DNA of 32,000 nucleotides from Candidatus Electrothrix sp. GW3-4 (GTDB lineage: Bacteria > Desulfobacterota > Desulfobulbia > Desulfobulbales > Desulfobulbaceae), in contig NZ_CP147990.1 in assembly GCF_037902255.1 (NCBI RefSeq), forward strand, positions 2,460,001 through 2,492,000. The letters run 5' to 3'. A program made the translations under genes and the position numbers. How positions within the stretch are numbered: position 1 is the stretch's first letter; the number at the start of each line of letters is the position of its first letter. A model generated the notes under the pieces. The model was not told the origin of the DNA. It did no database searches and saw nothing but the letters and a program-made list of their open reading frames with translations. Below, piece by piece: positions 1 through 32,000 of the stretch.

Positions 1-718
1 CCCCGAGAAAGAGGGACTGCTGATTATTAGACGGGGCATAGGCGCTATAATCCTCAAGAGCTGCCTTTTTCTCTACCTTGATCTTGGCAAAGAGGCGACC
101 CAGCCCGGAATTGCGCAAGGCACCGTCCTCCACGTTCTGGCCCAGATCAGACTCACCAGCATGGGTGTAGACTACATCCCCATCGGCAGCAATGAGAAAG
201 ACGTCGTAATAGCCATGCTCTTCGACAAAGGAGGCAAACATGGGGCCGTATTTCTCTTTATAGCCGTTCCAGAGGCTGCCGCCAACCTTGCCCCCCTCTT
301 CATGAAGGGCCTCGCCAAACTCCTGGATGGCGTTCTGGGTACTGAGGTTTTTCGTCATCATGGTGGCGTCAGAAAAACGCTTGCCAAAATAGCGCTCCAG
401 GGCCGCTTTCTTCAAGGCCTCAATACCCAGTGTCTTCGCAACAGCATCGGCACGAAGACCCTGAATAACCTCAGAGACCATCTCAATATCAGCATAGGCC
501 TCCCCCAGGTAATCCACAATCTGTCCTTTTTTCAGGTCGCGGATACCCTCCAGCTGGTTATCAGCACGTGCCTCCAGGGCCTTGGCCGCCTGCAACTGGT
601 CAACAAAGGCGTTGACCAGAAAGGGCAAAAGACCAACGGCGAGCATGATCGCAACCAGCTTACCGCGAAGTCCCAGACCTCCAAACCAGCCGGAAGTCGT
701 CCTCTTCAAATTTTTCAT
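1..718 (-). CDS. 5' part of a gene that runs off the left edge: membrane-anchored Cache-like sensor protein, most likely a methyl-accepting chemotaxis protein
   Basis: Absent from the ORF track because it is open to the window edge. My minus-strand translation from the ATG at 718-716 gives MKNLKRTTSGWFGGLGLRGKLVAIMLAVGLLPFLVNAF (basic N-terminus plus one TM helix). It continues ...YYDVFLIAADGDVVYTHAGESDLGQNVEDGALRNSGLGRLF..., typical of periplasmic Cache-type ligand-binding modules. An SD-like GGAGGAGGGG (complement of 724-733) lies 5 nt upstream. The output domain is outside the window, so MCP versus kinase or cyclase is undecided. Confidence 0.6.
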   Translation of the reverse strand, partial: MKNLKRTTSGWFGGLGLRGKLVAIMLAVGLLPFLVNAFVDQLQAAKALEARADNQLEGIRDLKKGQIVDYLGEAYADIEMVSEVIQGLRADAVAKTLGIEALKKAALERYFGKRFSDATMMTKNLSTQNAIQEFGEALHEEGGKVGGSLWNGYKEKYGPMFASFVEEHGYYDVFLIAADGDVVYTHAGESDLGQNVEDGALRNSGLGRLFAKIKVEKKAALEDYSAYAPSNNQQSLFLG

Positions 719-823
719 ACTTTCCCCTCCTCCTGTCTGTTTTCCGATAGTACCGATGGACCGGCTGCTACTGTCCGGTACCGGGCCTCGTTCTGCCGCA
801 CTCCAAAGAACATGCCTCCATAC

Positions 824-856
824 CTCCTTATGGGCTCCTTATGGGCTCCTTATGGG
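824..856. repeat. Perfect 3 x 11-bp tandem repeat (ctccttatggg) in the spacer between the CheB-like gene and the sensor gene
   Basis: Read directly: the units at 824-834, 835-845 and 846-856 are identical. On the minus (coding) strand the unit reads CCCATAAGGAG. Confidence 0.9.
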
Positions 857-925
857 ATTTATATTATTTCTTTAATATATATCGGTATATCTTAAATATT
901 GCAATTGGATCCGTATTTTTTTTTC

Positions 926-2731
926 TCAGGCAGCCATTTCCCCTGCCGAGCTCGCCAGCACGGCCTCAATACTCTTGGGAATTCCCGTATCTGCCAGCAG
1001 TTTGGCCCCAGGGCAGCGGGCTGCTACGGCCCCGGGCATCTCCCGGTACAGGCTCCCTGCCGGATCCTGGACAATCCCGGTCCCACCGACCCGCAAGACC
1101 TCCTCCATCCCCTCTCCTCCATCCTCACCCATCCCGGACAGGACAACAGCCACACTTTTCTCTTTTATTCGCTCGGCCACAGAGTAGAAGAGCATATCTA
1201 TTGACCCCCTGCGCGTGGCAAAAGGGGCTTGAGAAAGATGGAGCACCAATTCCCCCTCCAGCTCATGTACGGTCAGGTACTCATCGCCTGAGGCAAAATA
1301 GCAGACCCCGGCTTCAATCCGGGCGTTATTCTCTGCCCGCCGGATAATCAAGGGGGAAAGCCGGTTGAGATACTTAACAAAGGAATCCAGATGGCGAGAA
1401 GGGGCATAGAACATCACCAGGTATGCCACAGGAAACTGGGCAGATAAATGAGGCAGGAGCTTGAGTAAGGCCCCGTAACCGCCTTCTGCAACGCCCAGGG
1501 CGACAAGCCGTTCGCAGCGCTGACCTGCAAGGGCAAGCGCATCTTTCTTTTCCTGACTCACGGCCCGCACATATTTCACCGCCTCCAGCTCAACTTCCGC
1601 TGCCAGACGCACCTTACGCTCGATCTCGCTGGTCTGCTCCTCAAGATTTATCTCTCCGGTATTCGAGGGCTTAGCAACAAAATCCACTGCCCCGTATTTC
1701 AAGGCATCAAAGGTAACGTCAGCCCCTTCTACAGTCATTGAGCTCAACATCACGGTAGGAGTAGGGGCCTGGATCATCAGGTGTTTGATCGTTGTCAGGC
1801 CATCCATAACCGGCATTTCCACATCAAGGGTCACCACGTCTGGTTTGAGCTGGGGAATGATCTGCAACGCCTCTTCCCCGTTCTCTGCTTCGCCAACAAC
1901 TTCCACAACAGGGTTGTCTTTAAAGATATTGGCAATGACCTTTCGCATCATTCTGGAGTCATCGACAATAAATAAATTAATCTTCTGATCAGCAGCCTTT
2001 ACGCGGCTACCTTCACCCACCCCATGACCAATGGGACTGCCAGCGGCCTCCTTTTTCAATTTGGCTGTGATCAGGACAGTTTCCAAGCCCTTAGGGGTAA
2101 TAAGCTTTTCTACCCCTACTCCTGGTGGCTCCTCGGTGAATCCCAAGGGAGGCCAATCAAATATCTCCAAAGCAGCCTCAACCCCTTGCTTGTTCTCACA
2201 AGAGGCATTCACGAGCATACCGTTTTCAAAGTACAAGACGCCCTGTTTTTTACTGCCGAAATGGACGCGGATGCAGCAGGTTTTCTGCAAGGCCTCAAGG
2301 AAAGAGACTATTTTTCCGACAAATACGCCAGGGATATAGTCATTTTCATCCAGACGTTGGAGCCCTTCAAGAACTGCGCAGCCAATGGTCTCCAGGTTTG
2401 TTGGCTTAACAAGGTAGAGATAAATAGAATCTTTAAAATGACACTCTCGCACCGCGTCAACAGAGCGGTGCTTCTCCGAGATCATAACGATGCATTGGAT
2501 ATGTCGATAAGAAGAGGAAACAAGGGAGAGCAGGGCCAACGCGTCAATATTTTCCGCATTAAGATTAAGCACAAGAACAGCTATTTTTTCTTTTTTCAGG
2601 GCAAATATTTCATCCCCCCTGTTCGTGGCGGTCAGCACCTCGTACTGACTGTAGGCGGACAGAACGTCACAGAGATCATTGACAAAGGTCAGATCGTCAT
2701 CAACAATGAGAATTTTAGATATATCAGACAT
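926..2731 (-). CDS. Multidomain signalling protein: pseudo-receiver, DUF4388/PATAN domain, CheY-like receiver and a CheB-type methylesterase-like domain with a degenerate catalytic triad
   Basis: 601-aa ORF. The N-terminal REC-like fold (ILIVDDD...LVKP) has Asn at the expected phospho-acceptor position (VLVLNLN). GKIVSFLEALQKTCCIRVHFGSKKQGVLYFENGMLVNASCENKQGVEAALEIFDW matches the DUF4388/PATAN pattern. The second REC (FIVDDSRMMRKV...VTLDVEMPVMDG) resembles the E. coli CheB receiver. The C-terminal domain aligns by eye with the CheB esterase (LSGMGEDGGEGM). Confidence 0.85.
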   Translation of the reverse strand: MSDISKILIVDDDLTFVNDLCDVLSAYSQYEVLTATNRGDEIFALKKEKIAVLVLNLNAENIDALALLSLVSSSYRHIQCIVMISEKHRSVDAVRECHFKDSIYLYLVKPTNLETIGCAVLEGLQRLDENDYIPGVFVGKIVSFLEALQKTCCIRVHFGSKKQGVLYFENGMLVNASCENKQGVEAALEIFDWPPLGFTEEPPGVGVEKLITPKGLETVLITAKLKKEAAGSPIGHGVGEGSRVKAADQKINLFIVDDSRMMRKVIANIFKDNPVVEVVGEAENGEEALQIIPQLKPDVVTLDVEMPVMDGLTTIKHLMIQAPTPTVMLSSMTVEGADVTFDALKYGAVDFVAKPSNTGEINLEEQTSEIERKVRLAAEVELEAVKYVRAVSQEKKDALALAGQRCERLVALGVAEGGYGALLKLLPHLSAQFPVAYLVMFYAPSRHLDSFVKYLNRLSPLIIRRAENNARIEAGVCYFASGDEYLTVHELEGELVLHLSQAPFATRRGSIDMLFYSVAERIKEKSVAVVLSGMGEDGGEGMEEVLRVGGTGIVQDPAGSLYREMPGAVAARCPGAKLLADTGIPKSIEAVLASSAGEMAA

Positions 2732-3426
2732 GAATCATACAGCAAATTCAATTTGTAAGGAAATCCTTTGACATATGCAAAGTATGCTTTTCAAGCAATC
2801 CCCAGAAAAAAACGACCGCCATATCAGCACCCGAACTCCATCACCTTTCTAAGATAGCATATCTCAAACTGAAATCAAATTTTTATTAACAGTATTGAAA
2901 GGATTCGTGCAGTATCCTCAGGAGCGGCCCAAGCAACATAACGTCACCCCTTCTTTAATACATACCTCCTGACCACCTTTCTGGAAAGAATTATTATCAA
3001 CTCAACCCATCTACGACCTATTTTTCTGCACGATTAGCGTAAGATAGAAAATCTATTCATACTCACGGCCTCCTCTCTCCAGGAAAGACAACGCGCCCCA
3101 ACCTATCGTCTCGTTCCGCAGCAGAAAAAGCCGGGCAAAGGGGCAAGGCCATGAAGGCCGGTTGTACGGACGCGGGGCAGCCCCTTGAGAGGACGCAGGT
3201 GTGAAGCAACTCCAAAAAAACTCCCAAAAGAGTGAACGCGACTTACAAAGAAGAAAACTGACCGGTGCAGATATTAAGGGCAAGGGGCTCCTTGCCCTGT
3301 GCAACGAAACTGCCATCCCAGCGGACAGAGAGAATAAAAGATGAACCTTGGTCGAGCGACTTGAATGCTTCATCCAGCACACCCGGCACCTTCATATAAA
3401 GGATTCTGGCCAGGCAGGGGCCGGGT

Positions 3427-4704
3427 TCAGCCGCAAACGGAAGCGACAATCTTGTCAATAATGCCAGTGGTGGAGGTTGGACAGGTAAAGGCTATTCGCT
3501 CTATTCTTCCCCCAGCAGCTTTGACCTCAGCTGCACCGGCTATCTGCTCCTCGGACCAATCTGCCCCCTTGACCAGGATATCCGGCAACAGGTGGGTAAT
3601 CAGCCTGCGGGGCGTGTCTTCATCAAAGAGCACGACAAAATCCACACAACCAAGCGCTGCCAGGACCCGAGCTCGCGGGCCCTCACCATTCACCGGCCTG
3701 GAGGGCCCTTTCAAGGCCTGCACAGAGCGGTCGGAATTCAAGCCAATGACCAGACAATCTCCACAACGACGAGCCTCTTCCAGGTAGCTGACATGGCCCG
3801 CGTGCAGGAGATCAAAACAGCCATTGGTAAAGACGATTCGACTTCCCTGGGCCCGCAACGGTCTCAGGCGCTCCAACAGGACCTGCTGTTCAAGGACTTT
3901 ATCGCTGTTTTGGCCATACCACGGGCGCTCAGCCACAGAGCAAAAACGGGACCGGACCGCATCAAGGTCCGCCCCCTTGAGCTCTGTCCTAATCACTGCC
4001 GGTTGCGCATCAGCTTCAGCAAGGACCCGACCTGAAGGATCAATAATCATGGAATGACCTGCCAGCTCACCACCAGGGACCTGGCCGCTACCGTTACATG
4101 CCACCACAAAGGCCTGATTCTCCACAGCCCGCGCCTGGAGGAGGATCCGCCAGTGATCAGTACGAACTCTGGGCCATTGTGCAGAGACAACAAGCAGTCT
4201 AGCCCCTGCAAAGACCTGTCTCCGGCTGAGTTCAGGAAAGCGAAGATCATAGCAGACCAAGGCCCCGATCGGACCAAAAGGCGTCTGCACAGCCTGTGCT
4301 TCCTTGCCAGCAGTGAGATATCGATCCTCCTGCCAGGGCCTGAACAGGTGCTGTTTCTGATAACGACCAATAACCCCTTCAGGCCCAACCACAAAGAGAG
4401 AATTAGAGATCTCCCTGGATTCCTGCGTTTCCTGCCTCTCTAATAACGAGCCAGCAAACCATATCCTGCTCTGCGCCGCTTTTTCCTGGAGCTCAGCAAG
4501 GACGTGCGGGGTCTGGTCGGCAAGGGTCCCTATATTTGCATAATCAAAGCCACTCGCCCAAAGTTCGGGCAGGACAACCAAGGTGTCCGCAGAAAAGCGG
4601 GCTGCGGCCAGCATTTTTCGCAATTCATTTAGATTGGCAGCCAGATCACCTTGATGAAGAGGCATCTGCAAACAAGCAACTCGTGGGAAGACATCTCGTT
4701 CCAT
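3427..4704 (-). CDS. Fusion protein: N-terminal carbon-nitrogen hydrolase (nitrilase superfamily) domain plus C-terminal cytidylyltransferase-fold domain of the RfaE/HldE domain II (D-heptose-1-phosphate adenylyltransferase) type
   Basis: 425-aa ORF. The CN-hydrolase Glu-Lys-Cys triad contexts are present (VVLPELW, RYQKQHLF, LVCYDLRFPE). The C-terminal IVFTNGCFDLLHAGHVSYLEEARRCGDCLVIGLNSDRSVQALKGPSRPVN...ILVKGADW carries the HxGH nucleotidyltransferase motif and closely resembles RfaE domain II. Confidence 0.8.
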   Translation of the reverse strand: MERDVFPRVACLQMPLHQGDLAANLNELRKMLAAARFSADTLVVLPELWASGFDYANIGTLADQTPHVLAELQEKAAQSRIWFAGSLLERQETQESREISNSLFVVGPEGVIGRYQKQHLFRPWQEDRYLTAGKEAQAVQTPFGPIGALVCYDLRFPELSRRQVFAGARLLVVSAQWPRVRTDHWRILLQARAVENQAFVVACNGSGQVPGGELAGHSMIIDPSGRVLAEADAQPAVIRTELKGADLDAVRSRFCSVAERPWYGQNSDKVLEQQVLLERLRPLRAQGSRIVFTNGCFDLLHAGHVSYLEEARRCGDCLVIGLNSDRSVQALKGPSRPVNGEGPRARVLAALGCVDFVVLFDEDTPRRLITHLLPDILVKGADWSEEQIAGAAEVKAAGGRIERIAFTCPTSTTGIIDKIVASVCG

Positions 4705-5408
4705 TACCCCATCTCCTTGAGGGCCTGGGTGGCAAGATCGGCAACCGAAACCGTGGTGAAAACACCGTGGTTATAGAGACGCAACCTCCTCTGGTCATTT
4801 GTTGCGAGTTCCTGCAAACGCTCCATTGCCTCGGGACGTCCCAGCAGACCGATTGCCCGCGCAGCTAGCCCACAGACCGTTGCGTCAGGAGACGCCAGGT
4901 AGGGAGGCAGATCATGCTCTACCCCACGAGCAAGCAAACGTCCCTTATGACACTGGGCTAAGCGCCCCACAGCCCAGATGAGGCCCTGCTGTAGCATCTC
5001 ATGTTCAAGAAAATTTCCGTCCTGCCACTCCTCTTCACCATCTGGTCGCATGTAGGAGATCAGCATATGGATATACTCATCAGCCAAGCCCGCATGACAG
5101 CACATGATCTCGGCCATAGATTCCGGCGCACCCCAGCCGATACCACCAGACTCATCATTCAAACTCCACAGCATACGACGAAGAATCACCCGGGCCTCTT
5201 CCATGTCCTGCTCCGCCAACCGGGCTACGGCCCCGCCCATGGCAGAGACCGCATGCCAACGGATTCGCTCGTCCGGGTGACAGATCCCGAAAAAGAGGGC
5301 GTTAACCAATTCTTTTTCCTGGAGGAGGGTGAGTTCCGTTTCAATGCTGGCGAGATCGTCCTGCTTCAGCAACTCAAGCACGTGTTGCTTAATTGCTCGT
5401 GTTCCCAT
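4704..5408 (-). CDS. HEAT-repeat-like protein resembling the DVU0298 family (function unknown)
   Basis: 234-aa ORF. Helical-repeat sequence (ERIRWHAVSAMGGAVARL..., WSLNDESGGIGWGAPESMAEI) matches what I recall of the DVU0298 family. Its stop overlaps the start of the downstream CN-hydrolase fusion gene at position 4704, which suggests translational coupling. Confidence 0.55.
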   Translation of the reverse strand: MGTRAIKQHVLELLKQDDLASIETELTLLQEKELVNALFFGICHPDERIRWHAVSAMGGAVARLAEQDMEEARVILRRMLWSLNDESGGIGWGAPESMAEIMCCHAGLADEYIHMLISYMRPDGEEEWQDGNFLEHEMLQQGLIWAVGRLAQCHKGRLLARGVEHDLPPYLASPDATVCGLAARAIGLLGRPEAMERLQELATNDQRRLRLYNHGVFTTVSVADLATQALKEMG

Positions 5409-5469
5409 GCCCTTGTCCCCCGTATTCAGAATTAAAATTCATATCCTTACTCCCTATGCAGGGGAAAAA

Positions 5470-5979
5470 TCACCCCTTTGCAGGCAGGACAAAGACCCGC
5501 TTGGCCATCTCAGCATCCAGCATAAAGAGCCCTGACGAGTCGTTCTGAATCAGACGCAGTTTATTCAATACCTCGCCGACAGAGGCCTCTTCTTCCACCT
5601 GTTCAGAGACAAACCACTGTAAAAAGATCTTGGTTGCATGGTCCTGCTCAGTAATGGCCAGGTCCATCAGGCCATTAATCAAGGCCGTCACCTTCTCCTC
5701 ATGGCCCATAATCTGCTCAAACGCGGCCAGTGGGGTCTTCCAAGCTGAATCCGGCTGGTTAATCGTGTCCAAGATGACCCTCCCCCCACGCTCATTCACA
5801 TAATCGTAAAACTTCATTGCATGATACAGCTCTTCCTGGGCCTGAGCACGCATCCAGGTTGCAAAACCGGATAAACTGATCGAGCGGAAATAAGATTCCA
5901 TGGACAGATAAAGATAACCAGAATACATTTCCTCATTAATCTGGCGTGTTAAGGCGTTCAGCATTTTCTCTTTCAACAT
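5470..5979 (-). CDS. ftnA: Non-heme ferritin
   Basis: 169-aa ORF. LNALTRQINEEMYSGYLYLSM...AQEELYHAMKFYDYVNERGG...GHEEKVT...FLQWFVSEQVEEE shows the ferritin four-helix bundle with ferroxidase Glu and ExxH ligands. Confidence 0.9.
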   Translation of the reverse strand: MLKEKMLNALTRQINEEMYSGYLYLSMESYFRSISLSGFATWMRAQAQEELYHAMKFYDYVNERGGRVILDTINQPDSAWKTPLAAFEQIMGHEEKVTALINGLMDLAITEQDHATKIFLQWFVSEQVEEEASVGEVLNKLRLIQNDSSGLFMLDAEMAKRVFVLPAKG

Positions 5980-6375
5980 ATTTTTCTCCGATATTCCCCT
6001 TCAGTCATCATGACTGTCTTTCAGCAAAAAGACGTTAACAACTTCGGCACACCTGAAGTCCCCCCATGTTCCCAGCAAGGAAAATCAAAAATAATAGCAG
6101 AGTTAACAAGACATTAATGGAATAACCCACGAGCTATCCCTTTTCGAGACTGTCTATATTTATCTGAAAAACTATTGTTCTTTTGCCATGAATCTGTTTT
6201 CTTACAGAAGCATGAAAGGAAAGAATCACCTTGAGATCCTTCTTATCCAGCCACGACAAGGCAATCTTTAACAAGTAACTTCAGCGTCAACAAGAGCCCT
6301 TTTAAAGGGCCATCGAATATATGATCTCCTGGTGCTGCTGCACAACAACTTTTTAGAAAAAAAGCAAAAACAATA

Positions 6376-7593
6376 ATGCGCAGAGTAGTAATAACAGGGA
6401 TGGGAATTGTTTCCTCCCTCGGTGATACAGTGGAGGATGTTCTTACCTCCTTGCAAAAAGGAACATCTGGCATCCGATACTGGCGGCCGTACAAAGAACT
6501 CGGACTTCGCTCTCAGGTCGGGGCATTTACCCGAATAAACTGCAACGAGCATATTGACAAAAAAATACTCCGCTTCATGGGTAATGCAGCCGCCTTTGCC
6601 TATATAGCTATGCAACAGGCGATAAATGACAGTGGTCTCCTCCCCAAGCAGGTCTCTTCGCCACGCACTGGTCTCATAATAGGTTCTGGAGGGACCTCGG
6701 CAGAAAATGTTGTTGCCACAGCCGATACCATGCGCAACAGAGGATTACGTCGCCTCAGCCCCTTTATGGTCCCACGGACCATGTCCAGTACGGTCTCAGC
6801 AGGCCTGACAGCGCCCTTTAAGATCAAGGGGACCTGTTATTCCATTTCCTCTGCCTGTGCCACCGGGGCCCATTGTATTGGCGCGGCAATGGAACAGATC
6901 CAGCTTGGAAAACAGGATATCGTCTTTGCTGGCGGGAGTGACGAGGAGCACTGGACCCAGACCTCAATGTTCGACGCGATGGGGGCCCTGTCCACAAACT
7001 TCAATAACACACCGGAACAGGCGTCCCGACCATACGATATCGATCGGGACGGATTTGTGGTCGCCAACGGCGCTGGCTTGCTGGTCCTGGAAGAACTTGA
7101 GCATGCTCGTCAGCGCGGGGCAAGGATTTACGGAGAGCTCATCGGCTACGGGGCAACAGCAGACGGCCATGAAATGGTGTCACCATCAGGTGAGGGTGCC
7201 TCGCGCTGTATAGAACTTGCCCTTGCCACAGTTTCTGCCCCTATTGATTATATCAATGCCCATGGGACATCCACCCCTATTGGCGATATGACTGAATTAC
7301 AGGCCATCCGCCACGTCTTCGGCAACAGCATTCCTCCGATCAGCTCCACCAAATCACTTTCAGGACATTCCTTAGGCGCTGCCGGGGTGCATGAGGCTAT
7401 CTATTGCCTGCTCATGCTCAATAATAATTTCATTGCAGCAAGTGCCAATATTCATAACCTGGAACCAGCTGCAGAGGACATGAATATTGCCAGGTTAACA
7501 CGAGAGATAGAGCTGCACACCGTTATGTCAAATAGCTATGGATTCGGTGGCACCAATGCCTGTCTTATCTTTCAAAAATATCAGGATGCGTAG
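6376..7593 (+). CDS. fabB: 3-oxoacyl-ACP synthase I (KAS I)
   Basis: 405-aa ORF that appears collinear with E. coli FabB as I recall it ([16 protein letters not shown]..., [35 protein letters not shown]). The active-site Cys and both His contexts are present. Confidence 0.9.
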
Positions 7594-7616
7594 ACAGTGG
7601 AAGGGACGATCCCCTC

Positions 7617-8699
7617 TCATTCTCCTTCCCCCTGTTTTTCATCGATACGGCGCAGCCCCTCCATAATGAGTCCCATAAATCCTCCCAAGACAGGAAGCTC
7701 TTTTTCCCTTGCAGCAAGCCCCTTGGTGTAGGTAAACAATCCTTTCTGCTTGGCCAGGAGAGAAAAAATAGCCTCTTTTCCTTCCAGGCTTCCGTATTTA
7801 CAGGAAACTATTTCACCTTCATTAAACAGGGTAACGGCCTGACCTTCATCAAAGACAAATTGCACCTGCCCTGTCTTGCCACCGGAATTGATCAACTGAA
7901 ACAGCTCCACAGAATTGATATCTGTCAGCTCACCGCTCATACCGGAACTGATATTACCCGCCCGCATGGTATTTTCCTGAGCACGGTTTACTAAGACTCT
8001 ATAGAAAAAAATTTGCAGGATAGGATACCTGGACAGGACGTGCTTAAAGTCCTTTGCCTTGAGAGCAGCCAGCTGAACCGCTGTCTTGGAATACACTGAA
8101 GGGTAGGTCAATTCTCCAGAAAGCAGACTCATTTCACCAAAGATATCGCCAGGACCGATCTCTGCTACCACCTCGTTATCCTCACGGACAACAGCCACTG
8201 TTCCGGCTAATACCACGTAGAAATGGGTTCCAAGTTCTCCGGCCTCAATAATGACCTTGTTCGCAGGATACTTTTGCAGCTTCATCAGAAGGGCAAGGTC
8301 CTGGAGATCAAAATCATCCAGAGGCTCAAACAACTCCATCTCCCGAAGTAGACCGAAGAATTCTTCAATAAGTTGTTTCTTTGCCCGTTTTTTCGCGACC
8401 TCAAGAAGATTCATCTGCAAAGTGGAGTAGGCATTCTCCTTTTTATACTCAAAACGAATCAGGCCGGTACAGCCGCCGCACTCAAATTTCGTTCGCCGCA
8501 TCCCGGTCTGGGTGAAACGAGGCTGTAAGGGTCTTGTCCCGGTCAGCGCCTTCAGCACTTCCTGAACCAGCATCAGACAGACTTCTTTATTGTGCTCAAT
8601 GGTCAGCGTGGAATCATGAATGACAAATTCATCGCCAACATTATATATGGGACATGCGTGCTCTTCGGTAACAACGAATACAGCATTGCGATATTCCAT
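7617..8699 (-). CDS. Three-domain signalling protein: conserved Cys4 N-terminal domain, cyclic-nucleotide-binding domain, DUF4388/PATAN domain (paralog 1)
   Basis: 360-aa ORF with Cys16, Cys41 and CGGC at 74-77. The cNMP-binding beta-roll is seen in VIIEAGELGTHFYVVLAGTVAVV...IGPGDIFGEMSLLSG. The C-terminal GELTDINSVELFQLINSGGKTGQVQFVFDEGQAVTLFNEGEIVSCKYGSLEGKEAIFSLL fits DUF4388. Confidence 0.8.
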   Translation of the reverse strand: MEYRNAVFVVTEEHACPIYNVGDEFVIHDSTLTIEHNKEVCLMLVQEVLKALTGTRPLQPRFTQTGMRRTKFECGGCTGLIRFEYKKENAYSTLQMNLLEVAKKRAKKQLIEEFFGLLREMELFEPLDDFDLQDLALLMKLQKYPANKVIIEAGELGTHFYVVLAGTVAVVREDNEVVAEIGPGDIFGEMSLLSGELTYPSVYSKTAVQLAALKAKDFKHVLSRYPILQIFFYRVLVNRAQENTMRAGNISSGMSGELTDINSVELFQLINSGGKTGQVQFVFDEGQAVTLFNEGEIVSCKYGSLEGKEAIFSLLAKQKGLFTYTKGLAAREKELPVLGGFMGLIMEGLRRIDEKQGEGE

Positions 8700-8795
8700 A
8701 TATTCTCACTCCATTTTATCTGAACATCACTTGCCACGACTTTGCAGACTCCGGGATCTTTTCCTTCCGAGCAGGACACCCGGATGCTGCACAAA

Positions 8796-9869
8796 TCAGC
8801 TCACCTGTTCCTCGTCTAACTTTTGCAGCCCTTCCATCAATAGGCCCATAAAGCCACCAAGCACAGGCAGATCTTCATATTTCTTGGCAAGTTCCGTGTT
8901 ATAGGTAAAGGACCCCTTCTTTTTGGACAAGAGCGCAAATAACGCATCCTTCCCATGAAGGTCTCCGAAAGAGGCATGAATAATTTCTCCCTCCTTAAAA
9001 AGGATAGTGGCATGGCCATCGTGAAAAATCAAGTCAACTTTACCGGATTTACCACCACTATTAATCAACTGAAAAAGCTCTACCGGATTGATATAAATCA
9101 GTTCCCCACTCATACCAGAACTAATTTTACCGGACCTGGCCATATTCATTTGCGCACGGTTCACCAGCAGACGATAGAAAAAGATCTGCAGAACCGGATA
9201 TCGATTAAGAATAAATTTCAGGTCCTTTCCGTTAATTGTACCAAACTTGACCACGGTCCGAGAATGAACCGAGCTGCTTGCAGGTTCTCCTGAAAGCAAA
9301 CTCATCTCACCAAAGATCTCACCCCGTCCTATCTCAGCGATGACCTCATTATCCCCTTTGATAATAGCGACCTTACCGGAGAGTATAATGTACAGATGCG
9401 TTCCCCTCGTTCCCTCGGAGATAATAACCTTATTCGGATCAAACTGTTTCAACTTCAGCATTGAAATCAGATCTAACAAATCATGATCTTCAAGAAGCTC
9501 AAACACCTGCATGGTCCGGAGATGTTTAAACAGGGCTTCCACATGCCGTTTCCTCGCCTTTTTATCAGCGATGCGCAGAAGATTCATCTGCAACGTGGAA
9601 AATCCCCGTTCCTTTTTATACTCAAAGCGCATGGAACCTGTGCAGCCGGGGCAGCGGAAGGATGCCCGTTGCATAGCCATCTGCGTAAATCGCTGTTCCC
9701 CTGGTTTTTTAGCAAGCGCTTTATGGAGTTCACGCACCAAGATCAAGCAGACCGGTTTTTCATAGTCCACACTCACTGCCGAATCTTGAATCTGGATTTC
9801 TTCACCTACATTGTAAATAGGGCAGGAATCCTCCGAGGTAACAACAAAAACAGCGTTACGATATTCCAT
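8796..9869 (-). CDS. Three-domain signalling protein: Cys4 N-terminal domain, cyclic-nucleotide-binding domain, DUF4388/PATAN domain (paralog 2)
   Basis: 357-aa ORF collinear with the neighbouring 360-aa protein. It has the identical N-terminus MEYRNAVFVVT, conserved Cys16, Cys41 and CPGC at 73-76, IGRGEIFGEMSLLSG, and GELIYINPVELFQLINSGGKSGKV. Confidence 0.8.
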   Translation of the reverse strand: MEYRNAVFVVTSEDSCPIYNVGEEIQIQDSAVSVDYEKPVCLILVRELHKALAKKPGEQRFTQMAMQRASFRCPGCTGSMRFEYKKERGFSTLQMNLLRIADKKARKRHVEALFKHLRTMQVFELLEDHDLLDLISMLKLKQFDPNKVIISEGTRGTHLYIILSGKVAIIKGDNEVIAEIGRGEIFGEMSLLSGEPASSSVHSRTVVKFGTINGKDLKFILNRYPVLQIFFYRLLVNRAQMNMARSGKISSGMSGELIYINPVELFQLINSGGKSGKVDLIFHDGHATILFKEGEIIHASFGDLHGKDALFALLSKKKGSFTYNTELAKKYEDLPVLGGFMGLLMEGLQKLDEEQVS

Positions 9870-9974
9870 GCTGATTAACCTGATTTAAAAATACATAGGT
9901 AACAAAAAAAACGCACCAATTACTCATCCCCGCCTCTCTTGCAAAAAAAGACGAGGATGCTACAGACAGGCGCT

Positions 9975-10337
9975 TCAGGATCTTCCAAAAAACAAATAAA
10001 CTATAAAACCAAGAACTACCGATGCCCCGGCCAAAACAGGTAAGACCTTTTTTACCTGAAGTTCTCCGTCGACAACAAGGGTCTGCATATACTCGGTTCC
10101 GCTGAGCCACCAAAGGACAATAAAGACAGCAATGATAATAAGTTCATTAAAGGATTGCTTCCAGATCAGATAGCCGATCAGGGCTGCAAAGGGGACGATA
10201 AACCAAGGATTTGTAAACAGGGCAACGATATCAACATCTTTCACCTGCTCAGGAATATGGGTACTTTGCAACCAAGCACCTATTTTTGCAAAAAAACCTT
10301 CTGAAGTACTGTCTGCAACTGCTTCCGCACCCGCCAT
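9975..10337 (-). CDS. Small integral membrane protein (about 3 TM helices), function unknown
   Basis: 120-aa ORF with hydrophobic stretches WFIVPFAALIGYLIW, LIIIAVFIVLWWL and VLPVLAGASVVLGFIVYLFF. It lies upstream of the cNMP/PATAN paralogs on the same strand. I recognise no family. Confidence 0.5.
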   Translation of the reverse strand: MAGAEAVADSTSEGFFAKIGAWLQSTHIPEQVKDVDIVALFTNPWFIVPFAALIGYLIWKQSFNELIIIAVFIVLWWLSGTEYMQTLVVDGELQVKKVLPVLAGASVVLGFIVYLFFGRS

Positions 10338-10482
10338 GGCACAGCTCCTTTCGTAAAATAAATATCTATAACACGGGGTCTTTCTTTTCAGACTACCAAC
10401 GAAAACAAAAACCTGTCAATTAAAAAACAGTAATTCCTGCTCAGGCCCCAAAAGCCTGGTAACAGCACGACCTCCTCCCCCT

Positions 10483-10553
10483 AAAAAGCGCTCCCCCCGG
10501 CCTGCGGCCGGGACCAAACTTCGAAGTAACAGTGACGTACACGTCATGTTACT
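10483..10553 (-). terminator. Candidate tandem-hairpin terminator downstream of the FmdB-like gene
   Basis: On the minus strand there are two hairpins: AGTAACATGACGT/ACGTCACTGTTACT (10524-10553, one bulge) and CCCGGCC-gca-GGCCGGG (10496-10512). A T5 run follows, but it is 8 nt from the stem, so the geometry is imperfect. Confidence 0.4.
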
Positions 10554-10593
10554 TAGAAGGAGGGAGGAGATATCTGTTCCTTGTGTTTACCGA

Positions 10594-10902
10594 TCAGGAA
10601 GAGGCCGGACAGCCCTTACAAGCGCTATCGCTGCCGCAGGAAGGGGTTTTCTTCGTCGAATCAGTATTCGTCGCAGGACTCTTCTCCGCTGCCTTATTAC
10701 CGGCATCTCCCTGAGCTGACGAGCTGGACGAATATCCGTCTGAATACCATCCTCCACCTTTCAGATGAAAGGAGCTCATGGACATAATTTTTTTCACCTC
10801 CCCACCGCAAACAGAGCAGGATGTCAGTGGGCTATCATTCATTCCCTGATGTACTTCAAACACTTTTTCACAAGCAGGGCACTCATACTCGTAAACCGGC
10901 AT
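10594..10902 (-). CDS. FmdB-family zinc-ribbon protein (CxxC...CxxC) with a Ser/Gly-rich tail
   Basis: The 102-aa ORF begins MPVYEYECPACEKVFEVHQGMNDSPLTSCSVCGGEVKKI, the canonical FmdB/CxxC_CxxC_SSSS N-terminus. Confidence 0.8.
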   Translation of the reverse strand: MPVYEYECPACEKVFEVHQGMNDSPLTSCSVCGGEVKKIMSMSSFHLKGGGWYSDGYSSSSSAQGDAGNKAAEKSPATNTDSTKKTPSCGSDSACKGCPASS

Positions 10903-11254
10903 TTCACACCTCTATCTTTACATTATTTTTATATAAGTATTTTTAATAAAATACGATAAGAAAAACAACCTCTCGTTACGGATTAAATAAAATACCCTTC
11001 CTCCCTCAGACTGTCAACCATCGAAACCGCACAGAACAAAAACTGCACAAGCGTACTTTGTTCTCTCATTTACCTGTCTCGCATTGCAAAGACAAAACAA
11101 CCAAAGTACGGGAAGCAGTCCTTCATGGCTGAGAAATATTATATTGCATCCTCCAGGCTTATCATATATATTTATATCCTTTTATAAGGAAGCACATGAA
11201 AAATACAAAATATATGGTTTATCAACCATGTTTATTTATCCCTGGGAGTACAAT

Positions 11255-11689
11255 ATGAGCAAAACACTCGTCGAAATGACCGCTGACATTATCCAGTCGC
11301 AAATAAGCGGATCCAATATGAGTACTGATGAAATCAAAACAGCACTCAACGATACCTATCAGGCACTGAAAGATTTACAGGAAGCCGAGCAAGCCGGAAC
11401 AGATATTGAAGAAAAAGAAGAAAAACCGGCAATGGATCCCAAGCGATCTATTCAAAAAAACAAAATAGTCTGTCTTGAATGTGGTCAATCCTTCAAAATG
11501 CTTACCAAGCATTTGAAATCACACAATATGACCTCGAAAGAATACCGCAAGAAATATGGCTTTAGCAGCACGCAATCGCTTTGCGCAAAGGCCCTTTCAG
11601 AGGAGCGCTCCCAGGCCAGCAAAGAGCGTGGCATCCACCCAAATCTGCGCAAAACCTTTGGCAACCGAGCAAAAAAGACAAAAAAATAA
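11255..11689 (+). CDS. MucR/Ros-family zinc-finger transcriptional regulator
   Basis: IVCLECGQSFKMLTKHLKSHNMTSKEYRKKYGF is the Ros/MucR C2H2-type finger. I moved the start to the in-frame ATG at 11255 (MSKTLVEMTADIIQ...), which follows GGGAG. The ORF-track start at 11084 would add a non-homologous leader. Confidence 0.8.
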   Translation: MSKTLVEMTADIIQSQISGSNMSTDEIKTALNDTYQALKDLQEAEQAGTDIEEKEEKPAMDPKRSIQKNKIVCLECGQSFKMLTKHLKSHNMTSKEYRKKYGFSSTQSLCAKALSEERSQASKERGIHPNLRKTFGNRAKKTKK

Positions 11690-11701
11690 TTTCTTGCTTT
11701 C

Positions 11702-12514
11702 ATGATCGGCATTTTCGACTCTGGTGTCGGCGGGATGACCGTTGCCAGAACAATTGAGCAGGTATGCCCGCAATATCCCCTCCTGTACTTTGGCGATGTT
11801 GCCCATACCCCATATGGCTCCAAAAGTTCTGAAACCATAACGGGCTATTCCCGTCGCAACACTGAGTTCCTGCTCAACCAAGGTGCAAAAGTTATCGTTG
11901 TTGCCTGTAATTCAGCAGCTGCAACCTCGGTTGACACCCTACGGGCTGAATACGCTGTTCCCATCATAGATGTCATCACCGCAACAACCAGGAAAGCGGC
12001 AGAGGGAACAGTAAACAGACGAATCGGCATCATTGGCACCCGCGCGACAGTCCAATCCGGCATCTACGAGAAACAAATCAAACAACTGCGCCCTGCCTGC
12101 CAAATATACGGTCAGGCCTGCCCACTCCTTGTCCCCCTGATAGAGGAAGGATGGCTCAATCAGCGTGAAACCAAGATGATCTTACGGCGCTACCTTACTC
12201 CGCTCCGACAGCACCAAATTGACACCTTAATTCTGGGATGTACCCATTACCCCCTCTTGACCCATCTTATCCAGAAAAGAATCGGCAAAAGGGTGCATAT
12301 AATTGATTCATCAATAGAAACAGCTCGGCACTTAAAATCTTTTCTTGACAATTCACCTGAAATAACATCAACTATCAGAAAAAAAATGCAGGACTGTCCA
12401 CCTCACCATCTTGAGAAGAATCGTTTTTTTGTATCCGATTCCACCCCGCCCTTACAAAAGCTGGCCAACGGAATCTTTGGTCGAAAAATCAACCTTATTA
12501 CAACACATGCTTAA
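11702..12514 (+). CDS. murI: Glutamate racemase
   Basis: 270-aa ORF with MIGIFDSGVGGMTV, VVACNSAAA and LGCTHYPLL. Both catalytic Cys contexts are present. Confidence 0.9.
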   Translation: MIGIFDSGVGGMTVARTIEQVCPQYPLLYFGDVAHTPYGSKSSETITGYSRRNTEFLLNQGAKVIVVACNSAAATSVDTLRAEYAVPIIDVITATTRKAAEGTVNRRIGIIGTRATVQSGIYEKQIKQLRPACQIYGQACPLLVPLIEEGWLNQRETKMILRRYLTPLRQHQIDTLILGCTHYPLLTHLIQKRIGKRVHIIDSSIETARHLKSFLDNSPEITSTIRKKMQDCPPHHLEKNRFFVSDSTPPLQKLANGIFGRKINLITTHA

Positions 12515-13208
12515 GCGAAACACATCCCAGCCTTTTGCCTTGCTTCTTTATTTTTTCCTCTGTGCTCTTTCACCTCATGCCCAGGCGGCAGCCGTCCCCC
12601 TTGAACAGCTTGAAAAAATACAGCAATACTACCGCAACCTGACCAGTCTCAGTTTTGATTTCAGACAAATTACCAACAGCAACGGGAGGACCAGAGAAGG
12701 TGCTGGCAGCAGTACTTTTTTTCGCCCTTCCTCAACGACTTCAGGTATTATGCGCTGGGATTACAGCAAACCCGGCAAACAGATTATCTTAAACGACGGC
12801 AAAGAACTTTCCATCTATACGGAGAAAGACAAACAGCTGCTCATTATGTCAGCCCAAAAGCTGCAATCCGACATAACCTACTCCTTTTTTGTTGGTAAAC
12901 GTGATCTGAAAGAGGACTTTGATCTCTTGCCGGTAGCCAGCCATTTTGCCAGCAAAATGAACGGACAATCTGGTATTGCCGTCCAGCTGGTCCCCAAACA
13001 ACCCCATGGACAGATCAAGTCGCTCCATTTCTGGTTTGATAAGGACGAAAGAATCAGACGACTTATTATGGAAGATCATTTTGAAACAACAACAGAACTG
13101 ATCTTCAGCAATATCCAGGTCAATACATTACCAGCAGATTCACCGCAAACAATCGCTCAACTGGTCCAATTAAACATCCCCTCTGATACTGAAATTATCA
13201 GACAATAA
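12507..13208 (+). CDS. lolA: LolA-like outer-membrane lipoprotein carrier protein
   Basis: Start moved to the ATG at 12507, which gives the signal peptide MLKRNTSQPFALLLYFFLCALSPHAQA. It overlaps the murI stop by 8 nt. LEKIQQYYRNLTSLSFDFRQ...GIMRWDYSKPGKQIILNDGKELSIY is LolA-like. Confidence 0.7.
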   Translation: MLKRNTSQPFALLLYFFLCALSPHAQAAAVPLEQLEKIQQYYRNLTSLSFDFRQITNSNGRTREGAGSSTFFRPSSTTSGIMRWDYSKPGKQIILNDGKELSIYTEKDKQLLIMSAQKLQSDITYSFFVGKRDLKEDFDLLPVASHFASKMNGQSGIAVQLVPKQPHGQIKSLHFWFDKDERIRRLIMEDHFETTTELIFSNIQVNTLPADSPQTIAQLVQLNIPSDTEIIRQ

Positions 13209-13435
13209 ACTCAAGCTTCATCCTGGCCCACAGGACCGGGACAACAAATTTGAGAGGGAGGGAAGCTTGATCGGCTTCTCCGCCGACCACTTTCACATAA
13301 ACGCCATCCCTCCCCTTCTGGGGAGGGCAACAAAGCATGAAAGGCGGCAAAAGCCTGGTTGGTGTCCTTAACCTTCTTATATCAAAAAACCGTTTGGAAA
13401 AACCCCCAATCAAACAAACCGAATCATCAAACGAC

Positions 13436-14605
13436 ATGAGTGAAGAACAATTTGCAGATCTCTTTCAGGACAAAACCGGCACGACAAAAATTCAGCCGGG
13501 AGATAAGATTGATGCCGTGATAGCTGATATCAACGGTGAAAATATCTTTCTGGATCTGGGTGGAAAAAGCGAAGGCATCCTCGGGGCATCAGAACTTCGT
13601 GATGAACAGGATGAGTTAACGGTCAAAATCGGTGACACGGTTTCCGTTTTCCTCTTAAGGAACCGGGGCGGCGAGCAGGTCTTCACAACAAAGATCGGTG
13701 CTGGCCAAGTTGGCCTGGAAGAGCTCGAACAGGCATTTCATAATAATATCCCGGTGCAGGGTCGGGTTGCCTCGGAAATCAAAGGCGGTTTCCAGATTAC
13801 TGTTGCTGGCCAGCGTGGATTCTGCCCCTACTCGCAGATGGGATTACGCAGGGTCGATAATCCAGACGAGTACCTTGAACAAAGCATGGCCTTTAAAATT
13901 ATTGAATTCGGCAATAAAGGTCGCAATATCATTCTCTCCGCCCGGGCCGTACAGGAAGAAGAAAGGGAACAGCTCCGAGAGCAACTCCAAGAGACCTTGC
14001 ATGAAGGCGATAAGGTGGAAGGAACCGTCAGCTCTCTTCAGAAGTTTGGTGCCTTTATCGACCTCGGCGGTGTGGATGGCCTGATCCCTATTTCCGAGCT
14101 GGCCTGGGGCCAGACAGACCTGGTCGAAGATGTCCTCAGCCAGGGTCAGCGAGTGGAAGTCATTGTTAAAAAGCTGGACTGGGCCAAAGATCGTATTTCT
14201 CTGAGCCTCAAGGATACCCTGGAGAACCCCTGGGATAAGGCTGAAGAAAAATATGCTCCGGCGAGCATCCACACCGGTATCGTTTCCCGACTGGCCCAGT
14301 TCGGGGCCTTTGTCACTCTGGAGCCCGGTATTGATGGCCTCCTCCATATCTCCAAGCTCGGCTCTGGTCGCCGCATTAATCATCCCCGTGAGGTGCTGGA
14401 GGCAGGTCAGGAGATCACGGTCAAGATTGACAGCGTTGACCTGGAAAAAAAGCGTATCTCTCTGGTGCCCGAGGATTACACTGCTCAGGCAGAAGAAGAA
14501 AAGGCCGCAAAGAAAGCGTACGCCCCGGCCAAAGAGAGCGCCCCGCGATCTATGGGCACCTTGGGCGATCTGCTTCAGGCCCAGATGCAACAGAAGAAAA
14601 AATAG
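13436..14605 (+). CDS. S1 RNA-binding-domain protein (four S1-like repeats, ribosomal protein S1 paralog type)
   Basis: Repeated S1 motifs are present (GDKIDAVIADINGENIFLDLG, VQGRVASEIKGGFQITV, VEGTVSSLQKFGAFIDLGGVDGLIPISEL, HTGIVSRLAQFGAFVTLEPGIDGLLHISKL). I chose the start MSEEQFADLF at 13436 by homology with S1 N-termini. The upstream ATG at 13337 has a better SD (GGGGAGGG) and remains possible. Confidence 0.75.
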   Translation: MSEEQFADLFQDKTGTTKIQPGDKIDAVIADINGENIFLDLGGKSEGILGASELRDEQDELTVKIGDTVSVFLLRNRGGEQVFTTKIGAGQVGLEELEQAFHNNIPVQGRVASEIKGGFQITVAGQRGFCPYSQMGLRRVDNPDEYLEQSMAFKIIEFGNKGRNIILSARAVQEEEREQLREQLQETLHEGDKVEGTVSSLQKFGAFIDLGGVDGLIPISELAWGQTDLVEDVLSQGQRVEVIVKKLDWAKDRISLSLKDTLENPWDKAEEKYAPASIHTGIVSRLAQFGAFVTLEPGIDGLLHISKLGSGRRINHPREVLEAGQEITVKIDSVDLEKKRISLVPEDYTAQAEEEKAAKKAYAPAKESAPRSMGTLGDLLQAQMQQKKK

Positions 14606-14711
14606 GAAGTTTGTTGCTTTAACAACTTAGTTACACTCCCCAAGGGCGAAGACAAGCTTCGCCCCTCTCCAATTTCGCATTAAAAATGGAAGCTTTGCTT
14701 AACCGCTTATT

Positions 14712-15317
14712 ATGCGTGAGATGAACGTACCGATGAAGCTCCGCATAGCATTAGCGCTCGCTTACCTCCTCTGTATCTATACCACCCTCGGCATTGCCCG
14801 CCCTCTTGCCGAATACCTCCGCTCAACCGGGATACTGCTCCTCACAGTAATTACCCTCTTTGCTGGCAGCCTGCCCCTTGCCCTGCTCTGGCGCTATAAA
14901 ACAATCACCCGAACGCGTTTTCTGTTCCGTATCCTCCTGATCATCACCCTGCTCTGCGCCGCTTTTATCACCTCAGCCTTACCAGAGGAGCGTCTTCATT
15001 TTCTCACCTATGGTCTTGCCGGTTGGCTGATCTGCTGGAGCCTGGAGCCAACAACTGGCTTCTCAAGTACGCCGCAAAAAGGCCTGCTCCTGCGTCAGGT
15101 CCTCTTGTGGCTCACCCCTTGCCTGCTGGTCTGGGGAGCTGGTAGCATAGACGAGCTCATCCAATGGTGGCTGCCAAATCGGGTCTTTGATGTCCGCGAC
15201 ATCATATTCAACACAACTGCCGGGATCACCGGAATTACCCTGTTTGCGACCGGATCAAGGTCTGCGAAAAAAATAAAGGAGAGCACGGGCTCTCCTCAAA
15301 TAAATACAGCATCCTGA
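14712..15317 (+). CDS. VanZ-like membrane protein
   Basis: 201-aa multi-TM ORF. IDELIQWWLPNRVFDVRDIIFNTTAGITG matches the VanZ-family signature (DE..Q...R..D..D...N..G). The start among the ATGs at 14712, 14721 and 14733 is uncertain. Confidence 0.6.
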   Translation: MREMNVPMKLRIALALAYLLCIYTTLGIARPLAEYLRSTGILLLTVITLFAGSLPLALLWRYKTITRTRFLFRILLIITLLCAAFITSALPEERLHFLTYGLAGWLICWSLEPTTGFSSTPQKGLLLRQVLLWLTPCLLVWGAGSIDELIQWWLPNRVFDVRDIIFNTTAGITGITLFATGSRSAKKIKESTGSPQINTAS

Positions 15318-15348
15318 TTTTAGATCATTCGGTCAACGCAACCATTCC

Positions 15349-15765
15349 TCATTTTCCCTCAAAGGTATTTTCTACCAAGGGCTTGGCATCAACCTGTCCT
15401 ACATGACATTGGGTACAGAAATACCAGCGCTGGGAAATACTTTCCCCTTTCTTTCCGTCCCTATCGGTATAATGGGTCTGGAAGGGTTTCGGGGCACCAG
15501 AGCCCTCCACTCCGTGACACCCTAAGCAGTCGTTTCTCTTTGTTGAAATCGCCATTCCCGTTATAGCATGGGCAATGAGTGGCGGTTGATGGGCCGAGGT
15601 TCGGGGCACAACAGCACCGGGTGGCTGCCAGTCCATATCCACGGCAGGAGTTGATTCAGCTGGAATATCCAGGCCCCCGCGTAAGGATTGCACATCCTCG
15701 CCATGGGCAAGGGAAAAAAAACAAACAGTTATCGTCCCGAAAAAAGGGAATAATATCTTTTTCAT
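15349..15765 (-). CDS. napB: Periplasmic nitrate reductase diheme cytochrome c subunit
   Basis: Signal peptide MKKILFPFFGTITVCFFSLAHG and two CxxCH motifs (CLGCH, CTQCH) in NapB-like contexts. I preferred the ATG at 15765, which follows GGAG at SD spacing. An alternative ATG at 15777 overlaps the napH stop (TGATG). Confidence 0.8.
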   Translation of the reverse strand: MKKILFPFFGTITVCFFSLAHGEDVQSLRGGLDIPAESTPAVDMDWQPPGAVVPRTSAHQPPLIAHAITGMAISTKRNDCLGCHGVEGSGAPKPFQTHYTDRDGKKGESISQRWYFCTQCHVGQVDAKPLVENTFEGK

Positions 15766-15776
15766 AGCGTTCTCCA

Positions 15777-16622
15777 TCAGATTCGTCGGGAAAAACGAAA
15801 AACATTATGCGGACAGATGTCAATACAGCGCCCGCAGTTCAGACAGTTTTTTGCAAGAATAAACGGTGAGCTCTGCGCATCACCTTTGAGCGCAGGCCGG
15901 ATGACCTGGGGTTCAGGACAGACAGCAAAACAATCGCCGCAATCGGTACATTGCCCTCGTCCAGCAGCCTTTATTCTCAGAAGAGCAACAAAGCTCAACA
16001 GGCTGTACATGGCTCCCATGGGGCAGAGATGCCCGCACCAAGCACGCCGCAGCAGAAAAGCATCAAAGGCAAAAATGGCCAGGATGAAAATCCATCCCAT
16101 CCCCATACCGAACAACAGACCCCGCTGCAACATGGTCACCGGGTTGAGCCATTCATAAACAATGGTTCCGCTGACAGCAGACAAGATAAGAATCGCCCCC
16201 ATGAACCCATAGCGCGTCTTCTTGCTCAGCTGGAGGACTTTTTTCATCCCCATCCTCCTGTTCAACCAGGCAGCTGTATCAGTCACCAGGTTCACGGGGC
16301 AGACCCAGGCACAGAATACTCCGCCACCAAGCAAGGCATAGAGGACGATCACGACCAAGGCACCGACCAAGGCGCTTGATGCTGGCGAATGACCGGCTGC
16401 AAGGGATTGGAACATAATCAGCGGGTCTGTCATAGGAAGGAAACCCAAGACCTCGCTGGCTGACAGGGTTCCTCTGATAAGCCAAAGCCCGAGCAAAGGA
16501 CCTGCCAAAAAAATCCCCAGAATGGCAAGCTGCGAGATTCGACGCAGAAGCAGCCATTTATACGAGCGTACCCAACCTTTTTTTTCCACCGCCTCTTGGC
16601 CTGGCCTTCTTTTCTCGATCAT
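15777..16622 (-). CDS. napH: Membrane-bound quinol dehydrogenase subunit of the Nap system
   Basis: 281-aa ORF with four TM segments, CPVNLVTD and CGHLCPMGA motifs, and C-terminal [13 protein letters not shown] and [13 protein letters not shown] ferredoxin motifs. Its start overlaps the napG stop by 4 nt. Confidence 0.9.
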
Positions 16623-17497
16623 GGCAATTCCTCCGGCATCCGCACAGGCAATTGCAGGGCCTCAGGTATAAGGGACTGGCCTGCTTTCTCTTTCTCCTGC
16701 CAACCCAGACGATAATGGTGCCCAAGCTCACCCCGTGCCTGGGCAAGGGGCAGCACCTTGATCGCTGGATGTTCCAAAATGCAGGAACGTTCGCATTTTC
16801 CGCAGCCTGTACAGTGCTTGGAATGCACTGTGGGAATAAAACGGGCATGCATGCCGGTTCGTTGATTCGCTACCATATCCAGGGTCAGGGCCTTATCCAG
16901 TACCGGGCAGTTCCGATAGCAGACATCACAGCGCAGCCCCTGAAAACCGATGCAATTTTCATGATCAATGAGCACGGCCAGTCCCATTCTTGCCTCATAG
17001 ACGGAAGGCTCCTTCTTTTCCTCATCGAGAAGGGTCTTCTGACTCAAGGCCCCGGAAGGGCAGGCCCGGACGCAGGGCATATCCTCACATAAGCGGCAGG
17101 GACTGGTTCGGGGAACAAAATACGGGGTCCCCACCGGAACATCGCTGCCTGCTTCGGCCAAACGCAAAACCGGCTCCAGCTCTACAGAGGCGTTGGGATT
17201 CACCTCCATTGGCCCGTCGGCATTCATCTCCGGCATGTCATTATTGCGCAGGAGATTGGCATGACAGGCCCGGACACATTGCCCGCAACGCAGGCAGGCT
17301 GCCTGGAACGCCTTTTCCGGCAGAGCCCCTGGTGGGCGTATTGCCCGGGCAGGCACAGCCTGAGCAGAGCGCTGATAGGCCCCCAGCCCCACAGCCAGCA
17401 CAAAGGCCCCAGCAGCAGCTGACAGGGTATCTCTCAGAAAGCGACGACGTCCCTCCTCCTCCCTGTTATGGTGCTGTCTTGTTTCTCTTTCATCCAT
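16619..17497 (-). CDS. napG: Periplasmic ferredoxin-type subunit of the Nap quinol dehydrogenase
   Basis: 292-aa ORF with a twin-arginine signal ([17 protein letters not shown]) and four Cys clusters ([45 protein letters not shown]). Confidence 0.9.
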
Positions 17498-17531
17498 TTC
17501 GGTCTCCTTAGGCCATGCTTGAGATCTTGCT

Positions 17532-20024
17532 TTAGGCCTTGGTCACCTTGACGGCACATTTTTTATAATCCGTTTCTTTGGAGATCGGACAGGTGGCATC
17601 CAGAGTCAGCTTATTGACCAGGCGGCCTGCATCAAACCAGGGCACAAACACCAGCCCTTCCGGCGGCTTATTCCTTCCTCTGGTCTCCAGAGGACAGGTA
17701 ATCTCACCCCGACGGGAAGCAAGCTTGACCAGCTGCCCGCGCTTGAGGCCCCGTTTTTCCGCATCCTTGGGATGCATAAAGACCTGAGCATCAGGCACAG
17801 CCCGGTACAGCTCCGGCACCCTTCTGGTCATGGAACCGGAATGCCAATGCTCCAGGACCCGACCGGTACAGAGCCAGAGATCATACTCCTTATCCGGTGA
17901 TTCCGCAGGCGGCTCATAGGGCAAGGCAAAGATCACCGCCTTACCATCGAGCTTACCGTAAAAACGAATGCCCTCACCCTTCTTCACATAGGGATCATAG
18001 CCTTCCCGGAACCGCCACAGGGTTTCTTTATTATCCACCACCGGCCAACGCAGGCCACGTGCCTTATGATACATCTCAAAGGGGGCCAGGTCATGACCAT
18101 GTCCCCGGCCAAAGCTGGCATACTCCTCAAACAGGCCCTTTTGCAGGTAGAAACCAAAATGATGAGCCTCGTCGTTATCGTGCCCCTTTTGCAGTTCGCT
18201 CAAGGGGAACTTATCCACCTGTCCATTGGTATAGAGCACCTCATACAGGGTCTTGCCCTTATAGGCTGGATTCTTGTCCAGGAGCTCCTGAGGCCAGATC
18301 TCATCGGTTGTGAAGTACTTGGAAAACTCCACCAGCTGCCAGAGATCACTCTTTGCCTCACCCGGTGCCTTGACCTGCTGGCGGAAAAACTGGGTCCGAC
18401 GTTCCGCATTGCCATAGGCCCCTTCCTTTTCTGTCCACATGGCTGTGGGCAGGATCAGATCACCAGCCATCGCCGTGACCGTGGGATAGGGATCAGAAAC
18501 CACGACAAAGTTTTTCGGATTGCGGTAGCCAGGATAGGCTTCCTCGTTGATATTGGCAGCGGCCTGCATGTTATTATTACACATGACCCAATAGGCATTG
18601 AGCTTCCCGTCCTTAAGCATCCTGTTCTGAAGCACAGCATGATAGCCAGGTTTCCCAGGAATGGTACCAGCGGGTAATTTCCAGATCTTCTCTGCTATCT
18701 CACGATGCTTGGGATTTTTCACCACCATGTCAGCAGGCAGGCGATGAGAGAAGGTACCCACCTCACGGGCCGTACCGCAGGCCGAGGGCTGGCCGGTGAG
18801 CGAAAAGGGGCCATTGCCTGGTTCGGAGATCTTGCCGGTGAGCAGATGGATATTATAGCAGAGCTGATTGGCCCAGGTGCCACGGGTATGTTGATTAAAG
18901 CCCATGGTCCAGTAGGAGACCACCTTGCGCTTGGGATCTGCATAGAGCTCAGCCAGAGCCTCTAAATCCTTTTTTGGCACCCCGGATATCTCATGGGCCT
19001 TGTCCAAGGTGTACTCGGAGACATACTTGGCATACTCCTCAAAGGTGTACTCTTTTGAGCCACCTGTATTCGCAGCATTGGCAGCCTTTTTTTCCCTAGG
19101 GTCTTCGGGACGCAGACCATAGCCGATATCGGTATTACCGATACGAAAATTGATGTGCTTGTCGACAAAATCCTTATTCACCTTGTTATTCTTAATAATA
19201 TAATTGGCAATATAATTCATGATGGCCAGATCGCTCTGGGGTTTGAACACCATAGGAATATCTGCCAGGTCAAAACAACGGTGCTCATAGGTAGAAAGCA
19301 CGGCCACCTTGACATGATTCGCTGTCAGGCGTCGATTAGTGAGCCGGGACCAAAGAATAGGGTGCATCTCCGCCATGTTGGAGCCCCAGAGGACAAAGGC
19401 ATCTGCATTCTCCAGGTCATCATAACAGCCCATAGGCTCGTCAATGCCAAAGGTACGCATAAAACCCGCAACAGCTGAGGCCATACAATGGCGGGCATTG
19501 GGATCAAGATTATTGGAGAGAAAACCTGCCTTAAAGAGCTTGGCAGCGGCATAGCCTTCCCAGACCTGCCATTGCCCGGAACCGAACATACCCACCGTGG
19601 TTGGTCCGTTCTTGTGAATCGCCTCTTTAAATTTCTCGGCCATGATCTTGAAGGCCTCCTCCCAGGAGACCGGAGTAAATTCGCCGTTTTTATCGTACTT
19701 GCCGTTTTTCTTGCGCAGCAAAGGTTTGGTGAGGCGATCCTTGCCGTACATGATCTTGGTCAGGAAATAACCCTTGATACAGTTCAACCCCTTATTCACC
19801 GGGGCATCAGGGTCGCCCTGGGTCGCCACAATCCGACCGTCCTTGGTCCCCACCAAGACACCGCAACCTGTACCGCAAAAACGACAAGGTGCCTTATCCC
19901 ATCGGATCCCCTTATCCCCCTCAGCAGCCAAGGCCTTTTGCGTGGCCGGGAGCTGCGCACCTGCAACAGCGGCAGCGGCCATTGCAGCGTTGGCCTTAAT
20001 AAAATCACGCCTGTTTAGCTTCAT
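17532..20024 (-). CDS. napA: Periplasmic nitrate reductase catalytic molybdopterin subunit
   Basis: 830-aa ORF with a Tat signal ([19 protein letters not shown]), the N-terminal 4Fe-4S motif CRFCGTGCG and the Mo-ligand context ARHCMASAV. It appears collinear with NapA throughout. Confidence 0.97.
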
Positions 20025-20045
20025 AGACTTTCCTCCTTTCCTGGT

Positions 20046-20288
20046 TTATACGCACTCTTCATCGCAATAGTTATAGATAAGGGACGCAGCAAGAACACCC
20101 TGCGTTTTTTGCACATCCATCATCACATCGGAGGGCACATTATCCGGCGTGTCTTCCAAGGTAATAACGATAGAGCCCTCGTCGTTGTTCACAGCATGGA
20201 TCTCCACACCGGAAAACTCTGCCAGACGTTGCTGGACCGCTTCCGAAGTATCAGGGGAGACCCGGACAACAATGCCGGAAATATTCAT
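20046..20288 (-). CDS. napD: NapA maturation chaperone
   Basis: The 80-aa ORF MNISGIVVRVSPDTSEAVQQRLAEFSGVEIHAVNNDEGSIVITLE has NapD-like sequence and sits directly upstream of napA. Its start overlaps the napF stop by 4 nt. Confidence 0.8.
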   Translation of the reverse strand: MNISGIVVRVSPDTSEAVQQRLAEFSGVEIHAVNNDEGSIVITLEDTPDNVPSDVMMDVQKTQGVLAASLIYNYCDEECV

Positions 20289-20863
20289 GCGTCACCTCGT
20301 GGTAGAGATTGATTGAGAGATTGCTTGAAAGACTGATTTTCGATATATTGGAGTGAAATGGCCTGAACAGGGCAGCCTGCAACGCAGGCCCCACAGCCAT
20401 TGCATTGTTCAGGCAGGATTTGTGGAAGCAGGTCGTCCTGACCTCCTCTGGCAAAAACAATTGCCTCTTGTTCACATTGTTCCTGACAGAGCTGACAGAG
20501 GACCTTTTTCTCCAGCAGACAATCCTGCTGAACAACAACACGGAGCTGCCAGGGAGGGGTATTTGGGGAAAAGGAGAGGGCACCAATTGTACAGCTGCGG
20601 GCGCAGTCCCCGCAGAAGGTGCATGGCCCTTTGGAAAAATCCATAATCGGCAGCTTATTTTCTCCCGAAATGATCAGCTCCTCGGCACAGGAAGATACAC
20701 ATGCAGCGCAGCCAGTACACAGGGTCTGAAAGGTCTCAGGATCAGATGACCAGGGAGGAAAAACTCTGTTTTGCTGTTCTTCTGAACAGTTATCCACCCT
20801 TTCCACATCTACCTGCAGGAGGTATTCAAGACATTTATTTACAAAAAAGGAGGCCAAACTCAT
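20285..20863 (-). CDS. napF: Cytoplasmic ferredoxin-type Nap accessory protein
   Basis: 192-aa ORF with no signal peptide. Four Cys-cluster motifs (CTGCAACVSSC, CTFCGDCARSC, CQLCQEQC, CNGCGACVAGCP). It is the first gene of the operon, as in napFDAGHB(C). Confidence 0.8.
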   Translation of the reverse strand: MSLASFFVNKCLEYLLQVDVERVDNCSEEQQNRVFPPWSSDPETFQTLCTGCAACVSSCAEELIISGENKLPIMDFSKGPCTFCGDCARSCTIGALSFSPNTPPWQLRVVVQQDCLLEKKVLCQLCQEQCEQEAIVFARGGQDDLLPQILPEQCNGCGACVAGCPVQAISLQYIENQSFKQSLNQSLPRGDA

Positions 20864-21095
20864 ATCTCTACACCCAGACTACCTTACCTACCTTACACAA
20901 AAGGCGATAAAAAAGACGCCACCAGACAACGCTGTCGCGTTATCCATCCCTTGCATAATTGTAACCATTTTTACATTTACAAAACTATCAAATTAACCTA
21001 CTAATGAGAGGTTCCCTACTCTTTGCTCTTCTGCACTCTCCTGAGCTCATGAAAGCTGTATAGGTATTACCTACTGAAAACAAGACAGCCGGTCC

Positions 21096-21109
21096 TTGAT
21101 ATACATCAA
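21096..21109. promoter_or_regulatory. Perfect FNR/CRP-family consensus box TTGAT-ATAC-ATCAA
   Basis: Read directly: ccTTGATatacATCAAaa. It lies in the napF / Crp-Fnr divergent intergenic region, 14 nt upstream of the regulator ATG (21123) and 233 nt from the napF ATG. Confidence 0.65.
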
Positions 21110-21122
21110 AAAATGTTATTTT

Positions 21123-21800
21123 ATGCTTGATAGAGACGAAAAAAAAACAATTCTGGCAGGCTCCATGCTTTTTCAGAAACTTTCTGATGAGCTGATTAAC
21201 CAGCTGGTAAATCTGGCCCGGCAAAAAAACTATCAAAAAGGAGAGACCATTTTTCTGGAGGGCTGGCCGGTTGCTGGCTTTTATCTTGTCGCCCAGGGAC
21301 AGGTGAAAATTTTCAAATCTTCACCAAACGGAAAAGAACAAATATTCTATGTCCTGGGCCCTGGAGAGCCCTTTGGACTGACCCCGATTTTTCATAACAA
21401 GACATTTCCCGCCTGTGCCTCAAGCATGCTTCCATCCACCACCCTTTTCTTTCCCAGAGCGGAATTTCTCCGCATGACAAACACCCATCCGCCCTTAGCG
21501 CTGTCCATGCTGGCCGGGCTGTCGCAGCGTCTGTGTAAACTCTCCATAAAACTAGGTGACCTCGCACTCAAAGAGGTGCCACAACGTCTGGTTGCGCACC
21601 TTATCTACCTTTCCCAAAAACAGGGAAAAACCGACCGAATATGCCTTGACATGCCCAAATCACAACTCGCCTGCCTGCTAGGTACCAGCCCGGAAAATCT
21701 CTCCAGAATCTTTGCCAATATGAGCCGTACTGGCCAAATCCGGGTACACGGCAACATGATTGAGTTCCTCTGCTACCAAAAACTTCTTCAGGACAACTAA
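21123..21800 (+). CDS. Crp/Fnr-family transcriptional regulator lacking the FNR N-terminal Cys cluster
   Basis: Contains a cNMP-binding-like beta-roll (GETIFLEGWPVAGFYLVAQGQVKIF) and a C-terminal HTH with the E--SR recognition motif (SPENLSRIF). I moved the start to the ATG at 21123, because the ORF-track start at 21096 is a TTG inside the FNR box. Confidence 0.85.
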   Translation: MLDRDEKKTILAGSMLFQKLSDELINQLVNLARQKNYQKGETIFLEGWPVAGFYLVAQGQVKIFKSSPNGKEQIFYVLGPGEPFGLTPIFHNKTFPACASSMLPSTTLFFPRAEFLRMTNTHPPLALSMLAGLSQRLCKLSIKLGDLALKEVPQRLVAHLIYLSQKQGKTDRICLDMPKSQLACLLGTSPENLSRIFANMSRTGQIRVHGNMIEFLCYQKLLQDN

Positions 21801-21836
21801 AACACCTCCTTTTCCTGCCCTTGTTTTTTTCATTTT

Positions 21837-21850
21837 TTGACCTAGATCAA
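21837..21850. promoter_or_regulatory. Near-consensus FNR/CRP-family box TTGAC-CTAG-ATCAA upstream of the octaheme cytochrome gene
   Basis: Read directly: one mismatch to TTGAT-N4-ATCAA. It lies about 212 nt upstream of the ATG at 22062 and just after the regulator stop. Confidence 0.5.
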
Positions 21851-22061
21851 GGCATCCACTCATGATAACAACTAGATTACTTAAAAATCGTTTACGCTAA
21901 CAAGATCGGGAACCGGTCCGACTGTAGGCAAAACACCGATCCACTCCTGCGTACTCAAGGCTGTTAAAAAAAGACCATGCCTTTTCATAGAGATAAAGTT
22001 CGGCAAATGCGATCGGATCGAGCGATCGCCTATATTCAACTTTTTTGAACAGGAGGATATT

Positions 22062-23531
22062 ATGAGAGTGGTATTGTGGACGGCTGCCTTGGCGCTGGCA
22101 GTCGGAATACAAGGTGGGAACGTGCAGGCCGCGCAGAAAAGCGGGCTGCCCAGCCAATTGTCAGAGGAAACCAAAACATGTTTGCAATGTCATAAAGACA
22201 TTAACCGGGGCATGTATCAACAATGGGGATCCAGTAAACATTTCGGCGCCAATGTGGGCTGTTACGAATGTCATCAGGCCGACGCTGGGGACAAAGATGC
22301 TATGCAGCATAACGGCTTCACTGTTTCCATTATTGTTTCACCCAAGGATTGTGCCAAATGTCATGAAAAAGAGGTCAAGGAATTTGAGGGATCACATCAT
22401 TCCAAGGCCGGACAGATCATGGGTTCCCTGGACAACCTGCTTGCTGAGGTTGTTGAAGGCAACCGTGGCATGAAGACCGAAAGTTTCCCGGACGGAATTT
22501 CAGCGGCAGCGGTCAACGGTTGCTGGCAATGTCACGGATCCAAGGTTAAGATAATGAAGGATGGTCGGCTGGATCCGGCCACTTGGCCGAACAGCGGCAT
22601 TGGACGCATCAATCCTGACGGGAGCACAGGAAGTTGCGCAGCATGCCATCAACGCCATGATTTCTCTGCGGCCCAGGCCAGAAATCCTGAGAACTGCGGT
22701 AAATGTCATATGGGACCCGATCATCCGCAGCTTGAGGTCTATAATGAATCCAAGCACGGTATTGCTTTCCGGGCCAATAAGGACAAGATGAATCTCGATT
22801 CTCCGAAATGGATAGCCGGTGAAGATTACTCTGCTGCCCCGACCTGCGCCACCTGTCATATGTCCGCGACCAAAGATCTGGATATCACCCATAACGTCGG
22901 CCTCCGCATCAAGTGGAACAACCGACCGCCGATCTCCAAGCTGTCGCATACCACTGACAAACGCTGGAAGCTGGAATCTGCCAACTACACTGCTGATCAA
23001 CGCCGGAAAGACATGCAAAAAGTCTGTATCTCATGTCACAATAAAAACTTTACAGATAACTTCTTTGTCCAGTATGAAGCTCTGATTGACCTCTATCACG
23101 AGAAATTCGCCAAACCCGGCATGGAACTGTACAACAAAGCAACAGAACTGCTCAAGGTCCTCAAAGGTAAAGAGTATGCCAAGTTTGCTCAGCTCATTGA
23201 TTACACTTGGTTTGAGATCTGGCATCATGAAGGTCGTCGCGCACGTCACGGTGCGGCCATGATGGCACCGGACTACACCCATTGGCACGGCACCTATGAA
23301 GTTGCCAAGCACTGGTACGGCAAGTACATCCCGGAACTCGAAGAACTCATTGAAACGGCCAAGCACAGCGGCAATAAAGAAGCTGAGAAATTGGGTGGTG
23401 AGCTTGCAACGATGCTCGAAGATGTGAAGAAGAACGAGAACCATAAATGGTCCATCGGGCAGGAAAACGAAGCTGACAAGAAATTACGGCTTGAGCGTAA
23501 GAAAGAATACGACGCTGGCTACGCCAACTAA
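22062..23531 (+). CDS. Hydroxylamine-oxidoreductase-family octaheme cytochrome c (epsilon-Hao-like; probable periplasmic nitrite reductase)
   Basis: 489-aa ORF with signal peptide MRVVLWTAALALAVGIQGGNVQA. Eight CxxCH motifs (CLQCH, CYECH, CAKCH, CWQCH, CAACH, CGKCH, CATCH, CISCH). HAO-family signatures CHMGPDHPQLEVYNESKHG and WHHEGRRARHGAAMMAPDY. Strong SD (AGGAGG). Confidence 0.85.
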   Translation: MRVVLWTAALALAVGIQGGNVQAAQKSGLPSQLSEETKTCLQCHKDINRGMYQQWGSSKHFGANVGCYECHQADAGDKDAMQHNGFTVSIIVSPKDCAKCHEKEVKEFEGSHHSKAGQIMGSLDNLLAEVVEGNRGMKTESFPDGISAAAVNGCWQCHGSKVKIMKDGRLDPATWPNSGIGRINPDGSTGSCAACHQRHDFSAAQARNPENCGKCHMGPDHPQLEVYNESKHGIAFRANKDKMNLDSPKWIAGEDYSAAPTCATCHMSATKDLDITHNVGLRIKWNNRPPISKLSHTTDKRWKLESANYTADQRRKDMQKVCISCHNKNFTDNFFVQYEALIDLYHEKFAKPGMELYNKATELLKVLKGKEYAKFAQLIDYTWFEIWHHEGRRARHGAAMMAPDYTHWHGTYEVAKHWYGKYIPELEELIETAKHSGNKEAEKLGGELATMLEDVKKNENHKWSIGQENEADKKLRLERKKEYDAGYAN

Positions 23532-23590
23532 GCACAGGAGAGTATGTAGCAAAACAGTAAACCAATAAACCGGACGATTGATTATCCGCA

Positions 23591-23625
23591 AGGCCGCCCA
23601 GAGCACTCTGGGCGGCCTCTTTTTG
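23591..23625 (+). terminator. Rho-independent terminator of the octaheme cytochrome gene
   Basis: AGGCCGCCCAGAG / CTCTGGGCGGCCT inverted repeat followed by CTTTTT. Confidence 0.75.
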
Positions 23626-23640
23626 GGAAGCTGCTTCTCA

Positions 23641-23779
23641 TCCCCACATATGTGGGGCGTAGTTTCGCACCAGGGCAAGCACGGTCCTGCCGTCTCACTG
23701 ATCACAGTTCATGGGATCCCAGTCTCTCGTTGAGCATCACCCCTTATACTCAGGCTTCTTGACCGCCATCCTAACGCTC
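23641..23779 (-). pseudogene. Decayed internal fragment of a RhuM/Fic(Doc)-family gene, paralogous to the intact gene at 27493-28494
   Basis: Nucleotide similarity seen directly: 23656-23700 (ggcgtagtttcgcaccagggcaagcacggtcctgccgtc-tcactga) against 27994-28040 (ggcatagtttcgcaccaaagaaaggatggtcctgccgtcatcactga). The minus-strand translation with stops and one frameshift reads ER*DGGQEA*V*GVMLNERLGSHEL / DGRTVLALVRNYAPHMWG. It aligns to QRLVEKGGAEVRQVLDLLSETLENHALVSDDGRTILSLVRNYARTWQLLW, roughly residues 125-172 of the intact protein. Confidence 0.6.
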
Positions 23780-23800
23780 GAAATACCTGAGCCCATTTTT

Positions 23801-24406
23801 TTATACATCCTCTGTCCTCAGCCCCCGGACATAATTGCGCACCAAGGATTCGGCCAGCACCTCTGCGGATTCCGCATGGATAATATCCAGCTTACCGCTC
23901 ACCGCAAGGGCGCATATCCCATGCAGTCCCGCCCAAAGCACTCGCGCTGCCCGCTCTGCCCTTTCAGTGTCATCCTCCACTAAGGGGACAACCATTCGAG
24001 CGACCAACAAAAAGAGCTCATCAATCTGTTGCTGATGCCACTCCGGCAGGGTGTTCCCCGGTGCCAATTTATGCTCCAGCACCAACGACCACAGATTATA
24101 GTTTTCCCGACAGAAGACGACATAGGACTGGCCCAGTCGTATGAGGCCGGTGACCGCATCATCATCCTGCCTGGTGTCCGCCAGGAGCCGGGATTTTAAT
24201 TCACTCAGGGTCACACCATTCACCCTCAGGATAATTTCATCAAGACTGCTGAAGACGTTATATATTGTACCAACGGCACAGCCAATCTTCTGGGCGATTT
24301 TTCTGACCGTTAAAGAGGATGAACCATGCTCTCTCACTGTTGCAGTCGCAACTTCAATGACAGTGACCCGCAATTGTCGGTATGCCACTTTTTGTCCACG
24401 TCCCAT
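23801..24406 (-). CDS. TetR/AcrR-family transcriptional regulator
   Basis: 201-aa ORF with the N-terminal HTH LTVRKIAQKIGCAVGTIYNVFSSLDEII. It is divergent from the VIT-vWA gene. Confidence 0.9.
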   Translation of the reverse strand: MGRGQKVAYRQLRVTVIEVATATVREHGSSSLTVRKIAQKIGCAVGTIYNVFSSLDEIILRVNGVTLSELKSRLLADTRQDDDAVTGLIRLGQSYVVFCRENYNLWSLVLEHKLAPGNTLPEWHQQQIDELFLLVARMVVPLVEDDTERAERAARVLWAGLHGICALAVSGKLDIIHAESAEVLAESLVRNYVRGLRTEDV

Positions 24407-24490
24407 ACGTACTCCTTCCTCGTTTTTTCAGTTGCTGCCTGAGATACTTTCTATCGTACAACAAAAAAAAAGGGAGGGAAAGTTTCTCCT

Positions 24491-24569
24491 TGAACACTGT
24501 TCATAAAAACTGTACGGTATTAACATGAACAGTGTTCATATATTTTTCATTCGACGTGAACATGGTTCA
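24491..24569. promoter_or_regulatory. Three copies of a 13-bp palindrome TGAACA-N-TGTTCA (candidate TetR operators)
   Basis: Read directly: TGAACACTGTTCA (24491-24503), TGAACAGTGTTCA (24526-24538) and TGAACATGGTTCA (24557-24569, one mismatch). All lie in the 192-bp TetR / VIT-vWA divergent spacer, and the last ends 29 nt before the ATG at 24599. Confidence 0.7.
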
Positions 24570-24598
24570 TAAAAACAACCATAACCTGGAGTGAAATC

Positions 24599-26709
24599 AT
24601 GAAACGCATCAATCAACTCGTTGCCAACGTCCTGCTCTACTGCCTGTTCCCCTTGCTCGGAGCTGGATCTGCTCAAGCAGCCGGTCTGCTCACCCCAAGC
24701 GACCATAGCCTGCCAGCCCTGGAAATCAAGGATCACCGCGTGCAAGTGGTTATTGAGGACGGCTACGCCATCACCACGGTGGAACAGGTCTTTCATAATC
24801 CGCATGCACAGGATCTTGAGGCGATGTATTCCTTTCCAGTACCGGAAAAGGCTGCGGTTGCAGAGTTCACCCTGTGGATCGACAATAAGCCGGTACACGG
24901 TGAAGTGCTGGAAAAGGACAAGGCCAGAACGATCTATGAAGAACAGAAGGCTGCCGGAGAGGACGCCGGGCTGACCGAAAAAGACAGTTACAAGACCTTT
25001 GACATCATGGTGTCGCCGGTGCGGGCGGGACAGGACACCCGAATCCGGATCGGCTATATCCAGCCGGTCAAGGTGGACAGTTCTATGGGACGTTATGTCT
25101 ATCCCTTGGAGGAAGGCGGGGTGGATGACGCCAAGCTCTCCTTCTGGACAGCCAATGAAAAGGTTACCCATACCTTCCGTTTTGATCTGATCCTGCGGCC
25201 CGGCTATCCGGTGGACGGGATACGCCTGCCCAACCACCCTACAGCCACCATTGAACACAAGGGAGACAGCTACCATGTCCATCTCGGCAACAGCAGCGGT
25301 CCCCCTCTCCAGAGGCGATCGTTGATACGGAAAACAGGAAAGGAAACACGGCAGCGCGCCCGGAAACTGGACAGAAGATTGCCCAGACAACAAGCCTGCA
25401 ACAACCGGGTGCAGCCTTTACTCTGGACAGGGATATTGTGGTCTACTATCGCCACGCGGAAAACCTGCCCGGTGCAGTCGACCTGGTCACCTATAAGCCG
25501 GAACAGGGAAAGACAGGTACCTTTATGCTCACGCTCACTCCGGCCATGGATCTCAAACCCATCACCGAGGGCCGGGACTGGCTTTTTATCCTGGATATTT
25601 CGGGATCCATGAGTGGCAAGTATCACACCCTGGCAGAAGGCGTCAGCCGGGCTTTGCAAAAGATGGCCCCTGATGAGCGATTCCGAATAATCCTGTTCAA
25701 TGATTCCGCTGCTGAACTGACCCAAGGCTATACCCCGGCCACCCCGGAGAACGTGCAGCAATATATCGACAAGGTCGGGAAGATCGGGCCTCATGGGAGT
25801 ACCAATGTCTACGACGGCCTGTACAAGGGCTTGAAGGGTCTGGACAGCGACCGAACCAGCGCGGTCCTCCTGGTGACCGATGGGGTGGCCAATGTGGGGG
25901 TTACCAAACAAAAGGACTTTATCAAACTGATCCGCAGCTATGATGTACGCCTCTTCACCTTTATCATGGGCAACAGTGCCAACCTCCCCCTGCTCACCGC
26001 CATCACCGATGCCTCCAACGGTTTTGCCATGACGGTTTCCAACAGCGACGACATTGTCGGCTCCATCCTGCTGGCCCAATCCAAGGTCACCCATGAGGCC
26101 CTGCACGGGGCAAAACTTACAATCAAAGGCATCAAGACCTTTGACCTGCTGCCGGAGAAAATCGGCAGCCTCTATCGCGGGCAGCAGCTGATCATGTTCG
26201 GTCATTACAGCAGGGGCGGCCAAGCGAAAGTCACCCTGAGCGGCAAGATCTCTGGTGAAGAAAAGATTTACCAGAGCGAGTTTATCTTCCCGGAGACCTC
26301 CTCAGCAAACCCTGAACTGGAACGACTCTGGGCCTATGCCAGCATTGAGCAGCTCAGCCGGGAGATGGAAGATTTCGGCGAAGATGCCGATATGAAACAG
26401 GCGATAACCGATCTGGGCGTTCAGTACGGCCTGGTCACCGATTACACCTCTATGATTGTGGTACGGGACGGGGTGTTCAAGAAACTCGGTATCGAACGGA
26501 GAAACACCAAGCGGTTACAACGGGAATTCGCTGCCCAGAAGGAACGGGCTGCCAAACCACTTGTACAACGTCGGGCTGATACGGCACGCCCCATGTTTAA
26601 GAGCAAGCGGCCCACCACGCGCCGTTCTGGTGGTGGAAGCTTTGACCTGATCTCTTTGCTTGTGCTCTTACCCTTGGTCTGGATCGGGCGCAGAAAAAAA
26701 CAGGCCTAA
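24599..26709 (+). pseudogene. VIT-domain plus von Willebrand factor A-domain protein with a C-terminal GlyGly-CTERM sorting signal. The reading frame is interrupted by a 1-nt frameshift near 25301-25305
   Basis: ORF 24599-25612 encodes a signal peptide (LLYCLFPLLGAGSAQA) and a VIT-like N-domain up to ...HVHLGNSSG, then turns into Arg-rich nonsense. A different frame is open from 25255 and reads SPSPEAIVDTENRKGN...FTLDRDIVVYYR into ORF 25438-26709, which carries the vWA MIDAS motif DISGSMSG and VLLVTDGVANVG. The C-terminus RRSGGGSFDLISLLVLLPLVWIGRRKKQA is Gly-Gly plus a TM helix plus a basic tail. Confidence 0.8.
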
Positions 26710-26857
26710 ACAAGACAAGGATTGGGGCGATGGGCTGGTTGCCCCAATCCGTCATTCATGCCGACATCGCATAGGGGGGGGAGGTCTTTGTGTCTCCCCT
26801 GTTCTACCACCCCTTGGACAAACACAGGGGCTTGGCCCCTACAGCAGGGAGAAGAAA

Positions 26858-27487
26858 ATGACTCTGTTCAGGAACAACGATAAGCACGCAAATCACCGAC
26901 AAACACCTTGGTTCACCGCTACCCTCTGCCTTATCACCTTGCTCTTCTTCTCAATCTACGGCAAGGCACCGGCAGCCCTGATTTATGATCGCACCGCCAT
27001 TGCCCATGGAGAGGTCTGGCGCCTGCTCACGGGTCATTACACCCATTGCGATCTGCCCCATCTACTCTGGAACCTGCTCCCGCTGGCGCTTATCGGGGGC
27101 CTGCTGGAACAACGAATCGGCTGGCAGCGCTTTGCCAGAGCAACCATTGTCAGCTGCCTGGGGGTCAGCAGCTGGTTATGGTTTGCCCGGACCGACATGC
27201 TCCTCTACTGCGGCCTGTCCGGGATGCTCAACGGCCTACTGATCGTGCTGCTGGTCAGGCTTTGGCAGGAGACCAGGAACAGGGCACTCCCGCTCATCGG
27301 GATGGTCGTCATTGCAAAGGTCCTCCTTGAAACGGCAAGGCAGGAGGCGATCTTCACCCATCTGAGTTGGGCTGGCCTGCCTGAAGCGCACGGGGCCGGG
27401 CTGATCGCCGGAATTTTTTTCCTTATGCTCACACATGGGGAGAAAAAAAGAGCGTTCCCCCACAGCTGGGGGGCAGCGGGAGAATGA
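26858..27487 (+). CDS. rrtA: Rhombosortase (rhomboid-family intramembrane serine protease dedicated to GlyGly-CTERM proteins)
   Basis: Start moved to the ATG at 26858, which follows GGGAGAAG. The roughly 209-aa polytopic protein carries GEVWRLLTGHYTHCDLPHLLWNL, the catalytic-Ser context CGLSGMLNGL and the catalytic-His context EAHGAGLIAGIFF. Its size and its position next to a GlyGly-CTERM protein fit rhombosortase. Confidence 0.75.
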   Translation: MTLFRNNDKHANHRQTPWFTATLCLITLLFFSIYGKAPAALIYDRTAIAHGEVWRLLTGHYTHCDLPHLLWNLLPLALIGGLLEQRIGWQRFARATIVSCLGVSSWLWFARTDMLLYCGLSGMLNGLLIVLLVRLWQETRNRALPLIGMVVIAKVLLETARQEAIFTHLSWAGLPEAHGAGLIAGIFFLMLTHGEKKRAFPHSWGAAGE

Positions 27488-27492
27488 AGGGA

Positions 27493-28494
27493 TCATGCTC
27501 CCGCCTGGATATCGCTGATTACATTTACAACAAGCCGAATAAGCAGATCTTTTTGTTCCGGGGCGCTGGAGGCAATGAGCAGGGTCAGGGCCACCAGGGC
27601 CTTATCATCTGGGATTACCCGGTGCTGGTTGCTCTGTAAAAACAGGAGAAAAAGAAAGGAGCCGATGCGTTTATTGCCATCAATAAAGGGGTGATCCTTG
27701 ATGACAAAATAGAGCAGATGAGCGGCTTTTTCTTCAATGCTGGGATAGAGATCCTGGCCAGCAAAGCTCTGTCCCACAGCACCGAGGATTCCGGCCAGGC
27801 CCTGTCCACGTTCCTGACCAAAGATATACGTGGCCTCCCCACGTACCATCAGTTCCTGACGCAAGGAGGGCACGGCTTCCCGTACCTCCTCCAATCCTGG
27901 CACCTTCTTGCTTGTCCTCTTACTTGTCCCCTCTGACCTATCGGGCAGAGGTAAGGCATCTTCATCATACTGCCAGAGCAGTTGCCAGGTGCGGGCATAG
28001 TTTCGCACCAAAGAAAGGATGGTCCTGCCGTCATCACTGACTAACGCGTGATTCTCCAGGGTCTCACTCAACAAATCCAGTACCTGCCTGACCTCGGCCC
28101 CCCCTTTTTCCACCAGCCGCTGCTGATGCAGGGTGTATCCCTGGACCAGATGCTGTTTGAGCACGCTGGTCGCCCAGATCCGAAACTGGGTACCGCGCTT
28201 GGAATTAACCCGGTAGCCAACAGAAAGAATAGCGTCAAGGTTATAATAATCAACCTGATAGGTTTTGCCATCTGCGGCAGTTGTTGCATTTTTTGCAACA
28301 ACTGCTGAACGCTCCAGTTCCTCGGACTGAAAAATATTGCGAAGATGCCGAGATATTACCGATTTATCCCTTCCAAAAAGCTCAGCGACCTGGTTCAAGG
28401 TCAGCCAGACGGTTTCATCCCTCAGCTGCACGTCCACAGCAGCCTGACCATCACCGGTCTGATAGACAATAACTTCTCCCTGCTCAAAGGTCAT
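27493..28494 (-). CDS. RhuM-like N-terminal domain fused to a Fic/Doc-family domain (Doc-type motif HPFIDGNKR)
   Basis: 333-aa ORF. The N-terminal WLTLNQVAELFGRDKSVISRHLRNIF...YNLDAILSVGYRVNSKRGTQFRIWAT is RhuM-like. The C-terminal YFVIKDHPFIDGNKRIGSFLFLLFL is the Fic-fold active-site motif in its Doc (NKR) variant. Confidence 0.85.
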   Translation of the reverse strand: MTFEQGEVIVYQTGDGQAAVDVQLRDETVWLTLNQVAELFGRDKSVISRHLRNIFQSEELERSAVVAKNATTAADGKTYQVDYYNLDAILSVGYRVNSKRGTQFRIWATSVLKQHLVQGYTLHQQRLVEKGGAEVRQVLDLLSETLENHALVSDDGRTILSLVRNYARTWQLLWQYDEDALPLPDRSEGTSKRTSKKVPGLEEVREAVPSLRQELMVRGEATYIFGQERGQGLAGILGAVGQSFAGQDLYPSIEEKAAHLLYFVIKDHPFIDGNKRIGSFLFLLFLQSNQHRVIPDDKALVALTLLIASSAPEQKDLLIRLVVNVISDIQAGA

Positions 28495-29057
28495 ATTTTT
28501 GCTCTCTTGCTTTCCTGTGTATCAGTAATTCCCGGACGAAACAACGATAATATATTGAAATTACTAAATAAGACCAAGGGAAGCTTGCGAAAAGGATTCC
28601 TAAGCCATTGATTTGATAAGATTAGTTGCTTTTTAGCTTTTCTAGTGTAATCAATATGTTACAAAATACTTTCGTAAACTTTTCCAGACTACTTGTAATT
28701 ATTCAAGCAAATTATATTGTTTTGGTCCGGGAATCGCTGCCTGTGTATACAAGGGCGACCGCCGGTCGCCTCCCAGGGTCCAGAAGCCCGGTGAATCAAA
28801 GGGCAGAGGGGGGCAAAAACCAGCACTCCCGATTTTTCCTTATTATGTATTGAGGGACCACAGTTCTCTTATGCTGAAAACCTACCCCAATCCCCCTGTA
28901 ATGCAAGCAGAAACAGGCTATCCTCCTTACCGAAAAATGCAGCACCTGCCCTGAATCGAGCAATCGGGTAGTTTATCCAACCCCCTACAGGGTCAGGCGC
29001 ACCCAAGCAAACAAGAGCCCGCAAACAATACATGTTCATTTTTTTCGCCATCCCGTA

Positions 29058-29086
29058 TTGACAGAAGAAAAAGACGAGCTTATTTT
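29058..29086 (+). promoter_or_regulatory. Candidate sigma70-type promoter for the Hsp20 gene
   Basis: TTGACA (29058-29063), a 17-nt spacer, then TATTTT (29081-29086). This would give an A-rich leader of about 100 nt. Based on sequence pattern only. Confidence 0.35.
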
Positions 29087-29189
29087 TTCAAACAGAGGGA
29101 AGAAAAAAATAATAAAAACAAAACCAAAGAAAGACAACGAAACAGCTGTAAAAAAACTGTAAACCGCAATTCAACAAAAGGGGGAAGTT

Positions 29190-29621
29190 ATGAGTTTATC
29201 AATATGGGATCCCTTTCGGGAAATGGAAGCGTTATTGGACAGGTACAGCAAATCACCAGGAAAACTATCAGGAGGAAACGGAAAACCTGAGGGCGGAGGC
29301 TGGATGCCAGTGGTCGATATTGAGGAAACAGATGGCGCCTTTATCGTCCATGCCGAATTACCAGGCGTTGCAAAAGATGATGTCCAGGTCAATATCGAGA
29401 ACGGCGTCCTGACCATCAAGGGGGAGAAAAAAACCAGATCCGAGGATACTAAACGCCATCGGGTTGAATGTGTTTACGGCTCCTTTCTGCGCAGCTTCAC
29501 CCTGCCCCAGGATGTGGATGTGGAACAGGTAGAGGCAGCCTATAAAAACGGCATCCTCGACCTGACCATTCCCAAACAGGAACAGGCCAAGCCGAAGCAG
29601 ATTGAGGTCAAGGTCCAGTAA
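29190..29621 (+). CDS. Hsp20/alpha-crystallin family small heat-shock protein
   Basis: 143-aa ORF with SD GGGGGAAG. PVVDIEETDGAFIVHAELPGVAKDDVQVNIENGVLTIKGEKK...GSFLRSFTLP...AAYKNGILDLTIPK is the alpha-crystallin domain. Confidence 0.9.
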   Translation: MSLSIWDPFREMEALLDRYSKSPGKLSGGNGKPEGGGWMPVVDIEETDGAFIVHAELPGVAKDDVQVNIENGVLTIKGEKKTRSEDTKRHRVECVYGSFLRSFTLPQDVDVEQVEAAYKNGILDLTIPKQEQAKPKQIEVKVQ

Positions 29622-29652
29622 CCGCATCGACTGTCGTCCTGAGACGGTCAGC

Positions 29653-29702
29653 AGCCCTGAAAAAGCATGTGCTTTTTCAGGGCTTTTTTCTTTTTTTTTT
29701 TT
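29653..29702 (+). terminator. Rho-independent terminator after the Hsp20 gene
   Basis: A 15-bp perfect inverted repeat AGCCCTGAAAAAGCA / TGCTTTTTCAGGGCT (29653-29684) followed by T6-C-T12. Confidence 0.85.
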
Positions 29703-29743
29703 GGGGGGGGATTTTTCAAAAAATCTTCCGAAGAGAAGCAGGG

Positions 29744-30820
29744 CTACTGTGCCAGTTCCAGAGAGGTCTTGATATAATTATAGTCTGAAATCACCGTCCA
29801 CTGCCGGGCCTTTTGCATAAAGGCCCGTTGCGAGGCCAGGATCTCCTTAAACAGGGCATCTTCCGCAGCATAGCCCTCCAACACCTCGTCGGTGGCCTTT
29901 TTCATGGCCTTGAGCACGGGCCGGGGAAAGGTCTTAACCCGGATATCAGGATACTCGGTCTTCATCTTGCCCCAGGCCTCTGCACTTTCCGCATAATTCT
30001 CATAATACATATCAGCAGCAGCAGCCTTTATGGCTGTCTGGAGCATGGCCTGGTACTCGGGCGGAAGTTTTTTATAGGCCCGTTTATTAATGAGAAACTG
30101 CATCTCCGAGGCAGGCTCATGCCAACCGGTGTAATAATACGGGGCCACCTTGTGAAAGCCCATCCTGATATCCATGCCCGGTCCTACCCACTCCAGGGCA
30201 TCAATGGTGCCGCGATCCAGGGAGGTGTACAACTCACCCGCCGGAATATTGGTCACGTTCACGCCTAGCTTGGCAAAGACCTCACCAGCCAAGCCGGGAA
30301 TCCGCATCTTGAGGCCCTTGAGATCATCCAGAGAAATGATCTCCTTTTTAAACCAACCTCCCATCTGCACCCCGGTATTTCCACCAGGATAGCAAAACAC
30401 CTTAAAGCGGTCATAGACCTGCTGCATGTACTTCATACCGTCCCCGTAATAAAACCAGGCATATTGCTCAGCCGTAGTCATACCAAAAGGCACAGTGGTG
30501 AAAAAGATCGTGTTAATATCCTTGCCCTTCCAGTAATAGGAGCCGCTATGACCCATCTGGTACTGCCCGCCCTTGACCATATCCAGGACTGCCAGCGGGG
30601 CCTTATGCTTTTCCTTTCCTTCCACCCGAATAGTGAATTTCCCGCCGCTCATCTCCTCAACCATCCTGGCTACCTGCACAGGGGGCGAGGCCAGCGGGGT
30701 CAGGGTTGAAGGCCAGGTTTCAGCCAGTTTCCATTTCACTCTCTTGGCGGCCTGGGCCGGATGACCTGTCATGGTGATGAGTAGCGCTGCTATAAGGGTA
30801 AATTTTCCAAAAAATTTCAT
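29744..30820 (-). CDS. TRAP-transporter periplasmic solute-binding protein (DctP-type, large-SBP subgroup)
   Basis: 358-aa ORF with signal peptide MKFFGKFTLIAALLITMTGHPAQA. WKLAETWPS...MGHSGSYYWKGK...GGWFKKEI...LKMRIPGLAGEVFAKLG...GTIDALEWVGP is typical of TRAP SBPs. Confidence 0.8.
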   Translation of the reverse strand: MKFFGKFTLIAALLITMTGHPAQAAKRVKWKLAETWPSTLTPLASPPVQVARMVEEMSGGKFTIRVEGKEKHKAPLAVLDMVKGGQYQMGHSGSYYWKGKDINTIFFTTVPFGMTTAEQYAWFYYGDGMKYMQQVYDRFKVFCYPGGNTGVQMGGWFKKEIISLDDLKGLKMRIPGLAGEVFAKLGVNVTNIPAGELYTSLDRGTIDALEWVGPGMDIRMGFHKVAPYYYTGWHEPASEMQFLINKRAYKKLPPEYQAMLQTAIKAAAADMYYENYAESAEAWGKMKTEYPDIRVKTFPRPVLKAMKKATDEVLEGYAAEDALFKEILASQRAFMQKARQWTVISDYNYIKTSLELAQ

Positions 30821-30973
30821 ACAACCTCCTGGTAATTCTTCAGTACAATATCTCTTCTGTCTTTTTTGAAAGCAAATCCCCTTTTAATAAACAAATCATT
30901 CCACTGCCGCAATAAAAAAGGGGTGCCGAAAAACGGTACCCCTTGAGCAAAAGAATATGATCTGAACAAGAGC

Positions 30974-31999
30974 TCAGCCAAGCAACTCCTGCACAGTCGC
31001 AGCAATGGATGCACTATCCAGGCCCTGCTGTTTGTACAGATCTGCAGGGCTACCGGACCCACCGTACTGCTTCACCCCGAGACGACGCAGTTTGGGAGAC
31101 AGCCCCTTATCCATCAGAGTAACAGCAACAGAGGCACCCAGACCGGTGTCCGCATGGTGATCTTCCACCGTGACAATGGGGCCGAGAGCGGCAGCCTTGA
31201 TAACAGCCTGCTCATCCAGAGGAATCAGGGAGGCCATATTGAGCACTCCCACAGATTTGCCCGCATCTTTGAGGAGCTGCCAGGCCTCGATACAGGCCGG
31301 AGTCACTGCACCATAGGTGATAATGGTGGCATCCGTGCCTTGACGCAGCCAGTCGGCCTTGCCCGGTGTAAAGACATAATCCGCATCAAAGAAGACCGAT
31401 CCATCTTCCTTGGTGACGGTCGGCATCTTGGACCGTCCCATGCCGACAAAATGATTACCCGGCTGAGTAGCGATGTAGCGGATAATTCGGTCAGTCTGGT
31501 TAGGATCACAGGGGATAAAGGCGGAAAAACGGAAGTAGTTTTTCATCAGGCCCAGATAATCAATACACTGATGGGTGGGGCCATCCTCACCCACATCCAG
31601 ACCCACATGGGTAGCCACGACCTTAAGGTTCGTGTGATTGAAATCGTTCAGCCGATTCTGGTTATAGACCTCGGAAACGGCAAAGGAGCCAAAGGTGGAA
31701 AAGAAGGTTACCATATTTTCACAGCTCATGGCACCAGCAGTGGCGGCGGCATGATGCTCCTGGATCCCCAATTCCAGATAGCCCTCAGGAGAATGCTTGT
31801 GAAAGCCGCCCATCTTAACAGAACCTTCCAGGTCGCAGGACACCCCAGTTATTACCGGCGGCTGCCCCGGTTTATTATTGGCCTCAGCCAGACCCAACAG
31901 GGCATTACCATAACCGGAACGGCAGTCGGTCTTCTCATCAGCCGCATAGACAATGGGCTCACCCGGCTGAATCTCTGGATAATCAGCCCGAGGGGGCAT
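30974..31999 (-). CDS. Transketolase-family protein, pyrimidine-binding plus C-terminal domains. Either the C-terminal subunit of a split enzyme or the 3' part of a longer gene continuing beyond the window
   Basis: LELGIQEHHAAATAGAM...VATHVGLDVGEDGPTHQCIDYLGLM...IPCDPNQ matches the transketolase middle and C-terminal domains. The ATG at 31999 is 1 nt from the window edge, so the true start cannot be established. Confidence 0.75.
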   Translation of the reverse strand: MPPRADYPEIQPGEPIVYAADEKTDCRSGYGNALLGLAEANNKPGQPPVITGVSCDLEGSVKMGGFHKHSPEGYLELGIQEHHAAATAGAMSCENMVTFFSTFGSFAVSEVYNQNRLNDFNHTNLKVVATHVGLDVGEDGPTHQCIDYLGLMKNYFRFSAFIPCDPNQTDRIIRYIATQPGNHFVGMGRSKMPTVTKEDGSVFFDADYVFTPGKADWLRQGTDATIITYGAVTPACIEAWQLLKDAGKSVGVLNMASLIPLDEQAVIKAAALGPIVTVEDHHADTGLGASVAVTLMDKGLSPKLRRLGVKQYGGSGSPADLYKQQGLDSASIAATVQELLG

Positions 32000-32000
32000 A

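Follow-up and report, generated by a model that had tools for sequence, protein, structure and literature searches.

CheB is the textbook adaptation enzyme of bacterial chemotaxis. In Salmonella and E. coli (PDB 1A2O, 1CHD and 6YMZ), it consists of a receiver (REC) joined to a CheB_methylest domain. The PatA-type regulators, such as PixG, PixE and PilG of Synechocystis and PatA of Anabaena, place a PATAN domain in front of a receiver of the phosphorylatable type. The Synechocystis PATAN domain binds PilB1 as well as PilC's N-terminal domain and is sufficient for output, and these are the only experimentally defined partners of the domain; the cyanobacterial Tax loci lack any CheB-like genes (bioRxiv 10.1101/2021.06.11.447907). 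The cable-bacterial protein described here joins a PatA-type head to a degenerate CheB. The sequence-only reading had not recognised this architecture as described, and our literature search likewise found no description of PATAN–CheB fusions, CheB pseudoenzymes or a cable-bacterial che operon.

The window analysed, a stretch of 32,000 nucleotides of contig NZ_CP147990.1 from Candidatus Electrothrix sp. GW3-4, contains on its minus strand an uninterrupted reading frame (926..2731) running from ATG to TGA, with both codons checked. The ORF list and the domain scans define it as a complete CDS for a 601-aa protein, the long form of the group that we call type A, and the protein shares 91% identity with protein P0001 of Ca. 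Electrothrix laxa. The order REC1–PATAN–REC2–CheB-like, already claimed from the letters alone, was borne out by Pfam and hhalign. REC1 occupies aa 5–125 (2357..2719, minus strand, as are all features below; Pfam Response_reg and family columns), PATAN/DUF4388 aa 130–230 (2042..2344; Pfam, hhalign and AF2), REC2 aa 250–365 (1637..1984; Pfam and alignment to the 1A2O receiver) and the CheB-like domain aa 406–590 (962..1516; Pfam, HMMER against 1A2O and Foldseek). A linker predicted to be disordered (aa 231–247, 1991..2041; AF2 pLDDT <50), which varies in length among relatives, separates PATAN from REC2.

At the level of whole domains, the assignments are clear. Pfam matched CheB_methylest (PF01339) at residues 410–584, where the 126.2 bits exceed the cut-off of 24, and Response_reg with 111 bits over two stretches of the protein. 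The CheB models of NCBIfam scored below their cut-offs (NF001965, 291.3 bits against 293; NF009206, 251.3 against 342). DUF4388 reached 24.7 bits at residues 139–199 with the whole protein as query (cut-off 25) and 27.2 bits with a query confined to the N-terminal 245 aa. A profile–profile comparison by hhalign matched the middle segment to bona fide PATAN domains with 98.9% probability (E = 3.7e-17 over 97 columns), and 19 of the 41 family members matched DUF4388 (PF14332) independently, so that the middle domain stands as first proposed. In the AF2 model, which has a mean pLDDT of 85.9, the PATAN region is predicted at a pLDDT of about 90 with an alpha-beta3-alpha-beta-alpha pattern. As in the PatA-type regulators, the PATAN domain (130–230) is followed, across the linker, by a receiver of the phosphorylatable type (250–365, with D303); unlike in those proteins, this core is flanked on both sides by extra domains, a pseudo-receiver at the N-terminus and the CheB-like domain at the C-terminus, and the predicted PATAN fold has no alpha-helical insertion.

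The C-terminal 350 aa, comprising REC2 and the CheB-like domain, have the sequence and the predicted fold of a full-length CheB. In the Foldseek alignment, about 32% of residues are identical with Salmonella CheB, and the model, with its receiver packed on the CheB-like domain, superposes on full-length CheB in both fold and inter-domain arrangement (TM 0.84, rmsd 3.5 Å; TM 0.82–0.88 over 1A2O, 6YMZ and 3SFT). This superposition had been suggested together with the claim of a broken triad. Aligned by HMMER with Salmonella CheB 1A2O (E = 1e-48), the protein agrees with that claim, and neither Ser nor His falls elsewhere. GVAEGG aligns on GASTGG, so that Ser164 is replaced by Ala415 (codon GCA, 1487–1489), and MFYAPS aligns on TQHMPP, with His190 replaced by Tyr442 (TAT, 1406–1408). 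GMGEDG aligns on GMGNDG and retains Asp286 as Asp537 (GAT, 1121–1123), as had been read by eye. The protein therefore keeps the GxGxDG motif of CheB; it differs in the other two catalytic residues, in Thr165, which is replaced by an invariant Glu (E416), in further motif positions altered throughout the clade, and in the extra 245-aa REC–PATAN head.

The two receivers also proved to be as first read. REC2 carries a complete phospho-acceptor set (D257, D258, D303 with codon 1823–1825, S330 and K354), and the family shows no variation in these columns. REC1 retains D12, D13 and K109 but has Asn56 (AAT, 2564–2566) in the acceptor column, where homologous receivers have Asp; N56 aligns, for example, on the Asp of TDLYMPKMDG in the receiver of locus L025. 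The REC1 segment scored 32.4 bits for Response_reg within the N-terminal 245 aa and is modelled with a (beta-alpha)5 pattern at pLDDT 80–94. Alignment and model together thus characterise REC1 as a receiver fold that has lost its phospho-acceptor Asp, i.e. a pseudo-receiver. By the aligned sequences, this state is confined to cable bacteria plus a few relatives, with the Asp present in more distant long forms.

The broken triad is the mark of a whole CheB clade, type A, as judged from its aligned members, and not of one protein. Ser and His are both retained in none of the 57 long forms and in only two of 120 close homologs. In addition to the long forms, type A includes many REC–CheB-like proteins of 345 aa from Desulfobacterota and Gammaproteobacteria, within which the long form is nested in a neighbour-joining tree. 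A search for the spread of the fusion, also advised by the sequence-only reading, found the four-domain architecture in at least 35 of the best 150 clusters at 50% identity, each time with a broken triad; indeed, every PATAN-bearing CheB-like protein among these 150 representatives has one. The same fusion occurs in more than 50 independent assemblies, among them the closed genomes of E. laxa (OW818652), Electronema halotolerans (OW818675) and Electrothrix YB6 (CP178758). Across the clade, the Ser position holds A, G or S and the His position Y or H, as a mosaic, and Asp537 is invariant in the family. Around the former active-site motifs, type A has residues of its own: E416, H447, Y454, R465, C477 and E520 are 87–100% conserved where canonical CheB has other residues, and Y419 is likewise invariant. 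Among Electrothrix species, all four domains are under strong purifying selection, with dN/dS values of 0.03–0.07 (REC1 0.04, REC2 0.03, CheB-like domain 0.05; the linker is highest, at 0.18) that are rough because dS, at about 1.1–1.3, is close to saturation. Conservation is highest in REC2, with a pairwise identity of 88%.

The head appears to have come from a neighbouring gene. In sister lineages, in loci of the Desulfurivibrionaceae type, a gene for a REC–PATAN–TPR–REC protein lies directly upstream of a short type A gene, and the N-terminal 245 aa of our protein match the head of this regulator (28% identity, E = 1e-26) better than they match other REC–PATAN heads. On these alignments, the cable-bacterial long form seems to have arisen by the joining of a REC–PATAN–TPR–REC head to a short REC–CheB-like protein, and such a fusion of neighbours suggests that the two parts may work together. 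The gene pairs of L023–L025 and L028 occupy the same position in the same cluster, and their short type A proteins are 50–60% identical to residues 250–600 and share the AEGG...Y/H...D motifs with the long form. They differ in being two genes, in the TPR/zinc-ribbon middle and the C-terminal receiver of the upstream regulator, and in its first receiver, which has the acceptor Asp that the cable-bacterial REC1 lacks. In L084, a 274-aa regulator lies upstream of such a short gene; it was rejected as the donor in favour of the REC–PATAN–TPR–REC genes of L023–L025, as its receiver alone matches (E = 8e-4) and stands in the wrong order. The type C paralogs use the same domain vocabulary; in cable bacteria they are PATAN–REC–CheB-like proteins (460 aa), in Desulfobacterales REC–PATAN–REC–CheB-like proteins (about 600 aa). 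The latter have a four-domain order identical to that of the type A long form, with DUF4388 scoring 64–67 bits in Pfam. The type C triad is also broken (Gly; Asn, Ser or Thr; Gly or Asp). Unlike type A, however, type C forms a separate CheB-like clade in the tree and has a different place in the cluster, and its heads resemble the query head less closely than those of the upstream regulators do. Fusion of PATAN with a degenerate CheB domain thus recurs in clades A and C, which are separate from each other.

Like CheB, the protein is encoded in a che cluster beside a chemoreceptor (MCP) gene and, like the PatA-type regulators, as the first gene of its chemosensory locus, a position that gene A holds in 14 cable-bacterial loci. 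The order is A, dCache-MCP, CheW, CheY, HAMP, CheA, CheB-B, ParA, ABC transporter, PilZ and PATAN-REC-CheB-C, and this synteny is kept across genera; in the relatives L019, L020 and L086, the long form instead stands at the cluster end. All three CheB paralogs of the cluster (A, B and C) are degenerate, and at least four receiver proteins are encoded per single CheA. In contrast to the setting of CheB, the cluster has no CheR. L079 is the sole locus with a canonical CheB (GSSTGG/QHMPP), and there CheR adjoins it; in the 80 other loci, no CheR was found within 10 kb on either side of CheA, while a CheR elsewhere in the genome is possible. Nearly every locus that reaches far enough downstream of CheA encodes a ParA-like ATPase together with an ABC transporter (permease, ATPase and NMT1-type binding protein), and PilZ and TauE are also among the conserved partners. 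These partners, the ParA-like ATPase, the ABC transporter, PilZ and TauE, could point to a different output. No pilus genes were seen within the cluster, and one relative, L063, encodes a REC–PATAN–Roadblock/LC7 protein. The cluster, which also occurs in Methylococcales, is widespread and apparently undescribed; its cultured carriers include Methylomonas/Methylococcaceae strains and Desulfonema magnum.

The gene directly downstream had been read as a Cache-type sensor, and its full-length ortholog supports this. The window holds the 5' part of this chemoreceptor gene (1..718, minus strand), which runs past the window edge and was assigned by synteny and by homology to the E. laxa MCP. The partial ORF shares 58% identity (E = 2e-82) with the N-terminus of a 1063-aa E. 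laxa protein that carries dCache_1, HAMP and MCPsignal in Pfam; the 239-aa fragment within the window itself gave no Pfam match, and its identity as an MCP comes through this ortholog. None of the cable-bacterial cluster MCPs has the strict methylation consensus, a further departure from the setting of CheB. At one aligned MCP site, near the column SQVEEA, the consensus remains only where the type A protein of the locus has Ser, in lineages that are few and related. The intergenic region (719..925, minus strand) is near-invariant across seven Electrothrix species. It combines a promoter-like TTGCAA-N17-TATATA with a conserved leader carrying a 32-aa upstream ORF, whose stop overlaps the MCP start as ATGA; in E. 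laxa, a 32-aa gene is called at the equivalent place. A scan of 600–3500 found promoter and terminator sites no more numerous than in shuffled sequence, and the Electrothrix leader folded no better than its shuffled counterpart (z = 0.18). The alignment of the Electrothrix and Electronema leaders is too poor for covariation. Neither Rfam, run at its gathering thresholds, nor a scan for tRNAs gave any match in the window.

We propose, with about an even chance of being right, that the protein is a CheA-phosphorylated, non-catalytic adaptor and output protein derived from CheB, with a PatA-type head that probably acts on type IV pili; the sequence-only reading had likewise favoured a non-catalytic CheB scaffold combined with a PatA-type output. 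The CheA of the cluster would phosphorylate Asp303 of REC2, and phosphorylation would free the CheB-like domain from the receiver, as in CheB. The freed domain would then merely bind a partner, most plausibly the chemoreceptor of the cluster, without cleavage. PATAN would be the output, coupling the state of the receptor to the pilus-dependent gliding of the filament. The link between PATAN and the pilus is here extrapolated from cyanobacteria. Both settings involve surface gliding: cable bacteria glide and respond to oxygen, with type IV pili implicated (PMC12163305), and other known motility machinery is absent from them according to the literature cited there.

The loss of two of the three catalytic residues, together with the REC1 acceptor, could also be taken as a sign of a decaying relic, or of an error of assembly or annotation. 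This is scarcely credible given the intact frame, the more than 50 independent assemblies with the fusion, the dN/dS of about 0.05 and the synteny conserved across genera, and these data effectively refute it already. Alternatively, the CheB-like domain might still be an enzyme that employs other residues, for instance Cys477/His447/Asp537 or a set based on Glu416, and acts as a deamidase or hydrolase on a different receptor modification. The non-canonical residues E416, H447, C477, Y454, R465 and E520, the invariant Asp537 and the strong purifying selection on the domain speak for such an enzyme, and the presence of type A's own conserved residues at the former active-site motifs leaves room for new chemistry. 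However, the same signature residues occur in clade members that have Ser, His and Asp, and are therefore a feature of the clade; E416, H447 and C477 are thus unlikely to compensate for the lost triad. Furthermore, the mosaic of A/G/S and Y/H has the look of a relaxed catalytic constraint. In the CheB fold, the counterpart of C477 would fall where a core strand begins, at a distance from the edge that bears the active site. We accordingly regard an altered enzyme as quite improbable.

The remaining alternatives concern the use made of the phosphoryl group. Phosphate sinks are established in multi-CheY systems, and the protein might chiefly be a sink or competitor for CheA~P through REC2, with the other domains anchoring it at the receptor array. 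The intact REC2, the most conserved domain (88% identity, dN/dS roughly 0.03), and the presence of at least four receiver proteins to a single CheA are consistent with this role. A sink would nevertheless leave unexplained both the conservation of PATAN, REC1 and the CheB-like domain (dN/dS roughly 0.05 each) and the repeated fusion of PATAN to degenerate CheB in clades A and C, and we consider it rather improbable. It is also conceivable, though unlikely, that the signalling output has a target other than the type IV pilus, such as ParA-based positioning of the array, control of the ABC transporter or TauE, or polarity proteins of the MglA/MglB type. The ParA-like ATPase and ABC transporter conserved downstream of CheA, in a cluster in which no pilus genes were seen, and the Roadblock/LC7 protein of L063 would fit such an output, as would the control of things besides pili by some orphan PatA-type regulators (bioRxiv 10.1101/2021.06.11.447907). 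On the other hand, PilB1 and PilC are the only defined PATAN partners, a PilZ gene is present in the cluster, and cable bacteria are without other known motility machinery (literature cited in PMC12163305).

If the proposal of a non-catalytic, phosphorylated adaptor is true, type A would be a clear example of an enzyme converted to a phospho-switchable binding module: the clade holds on to the CheB fold, its regulatory receiver and purifying selection, yet repeatedly drops the nucleophile and the general base. Databases enter type A proteins under the name "chemotaxis response regulator CheB" or as "protein-glutamate methylesterase", which is probably wrong for most of them. More tentatively, and less likely than not, the cluster may represent an undescribed chemosensory class, widespread in Desulfobacterota and in Gammaproteobacteria (for example Methylococcales and Achromatium), in which three non-catalytic, CheA-phosphorylated proteins derived from CheB (A, B and C) would stand in for methylation-based CheR/CheB adaptation, would read or clamp the receptor and would steer type IV pilus movement through a fused or adjacent PATAN. 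Some Methylococcales are cultured and genetically tractable, and the presence of the cluster in them therefore makes the idea testable outside the uncultured cable bacteria. In cable bacteria, such a system would position centimetre-long filaments in the oxygen–sulfide gradient, and the cluster offers a concrete candidate for the pathway that guides their gliding by oxygen.

The open reading frame at 926..2731 (-) is uninterrupted and encodes a product of 601 aa. In Pfam, Response_reg matches two stretches of this protein and CheB_methylest matches aa 410-584 (126 bits). DUF4388/PATAN, which the sequence-only reading had placed between the two receivers, scores slightly below the cut-off over aa 139-199 when the whole protein is used (24.7 bits vs 25). 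The reading would have been refuted had the middle segment failed to score as DUF4388, but it does score: the N-terminal 245 aa by themselves match DUF4388 at 27.2 bits and Response_reg at 32.4 bits, the profile of the middle segments of 13 relatives matches one built from eight established PATAN domains (44-67 bits in Pfam) with a probability of 98.9% (E = 3.7e-17, 97 columns), and 19 of the 41 family members match PF14332 individually. The HMMER alignment of the query to Salmonella CheB 1A2O (E = 1e-48) has no gaps near the motifs and bears out the triad that had been read by eye: the nucleophile Ser164 is replaced by Ala415, His190 is replaced by Tyr442, and Asp286 is retained as Asp537. 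The AlphaFold2 model, for which 41 sequences were aligned, averages a pLDDT of 85.9, and the linker 231-247 is its sole disordered part. Superposition of the last 350 residues of the model on full-length CheB gives a TM of 0.84 and an rmsd of 3.5 Å. The receivers are also as had been proposed. REC2 possesses the DD pair and the acceptor Asp (D257, D258 and D303), together with S330 and K354; REC1 has Asn56 in the acceptor-Asp column of homologous receivers, and retains D12, D13 and K109.

In the 120 nearest clusters at 90% identity, Ser is absent from all 57 long forms, which share the architecture of the query (55 Ala, 2 Gly), and Tyr additionally replaces His in 44 of them. The short forms, REC-CheB-like proteins devoid of the REC-PATAN head, retain Ser, His and Asp together in just 2 of 62 cases. 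When a family profile was run against 1.84 billion representatives at 50% identity, the best 150 hits included at least 35 proteins of ~600 aa matching from the first receiver on, and therefore the REC-PATAN-REC-CheB-like architecture is common in sequence space. The triad is broken in every PATAN-bearing protein among these 150 hits, and ordinary 350-aa Ser/His/Asp CheBs predominate only below ~290 bits. The databases label the relatives 'chemotaxis response regulator CheB', 'response regulator' or 'protein-glutamate methylesterase', and the query falls narrowly short of the NCBIfam CheB model (291.3 vs a cut-off of 293). A 660-aa protein of type A, the CheB-like clade of the query, from a Desulfococcus MAG (locus L029, 4559-6541) has an intact Ser/His/Asp triad, and its N-terminus weakly resembles the query's REC-PATAN head (27 bits); this protein may represent a long form with retained catalysis.

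The possibility that the gene is a relic was rejected, given that dN/dS among seven Electrothrix orthologs is 0.04 in REC1, 0.05 in PATAN, 0.03 in REC2 and 0.05 in the CheB-like domain, as compared to 0.18 in the linker; these values are approximate because dS is near saturation. Clade A, to which the query belongs, also displays near-invariant residues that differ from canonical CheB: Thr165 to Glu416, Pro to Tyr419, Phe195 to His447, Arg to Tyr454, Glu to Arg465 and Val/Ala to Cys477, as well as Glu520, Glu540 and Glu544. This signature is found in members irrespective of whether their triad is intact or broken, which argues that it marks clade specificity and is unlikely to compensate for the lost catalysis.

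In four Desulfurivibrionaceae-type loci (L023-L025 and L028), a REC-PATAN-TPR-REC gene lies directly upstream of the short type A gene. Residues 1-245 of the query are 28% identical to its head (E = 1e-26), over both REC1 and PATAN, and are closer to it than to the heads of the four-domain proteins of type C, another CheB-like paralog of the cluster. The corresponding upstream gene of Methylococcales encodes PATAN...PATAN-TPR-REC proteins of 740-765 aa. In the neighbour-joining tree of the CheB-like domain, the long forms of cable bacteria, Desulfobulbaceae and Desulfocapsa make up one monophyletic group, which is nested inside short type A. In the simplest history, the REC-PATAN head of the upstream regulator would have been fused to the neighbouring REC-CheB-like gene, and the acceptor Asp of REC1 would have been lost after the fusion, in cable bacteria. 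This Asp is still present in more distant long forms.

The query is 91% identical to a protein of Candidatus Electrothrix laxa and 65-68% identical to proteins of Candidatus Electronema, which assigns the window to a cable bacterium. The next gene, 718 bases of which lie inside the window, had been taken for a Cache-type sensor and probable MCP, and its fragment indeed matches, at 58% identity (E = 2e-82), the N-terminal end of a 1063-aa E. laxa receptor that contains dCache_1, HAMP and MCPsignal. The gene order of E. laxa and Electronema runs from two cNMP-binding-PATAN genes, a HEAT-repeat gene and a CN-hydrolase/cytidylyltransferase gene to gene A (the query ortholog), followed by MCP, CheW, CheY, a HAMP protein, a ~1200-aa CheA, gene B (REC-CheB-like, 349 aa), a zinc-ribbon ParA-like ATPase, an ABC permease, ATPase and NMT1-type binding protein, PilZ, HAMP and TauE, and finally gene C (PATAN-REC-CheB-like, 460 aa). 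A scan with the E. laxa CheA, using one genome per species, yielded 79 loci, from Desulfobacterota (cable bacteria, Desulfocapsa, Desulfurivibrionaceae, Desulfonema, Desulfococcus and Desulfosarcinaceae) and Gammaproteobacteria (Methylococcales, Achromatium and Chromatiales), in which the order A-MCP-CheW-CheY-(HAMP)-CheA-(C)-B-ParA-(HAMP-TauE)-ABC transporter recurs throughout.

Several neighbours deserve mention. The tandem paralogs at 7617-8699 (-) and 8796-9869 (-), each a cyclic-nucleotide-binding domain followed by PATAN (DUF4388 57 and 60 bits), constitute a second, cNMP-linked PATAN set beside the PATAN-CheB genes, and their position upstream of the che cluster is kept in E. laxa and Electronema aureum. 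The genes immediately upstream of the che gene (3427-4704 (-) and 4704-5408 (-)) encode a fusion of a carbon-nitrogen hydrolase with a cytidylyltransferase-like domain, and a HEAT-repeat protein; their place is the same in Electrothrix, in Electronema and in L075, a Desulfobulbaceae MAG. The ParA/MinD-like ATPase with its N-terminal zinc ribbon and the three-gene ABC transporter (permease, ATPase and NMT1/phosphonate-type binding protein), at 14942-15853 and 15875-18497 of locus L004, are kept in most of the loci L004-L082, L083, L084 and L086, across two phyla, an unusual association for a chemosensory cluster. Two 4Fe-4S proteins adjoining an 830-aa molybdopterin oxidoreductase (window 15777-20024 (-)) and a nearby multihaem cytochrome with MtrC/MtrF-like matches (22062-23531 (+)) appear unrelated to the CheB finding.

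The spacer at 719-925 (-), between the query gene and the MCP, contains ~170 nt that are almost invariant in DNA among seven Electrothrix species, with a flanking-gene dS of ~1.2; its equivalents are L004 4528-4733 and the corresponding regions of L005-L008 and L013. It has no match in Rfam, and contains a promoter-like TTGCAA-N17-TATATA and an upstream ORF of 32 aa, MFFGVRQNEARYRTVSSGRSVLSENRQEEGKV, whose TGA overlaps the MCP ATG as ATGA. In Electronema, hand translation of the spacer points to an upstream ORF of 43 codons, which presumably shares the ATGA overlap. The Electronema leader forms a strong hairpin (z = -4.0), and the Electrothrix leader shows no folding beyond shuffled sequence (z = 0.18). 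Inside the spacer, the 11-nt unit CCCATAAGGAG includes the upstream ORF's Shine-Dalgarno-like AAGGAGG; it is a tandem triplicate at window ~825-860 (-) and single-copy in the six other Electrothrix sequences.

The CheB-like ORFs of the loci form three clades, each apart from canonical CheB. Around the three triad positions, clade A shows GA[A/S/G]EGG, Y or H, and D. In clade B (L004 13686-14735, with equivalents in ~70 loci), these are GT[S/T/N]L.G, E in most loci but Asp in a few, and D. The PATAN-bearing clade C (L004 20422-21804, likewise in ~70 loci) has Gly, then N/S/T, then G or D. A canonical GSSTGG/QHMPP CheB occurs in one locus only, the Thermoanaerobaculia outgroup L079, also the sole locus with a CheR (Pfam 200 bits); an iterated search with this CheR within +-10 kb of CheA found none in the 80 other loci. 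The strict methylation consensus [ASTG]2-x2-[EQ]2-x2-[ASTG]2 is absent from all cable-bacterial cluster MCPs and from 48 of 61 overall. At the aligned MCP position SQVEEA, it is found in 6 of 9 loci whose type A keeps Ser vs 0 of 33 Ser-less ones, and also in L082, where type A is incomplete; SQVEEA[ST]TA-like MCPs are those of L046, L051, L060, L069, L070, L077 and L082. This suggests that enzyme and substrate site were lost together, a lead rather than a test because the lineages are few and related.

The anatomy, the selection and the context are shown; beyond these, we infer a mechanism in which the cluster CheA would phosphorylate REC2, thereby releasing the CheB-like domain, as in CheB. 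The released domain would bind a partner without cleaving it, the receptor being the most plausible one, and PATAN would serve as the output domain. The Synechocystis PATAN binds PilB1 and PilC's N-terminal domain and suffices to reverse phototaxis, and the PatA-type regulators there are typically encoded by the first gene of a che locus (bioRxiv 10.1101/2021.06.11.447907). Gliding and responses to oxygen are documented in cable bacteria, with type IV pili implicated (PMC12163305). Another possibility would be an output other than the type IV pilus, as the cluster conserves the ParA-like ATPase, the ABC transporter, PilZ and TauE. The searchable literature, of incomplete coverage, yielded no description of PATAN-CheB fusions, CheB pseudoenzymes or the present cluster. 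The component parts are all of known kinds; what is new is their combination, a loss of catalysis across the clade under purifying selection, and a triple-paralog cluster without a nearby CheR.

Follow-up and report, generated by a model that had tools for sequence, protein, structure and literature searches.

The presence of an amidase and an adenylyltransferase in one polypeptide raises the question of whether the two enzymes share a reaction or only a gene. Such a protein is encoded in a cable-bacterium-type genome, within the stretch of DNA analysed here (the window, 32,000 nt), and its coordinates and those of its neighbours are collected in Table 1. The loci of other genomes used in the comparisons are denoted by L and a number. 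Comparison of sequences slightly favours a bifunctional protein, in which two catalytically competent and chemically independent enzymes would have been fused from an overlapping gene pair.

Table 1. Features of the fusion locus (positions in the window).
Feature	Position	Strand	Basis
CN-hydrolase::HldC fusion protein	3427..4704	-	single 425-aa ORF, ATG start; Pfam and NCBIfam matches
Nit/YafV-like nitrilase-superfamily amidase domain (predicted), residues 8-251	3952..4683	-	PF00795, E=1.3e-44
Inter-domain segment, residues 252-281	3862..3951	-	pLDDT drop; conserved R251, F254, P261
HldC / RfaE-domain-II adenylyltransferase domain (predicted), residues 282-419	3448..3861	-	TIGR02199; HAGH at 3793-3804
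TAATG stop/start overlap, DVU0298-family gene to fusion gene	4702..4706	-	sequence
DVU0298-family HEAT/ARM-like alpha-solenoid protein, 234 aa	4704..5408	-	NF045662, HEAT_2
Ferritin gene	5470..5979	-	PF00210, E=5.3e-43

The fusion gene starts within the stop codon of the gene upstream. On the minus strand the junction reads ...GAG ATG GGG TAA TGG AAC..., with TAA at 4706-4704, ATG at 4704-4702 and base 4704 common to both. The initial annotation had described this one-base overlap and had named the upstream gene a HEAT-like member of the DVU0298 family; the sequence and the NF045662 match (206.5 bits against a cutoff of 75, profile positions 2-213 of 213, with an additional match to HEAT_2) bear out both points. 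A Shine-Dalgarno-like hexamer, AAGGAG, lies upstream of the overlap at 4718-4713. An overlap of 1 or 4 nt between the two genes also occurs in L081, L082, L084, L085, L086 and L095, and the N-terminus of the fusion, MERDVFPRVACLQ, aligns with its homologues, which supports the start codon. The E-values of the domain matches of both reading frames are far beyond chance. No Rfam family was found anywhere in the window, and promoter and terminator scans near the genes gave nothing usefully above the shuffled expectation.

A single frame over two domains could also result from an assembly or frameshift artefact, or from a pseudogene merging two genes. The halves are indeed separate, overlapping genes in Desulfatibacillum alkenivorans (L026), in the order comF-amidase-hldC-pgeF-pyrK, and in one Desulfobacterales MAG (L008), in the order amidase-hldC-pyrK. 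Such an origin can nevertheless be dismissed almost entirely, as both Pfam domains occur uninterrupted in one protein in 119 of the 120 best homologue clusters (55-80% identity), which come from independent assemblies, among them closed genomes of 2.7-4.1 Mb. The same architecture is present in more than 100 protein clusters of Electrothrix, Electronema and Desulfobulbus, about 20 full-length two-domain clusters are counted at the 50%-identity level, and the catalytic residues of both halves are invariant. The fusion is genuine and conserved. The initial annotation had proposed that two genes with a stop between them in relatives would expose an assembly artefact; two such genes do exist in distant relatives, but they represent a natural, ancestral-type arrangement. 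The sources name the two-domain protein after its HldC half alone, ignoring an intact amidase of 260 aa with invariant catalytic residues.

HldC enzymes convert heptose-1-phosphate and ATP into ADP-heptose and pyrophosphate, and ammonia is not used in this reaction. The C-terminal half of the fusion matches the TIGR02199 model (rfaE_dom_II) with 196.5 bits (E=1.7e-58; curated cutoff 181.5; profile positions 5-142 of 144), and the Pfam CTP_transf_like model is recognised over residues 292-385 (E=2.2e-15). Its top PDB match is 5x9q, the HldC of Burkholderia pseudomallei (BpHldC; E=1.4e-35), and it shares 50-65% identity with HldC sequences, standalone or of the HldE type, from many phyla. The motifs listed for BpHldC are TNG, NSD, KG, ExTP, KGG and F..STT (PMC7993394). 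In the fusion, FTNGCFD, HAGH, NSD, KGPSRP, EDTP, KGADW and F..STT are found, with CFDLLHAGH at residues 296-304 and KGADW at 379-383; KGA in place of KGG is a common variant, and the change of G to A is also seen in 10 unlinked HldCs. Columns of this domain without any variation among 52 fusion homologues include T293-D298, H301, G303, H304, N323, K332-G333, R336-P337, T364-P365, K379-G380, D382 and S411. In the genome scan, VFTNGCFD served as the search pattern, and its conservation among the scanned loci is therefore given by construction.

This domain is probably the ordinary hldC of the organism, because in more distant relatives a plain hldC fills the same slot of a comF-hldC-pgeF-pyrK gene order. 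The order comF-hldC is found in L018, L023, L024, L064 and L068, and hldC-pgeF-pyrK in L020 and L065; comF is followed by the fusion in L011, L015, L016 and L027. The gmhA gene lies directly upstream of hldC in L019 and L046, and outside the Desulfobulbales fusions the branch closest to them in a neighbour-joining tree is that of L019, although trees of such short domains are poorly resolved. The sugar kinase that accompanies the domain in HldE is not part of this setting. The HldE model NF008454 reaches 190.9 bits against a cutoff of 521, and only residues 267-420 align, on profile positions 319-472; a tblastn search with the HldE kinase domain gave no match in the window or in L081. No kinase is encoded within 8 kb in any amidase-linked locus, whereas one lies directly upstream in about 36 other loci. 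The locus L013 (Desulfuromonadales), at one point considered as a partial fusion, encodes an HldE-type kinase and adenylyltransferase and falls outside the amidase-linked set. Heptose and LPS genes, including gmhA, hldA, gmhB, hldD and heptosyltransferases, are absent from the window.

The N-terminal half belongs to the nitrilase superfamily, with 152.9 bits for Pfam CN_hydrolase PF00795 against a cutoff of 23.2. With this match and that of TIGR02199, both domain identifications of the initial annotation stand, and so does its apparently intact E-K-C triad followed by a linker. E47 lies in LPELW (residues 45-49; codon 4566-4564), K117 in QKQHLF (residues 116-121; codon 4356-4354) and C151 in VCYDLRF (residues 150-156; codon 4254-4252), to which the catalytic E126 (codon 4327-4329) can be added; all four residues are invariant in the 52 fusion homologues. 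The best NCBIfam match of the domain is the YafV-type amidohydrolase model (PRK10438 / NF007757, omega-amidase), with 147.4 bits, below its cutoff of 249; the Nit1-type deaminated glutathione amidase model NF033621 follows with 115.2 bits, below its cutoff of 355. The neighbours by sequence are PDB 3p8k, 2e11, NitFhit, Nit3 and Nit2, and Foldseek finds the same fold, of the alpha-beta-beta-alpha type, in 3p8k, 2e11, Nit3 and Nit2 (TMt 0.75-0.85). By sequence the domain is a YafV/Nit-like amidase, not a glutaminase of the NadE type. As it stays below the cutoffs of every named amidase model, it forms a separate subfamily, and any substrate assignment is only a guess. To our knowledge, the substrates of Nit-family enzymes are mostly unknown. 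YafV itself is cited as a 2-oxoglutaramate amidase and a metabolite-repair enzyme (PMC8711792).

The analogy with glutamine-dependent NAD+ synthetase drawn in the initial annotation, in which the CN-hydrolase would act as a glutaminase or amidotransferase feeding ammonia to the adenylating domain, is very improbable in the light of these scores. A CN-hydrolase domain does play this role in NadE, and the NadE model NF010588 matches the N-terminal half with E=4.9e-15, a weak match reflecting superfamily similarity. This match amounts to 54.9 bits against a cutoff of 479, far from the 115-147 bits of the YafV and Nit models. Furthermore, the C-terminal domain is an HxGH nucleotidyltransferase, not an amidating synthetase of the PP-loop type (no PP-loop family is found among its Pfam or NCBIfam matches), and the HldC chemistry has no need of ammonia. 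The two halves are also separate proteins in L026 and L008, and in one lineage the amidase persists with no functional partner domain.

The inter-domain segment consists of a conserved hydrolase tail (RSRFC..ERPW) and the HldC N-terminal helix, and no extra domain is found in residues 252-281. In the AF2 model of the full-length fusion (pLDDT 89.8, pTM 0.82), pLDDT falls to 61-68 at residues 251-270, and the corresponding region holds the gene boundary in the two split versions. The pTM value suggests that the domains are in a fixed relative arrangement. A Foldseek search of the whole model against the PDB found no solved chain across both domains; all matches concern the amidase half, with TMq <=0.54.

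The bifunctional reading describes the history of the gene as follows. The origin would be an adjacent, overlapping pair, the amidase followed by hldC, still unfused in Desulfobacterales, whose two frames would become one through an indel in the overlapping stretch. In the resulting protein, C151 would attack a small amide with the help of E47, K117 and E126, and the products would be ammonia and a carboxylate. The amide is probably a 2-oxoglutaramate-like compound or another omega-amide of the metabolite-repair type, judging by the closest families, and the HldC half would synthesise ADP-heptose on its own. This reading implies no ammonia channelling and no other chemistry common to the two halves, and the HldC fold may serve the amidase as a structural appendage as well.

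Besides the fused and the split forms, a third state of the gene is observed. In at least 10 aligned representative clusters (346-381 aa), the amidase tetrad is kept and followed by a truncated HldC-derived remnant devoid of catalytic motifs, which is detected by hhalign (98.6% probability, E=8e-16) and lies below Pfam detection. It is thus conceivable, though rather unlikely, that the C-terminal domain of the fusion is not a working HldC either. In this scenario, the canonical HldC or HldE would be encoded elsewhere, and the fold would be an appendage for oligomerisation or nucleotide sensing, or would adenylylate another sugar phosphate. In the sister lineage with the motif-less remnant, the fold is kept for a reason other than catalysis, and an HldC is needed elsewhere if heptose is made; the gene of Desulfobulbaceae sits with ferritin and DVU0298 rather than with envelope genes, and the TIGR02199 score exceeds its cutoff by just 15 bits. 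These points are countered by the invariance of the catalytic and substrate motifs in the 52 fusion homologues and by the positional orthology with the plain hldC of relatives. In addition, no second, non-fused HldC with a Desulfobulbaceae label appeared among the best 80 loci of the pattern-limited scan, which argues weakly in the same direction.

The DVU0298-family gene adjoins the amidase in L001, L003, L081-L086, L087 and L095. In Desulfobulbaceae a trio of ferritin, DVU0298 and fusion genes, with ferritin first, is kept in L003, L081, L082, L084 and L085, while the outer flanks vary. Ferritin, desulfoferrodoxin and flavodiiron genes occur among the neighbours of the fusion. The protein of the DVU0298 family contains an invariant loop, LNDESGGIGWGAPE / NDESGGIGWGAPE, and its AF2 model (pLDDT 91.1) is almost wholly helical. 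In Foldseek this model matches ARM/alphaRep repeat proteins only, either generic or designed; the top match, labelled ComF, is due to an artificial alphaRep crystallisation helper. The best 120 homologues are close relatives, and the named ones all come from Electrothrix, Electronema, Desulfobulbus or Thermodesulfobacteriota. The one paper found to mention DVU0298 lists it as a CO-dehydrogenase locus, apparently in error, since the protein is HEAT-like.

The association of this gene with the amidase survives the loss of the HldC half. In one locus, DVU0298 adjoins an amidase whose HldC part has decayed to the motif-less remnant, and in L087 it is followed by an amidase gene of 276 aa with its own stop codon. 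The preservation of the neighbourhood in both situations argues for an independent role of the amidase. In the bifunctional reading, the fused gene of Desulfobulbaceae is translationally coupled to the HEAT-like gene of the ferritin cluster, and the HEAT-like protein is more likely to act with the amidase half than with HldC. A bolder and quite doubtful interpretation would unite the DVU0298 protein, the Nit-like amidase and the HldC fold in a single physical complex, with an as yet undescribed function in Desulfobulbaceae and related lineages; HldC would then be a functional or, after decay, a structural partner, not a passenger. Such a complex could process amides or repair metabolites in connection with nucleotide-sugar or adenylylated-metabolite chemistry. 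It could also be linked to oxidative or iron stress, in view of the ferritin, desulfoferrodoxin and flavodiiron neighbours.

The linkage of the two halves also has to be explained. Amidase and hldC are fused or adjacent in several separate branches of both domain trees, and nucleotide-sugar genes are found directly upstream of some fusions: an SDR epimerase/dehydratase gene in L005 and L094, and a PF00483 NTP_transferase gene, with a 4-nt overlap, in L092. These neighbours also speak for the nucleotide-sugar setting of the HldC clade. The 317-aa SDR of L005 was considered as HldD and rejected, with 123.8 bits for the heptose epimerase model against a cutoff of 274.6. It scores higher on the models for dTDP-glucose dehydratase and GalE, yet below their cutoffs, and the protein is left as a generic sugar-nucleotide epimerase/dehydratase by sequence.

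An unlikely, but not negligible, explanation of the linkage is a single, as yet undescribed pathway in which both halves take part, possibly with the DVU0298 HEAT-like protein as well. For example, the amidase could remove or process an amide on a compound which the C-terminal domain then adenylylates, or the destruction of 2-oxoglutaramate could pull forward a glutamine-dependent sugar transamination in nucleotide-sugar synthesis. The recurrence of the linkage in both trees, the overlap of the two genes in L026 and L008, the upstream genes of L005, L094 and L092, the defined inter-domain orientation suggested by the pTM value and the HldC-derived remnant that stays on the amidase after the loss of catalysis are consistent with a common pathway. 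On the other hand, the HldC motifs and the TIGR02199 score point to the standard substrate pair, and many relatives carry hldC in the same slot with no amidase. The amidase, in turn, persists with a dead HldC in one lineage and ends at its own stop codon in L087. We also know of no step in ADP-heptose synthesis that involves an amide.

Against the reading as two independent enzymes, the recurrent amidase-hldC linkage, the pTM of 0.82 and the retention of a dead HldC remnant hint at more than an accidental coupling.

Our literature search returned nothing on a CN-hydrolase::HldC fusion, in agreement with the remark of the initial annotation that the combination lacks an assigned function. The search also gave nothing linking cable bacteria with heptose or LPS, and the supplements of three cable-bacteria genome or proteome papers do not contain the terms heptose, rfaE, hldE, gmhA or carbon-nitrogen. 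The significance of the locus is fourfold. First, it provides a bacterial "Rosetta stone", in which two modules are seen fused, split, with one half decayed or, in one locus, with the amidase ending at its own stop. Second, it ties a Nit-type amidase to hldC and to the DVU0298 family, which is a concrete start for orphan amidases. Third, the fusion would belong to the envelope biosynthesis of cable bacteria, should it be their sole HldC. The fourth aspect is the lineage with the motif-less remnant, which illustrates cleanly how an enzyme domain is retained as a pseudo-enzyme appendage. Current understanding is not overturned, as both chemistries are well known and fusions of CN-hydrolase domains are common.

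Several known systems resemble the fusion in part. Residues 278-421 align over the whole of BpHldC, with FTNG, HxGH, NSD, KG..RP, ExTP, KG(G/A)D and F..STT in common; the fusion, known here from its sequence, differs by the N-terminal amidase of 260 aa and by KGADW instead of KGGDY. In HldE of the E. coli type (heptose-7-phosphate kinase / heptose-1-phosphate adenylyltransferase), the adenylyltransferase is likewise C-terminal in a two-domain protein and joined via the same N-terminal helix, but its N-terminal partner is a PfkB kinase, whereas that of the fusion is a CN-hydrolase. The omega-amidases YafV, Nit2 and Nit3, together with Nit1 and 3p8k of S. aureus, share with the N-terminal domain a length of about 260 aa, the E-K-E-C set and the lack of extra insertions; what sets this domain apart is its fusion to HldC and the coupling to a DVU0298 HEAT-like gene. 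Glutamine-dependent NAD+ synthetase likewise joins a CN-hydrolase to a domain that uses ATP to form an adenylylated intermediate, but the partner is of the PP-loop type in NadE and HxGH Rossmann-like in the fusion, and the HldC reaction has no ammonia-accepting step. NitFhit, the "Rosetta stone" protein of worms and flies (1ems), also combines a Nit amidase with a nucleotide-handling domain, and other lineages encode the two in separate genes. Its Nit half matches the N-terminal domain with E=4.2e-23, yet the partner is a HIT-family dinucleotide hydrolase in NitFhit and an HxGH nucleotidyltransferase in the fusion. The origins of the two fusions are independent, and the relation between the two proteins is one of analogy only.

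The 425-aa fusion and its upstream neighbour (see the table) were found in the window as the initial annotation had described them. Its quoted motifs are all present in the sequence, Pfam places the CN_hydrolase and CTP_transf_like domains on a single ORF, and the 234-aa ORF matches the DVU0298-family model NF045662 with 206.5 bits (cutoff 75), as well as HEAT_2. The proposed stop/start overlap was read directly at the minus-strand junction (AAGGAGATGGGGTAATGGAACGA), where the TAA (4706-4704) and the ATG (4704-4702) have base 4704 in common. The 425-aa query was compared with 5.8 billion proteins, and the best 120 clusters, 55-80% identical to the window protein, were examined. Both Pfam domains occur in 119 of the 120, mostly at lengths of 416-439 aa, and the named members belong to Candidatus Electrothrix, Candidatus Electronema, Desulfobulbus, and Desulfogranum, including contigs of 2.7-4.1 Mb. 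These names assign the window to a Desulfobulbaceae genome of cable-bacterium type. Synteny of Ca. Electrothrix laxa with the window spans around 20 kb. Clustering at 50% identity gives about 20 representatives that span both domains, with identities down to 34%. The fusion is genuine, and an assembly artefact, the probability of which is vanishingly small, is excluded by the recurrence of both domains.

Features of the window and of the fusion protein
Feature	Position	Strand	Remarks
Fusion ORF, 425 aa	3427-4704	-	from the ORF list
DVU0298-family ORF, 234 aa	4704-5408	-	directly upstream of the fusion ORF
CN_hydrolase domain	residues 8-251		Pfam E=1.3e-44
CTP_transf_like domain	residues 292-385		Pfam E=2.2e-15
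AAGGAG, Shine-Dalgarno-like	4718-4713	-	upstream of the fusion start
Ferritin and DVU0298 genes of the ferritin - DVU0298 - amidase::HldC cluster	4704-5979	-	
Region between fusion and cheB-like genes	2732-3426		695 nt; no convincing ORF, no Rfam match
Weak terminator-like hairpin	3328-3313		within the preceding region
Unusual CheB-type methylesterase, 601 aa	926-2731	-	two Response_reg stretches, DUF4388/PatA_N-like segment near the N-terminus, C-terminal CheB_methylest
Tandem paralogue, 360 aa	7617-8699	-	
Tandem paralogue, 357 aa	8796-9869	-	
Molybdopterin oxidoreductase, 830 aa	15777-20024	-	with two 4Fe-4S ferredoxin-type partner genes
Multihaem cytochrome, 489 aa	22062-23531	+	Multi-haem_cyto; weak MtrC/MtrF-like match
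VIT and von Willebrand factor A ORFs	24599-26709	+	overlapping; possibly a single frameshifted VIT-VWA gene, possibly two neighbouring genes
RhuM-family/Fic-domain protein	27493-28494	-	

Elsewhere in the window, the molybdopterin oxidoreductase set and the multihaem cytochrome could have a bearing on electron transfer in cable bacteria. The counterparts of the tandem paralogues in Electrothrix, Electronema, and Desulfogranum carry cNMP_binding and PatA_N/DUF4388 domains, and a C-terminal tail similar to theirs is found in the ORF upstream of DVU0298 at the homologous locus L095.

The initial annotation had associated an artefact with the presence of two genes in relatives; such genes do exist, and the artefact is nevertheless excluded by the 119 clusters. 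In the isolate Desulfatibacillum alkenivorans DSM 16219 (locus L026), the halves are separate genes of 267 and 158 aa with a 29-nt overlap, and in a Desulfobacterales MAG (L008) they encode 262 and 160 aa and overlap by 8 nt. Both first genes are YafV/Nit-like, as is the N-domain, and both second genes pass TIGR02199 (194 bits). Residues 251-285 of the fusion are the counterpart of the hydrolase tail (R..F/IPC..ER.P) and the HldC N-terminal helix, with no extra linker domain between the halves. An overlapping amidase-hldC gene pair would have become a single chain, and an indel within the overlap could join both reading frames.

The C-domain scores above the curated cutoff of TIGR02199, and among solved structures its best match is HldC of Burkholderia pseudomallei (5x9q, E=1.4e-35, whole chain). 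The substrate and nucleotide motifs of this enzyme are TNG, NSD, KG, ExTP, KGG, and FEHDRSTT (PMC7993394), all of which are represented in the C-domain (FTNG, HAGH, NSD, KGPSRP, EDTP, KGADW, and F..STT). Among 52 aligned fusion homologues, most key positions of these motifs do not vary, and the KGADW variant also occurs in 10 HldCs without amidase linkage. In Desulfobacterales-type loci, plain hldC lies in a comF - hldC - pgeF - pyrK-like slot (comF-hldC in L018, L023, L024, L064, and L068; hldC-pgeF-pyrK in L020 and L065). The order is comF - amidase - hldC - pgeF - pyrK in D. alkenivorans and amidase - hldC - pyrK in L008, and comF is followed by the fusion in L011, L015, L016, and L027. This conserved order is common to L026 and the seven plain-hldC loci, the comF-family product being a double zinc ribbon with a phosphoribosyltransferase and the pgeF/YfiH product a Cu-oxidase_4 protein. 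A neighbour-joining tree of C-domains, built on a short alignment and of low resolution, splits the amidase-linked HldCs into four or more groups, with unlinked HldCs from related taxa between them, rather than uniting them in a single divergent paralogue clade. In both L046 and L019, the latter being the nearest branch outside the fusions of Desulfobulbales, gmhA directly precedes hldC. The fusion directly adjoins an SDR epimerase/dehydratase gene in L005 and L094, and in L092 it shares a 4-nt overlap with a PF00483 sugar-phosphate nucleotidyltransferase gene. An HldE-type kinase lies directly upstream in about 36 other loci, and at no amidase-linked one. Within the 32-kb window there is no gmhA, hldA, gmhB, hldD, heptosyltransferase, or second hldC gene. 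Because of the family score, the 5x9q match, the motifs, positional orthology, tree position, and the gmhA and nucleotide-sugar context, the C-domain is most likely an ordinary hldC product.

The best NCBIfam model on the N-domain is PRK10438 (YafV-type amidohydrolase; 147 bits, cutoff 249), and the deaminated glutathione amidase model gives 115 bits (cutoff 355). Its neighbours in sequence and fold are S. aureus 3p8k, Xanthomonas XC1258, yeast Nit3 and Nit2, mouse Nit2, and the Nit half of NitFhit. Together with these neighbours, the invariance of E47, K117, C151, and the second glutamate E126 in the 52 homologues and in more distant ones marks the N-domain as a Nit-type amidase that looks active and belongs to a separate subfamily. 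PMC8711792 refers to YafV as a metabolite-repair enzyme with 2-oxoglutaramate amidase activity. A plausible though unproven substrate of the N-domain would be an omega-amide, for example 2-oxoglutaramate. The NadE-like glutamine amidotransferase drawn on as an analogy in the initial annotation is very improbable: the NadE model gives 55 bits against a cutoff of 479, and the idea is contradicted by the type of the N-domain, the fold of the C-domain, the chemistry, and the split or decayed forms.

Across Desulfobulbaceae, a ferritin - DVU0298 - fusion trio is kept between variable outer flanks. The ferritin-led order occurs in L003, L081 (Electrothrix), L082 (Electronema), L084 (Desulfogranum), and L085 (Desulfobulbus), with which L086 (Desulfobulbus) and L001 are grouped; the stop/start overlap of DVU0298 and the fusion is 1 or 4 nt. 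The trio is absent in L002, L004, and more distant fusions. In Desulfogranum and Desulfobulbus, a small gene for a heavy-metal-associated (HMA, PF00403) protein comes after the fusion (L084:7343-7537, L085:7354-7545, L086:2301-2492), and the 502-aa homologue P0088 joins HMA to amidase::HldC in one protein.

Locus L087 has the order desulfoferrodoxin - ferritin - flavodiiron protein - DVU0298 homologue (51% identical) - amidase, the last being a 276-aa gene, 47% identical to the N-domain, with its own stop codon 14 nt before the contig end. Such neighbours hint at a tie of the DVU0298-amidase pair to oxidative or iron stress. In L095, there is a 4-nt overlap between a DVU0298 homologue (43% identical) and the gene of a 365-aa protein (L095:1314-2411) with an intact amidase tetrad and a truncated C-terminal extension. 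This form belongs to a sister lineage of about 11 representative clusters, 346-381 aa long, ten of which were aligned (P0146, P0147, P0150, P0152, P0153, P0158, P0165, P0166, P0231, and P0263); P0267 has the same length pattern. The tetrad is kept in the aligned proteins, and in all ten the extension lacks TNGCFD, HxGH, NSD, KG..RP, ExTP, KGxD, and STT. Pfam finds no match in the extension even at E<=1 (five members scanned), and hhalign relates it to HldC with 98.6% probability (E=8e-16, 91 columns). The extension is clearly HldC-derived and looks like a pseudo-enzyme remnant. Given this lineage and the L087 amidase with its own stop, DVU0298 and the amidase are the persistent pair of the clade, and HldC catalysis is dispensable for the role of the pair. 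Retention of the dead remnant and the AF2 model of the window protein (pTM 0.82, pLDDT 89.8) point to an HldC fold that packs against the amidase and may have a structural role. The decayed lineage would also suit a C-domain acting mainly as a structural or regulatory appendage or on another substrate, with the canonical HldC elsewhere, an unlikely reading in view of the invariant HldC motifs and the positional orthology with plain hldC. A joint undescribed pathway of both halves, with or without DVU0298, is quite unlikely: the amidase-hldC linkage recurs and nucleotide-sugar genes adjoin fusions, whereas many hldC loci have no amidase and amidases exist without a working HldC.

The DVU0298 protein is confidently modelled as an almost entirely helical solenoid (pLDDT 91.1) resembling only generic or designed ARM and alphaRep repeats, and has an invariant LNDESGGIGWGAPE loop. 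The model fits a binding or scaffold protein and indicates no specific function. The literature search found no publication on the family; the only paper with the name gives 'DVU0298' as a D. vulgaris CO-dehydrogenase locus (PMC2901600, Table 2), a misfit with a HEAT-like protein that looks like an error and carries no information on the family.

With slightly better than even confidence, the fusion is read as two independent enzymes on one chain, the HldC of the cell and a Nit-type amidase, brought together from a pair of overlapping genes. In this reading, the HEAT-like DVU0298 protein is translationally coupled to the fusion, and its partner is more probably the amidase. The initial annotation knew of no assigned function for the combination, and the literature search gave no publication on the CN-hydrolase::HldC architecture. 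Public database names describe the HldC half only. The fusion is of use as an annotation correction and as a Rosetta-stone lead for the orphan amidase and the DVU0298 family. It is an uncharacterised combination, unsurprising in its mechanism, of two domains that each come from a well-known family: on sequence criteria the C-domain belongs with HldC, and the N-domain belongs with the nitrilase superfamily. The window protein stays below the curated cutoffs of YafV, the Nit1-type amidase, NadE, and HldE. Its likeness to NitFhit is one of analogy only.

Follow-up and report, generated by a model that had tools for sequence, protein, structure and literature searches.

The window, a 32,000-nt stretch of the closed genome of Candidatus Electrothrix sp. 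GW3-4 (contig NZ_CP147990.1, positions 2,460,001 to 2,492,000), contains hao, a gene for an octahaem cytochrome of the HAO family. A complete napFDAGHB cluster is divergent from hao and from a Crp/Fnr-family regulator gene lying between them (Table 1). The initial annotation had placed hao beside nap, and this is borne out in full, as all six nap products score above their NCBIfam or Pfam cut-offs.

Table 1 Features of the hao locus, with positions in the window
Feature	Position	Strand	Remarks
napB, dihaem cytochrome c	15349..15777	-	PF03892, 106.8 bits, above Pfam cut-off; two CxxCH
napH, membrane quinol dehydrogenase subunit	15777..16622	-	NF007013, 399 bits vs cut-off 234
napG	16619..17497	-	NF007012, 332 bits vs cut-off 269
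napA, with Tat signal	17532..20024	-	NF010055, 1603 bits vs cut-off 904; TAT_signal match
napD	20046..20288	-	PF03927, 77.7 bits, above Pfam cut-off
napF	20285..20863	-	TIGR00402, 109.3 bits vs cut-off 102.2
Second FNR/CRP-type palindrome TTGATatacATCAA	21096..21109		napF-regulator divergent region
Crp/Fnr-family regulator gene, between nap and hao	21114..21800	+	cNMP_binding + HTH_Crp_2 domains
FNR/CRP-type palindrome TTGACctagATCAA	21837..21850		212 nt upstream of hao start
Shine-Dalgarno AGGAGG	22051..22056	+	5 nt 5' of ATG
hao, octahaem HAO-family cytochrome gene (cable-bacterial pMHC/pOCC orthologue)	22062..23531	+	489-aa ORF
Sec signal peptide (predicted), residues 1-23	22062..22130	+	V21-Q22-A23 before likely cleavage site
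Intrinsic terminator	23591..23625	+	12-bp stem with 9 GC pairs at 23591-23618, then T run

FNR-type boxes flank the regulator gene on both sides. In L003 and L004, two further Electrothrix loci, boxes matching the one proximal to hao lie at -198 to -230, and all five Electrothrix loci have a box at around -860 to -1090 relative to hao. In the 4.64 Mb of the genome there are only 28 copies of the pattern TTGAY-N4-RTCAA, about eight of them intergenic, and boxes of this type are located at nap/regulator, hao and hcp. Through such shared putative boxes, the regulator would control hao, nap and its own gene. Its start is uncertain, as the TTG chosen by the ORF caller at 21096 falls inside the palindrome, and it reaches no NCBIfam equivalog in profile searches. 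Among 80 fetched loci, the regulator (cluster 13) is kept at the same position solely in Electrothrix loci. Incidentally, one hao-less genome of the genus Electronema has a regulator homologue beside napF.

A terminator was not found in the stretch from the regulator gene to hao, and Rfam gave no match in 20800-23850. Downstream of hao, the strong terminator described in the initial annotation was found again as a stem followed by a T run. From the upstream box, a promoter-like site and this terminator, it is plausible that hao is monocistronic.

The N-terminus of the Hao-like protein, read by eye, has a positive n-region and a hydrophobic core, and an AlphaFold2 model starts with a helix followed by low confidence at residues 22-26. 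Exactly eight CxxCH motifs lie at residues 40, 67, 97, 154, 192, 212, 262 and 322, all of which are invariant in a 23-sequence alignment of relatives. A motif scan of the 489 aa gave no variant haem motif and no CxxCK. HAO-family signatures are present at residues 218-233 (GPDHPQLEVYNESKHG) and 387-401 (WHHEGRRARHGAAMM), so the 489-aa translation has all of the Sec signal, haem motifs and signatures originally read from it. The protein is predicted to be exported by Sec and to bind eight c-type haems.

By profile, motif order and modelled fold, the protein belongs to the HAO family. It matches Pfam PF13447 with 95.7 bits (cut-off 21.9). When the PDB was searched, IhOCC of Ignicoccus hospitalis (4qo5) was matched with E 2e-52 by sequence, HAOs with about 1e-21, and IhOCC with E 6.5e-85 by profile. 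The AlphaFold2 monomer model (pLDDT 90.6) gave 11 Foldseek matches with E <= 0.001, all of them HAO-family chains, at a TM of 0.67 for 4qo5 and about 0.5 for the others. Haem motifs 5-8 fall within the main stretch aligned to NeHAO of Nitrosomonas europaea (1fgj, 4fas and 6m0p), whereas motifs 1-3 align to it only in weak separate stretches, and in the profile search motif 4 falls at the very edge of one of these. PDB chains of the ONR/NrfA type were weakly matched (E 1e-4 to 1e-7 over ~60-85 residues), and the protein has neither PF02335 nor CxxCK of the pentahaem NrfA type.

The active site tells the reductive from the oxidative type. NeHAO shares with the Electrothrix protein the family, the fold, eight haems and the active-site Asp-His, as Asp220-His221 align with Asp267-His268, the pair in the catalytic haem-4 pocket. 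On the other hand, the column of the NeHAO cross-link Tyr (Tyr467 in the mature protein, Tyr491 in the precursor) holds His407 here, Arg288 aligns with the active-site Tyr334, and identity is 18-19%. His407 was placed in this column by two independent alignments, a HMMER profile alignment to 4fas and a MAFFT L-INS-i alignment that includes a genuine HAO (L084:167-1876, N. europaea-type, 1084 bits to 6m0p). Among relatives, the column varies as H/Q/W/N/D/T. Because His407 occupies the cross-link position of oxidative HAO, the Hao-like protein is of the reductive, Tyr-less type.

An oxidative HAO that oxidizes hydroxylamine could be suspected from the family membership and from Tyr405, two residues before the cross-link position. 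However, Tyr405 pairs with Trp465/489 of HAO and with a Trp in IhOCC, the cross-link column itself holds His407, and Foldseek structural alignments show only 17-19% identity to oxidative HAOs. Neither amo nor a gene for a c554/cM552 partner cytochrome was seen in the window, and in the whole genome nothing matches the NapC/NirT family, which includes cM552. We give this possibility practically no weight.

Alternative nitrite reductases were searched for in the whole closed genome (4.64 Mb). NrfA (PF02335) and NapC/NrfH (PF03264) gave zero matches, NirK was absent by profile search, and no NirB-class enzyme scored above cut-off. True NirS is absent as well, since PF02239 matches only once, in a 1342-aa frame, with 21 bits (34.7 when neighbouring hits in the frame are added). 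Thus, the lack of nrfA/nrfH, nirS/nirK and NapC/NrfH-type genes, first noticed in the window, extends to the entire genome. The genome has 17 further multihaem ORFs, none of which belongs to a catalytic multihaem family. Hcp is encoded ~100 kb from hao (748 bits, above cut-off). The FNR-type pattern seen at nap/hao recurs in a box 119 nt upstream of hcp, and a 213-aa NIR_SIR siroheme protein is encoded just downstream of hcp.

Orthologues in other cable bacteria are 90, 88 and 85% identical in Electrothrix, the 90% being that of Ca. Electrothrix aarhusensis (MCF locus), and 71-75% identical in Electronema (PJ/TJ). The cable clade of Hao-like proteins is monophyletic (SH-aLRT 100). Among 23 cable-bacteria genomes, 15 carry both nap and hao, five carry nap alone, and one with a fragmentary assembly carries hao without nap, so nap accompanies hao in 15 of the 16 hao-positive genomes. 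Because five genomes have nap without hao, Nap does not need hao. Contigs from four sediment RNA libraries cover hao at 88-95% identity. These are contigs of relatives only (shares at most 0.11) and were retrieved with hao itself, so they cannot rank expression; nor do they show strand or transcript ends. They leave the regulator gene and most of nap uncovered, which is not taken as evidence.

Genome papers on cable bacteria already describe both the gene and its proposed role, with the orthologue published for Electronema and for E. scaldis. Marzocchi et al. 2020 (bioRxiv 10.1101/2020.02.22.960823) proposed the protein, called pMHC/pOCC, as an ammonium-forming nitrite reductase for Ca. Electronema sp. 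GS (aureum). 15N-DNRA was measured there in an Electronema culture, and nap-pMHC ranked in the top 100 genes by expression under nitrate, although its up-regulation under nitrate was not statistically significant. Nap and pMHC/pOCC were also noted in Ca. Electrothrix scaldis, as was the lack of a quinol-linked donor (Hiralal et al. 2024, PMC10926707). The systems have in common orthology, an adjoining full nap cluster, no NrfA/Nir and no NrfH/NrfBCD/CymA donor. They differ in arrangement. Electronema has napF-D-D-A-G-H-B-pMHC on one strand, whereas Electrothrix GW3-4 has a single napD, and its napFDAGHB is divergent from the regulator gene, which is followed by hao. What is added here is the nap/hao tally over cable genomes, a split into two subclades by donor module, and the finding that the distal module of the NrfCD type is not hao-specific.

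Among solved structures, IhOCC is the best match in both sequence and fold, and shares the haem motif order and the lack of Tyr at the cross-link position, yet identity is only 27%, and its host and gene context are unlike those of Electrothrix Hao. IhOCC is reported by Parey et al. 2016 to be membrane-associated. The Electrothrix protein has no hydrophobic C-terminal segment.

Epsilon-Hao of Campylobacterota is likewise a Tyr-less octahaem protein of the HAO family, encoded in or beside nap where NrfA is lacking, and it functions as a reductase (Haase et al. 2017, cited in PMC8042395). In vitro, epsilon-Hao enzymes without the Tyr are cited as reducing nitrite and hydroxylamine. The analogy with epsilon-Hao drawn in the initial annotation stands as to the reductive, Tyr-less type, but not as to the clade, because in a published tree the pMHC proteins of cable bacteria form the sister clade of epsilon-Hao rather than lying inside it, and among solved structures IhOCC is the nearest. 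Guaymas Ca. Maribeggiatoa has an orange octahaem cytochrome, BOGUAY_0691, which is in the same multi-phylum clade as the cable proteins and is 57% identical to the Electronema protein. It has nap genes upstream, and the native protein reduces nitrite and also showed hydroxylamine and hydrazine oxidase activities (PMC6449678). Against an ammonium-forming role, Tyr-less HAOr of anammox yields NO and not ammonium, recombinant BOGUAY_0691 lost its nitrite-reductase activity on purification (PMC6449678), nap-pMHC of Electronema was not significantly up-regulated under nitrate, and five cable genomes have nap without hao.

We consider it likely that the cable pMHC/pOCC orthologue, a reductive HAO without the Tyr, turns the nitrite from NapAB into ammonium, so that DNRA proceeds by Nap plus a Hao-like enzyme. 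NapAB would make nitrite in the periplasm, where the octahaem enzyme would take it and probably reduce it to ammonium with six electrons, completing the route in a genome without NrfA or Nir. The same nitrate-to-ammonium route had been suggested in the initial annotation; it is supported by the lack of the Tyr, by the adjoining nap and by the absence of NrfA/Nir, and such a reading is already published. We know of no enzyme of the exact cable clade with a demonstrated ammonium product.

Nitrite reduction could instead be partial, ending at NO as with the anammox HAOr Kustc0458 or at hydroxylamine ('reverse HURM' as in Nautilia), with cytoplasmic Hcp finishing or detoxifying. NO formation by the Tyr-less HAOr fits this, as do Hcp ~100 kb away under an FNR-type box and the NIR_SIR protein just downstream. 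Yet the epsilon-Hao enzymes of the sister clade use nitrite and hydroxylamine directly as substrates for reduction, the Electronema culture showed 15N-DNRA, and the presence of Hcp is not specific, because it is a widespread nitrosative-stress enzyme; we find partial reduction unlikely. The same neighbours could point to bulk nitrite use in the cytoplasm by the small siroheme NIR_SIR protein (213 aa, beside hcp and under an FNR-type box) and Hcp, leaving the octahaem enzyme only to detoxify nitrite, NO or hydroxylamine in the periplasm. This is very unlikely, as no NirB-class enzyme scores above cut-off and the Electronema orthologue is one of the 100 genes with the highest expression under nitrate.

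Alternatively, the protein may not be primarily a nitrogen enzyme, but may act on sulfur substrates (sulfite, polysulfide or tetrathionate) or serve as a general periplasmic conduit from fibre to acceptor. Its nearest solved relative, IhOCC, is from a sulfur-respiring archaeon, multihaem enzymes of the superfamily are promiscuous, and cable bacteria make their living by sulfur oxidation. To our knowledge, I. hospitalis does not respire nitrate. Against such a role, hao is tightly linked to nap in cable bacteria (15 of 16 hao-positive genomes) and to Nap or Nap + NrfCD in other phyla, and the regulator boxes are common to hao, nap and hcp, making it highly improbable. Ammonium formation from nitrite remains our preferred reading.

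How the ammonium-forming enzyme would receive its electrons was approached by comparing orthologues. Subclade A, made of 30 sequences from cable bacteria and Nitrospirota, is Nap-linked. Neither here nor in the 30 subclade-A loci is there a cytochrome/FeS/NrfD or NapC/NrfH gene within 6 kb of hao, which, together with zero PF03264 matches genome-wide, upholds the earlier remark that hao has no NapC/NrfH-type partner. In the sister subclade, whose orthologues are 57-66% identical to the Electrothrix protein, hao is preceded by genes for a cytochrome c, a Tat FeS protein and an NrfD-type membrane protein in 25 of 39 cases. There, hao and napAB share an operon with a single cytochrome-NrfC-NrfD module, and two such genomes have no NapH at cut-off. 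Outside cable bacteria, hao of other phyla is linked to Nap or Nap + NrfCD modules, and a four-gene cytochrome-NrfC-NrfD-Hao locus is known from Thermosulfurimonas dismutans and Dissulfuribacter thermophilus (PMC5276818). The module-linked loci are also comparable with E. coli NrfABCD, whereas the cable/Nitrospirota subclade lacks such genes beside hao.

The only NrfCD-type module of the Electrothrix genome is a distal FeS-NrfD-tetrahaem operon (G000:C1:3120377-3123580), which within this genome most resembles the modules linked to hao in other phyla (50, 37 and 36% identity). As a dedicated hao donor it was rejected on three grounds: it occurs in hao-negative cable genomes too, its NrfD makes up a separate clade and does not fall among the hao-linked NrfDs, and the operon is the published dsrOhPh-tetrahaem locus. 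It is possible that this module is a general quinol-to-periplasm link. In G101, a hao-positive closed genome that is 90% complete, no NrfD-like match was found at E <= 1e-40, which is not counted as evidence because frameshifts in the assembly could split a match.

Candidates for the electron supply would be NapGH/NapB, or periplasmic cytochromes that receive electrons from the conductive fibres or from the distal dsrOhPh-tetrahaem module. A reading of fairly low probability is that in the Nap-linked subclade the octahaem enzyme lacks a quinol dehydrogenase of its own and may share NapGH with NapA, perhaps via NapB, or that in cable bacteria it may alternatively be fed directly by the network of conductive fibres and periplasmic cytochromes. 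Sharing of NapGH would mirror the single module serving hao and napAB in the sister subclade. The donor pattern by subclade narrows the candidates and does not settle the donor.

Cable bacteria affect nitrogen retention in sediments. If it is the octahaem enzyme that converts their nitrite to ammonium, nrfA-based surveys overlook DNRA by these bacteria. The electron feed to the enzyme decides whether cathodic reduction of nitrate/nitrite conserves energy; with hao fed directly by the fibre/cytochrome network, nitrite reduction would be non-energy-conserving. Either wiring, if true, would be new for DNRA.

The initial annotation had credited the hao product with eight CxxCH motifs, and all eight were located, each canonical (residues 40, 67, 97, 154, 192, 212, 262, and 322); a motif scan of the 489-codon product found no variant haem motifs. 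Both quoted HAO-family signatures are present in the translation, and the N-terminus, judged by eye, reads as the predicted Sec signal that had been claimed, with V-Q-A preceding the cleavage site. The call of a strong terminator also held (Table), and an Rfam search returned no known RNA elements around hao. Further along the window, VIT and vWA ORFs (24599-26709) overlap in differing frames and look frameshift-like.

Table. Features at hao and at two distal loci of the same genome (G000:C1)
Feature	Position	Strand	Details
hao ORF	22062-23531	+	489 codons, open frame
Shine-Dalgarno AGGAGG	5 nt ahead of hao ATG	+	sequence
Terminator-type hairpin	23591-23625	+	12-bp GC-rich stem, then T run
Crp/Fnr-family regulator gene, then hao		+	
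napFDAGHB cluster		-	profile matches: napF, napG, napH, and napA above NCBIfam cut-offs; napD and napB above Pfam cut-offs
hcp, then NIR_SIR siroheme protein	G000:C1:2578681-2581581 (L126, L132)		hcp 748 bits; siroheme protein 213 aa
Tat FeS protein, NrfD/DsrP-like membrane protein, tetrahaem cytochrome	G000:C1:3120377-3123580 (L083:8377-11580)		operon; FeS protein DsrO/NrfC-like, below cut-offs; cytochrome 297 aa

The HAO-family match of the hao product is far beyond chance. Pfam PF13447 scores 95.7 bits (cut-off 21.9), no NCBIfam equivalogs are reached, and 1724 relatives were found at E ≤ 1e-3 among 1.84 billion library representatives. Among solved structures, 4qo5, the octahaem cytochrome of Ignicoccus hospitalis, matches best by sequence (E 2e-52; 6.5e-85 with the family profile), followed by Nitrosomonas HAO, anammox reductive HAO 6h5l, HOX, and HDH. 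An AlphaFold2 model (pLDDT 90.6, pTM 0.85) matches exclusively HAO-family chains at E ≤ 0.001, with a TM of 0.67 for 4qo5 and about 0.5 for others, and gave no significant structural match to NrfA or ONR chains. Asp220-His221 aligns opposite the active-site Asp267-His268 of the oxidative HAO of Nitrosomonas europaea (NeHAO).

The cross-link Tyr of oxidative HAO was expected to be missing, and this was tested in two ways. When a profile of 23 relatives was aligned with chain 4fas, Y405-T406-H407 fell opposite NeHAO W465-T466-Y467, where the Ignicoccus protein has W-T-T and anammox Kustc0458 has V-S-W. MAFFT L-INS-i with a genuine, N. europaea-type HAO (L084:167-1876, 1084 bits to 6m0p) placed His407 in the Tyr column again. 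Tyr405 lies opposite the Trp that HAO has two residues before the cross-link Tyr, and the Tyr column itself is variable among relatives (H/Q/W/N/D/T). Because His407 fills this column in both alignments, the protein is assigned by sequence to the Tyr-less, reductive HAO type. Incidentally, this HAO, which served solely as an alignment reference, sits on a short contig of about 3 kb. Its genome belongs to the same order as 'Nitrospira sp. BS150m-G55', and the gene may come from bin contamination or recent transfer.

The genome containing the window is closed (4.64 Mb, 97% complete), and whole-genome searches found no NrfA, no NirK, and no member of the NapC/NirT/NrfH family. NirB gave nothing above cut-off, and the sole match to the NirS model, in a 1342-aa frame, scored 21 bits, or 34.7 when neighbouring hits of that frame are included. 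Among the 18 ORFs with at least two CxxCH motifs, the hao product alone carries a catalytic multihaem family; ten others that were scanned gave either no match or only generic cytochrome c families such as c3, c7, and c554. A Tyr-less protein of HAO type, with napFDAGHB nearby and no other nitrite reductase genome-wide, thus supports the proposed route in which Nap makes nitrite and the octahaem protein reduces it to ammonium.

Hcp and the adjoining siroheme protein are the basis of rival readings, in which the octahaem protein takes nitrite only as far as NO or hydroxylamine and Hcp deals with the product, or nitrite is consumed by the NIR_SIR protein and Hcp in the cytoplasm. Anammox HAOr, also Tyr-less, yields NO, and the recombinant homologue BOGUAY_0691 lost activity upon purification. 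Ammonium is the proposed product of the octahaem protein, proven so far for no member of its exact clade. In Electronema, nitrate induction of nap-pMHC was not significant (Marzocchi et al.). The same authors reported DNRA there from 15N label and ranked each of the eight nap-pMHC genes within the 100 most expressed. In our sequencing-run search every run held at most 11% of sampled words. RNA contigs 88-95% identical cover 22044-23571 in four sediment or estuary libraries from four studies, which shows no more than that hao copies of close relatives are found in RNA libraries.

Two TTGAY-N4-RTCAA palindromes, at 21096 and 21837, lie on either side of the regulator gene. All five Electrothrix loci carry the nap-side box; the hao-side box is found in the window and in two more of the five. 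The pattern has 28 sites genome-wide, about eight of them intergenic, including a box of identical pattern, TTGATCTGCGTCAA, 119 nt upstream of hcp. By sequence pattern, the boxes at nap, hao, and hcp suggest one small Crp/Fnr-type nitrogen-oxide regulon. The sequence TAGATT at 21873-21878 has a spacing that would suit a class-II FNR-type promoter with the 21837-21850 box as its centre; transcription is predicted to start at about 21885, which would give a leader of about 177 nt, including a GCGATCG hairpin seen in the initial annotation.

hao orthologues (at least 72% identity) are confined to the two cable-bacteria genera among 119 Desulfobulbaceae genomes. Among 23 cable-bacteria genomes, 15 have nap and hao, five nap alone, three neither, and one, a fragmentary assembly, hao without nap. 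In nap-only Electrothrix G103 and G105 (L134:1-10590, L135:1-12240), the regulator gene and napFDAGHB keep the arrangement that they have in the window, hao is absent, and CRISPR-Cas genes and repeat-like ORFs adjoin the regulator gene in its place. By this distribution, hao behaves like a Nap accessory gene, consistent with its acting after the nitrate reduction step. Other HAO-family paralogues are common in non-cable Desulfobulbaceae (G004-G022, G070-G076, others), one type with frames of about 531 aa, 55-59% identical over residues 37-292 and with an insertion, another about 40% identical with 440-490 aa.

For the electron donor, neighbour genes were clustered across 74 orthologous hao loci from many phyla. 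One subclade (39 sequences from Verrucomicrobiota, Planctomycetota, Hydrogenedentota, and others; 57-66% identical) has cytochrome c, Tat FeS NrfC/DsrO-like, and NrfD-like genes directly upstream of hao in 25/39, a module-plus-Hao design previously recorded in Thermosulfurimonas and Dissulfuribacter. In its sister subclade of cable bacteria and Nitrospirota, this module is beside hao in 0/30; Nap genes are there in 15/30 and nothing recognisable in 15/30. Two MAG contigs (L053, L061; Sumerlaeota and Sedimentisphaerales) carry cytochrome-NrfC-NrfD-hao-napA-napB on a single strand. Because of this order, and since no NapH was above cut-off in either genome, one quinol module may serve both reductases there.

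The best homologues of the module in the window's genome lie 640 kb from hao (Table), the only locus with NrfD-family matches at E ≤ 1e-40 with this query. It was rejected as a hao-specific donor, since it also occurs in hao-negative cable genomes (69-90% identical in both genera, with or without hao), branches as a separate clade that is not canonical DsrP and does not fall among the hao-linked NrfDs, and is the published dsrOhPh-tetrahaem locus, proposed as a quinol link to periplasmic cytochromes (PMC13047784). With no NapC/NirT/NrfH in the genome either, the initial statement that hao has no NapC/NrfH-type partner stands. Candidate donors are periplasmic cytochromes fed by fibres or dsrOhPh-tetrahaem, or NapGH/NapB.

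The octahaem protein is the pMHC of Marzocchi et al., who state outright that NrfH, NrfBCD, and CymA homologues are absent. The nearest hao loci are in Ca. Electrothrix aarhusensis MCF (90%), E. laxa (88%), and Electrothrix sp. YB6 (85%), and Ca. Electronema PJ and TJ copies are 71-75% identical; Marzocchi et al. report 73.8% between Electronema GS and E. aarhusiensis MCF. Cable-bacterial copies form a single clade in our tree of 86 sequences (support 100), which was placed sister to epsilon-Hao by Marzocchi et al. The genes run co-directionally as napF-D-D-A-G-H-B-pMHC in Electronema, whereas in the window napFDAGHB is on the minus strand and the regulator gene and hao on the plus strand. The nap and 'pOCC' pair is also in the closed Ca. 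Electrothrix scaldis genome (Hiralal et al. 2024). Because both papers reported pMHC/pOCC with nap, the initial finding is a rediscovery: its observation is confirmed and its interpretation supported, and both were already published for cable bacteria, Electrothrix among them. What is added here is modest, namely residue-level confirmation of the absent Tyr, the genome-wide lack of other nitrite reductases, counts of genomes in which nap and hao occur together, a division of the orthologues into Nap-linked and NrfCD-linked subclades, and the ruling out of a dedicated partnership with the distal module.

Follow-up and report, generated by a model that had tools for sequence, protein, structure and literature searches.

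Systems in which a rhombosortase gene adjoins the single GlyGly-CTERM target of the protease were described by Haft and Varghese in 2011 (PMC3237569), who also found vault/inter-alpha-trypsin-inhibitor (ITI)-like vWA proteins carrying GlyGly-CTERM, LPXTG or PEP-CTERM tails (PMC3237569, Fig. 3C) and listed deltaproteobacterial examples from Desulfuromonas, Geobacter M18 and Syntrophobacter (PMC3237569, Table 3). Gly-Gly cleavage followed by glycerophosphoethanolamine attachment has been demonstrated solely in Vibrio cholerae (PMC6219818, PMC13393428), where the new C-terminal glycine of VesB is joined to a glycerophosphoethanolamine lipid (PMC6219818). For the 32-kb window analysed here (the whole stretch of DNA, numbered from its first letter), the original prediction proposed a sorting-signal swap, with a VIT-vWA cargo known from a sortase/LPXTG system attached to a different sorting machine. 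The same cargo architecture does stand on a different machine at this locus, but the swap is not new, having been reported in the 2011 study (PMC3237569).

The window contains a three-gene module made up of tetR (23801-24406, minus strand), a gene for a predicted exported, adhesin-like VIT-vWA cargo (24599-26709, plus strand) and rrtA, which encodes a membrane protease (26858-27487, plus strand). tetR and the cargo gene diverge from a 192-bp intergenic spacer, and the cargo gene and rrtA are consecutive, with a gap of 148 bp. We consider a ligand-inducible, dedicated rhombosortase sorting module to be the best explanation of this locus, with a probability of roughly 0.8. A self-contained cassette had been predicted, and its regulator, operators, sorting tail and rhomboid were all recovered; the VIT-vWA gene, on the other hand, is not a single open frame in the window.

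The 201-aa TetR-family repressor has an N-terminal HTH and a "WHG" ligand domain, scoring 28.6 bits with Pfam TetR_N and 48.3 bits with TetR_C_33, both above the Pfam cutoffs and in agreement with the predicted regulator. Its nearest solved structure is that of another TetR-family regulator (3cjd, E-value 6.7e-22). A multihaem cytochrome gene is located on the far side of tetR.

Inside the 192-bp spacer we identified three 13-bp palindromes of the form TGAACA-N-TGTTCA (TGAACAnnGTTCA), which coincide with the predicted triple operator. The palindrome has 7 strand-wise matches in the window against 0.52 expected, a count equalled by none of 100 shuffles. Predicted operator O1 (TGAACACTGTTCA, 24491-24503) is an exact palindrome and overlaps the putative -35 hexamer TTGAAC (24490-24495) of the cargo promoter; O2 (TGAACAGTGTTCA, 24526-24538) lies 35 bp from O1 and covers the expected transcription start; and O3 (TGAACATGGTTCA, 24557-24569), with one arm mismatch, precedes the ATG by about 30 nt, within the 5' leader. 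A putative -10 hexamer, TACGGT (24513-24518, plus strand), is placed 17 bp past TTGAAC from the sequence and from the alignment of relatives, which have TATAGT, TACAGT or TATATT at this position between O1 and O2; an automatic sigma-70 scan called no promoter at this putative cargo -10. The ribosome binding site of the cargo gene reads GGAG (24588-24591, plus strand). In an alignment with six Desulfobulbales relatives, O1, O2 and O3 were all invariant, and the O1-O2 spacing in relatives was most often 33-35 bp (modal spacing 33 bp).

Across related loci, the core GAAC-N3-GTTC occurred 110 times in 22.3 kb of tetR-cargo spacer versus 6 times in 480 kb of other locus DNA, that is, at a density of 4.9 versus 0.012 per kb (about 400-fold enrichment). 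The flanking T and A were invariant in 110/110 sites, and the operator consensus is T-GAAC-R-N-Y-GTTC-A, present in 2-4 copies. Of 52 loci with tetR upstream, 49 had the motif, compared with 5 of 24 lacking tetR there; truncation of the flank or displacement of tetR accounted for 4 of these 5. As a conserved, enriched and co-varying palindrome, the motif tracks with tetR, and this conservation, together with the synteny described below, favours the local TetR switch that had been proposed.

The cargo is predicted to carry a Sec signal peptide (aa 1-27, ending in SAQA before AG), followed by a VIT domain (aa 43-153; Pfam VIT, 111.1 bits) and a vWA domain (Pfam VWA, 43 bits; VWA_3, 42 bits), as the suggested Pfam searches were expected to return. 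Its MIDAS is complete (DxSxS...T...D; D333, S335, S337, T402, D428) and invariant across 21 homologues. The AlphaFold model (pLDDT 73, pTM 0.70) could be superposed on ITIH1 (6fpy) over about 620 columns with TM-scores of 0.59/0.68, which suggests a shared fold spanning VIT, vWA and the C-terminal domain, and a profile search matched ITIH4, ITIH1 and PARP4. The lineage is close to the cable bacteria, with 82-83% identity to a Desulfobulbaceae MAG and to Ca. Electrothrix marina.

The predicted VIT-vWA protein therefore stands as to its VIT domain, vWA domain and intact MIDAS, but its gene is split into two frames in the window. The 5' part (24599-25305, plus strand, frame 2) encodes the signal peptide and VIT, and frame is lost at a C5 homopolymer (25301-25305, plus strand) that is 1 nt short of the C6 read in contigs L001 and L002; the 3' part (25306-26709, plus strand, frame 1) encodes a low-complexity linker, the vWA domain with its MIDAS and an ITI-heavy-chain-like C-terminal domain. 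As open frames, the VIT half extends over 24599-25612 and the vWA/tail half is open from 25255, being listed as an ORF from a GTG at 25438 to 26709. With a sixth C inserted in the C5 run, the frame is restored and gives a 703-aa cargo (about 76 kDa). This product has 100% identity to protein P0001, whose gene is carried by two independent Logan assemblies of the same organism. Between the window and the Logan contigs there were zero substitutions across 18.2 kb; every difference was a homopolymer-length indel, including one that lies in non-coding DNA, and such a pattern is the signature of consensus error rather than of divergence. The frameshift is most likely a homopolymer miscall, that is, a sequencing error, and the cargo gene is therefore probably intact in the organism. 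A genuine frameshift, making the cargo a pseudogene of this strain in a decaying or non-functional cassette, would agree with the C5 reading and the two separate ORFs in the window, and part of the variation could be biological given that the Logan contigs also vary among themselves (A9 versus A10 at 21147 in L003); we nevertheless regard it as unlikely in view of the intact C6 gene in two assemblies, the absence of substitutions, and the lack of further decay, both halves being fully similar to homologues and tetR, the operators and rrtA being intact. It is far less probable still that the C run is a programmed frameshift or a phase-variation switch governing production of full-length cargo. 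The break does fall exactly within a homopolymer in a poorly conserved linker, and a run of Pro codons could permit tRNA slippage, but 5-6 C is a short tract for a phase-variable switch, there is neither a canonical X XXY YYZ heptamer nor downstream structure, all of the roughly 100 homologues examined are single ORFs whose linker sequence is not conserved, and the other differences between the window and Logan are likewise homopolymer indels, including the non-coding one. On the preferred reading of a miscall, the practical warning is that homopolymer errors in this assembly can split genes.

At its C-terminus the cargo has the GlyGly-CTERM-type sorting tail SGGGSFDLISLLVLLPLVWIGRRKKQA (26626-26706, plus strand), which reads exactly as it had been quoted. 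These last 27 residues divide into SGGG, the transmembrane helix SFDLISLLVLLPLVWIG and the basic end RRKKQA, the tripartite GlyGly-CTERM architecture, and this is the single such tail on a plausible gene within the 32-kb window. The GlyGly-CTERM model TIGR03501 (cutoff 15.5 bits) gave borderline scores, reaching 19.4-19.7 bits when the tail was searched by itself and 13.3 bits when all 703 aa were searched, and it detected just 16 of 78 family tails at an E-value threshold of 0.01. The sub-cutoff score on the full-length cargo and the low detection rate in the family together indicate a divergent tail subtype. An equivalent GG/TM/basic tail was present in essentially all homologues examined.

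The 209-aa product of rrtA was assigned to the rhombosortases by NCBIfam TIGR03902 (RrtA/RssP; 115.9 bits, cutoff 84) and also matched Pfam Rhomboid (59.5 bits). A GlpG identity was rejected, the two GlpG models giving 38.1 and 29.4 bits where 335 and 250 would have been required, so that the prediction of a rhombosortase rather than a generic rhomboid was borne out. The Ser (GLSG) and His (AHGAG) contexts noted at the outset correspond to Ser121 and His178, and with HLLWN (H68/N72) they align with S201, H254 and H150/N154 of GlpG (4qnz). Between the two genes, 10 nt past the cargo stop, we found a G+C-rich stem-loop of 13 bp (26719-26750, plus strand) with no U-tract; contigs L004, L005 and L006 have different G+C-rich hairpins at the same position. 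Speculatively, the stem-loop may be an intercistronic mRNA element tuning the cargo:protease ratio. Co-transcription of the cargo gene and rrtA is uncertain because of the 148-bp gap and its strong hairpin.

The module is conserved widely, with relatives found in at least 558 species genomes. A tetR homologue in the same position and orientation was found in 50 of the 67 related loci with sufficient upstream flank, and an rrtA homologue lay directly downstream of the cargo in 51/70. The full order of tetR (minus), cargo (plus) and rrtA (plus) was retained in 38 of the 62 loci with both flanks, the others having rrtA only (7), tetR only (8) or neither (9). The pairing expected in relatives is thus seen in most loci, but about a quarter are without an adjacent rrtA. 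The module order recurs among Desulfobulbales, in Gamma- and Betaproteobacteria and in further groups, with changing outer neighbours, and in about 21 related loci a gene for an LplT/Aas-like lysophospholipid enzyme abuts the cassette, which hints at a lipid connection. Median identity across phyla was 60% for the cargo, 40% for the protease and 35% for the regulator; the much better conservation of the cargo points to a constrained, specific function rather than to a variable adhesin.

From these features, the following mechanism can be proposed. TetR dimers bound to the three palindromes, which between them cover the -35, the start of transcription and the leader, would keep cargo and rrtA expression off and probably repress tetR itself, and a small ligand bound by the TetR_C_33 domain would release the repressor. 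The cargo would then be exported by Sec, with AQA preceding AG at the predicted cleavage site, and remain fixed in the inner membrane through the C-terminal helix. By analogy with Vibrio, the rhombosortase, if co-transcribed, would cut the cargo at the Gly-Gly-Gly motif, and a VesB-like joining to lipid would yield a lipid-anchored protein, in the periplasm or on the surface, that may bind its ligand through the metal site. No type II secretion system was seen within the window; in Vibrio, surface display requires one.

Two further readings bear on this scheme. The three genes might be neighbours by chance, with a housekeeping rhomboid and a TetR that controls something else; TetR genes are common, and a multihaem cytochrome gene lies beyond tetR. 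However, order and orientation are repeated in 38/62 loci with differing outer neighbours, the operator sits between tetR and the cargo gene and tracks with tetR, and the protease passes the rhombosortase equivalog while failing the GlpG models; synteny and operator statistics effectively refute this reading. A less remote, though still doubtful, alternative is that the rhombosortase acts as a sheddase only, hydrolysing the anchor and leaving a soluble periplasmic or extracellular VIT-vWA protein without lipid. Release was already suggested as possible by Haft and Varghese (PMC3237569), some V. cholerae GlyGly-CTERM proteins end up released (PMC13393428), and neither a type II secretion system nor a transamidase is evident within the window. 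Yet the sole biochemically characterised product bears ethanolamine/glycerophosphoethanolamine on its terminal Gly and can be extracted only with detergent (PMC6219818), and the LplT/Aas-like gene next to the cassette in about 21 related loci hints at a lipid link.

If the inducible sorting module is taken as the working explanation, a broader role can be tentatively suggested. Limnobacter thiooxidans LT3126 is a 708-aa VIT-vWA protein whose low basal expression rises strongly on exposure to gamma rays, heat and oxidants, whose overexpression raised survival at 500 Gy about 200-fold, and which its authors assume to be cytoplasmic (bioRxiv 10.64898/2026.05.23.727404). Conceivably, though we think it improbable as it stands, the module is a widespread ligand-induced envelope stress module of the LT3126 family, in which a MIDAS protein is covalently lipid-anchored on demand and to which many Gammaproteobacteria add an adjacent LplT/Aas-like lysophospholipid acyltransferase. 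If true, the LT3126 protective factor would be exported and rhombosortase-processed rather than cytoplasmic, and the inducing signal could be approached directly through the conserved TetR operator.

Compared with known systems, the locus is closest to the dedicated systems of Haft and Varghese, in which a rhombosortase gene adjoins a lone GlyGly-CTERM protein, as it adjoins the single candidate of the 32-kb window here, and the cargo belongs to the vault/vWA/ITI group; it differs in its lineage, Desulfobulbaceae near the cable bacteria, and in its TetR regulator and operator, neither of which is mentioned in that study (PMC3237569). V. cholerae RssP/RrtA shares the protease family and the tripartite tail and serves as the mechanistic model, but it is a many-to-one system (VesB and five other GlyGly-CTERM proteins) with targets scattered round the genome, its cargoes are chiefly proteases and a nuclease, type II secretion is required for surface display, and a local TetR is not described. 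The marine proteobacterial sortase system (target TIGR03788, sortase TIGR03784) resembles the locus in having a VIT-vWA cargo of similar length as a single dedicated target beside its enzyme. It was rejected as an assignment: the cargo is related to TIGR03788 but scores 200.7 bits, far under the cutoff of 551.65, its GGG/TM/basic tail is without LPXTG, and the gene beside it encodes a rhomboid instead of a sortase. Among eukaryotic proteins, ITIH1 (6fpy) and ITIH4 (9c4f) have a similar full-length fold covering VIT, vWA with MIDAS and the C-terminal domain, at only about 18% sequence identity to the bacterial cargo. ITIH maturation takes off a C-terminal piece and then links the newly made C-terminus covalently, a course that the bacterial cargo would share, but ITIH is ester-linked to chondroitin sulphate, whereas for the bacterial cargo an amide bond to a phosphoethanolamine lipid, made by an intramembrane protease, is presumed. 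The conserved operator and the constrained cargo make the function of bacterial ITI-heavy-chain-like proteins approachable via the TetR ligand or an operator reporter. The locus adds an example from the Desulfobulbaceae, related to cable bacteria, to the dedicated rhombosortase class defined in 2011, of which the TetR/operator layer alone looks undescribed: a seemingly new third conserved part, TetR with the sharp operator T-GAAC-N3-GTTC-A, found across dozens of genera.

The cassette at 23801-27487 contains the tetR gene, three palindromes, GlyGly-type tail and 209-aa rhomboid listed in the original prediction, but its VIT-vWA cargo gene (24599-26709, + strand) is not a single open reading frame in the window. 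Two ORFs in different frames cover it (24599-25612 and, from a GTG start, 25438-26709), and the frame breaks at a run of five cytosines (25301-25305). Adding one C yields a 703-aa protein 100% identical to the intact cargo P0001, which is encoded on two independently assembled contigs (runs SRR28154589 and SRR28154588). We compared these contigs with the window and found zero substitutions over 18.2 kb, the only differences being homopolymer-length indels (T5 in the window vs T7 at 23624, C5 vs C6 at 25305); a third contig from the same organism differs by another homopolymer-length indel (A9 vs A10 at 21147). We interpret the cargo frameshift, overlooked in the original prediction, as a consensus error of the window assembly, with a probability of about 0.75, and further homopolymer errors are likely elsewhere in this assembly. 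A genuine inactivating mutation, by which the shorter C run would be the organism's own sequence, is the less probable alternative; a programmed frameshift or a phase-variable C run was rejected as unlikely. A search across the window for further split genes, as a sign of error-prone assembly, found none; two pairs of overlapping ORFs (161-1347 and 11702-13208) were discarded as unrelated genes or ORFs with no matches (racemase, LolA).

Sequence reading gives the repaired cargo a Sec signal peptide. Its VIT domain scores 111 bits, and its vWA domain has MIDAS residues (D333, S335, S337, T402 and D428) that are invariant across 21 homologues. A profile of the cargo family searched against solved structures matched ITIH4, ITIH1 and, over its VIT region, PARP4; the AlphaFold model (pLDDT 73, pTM 0.70) superposed on inter-alpha-inhibitor heavy chain 1 over ~620 columns (TM 0.59/0.68). 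On the basis of the domains, MIDAS, profile matches and model superposition, we identify the cargo as a full-length bacterial ITI-heavy-chain-like protein.

The C-terminal tail of the cargo (SGGGSFDLISLLVLLPLVWIGRRKKQA) has the tripartite GlyGly-CTERM architecture that had been proposed for it, and its score against the generic GlyGly-CTERM HMM is borderline: 13.3 bits for the whole protein and 19.4-19.7 bits for the isolated tail, with a cutoff of 15.5. At E<=0.01 this HMM detects 16 of the 78 tails of the cargo family. We assign the tail to a putative divergent subtype, mainly from its architecture and the adjoining rhombosortase. In a scan of the entire 32 kb for other GlyGly-CTERM-type tails, the cargo's was the only one accepted; a tail-like match at 19059-19478 (+ strand) was rejected as an antisense ORF within napA.

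The rrtA gene (26858-27487, + strand) encodes a 209-aa rhomboid that scored 115.9 bits against the TIGR03902 profile (cutoff 84) and fell far below cutoff on both GlpG models, which identifies it as a rhombosortase, as anticipated, rather than a generic GlpG-like protease. Its HLLWN, GLSG (Ser121) and AHGAG (His178) motifs align with GlpG H150/N154, S201 and H254. Directly after the cargo stop codon lies a strong G+C-rich hairpin (26719-26750, 13-bp stem) devoid of a U-tract, and differing hairpins occupy the same position in three loci from among the closest relatives (L004:7122-7300, L005:5471-5650 and L006:7095-7180). This hairpin may be an intercistronic element that holds the expression of rrtA below that of the cargo gene.

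The cargo belongs to a large and remarkably conserved family with more than 3000 matching database proteins. The best 120 are all ~700 aa long, 58-83% identical, and distributed across Ca. Electrothrix, other Desulfobulbales, Omnitrophota, Sedimenticola, Thiodiazotropha and many other Gammaproteobacteria. A relative was found in at least 558 species-representative genomes, and in essentially all homologues examined the C-terminus consists of a Gly-rich motif followed by a hydrophobic helix and a basic end. To assess synteny we retained 62 loci with both flanks present and used a non-overlapping ORF set, single-linkage clustering of stop-to-stop ORFs being uninformative because of antisense shadow ORFs. 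The arrangement of the window, tetR(-)/cargo(+)/rrtA(+), recurs in 38 of the 62 loci; rrtA alone adjoins the cargo in 7, tetR alone in 8, and neither in 9, and the outer neighbours vary between loci. In distant loci the median identity to the window's cargo is 60%, against 40% to its RrtA and 35% to its TetR, making the cargo the most tightly constrained of the three. Across phyla the cargo is conserved far above its partner genes, which is unusual for what is presumed to be a surface adhesin and points to horizontal spread or to a ligand under constraint.

The regulator gene (tetR, 23801-24406, - strand) encodes a 201-aa protein with Pfam TetR_N and TetR_C_33 matches, both above cutoff. In the 192-bp spacer between tetR and the cargo gene, the 13-bp palindrome TGAACA-N-TGTTCA occurs three times (starting at 24491, 24526 and 24557, at spacings of 35 and 31 bp). 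When one mismatch is tolerated, the window as a whole should contain 0.52 matches by chance, and 0 of 100 shuffles reached the observed count; a one-mismatch site downstream of tetR (23699-23711) was attributed to chance. Across 52 loci, the tetR-cargo spacers total 22.3 kb and contain 110 GAAC-N3-GTTC sites (4.9 per kb) vs 6 in the other 480 kb of these loci (0.012 per kb), and the T and A beside this core are invariant, though the search demanded neither. Adjacent sites in related loci have a modal spacing of 33-35 bp. Of the 52 loci that have tetR upstream, 49 contain the motif, vs 5 of 24 without, so it goes with tetR and not with the cargo gene as such; in 4 of these 5, the flank is truncated or tetR is displaced.

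When the window was aligned with six Desulfobulbales relatives, the three operator sites were the sole invariant blocks, the first overlapping a -35-like hexamer (TTGAAC) and the second spanning the expected start site. Seventeen bp downstream of TTGAAC lies a TAnnnT hexamer, TACGGT in the window and TATAGT, TACAGT or TATATT in relatives. An automatic scan of 23600-27700 called no sigma-70 promoter; from manual reading and the relatives' alignment, we place a putative cargo promoter at TTGAAC/TACGGT, and the operator layout would fit simple steric repression of it.

We infer that TetR would keep cargo-rrtA repressed until a ligand frees the promoter. The cargo would then be exported by Sec and retained in the inner membrane through its C-terminal helix, with the GGG motif as the probable point of cleavage by RrtA. 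Cleavage of V. cholerae VesB leaves its second Gly exposed, and this residue then carries an ethanolamine or glycerophosphoethanolamine adduct (PMC6219818); by analogy, the new C-terminal glycine of the cargo could be joined to a glycerophosphoethanolamine-containing lipid. Processing by RssP, the V. cholerae rhombosortase, suffices on its own for membrane association (PMC13393428). The MIDAS of the anchored cargo may then bind a partner, either on the cell surface or within the periplasm.

A second cassette type was seen in ten loci (L020, L022, L027, L033, L040, L055, L059, L066, L079 and L082), where the same cargo with its GG/TM/basic tail has a divergent Cro/C1-type HTH_26 protein (~270 aa) upstream in place of TetR, without an adjoining rhombosortase or TGAAC-N3-GTTCA. 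A gene for a ~1160-aa fusion of MFS_1, PlsC-type acyltransferase and AMP-binding domains (for example L054:7811-11320) adjoins the cassette in about 21 of the 80 related loci, most of them gammaproteobacterial; examples lie behind tetR (L017, L025, L032, L041, L052, L061) or after rrtA (L047, L049, L054). The fusion resembles the LplT/Aas lysophospholipid transporter and 2-acyl-GPE acyltransferase, and may be a lipid-anchor accessory because Vibrio rhombosortase products carry glycerophosphoethanolamine. Six loci have a PLD-like gene in its place, and the window lacks the fusion gene. There, the cassette is flanked by a 489-aa multihaem cytochrome c (22062-23531, + strand; Multi-haem_cyto and MtrC/MtrF-like matches) and lies near a nap (periplasmic nitrate reductase) cluster and a Crp/Fnr-type regulator (15777-20863, - strand; 21096-21800, + strand), none of which is kept beside the cassette in other lineages. 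On the other side, a 333-aa RhuM/Fic-domain protein (27493-28494, - strand) is convergent with rrtA, their stop codons 5 bp apart; RhuM/Fic-type genes are frequently island-borne.

The cargo and LT3126 of Limnobacter thiooxidans may be members of one family. LT3126 is a VIT+vWA protein of 708 aa whose basal expression is low; its gene is the one that gamma rays induce most strongly, heat and oxidants induce it as well, and its overexpression gives a ~200-fold survival gain at 500 Gy (bioRxiv 10.64898/2026.05.23.727404). Its authors presume it cytoplasmic, and the preprint names no neighbour genes, signal peptide or TM helix. Limnobacter sp. MED105 is listed with a single GlyGly-CTERM protein in Table 3 of Haft and Varghese (PMC3237569); in our homologue search with a betaproteobacterial cargo as query, Limnobacter, Ralstonia and Cupriavidus were not among the best 120 matches listed. 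If the families are the same, the cassette would be an inducible, lipid-anchored envelope-protection module.

The TetR regulator and operator layer appears undescribed, as TetR is absent from Haft and Varghese 2011 (PMC3237569) and the literature searched gave no rhombosortase paired with such a regulator. Both parts of the original prediction's central inference, a VIT-vWA cargo known from the Gram-negative sortase system on a different sorting machine and a dedicated one-target module, are already in that founding paper, where Fig. 3C aligns vault/vWA/inter-alpha-trypsin-inhibitor homologues with GlyGly-CTERM, PEP-CTERM or LPXTG tails and Table 3 has entries for Desulfuromonas, Geobacter M18 and Syntrophobacter (PMC3237569). 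The cassette is real and conserved, and is an instance of this described type. Its cargo is related to the LPXTG-type VIT-vWA proteins known as the marine proteobacterial sortase target (TIGR03788) but lies outside that family, scoring 200.7 bits against a cutoff of 551.65.
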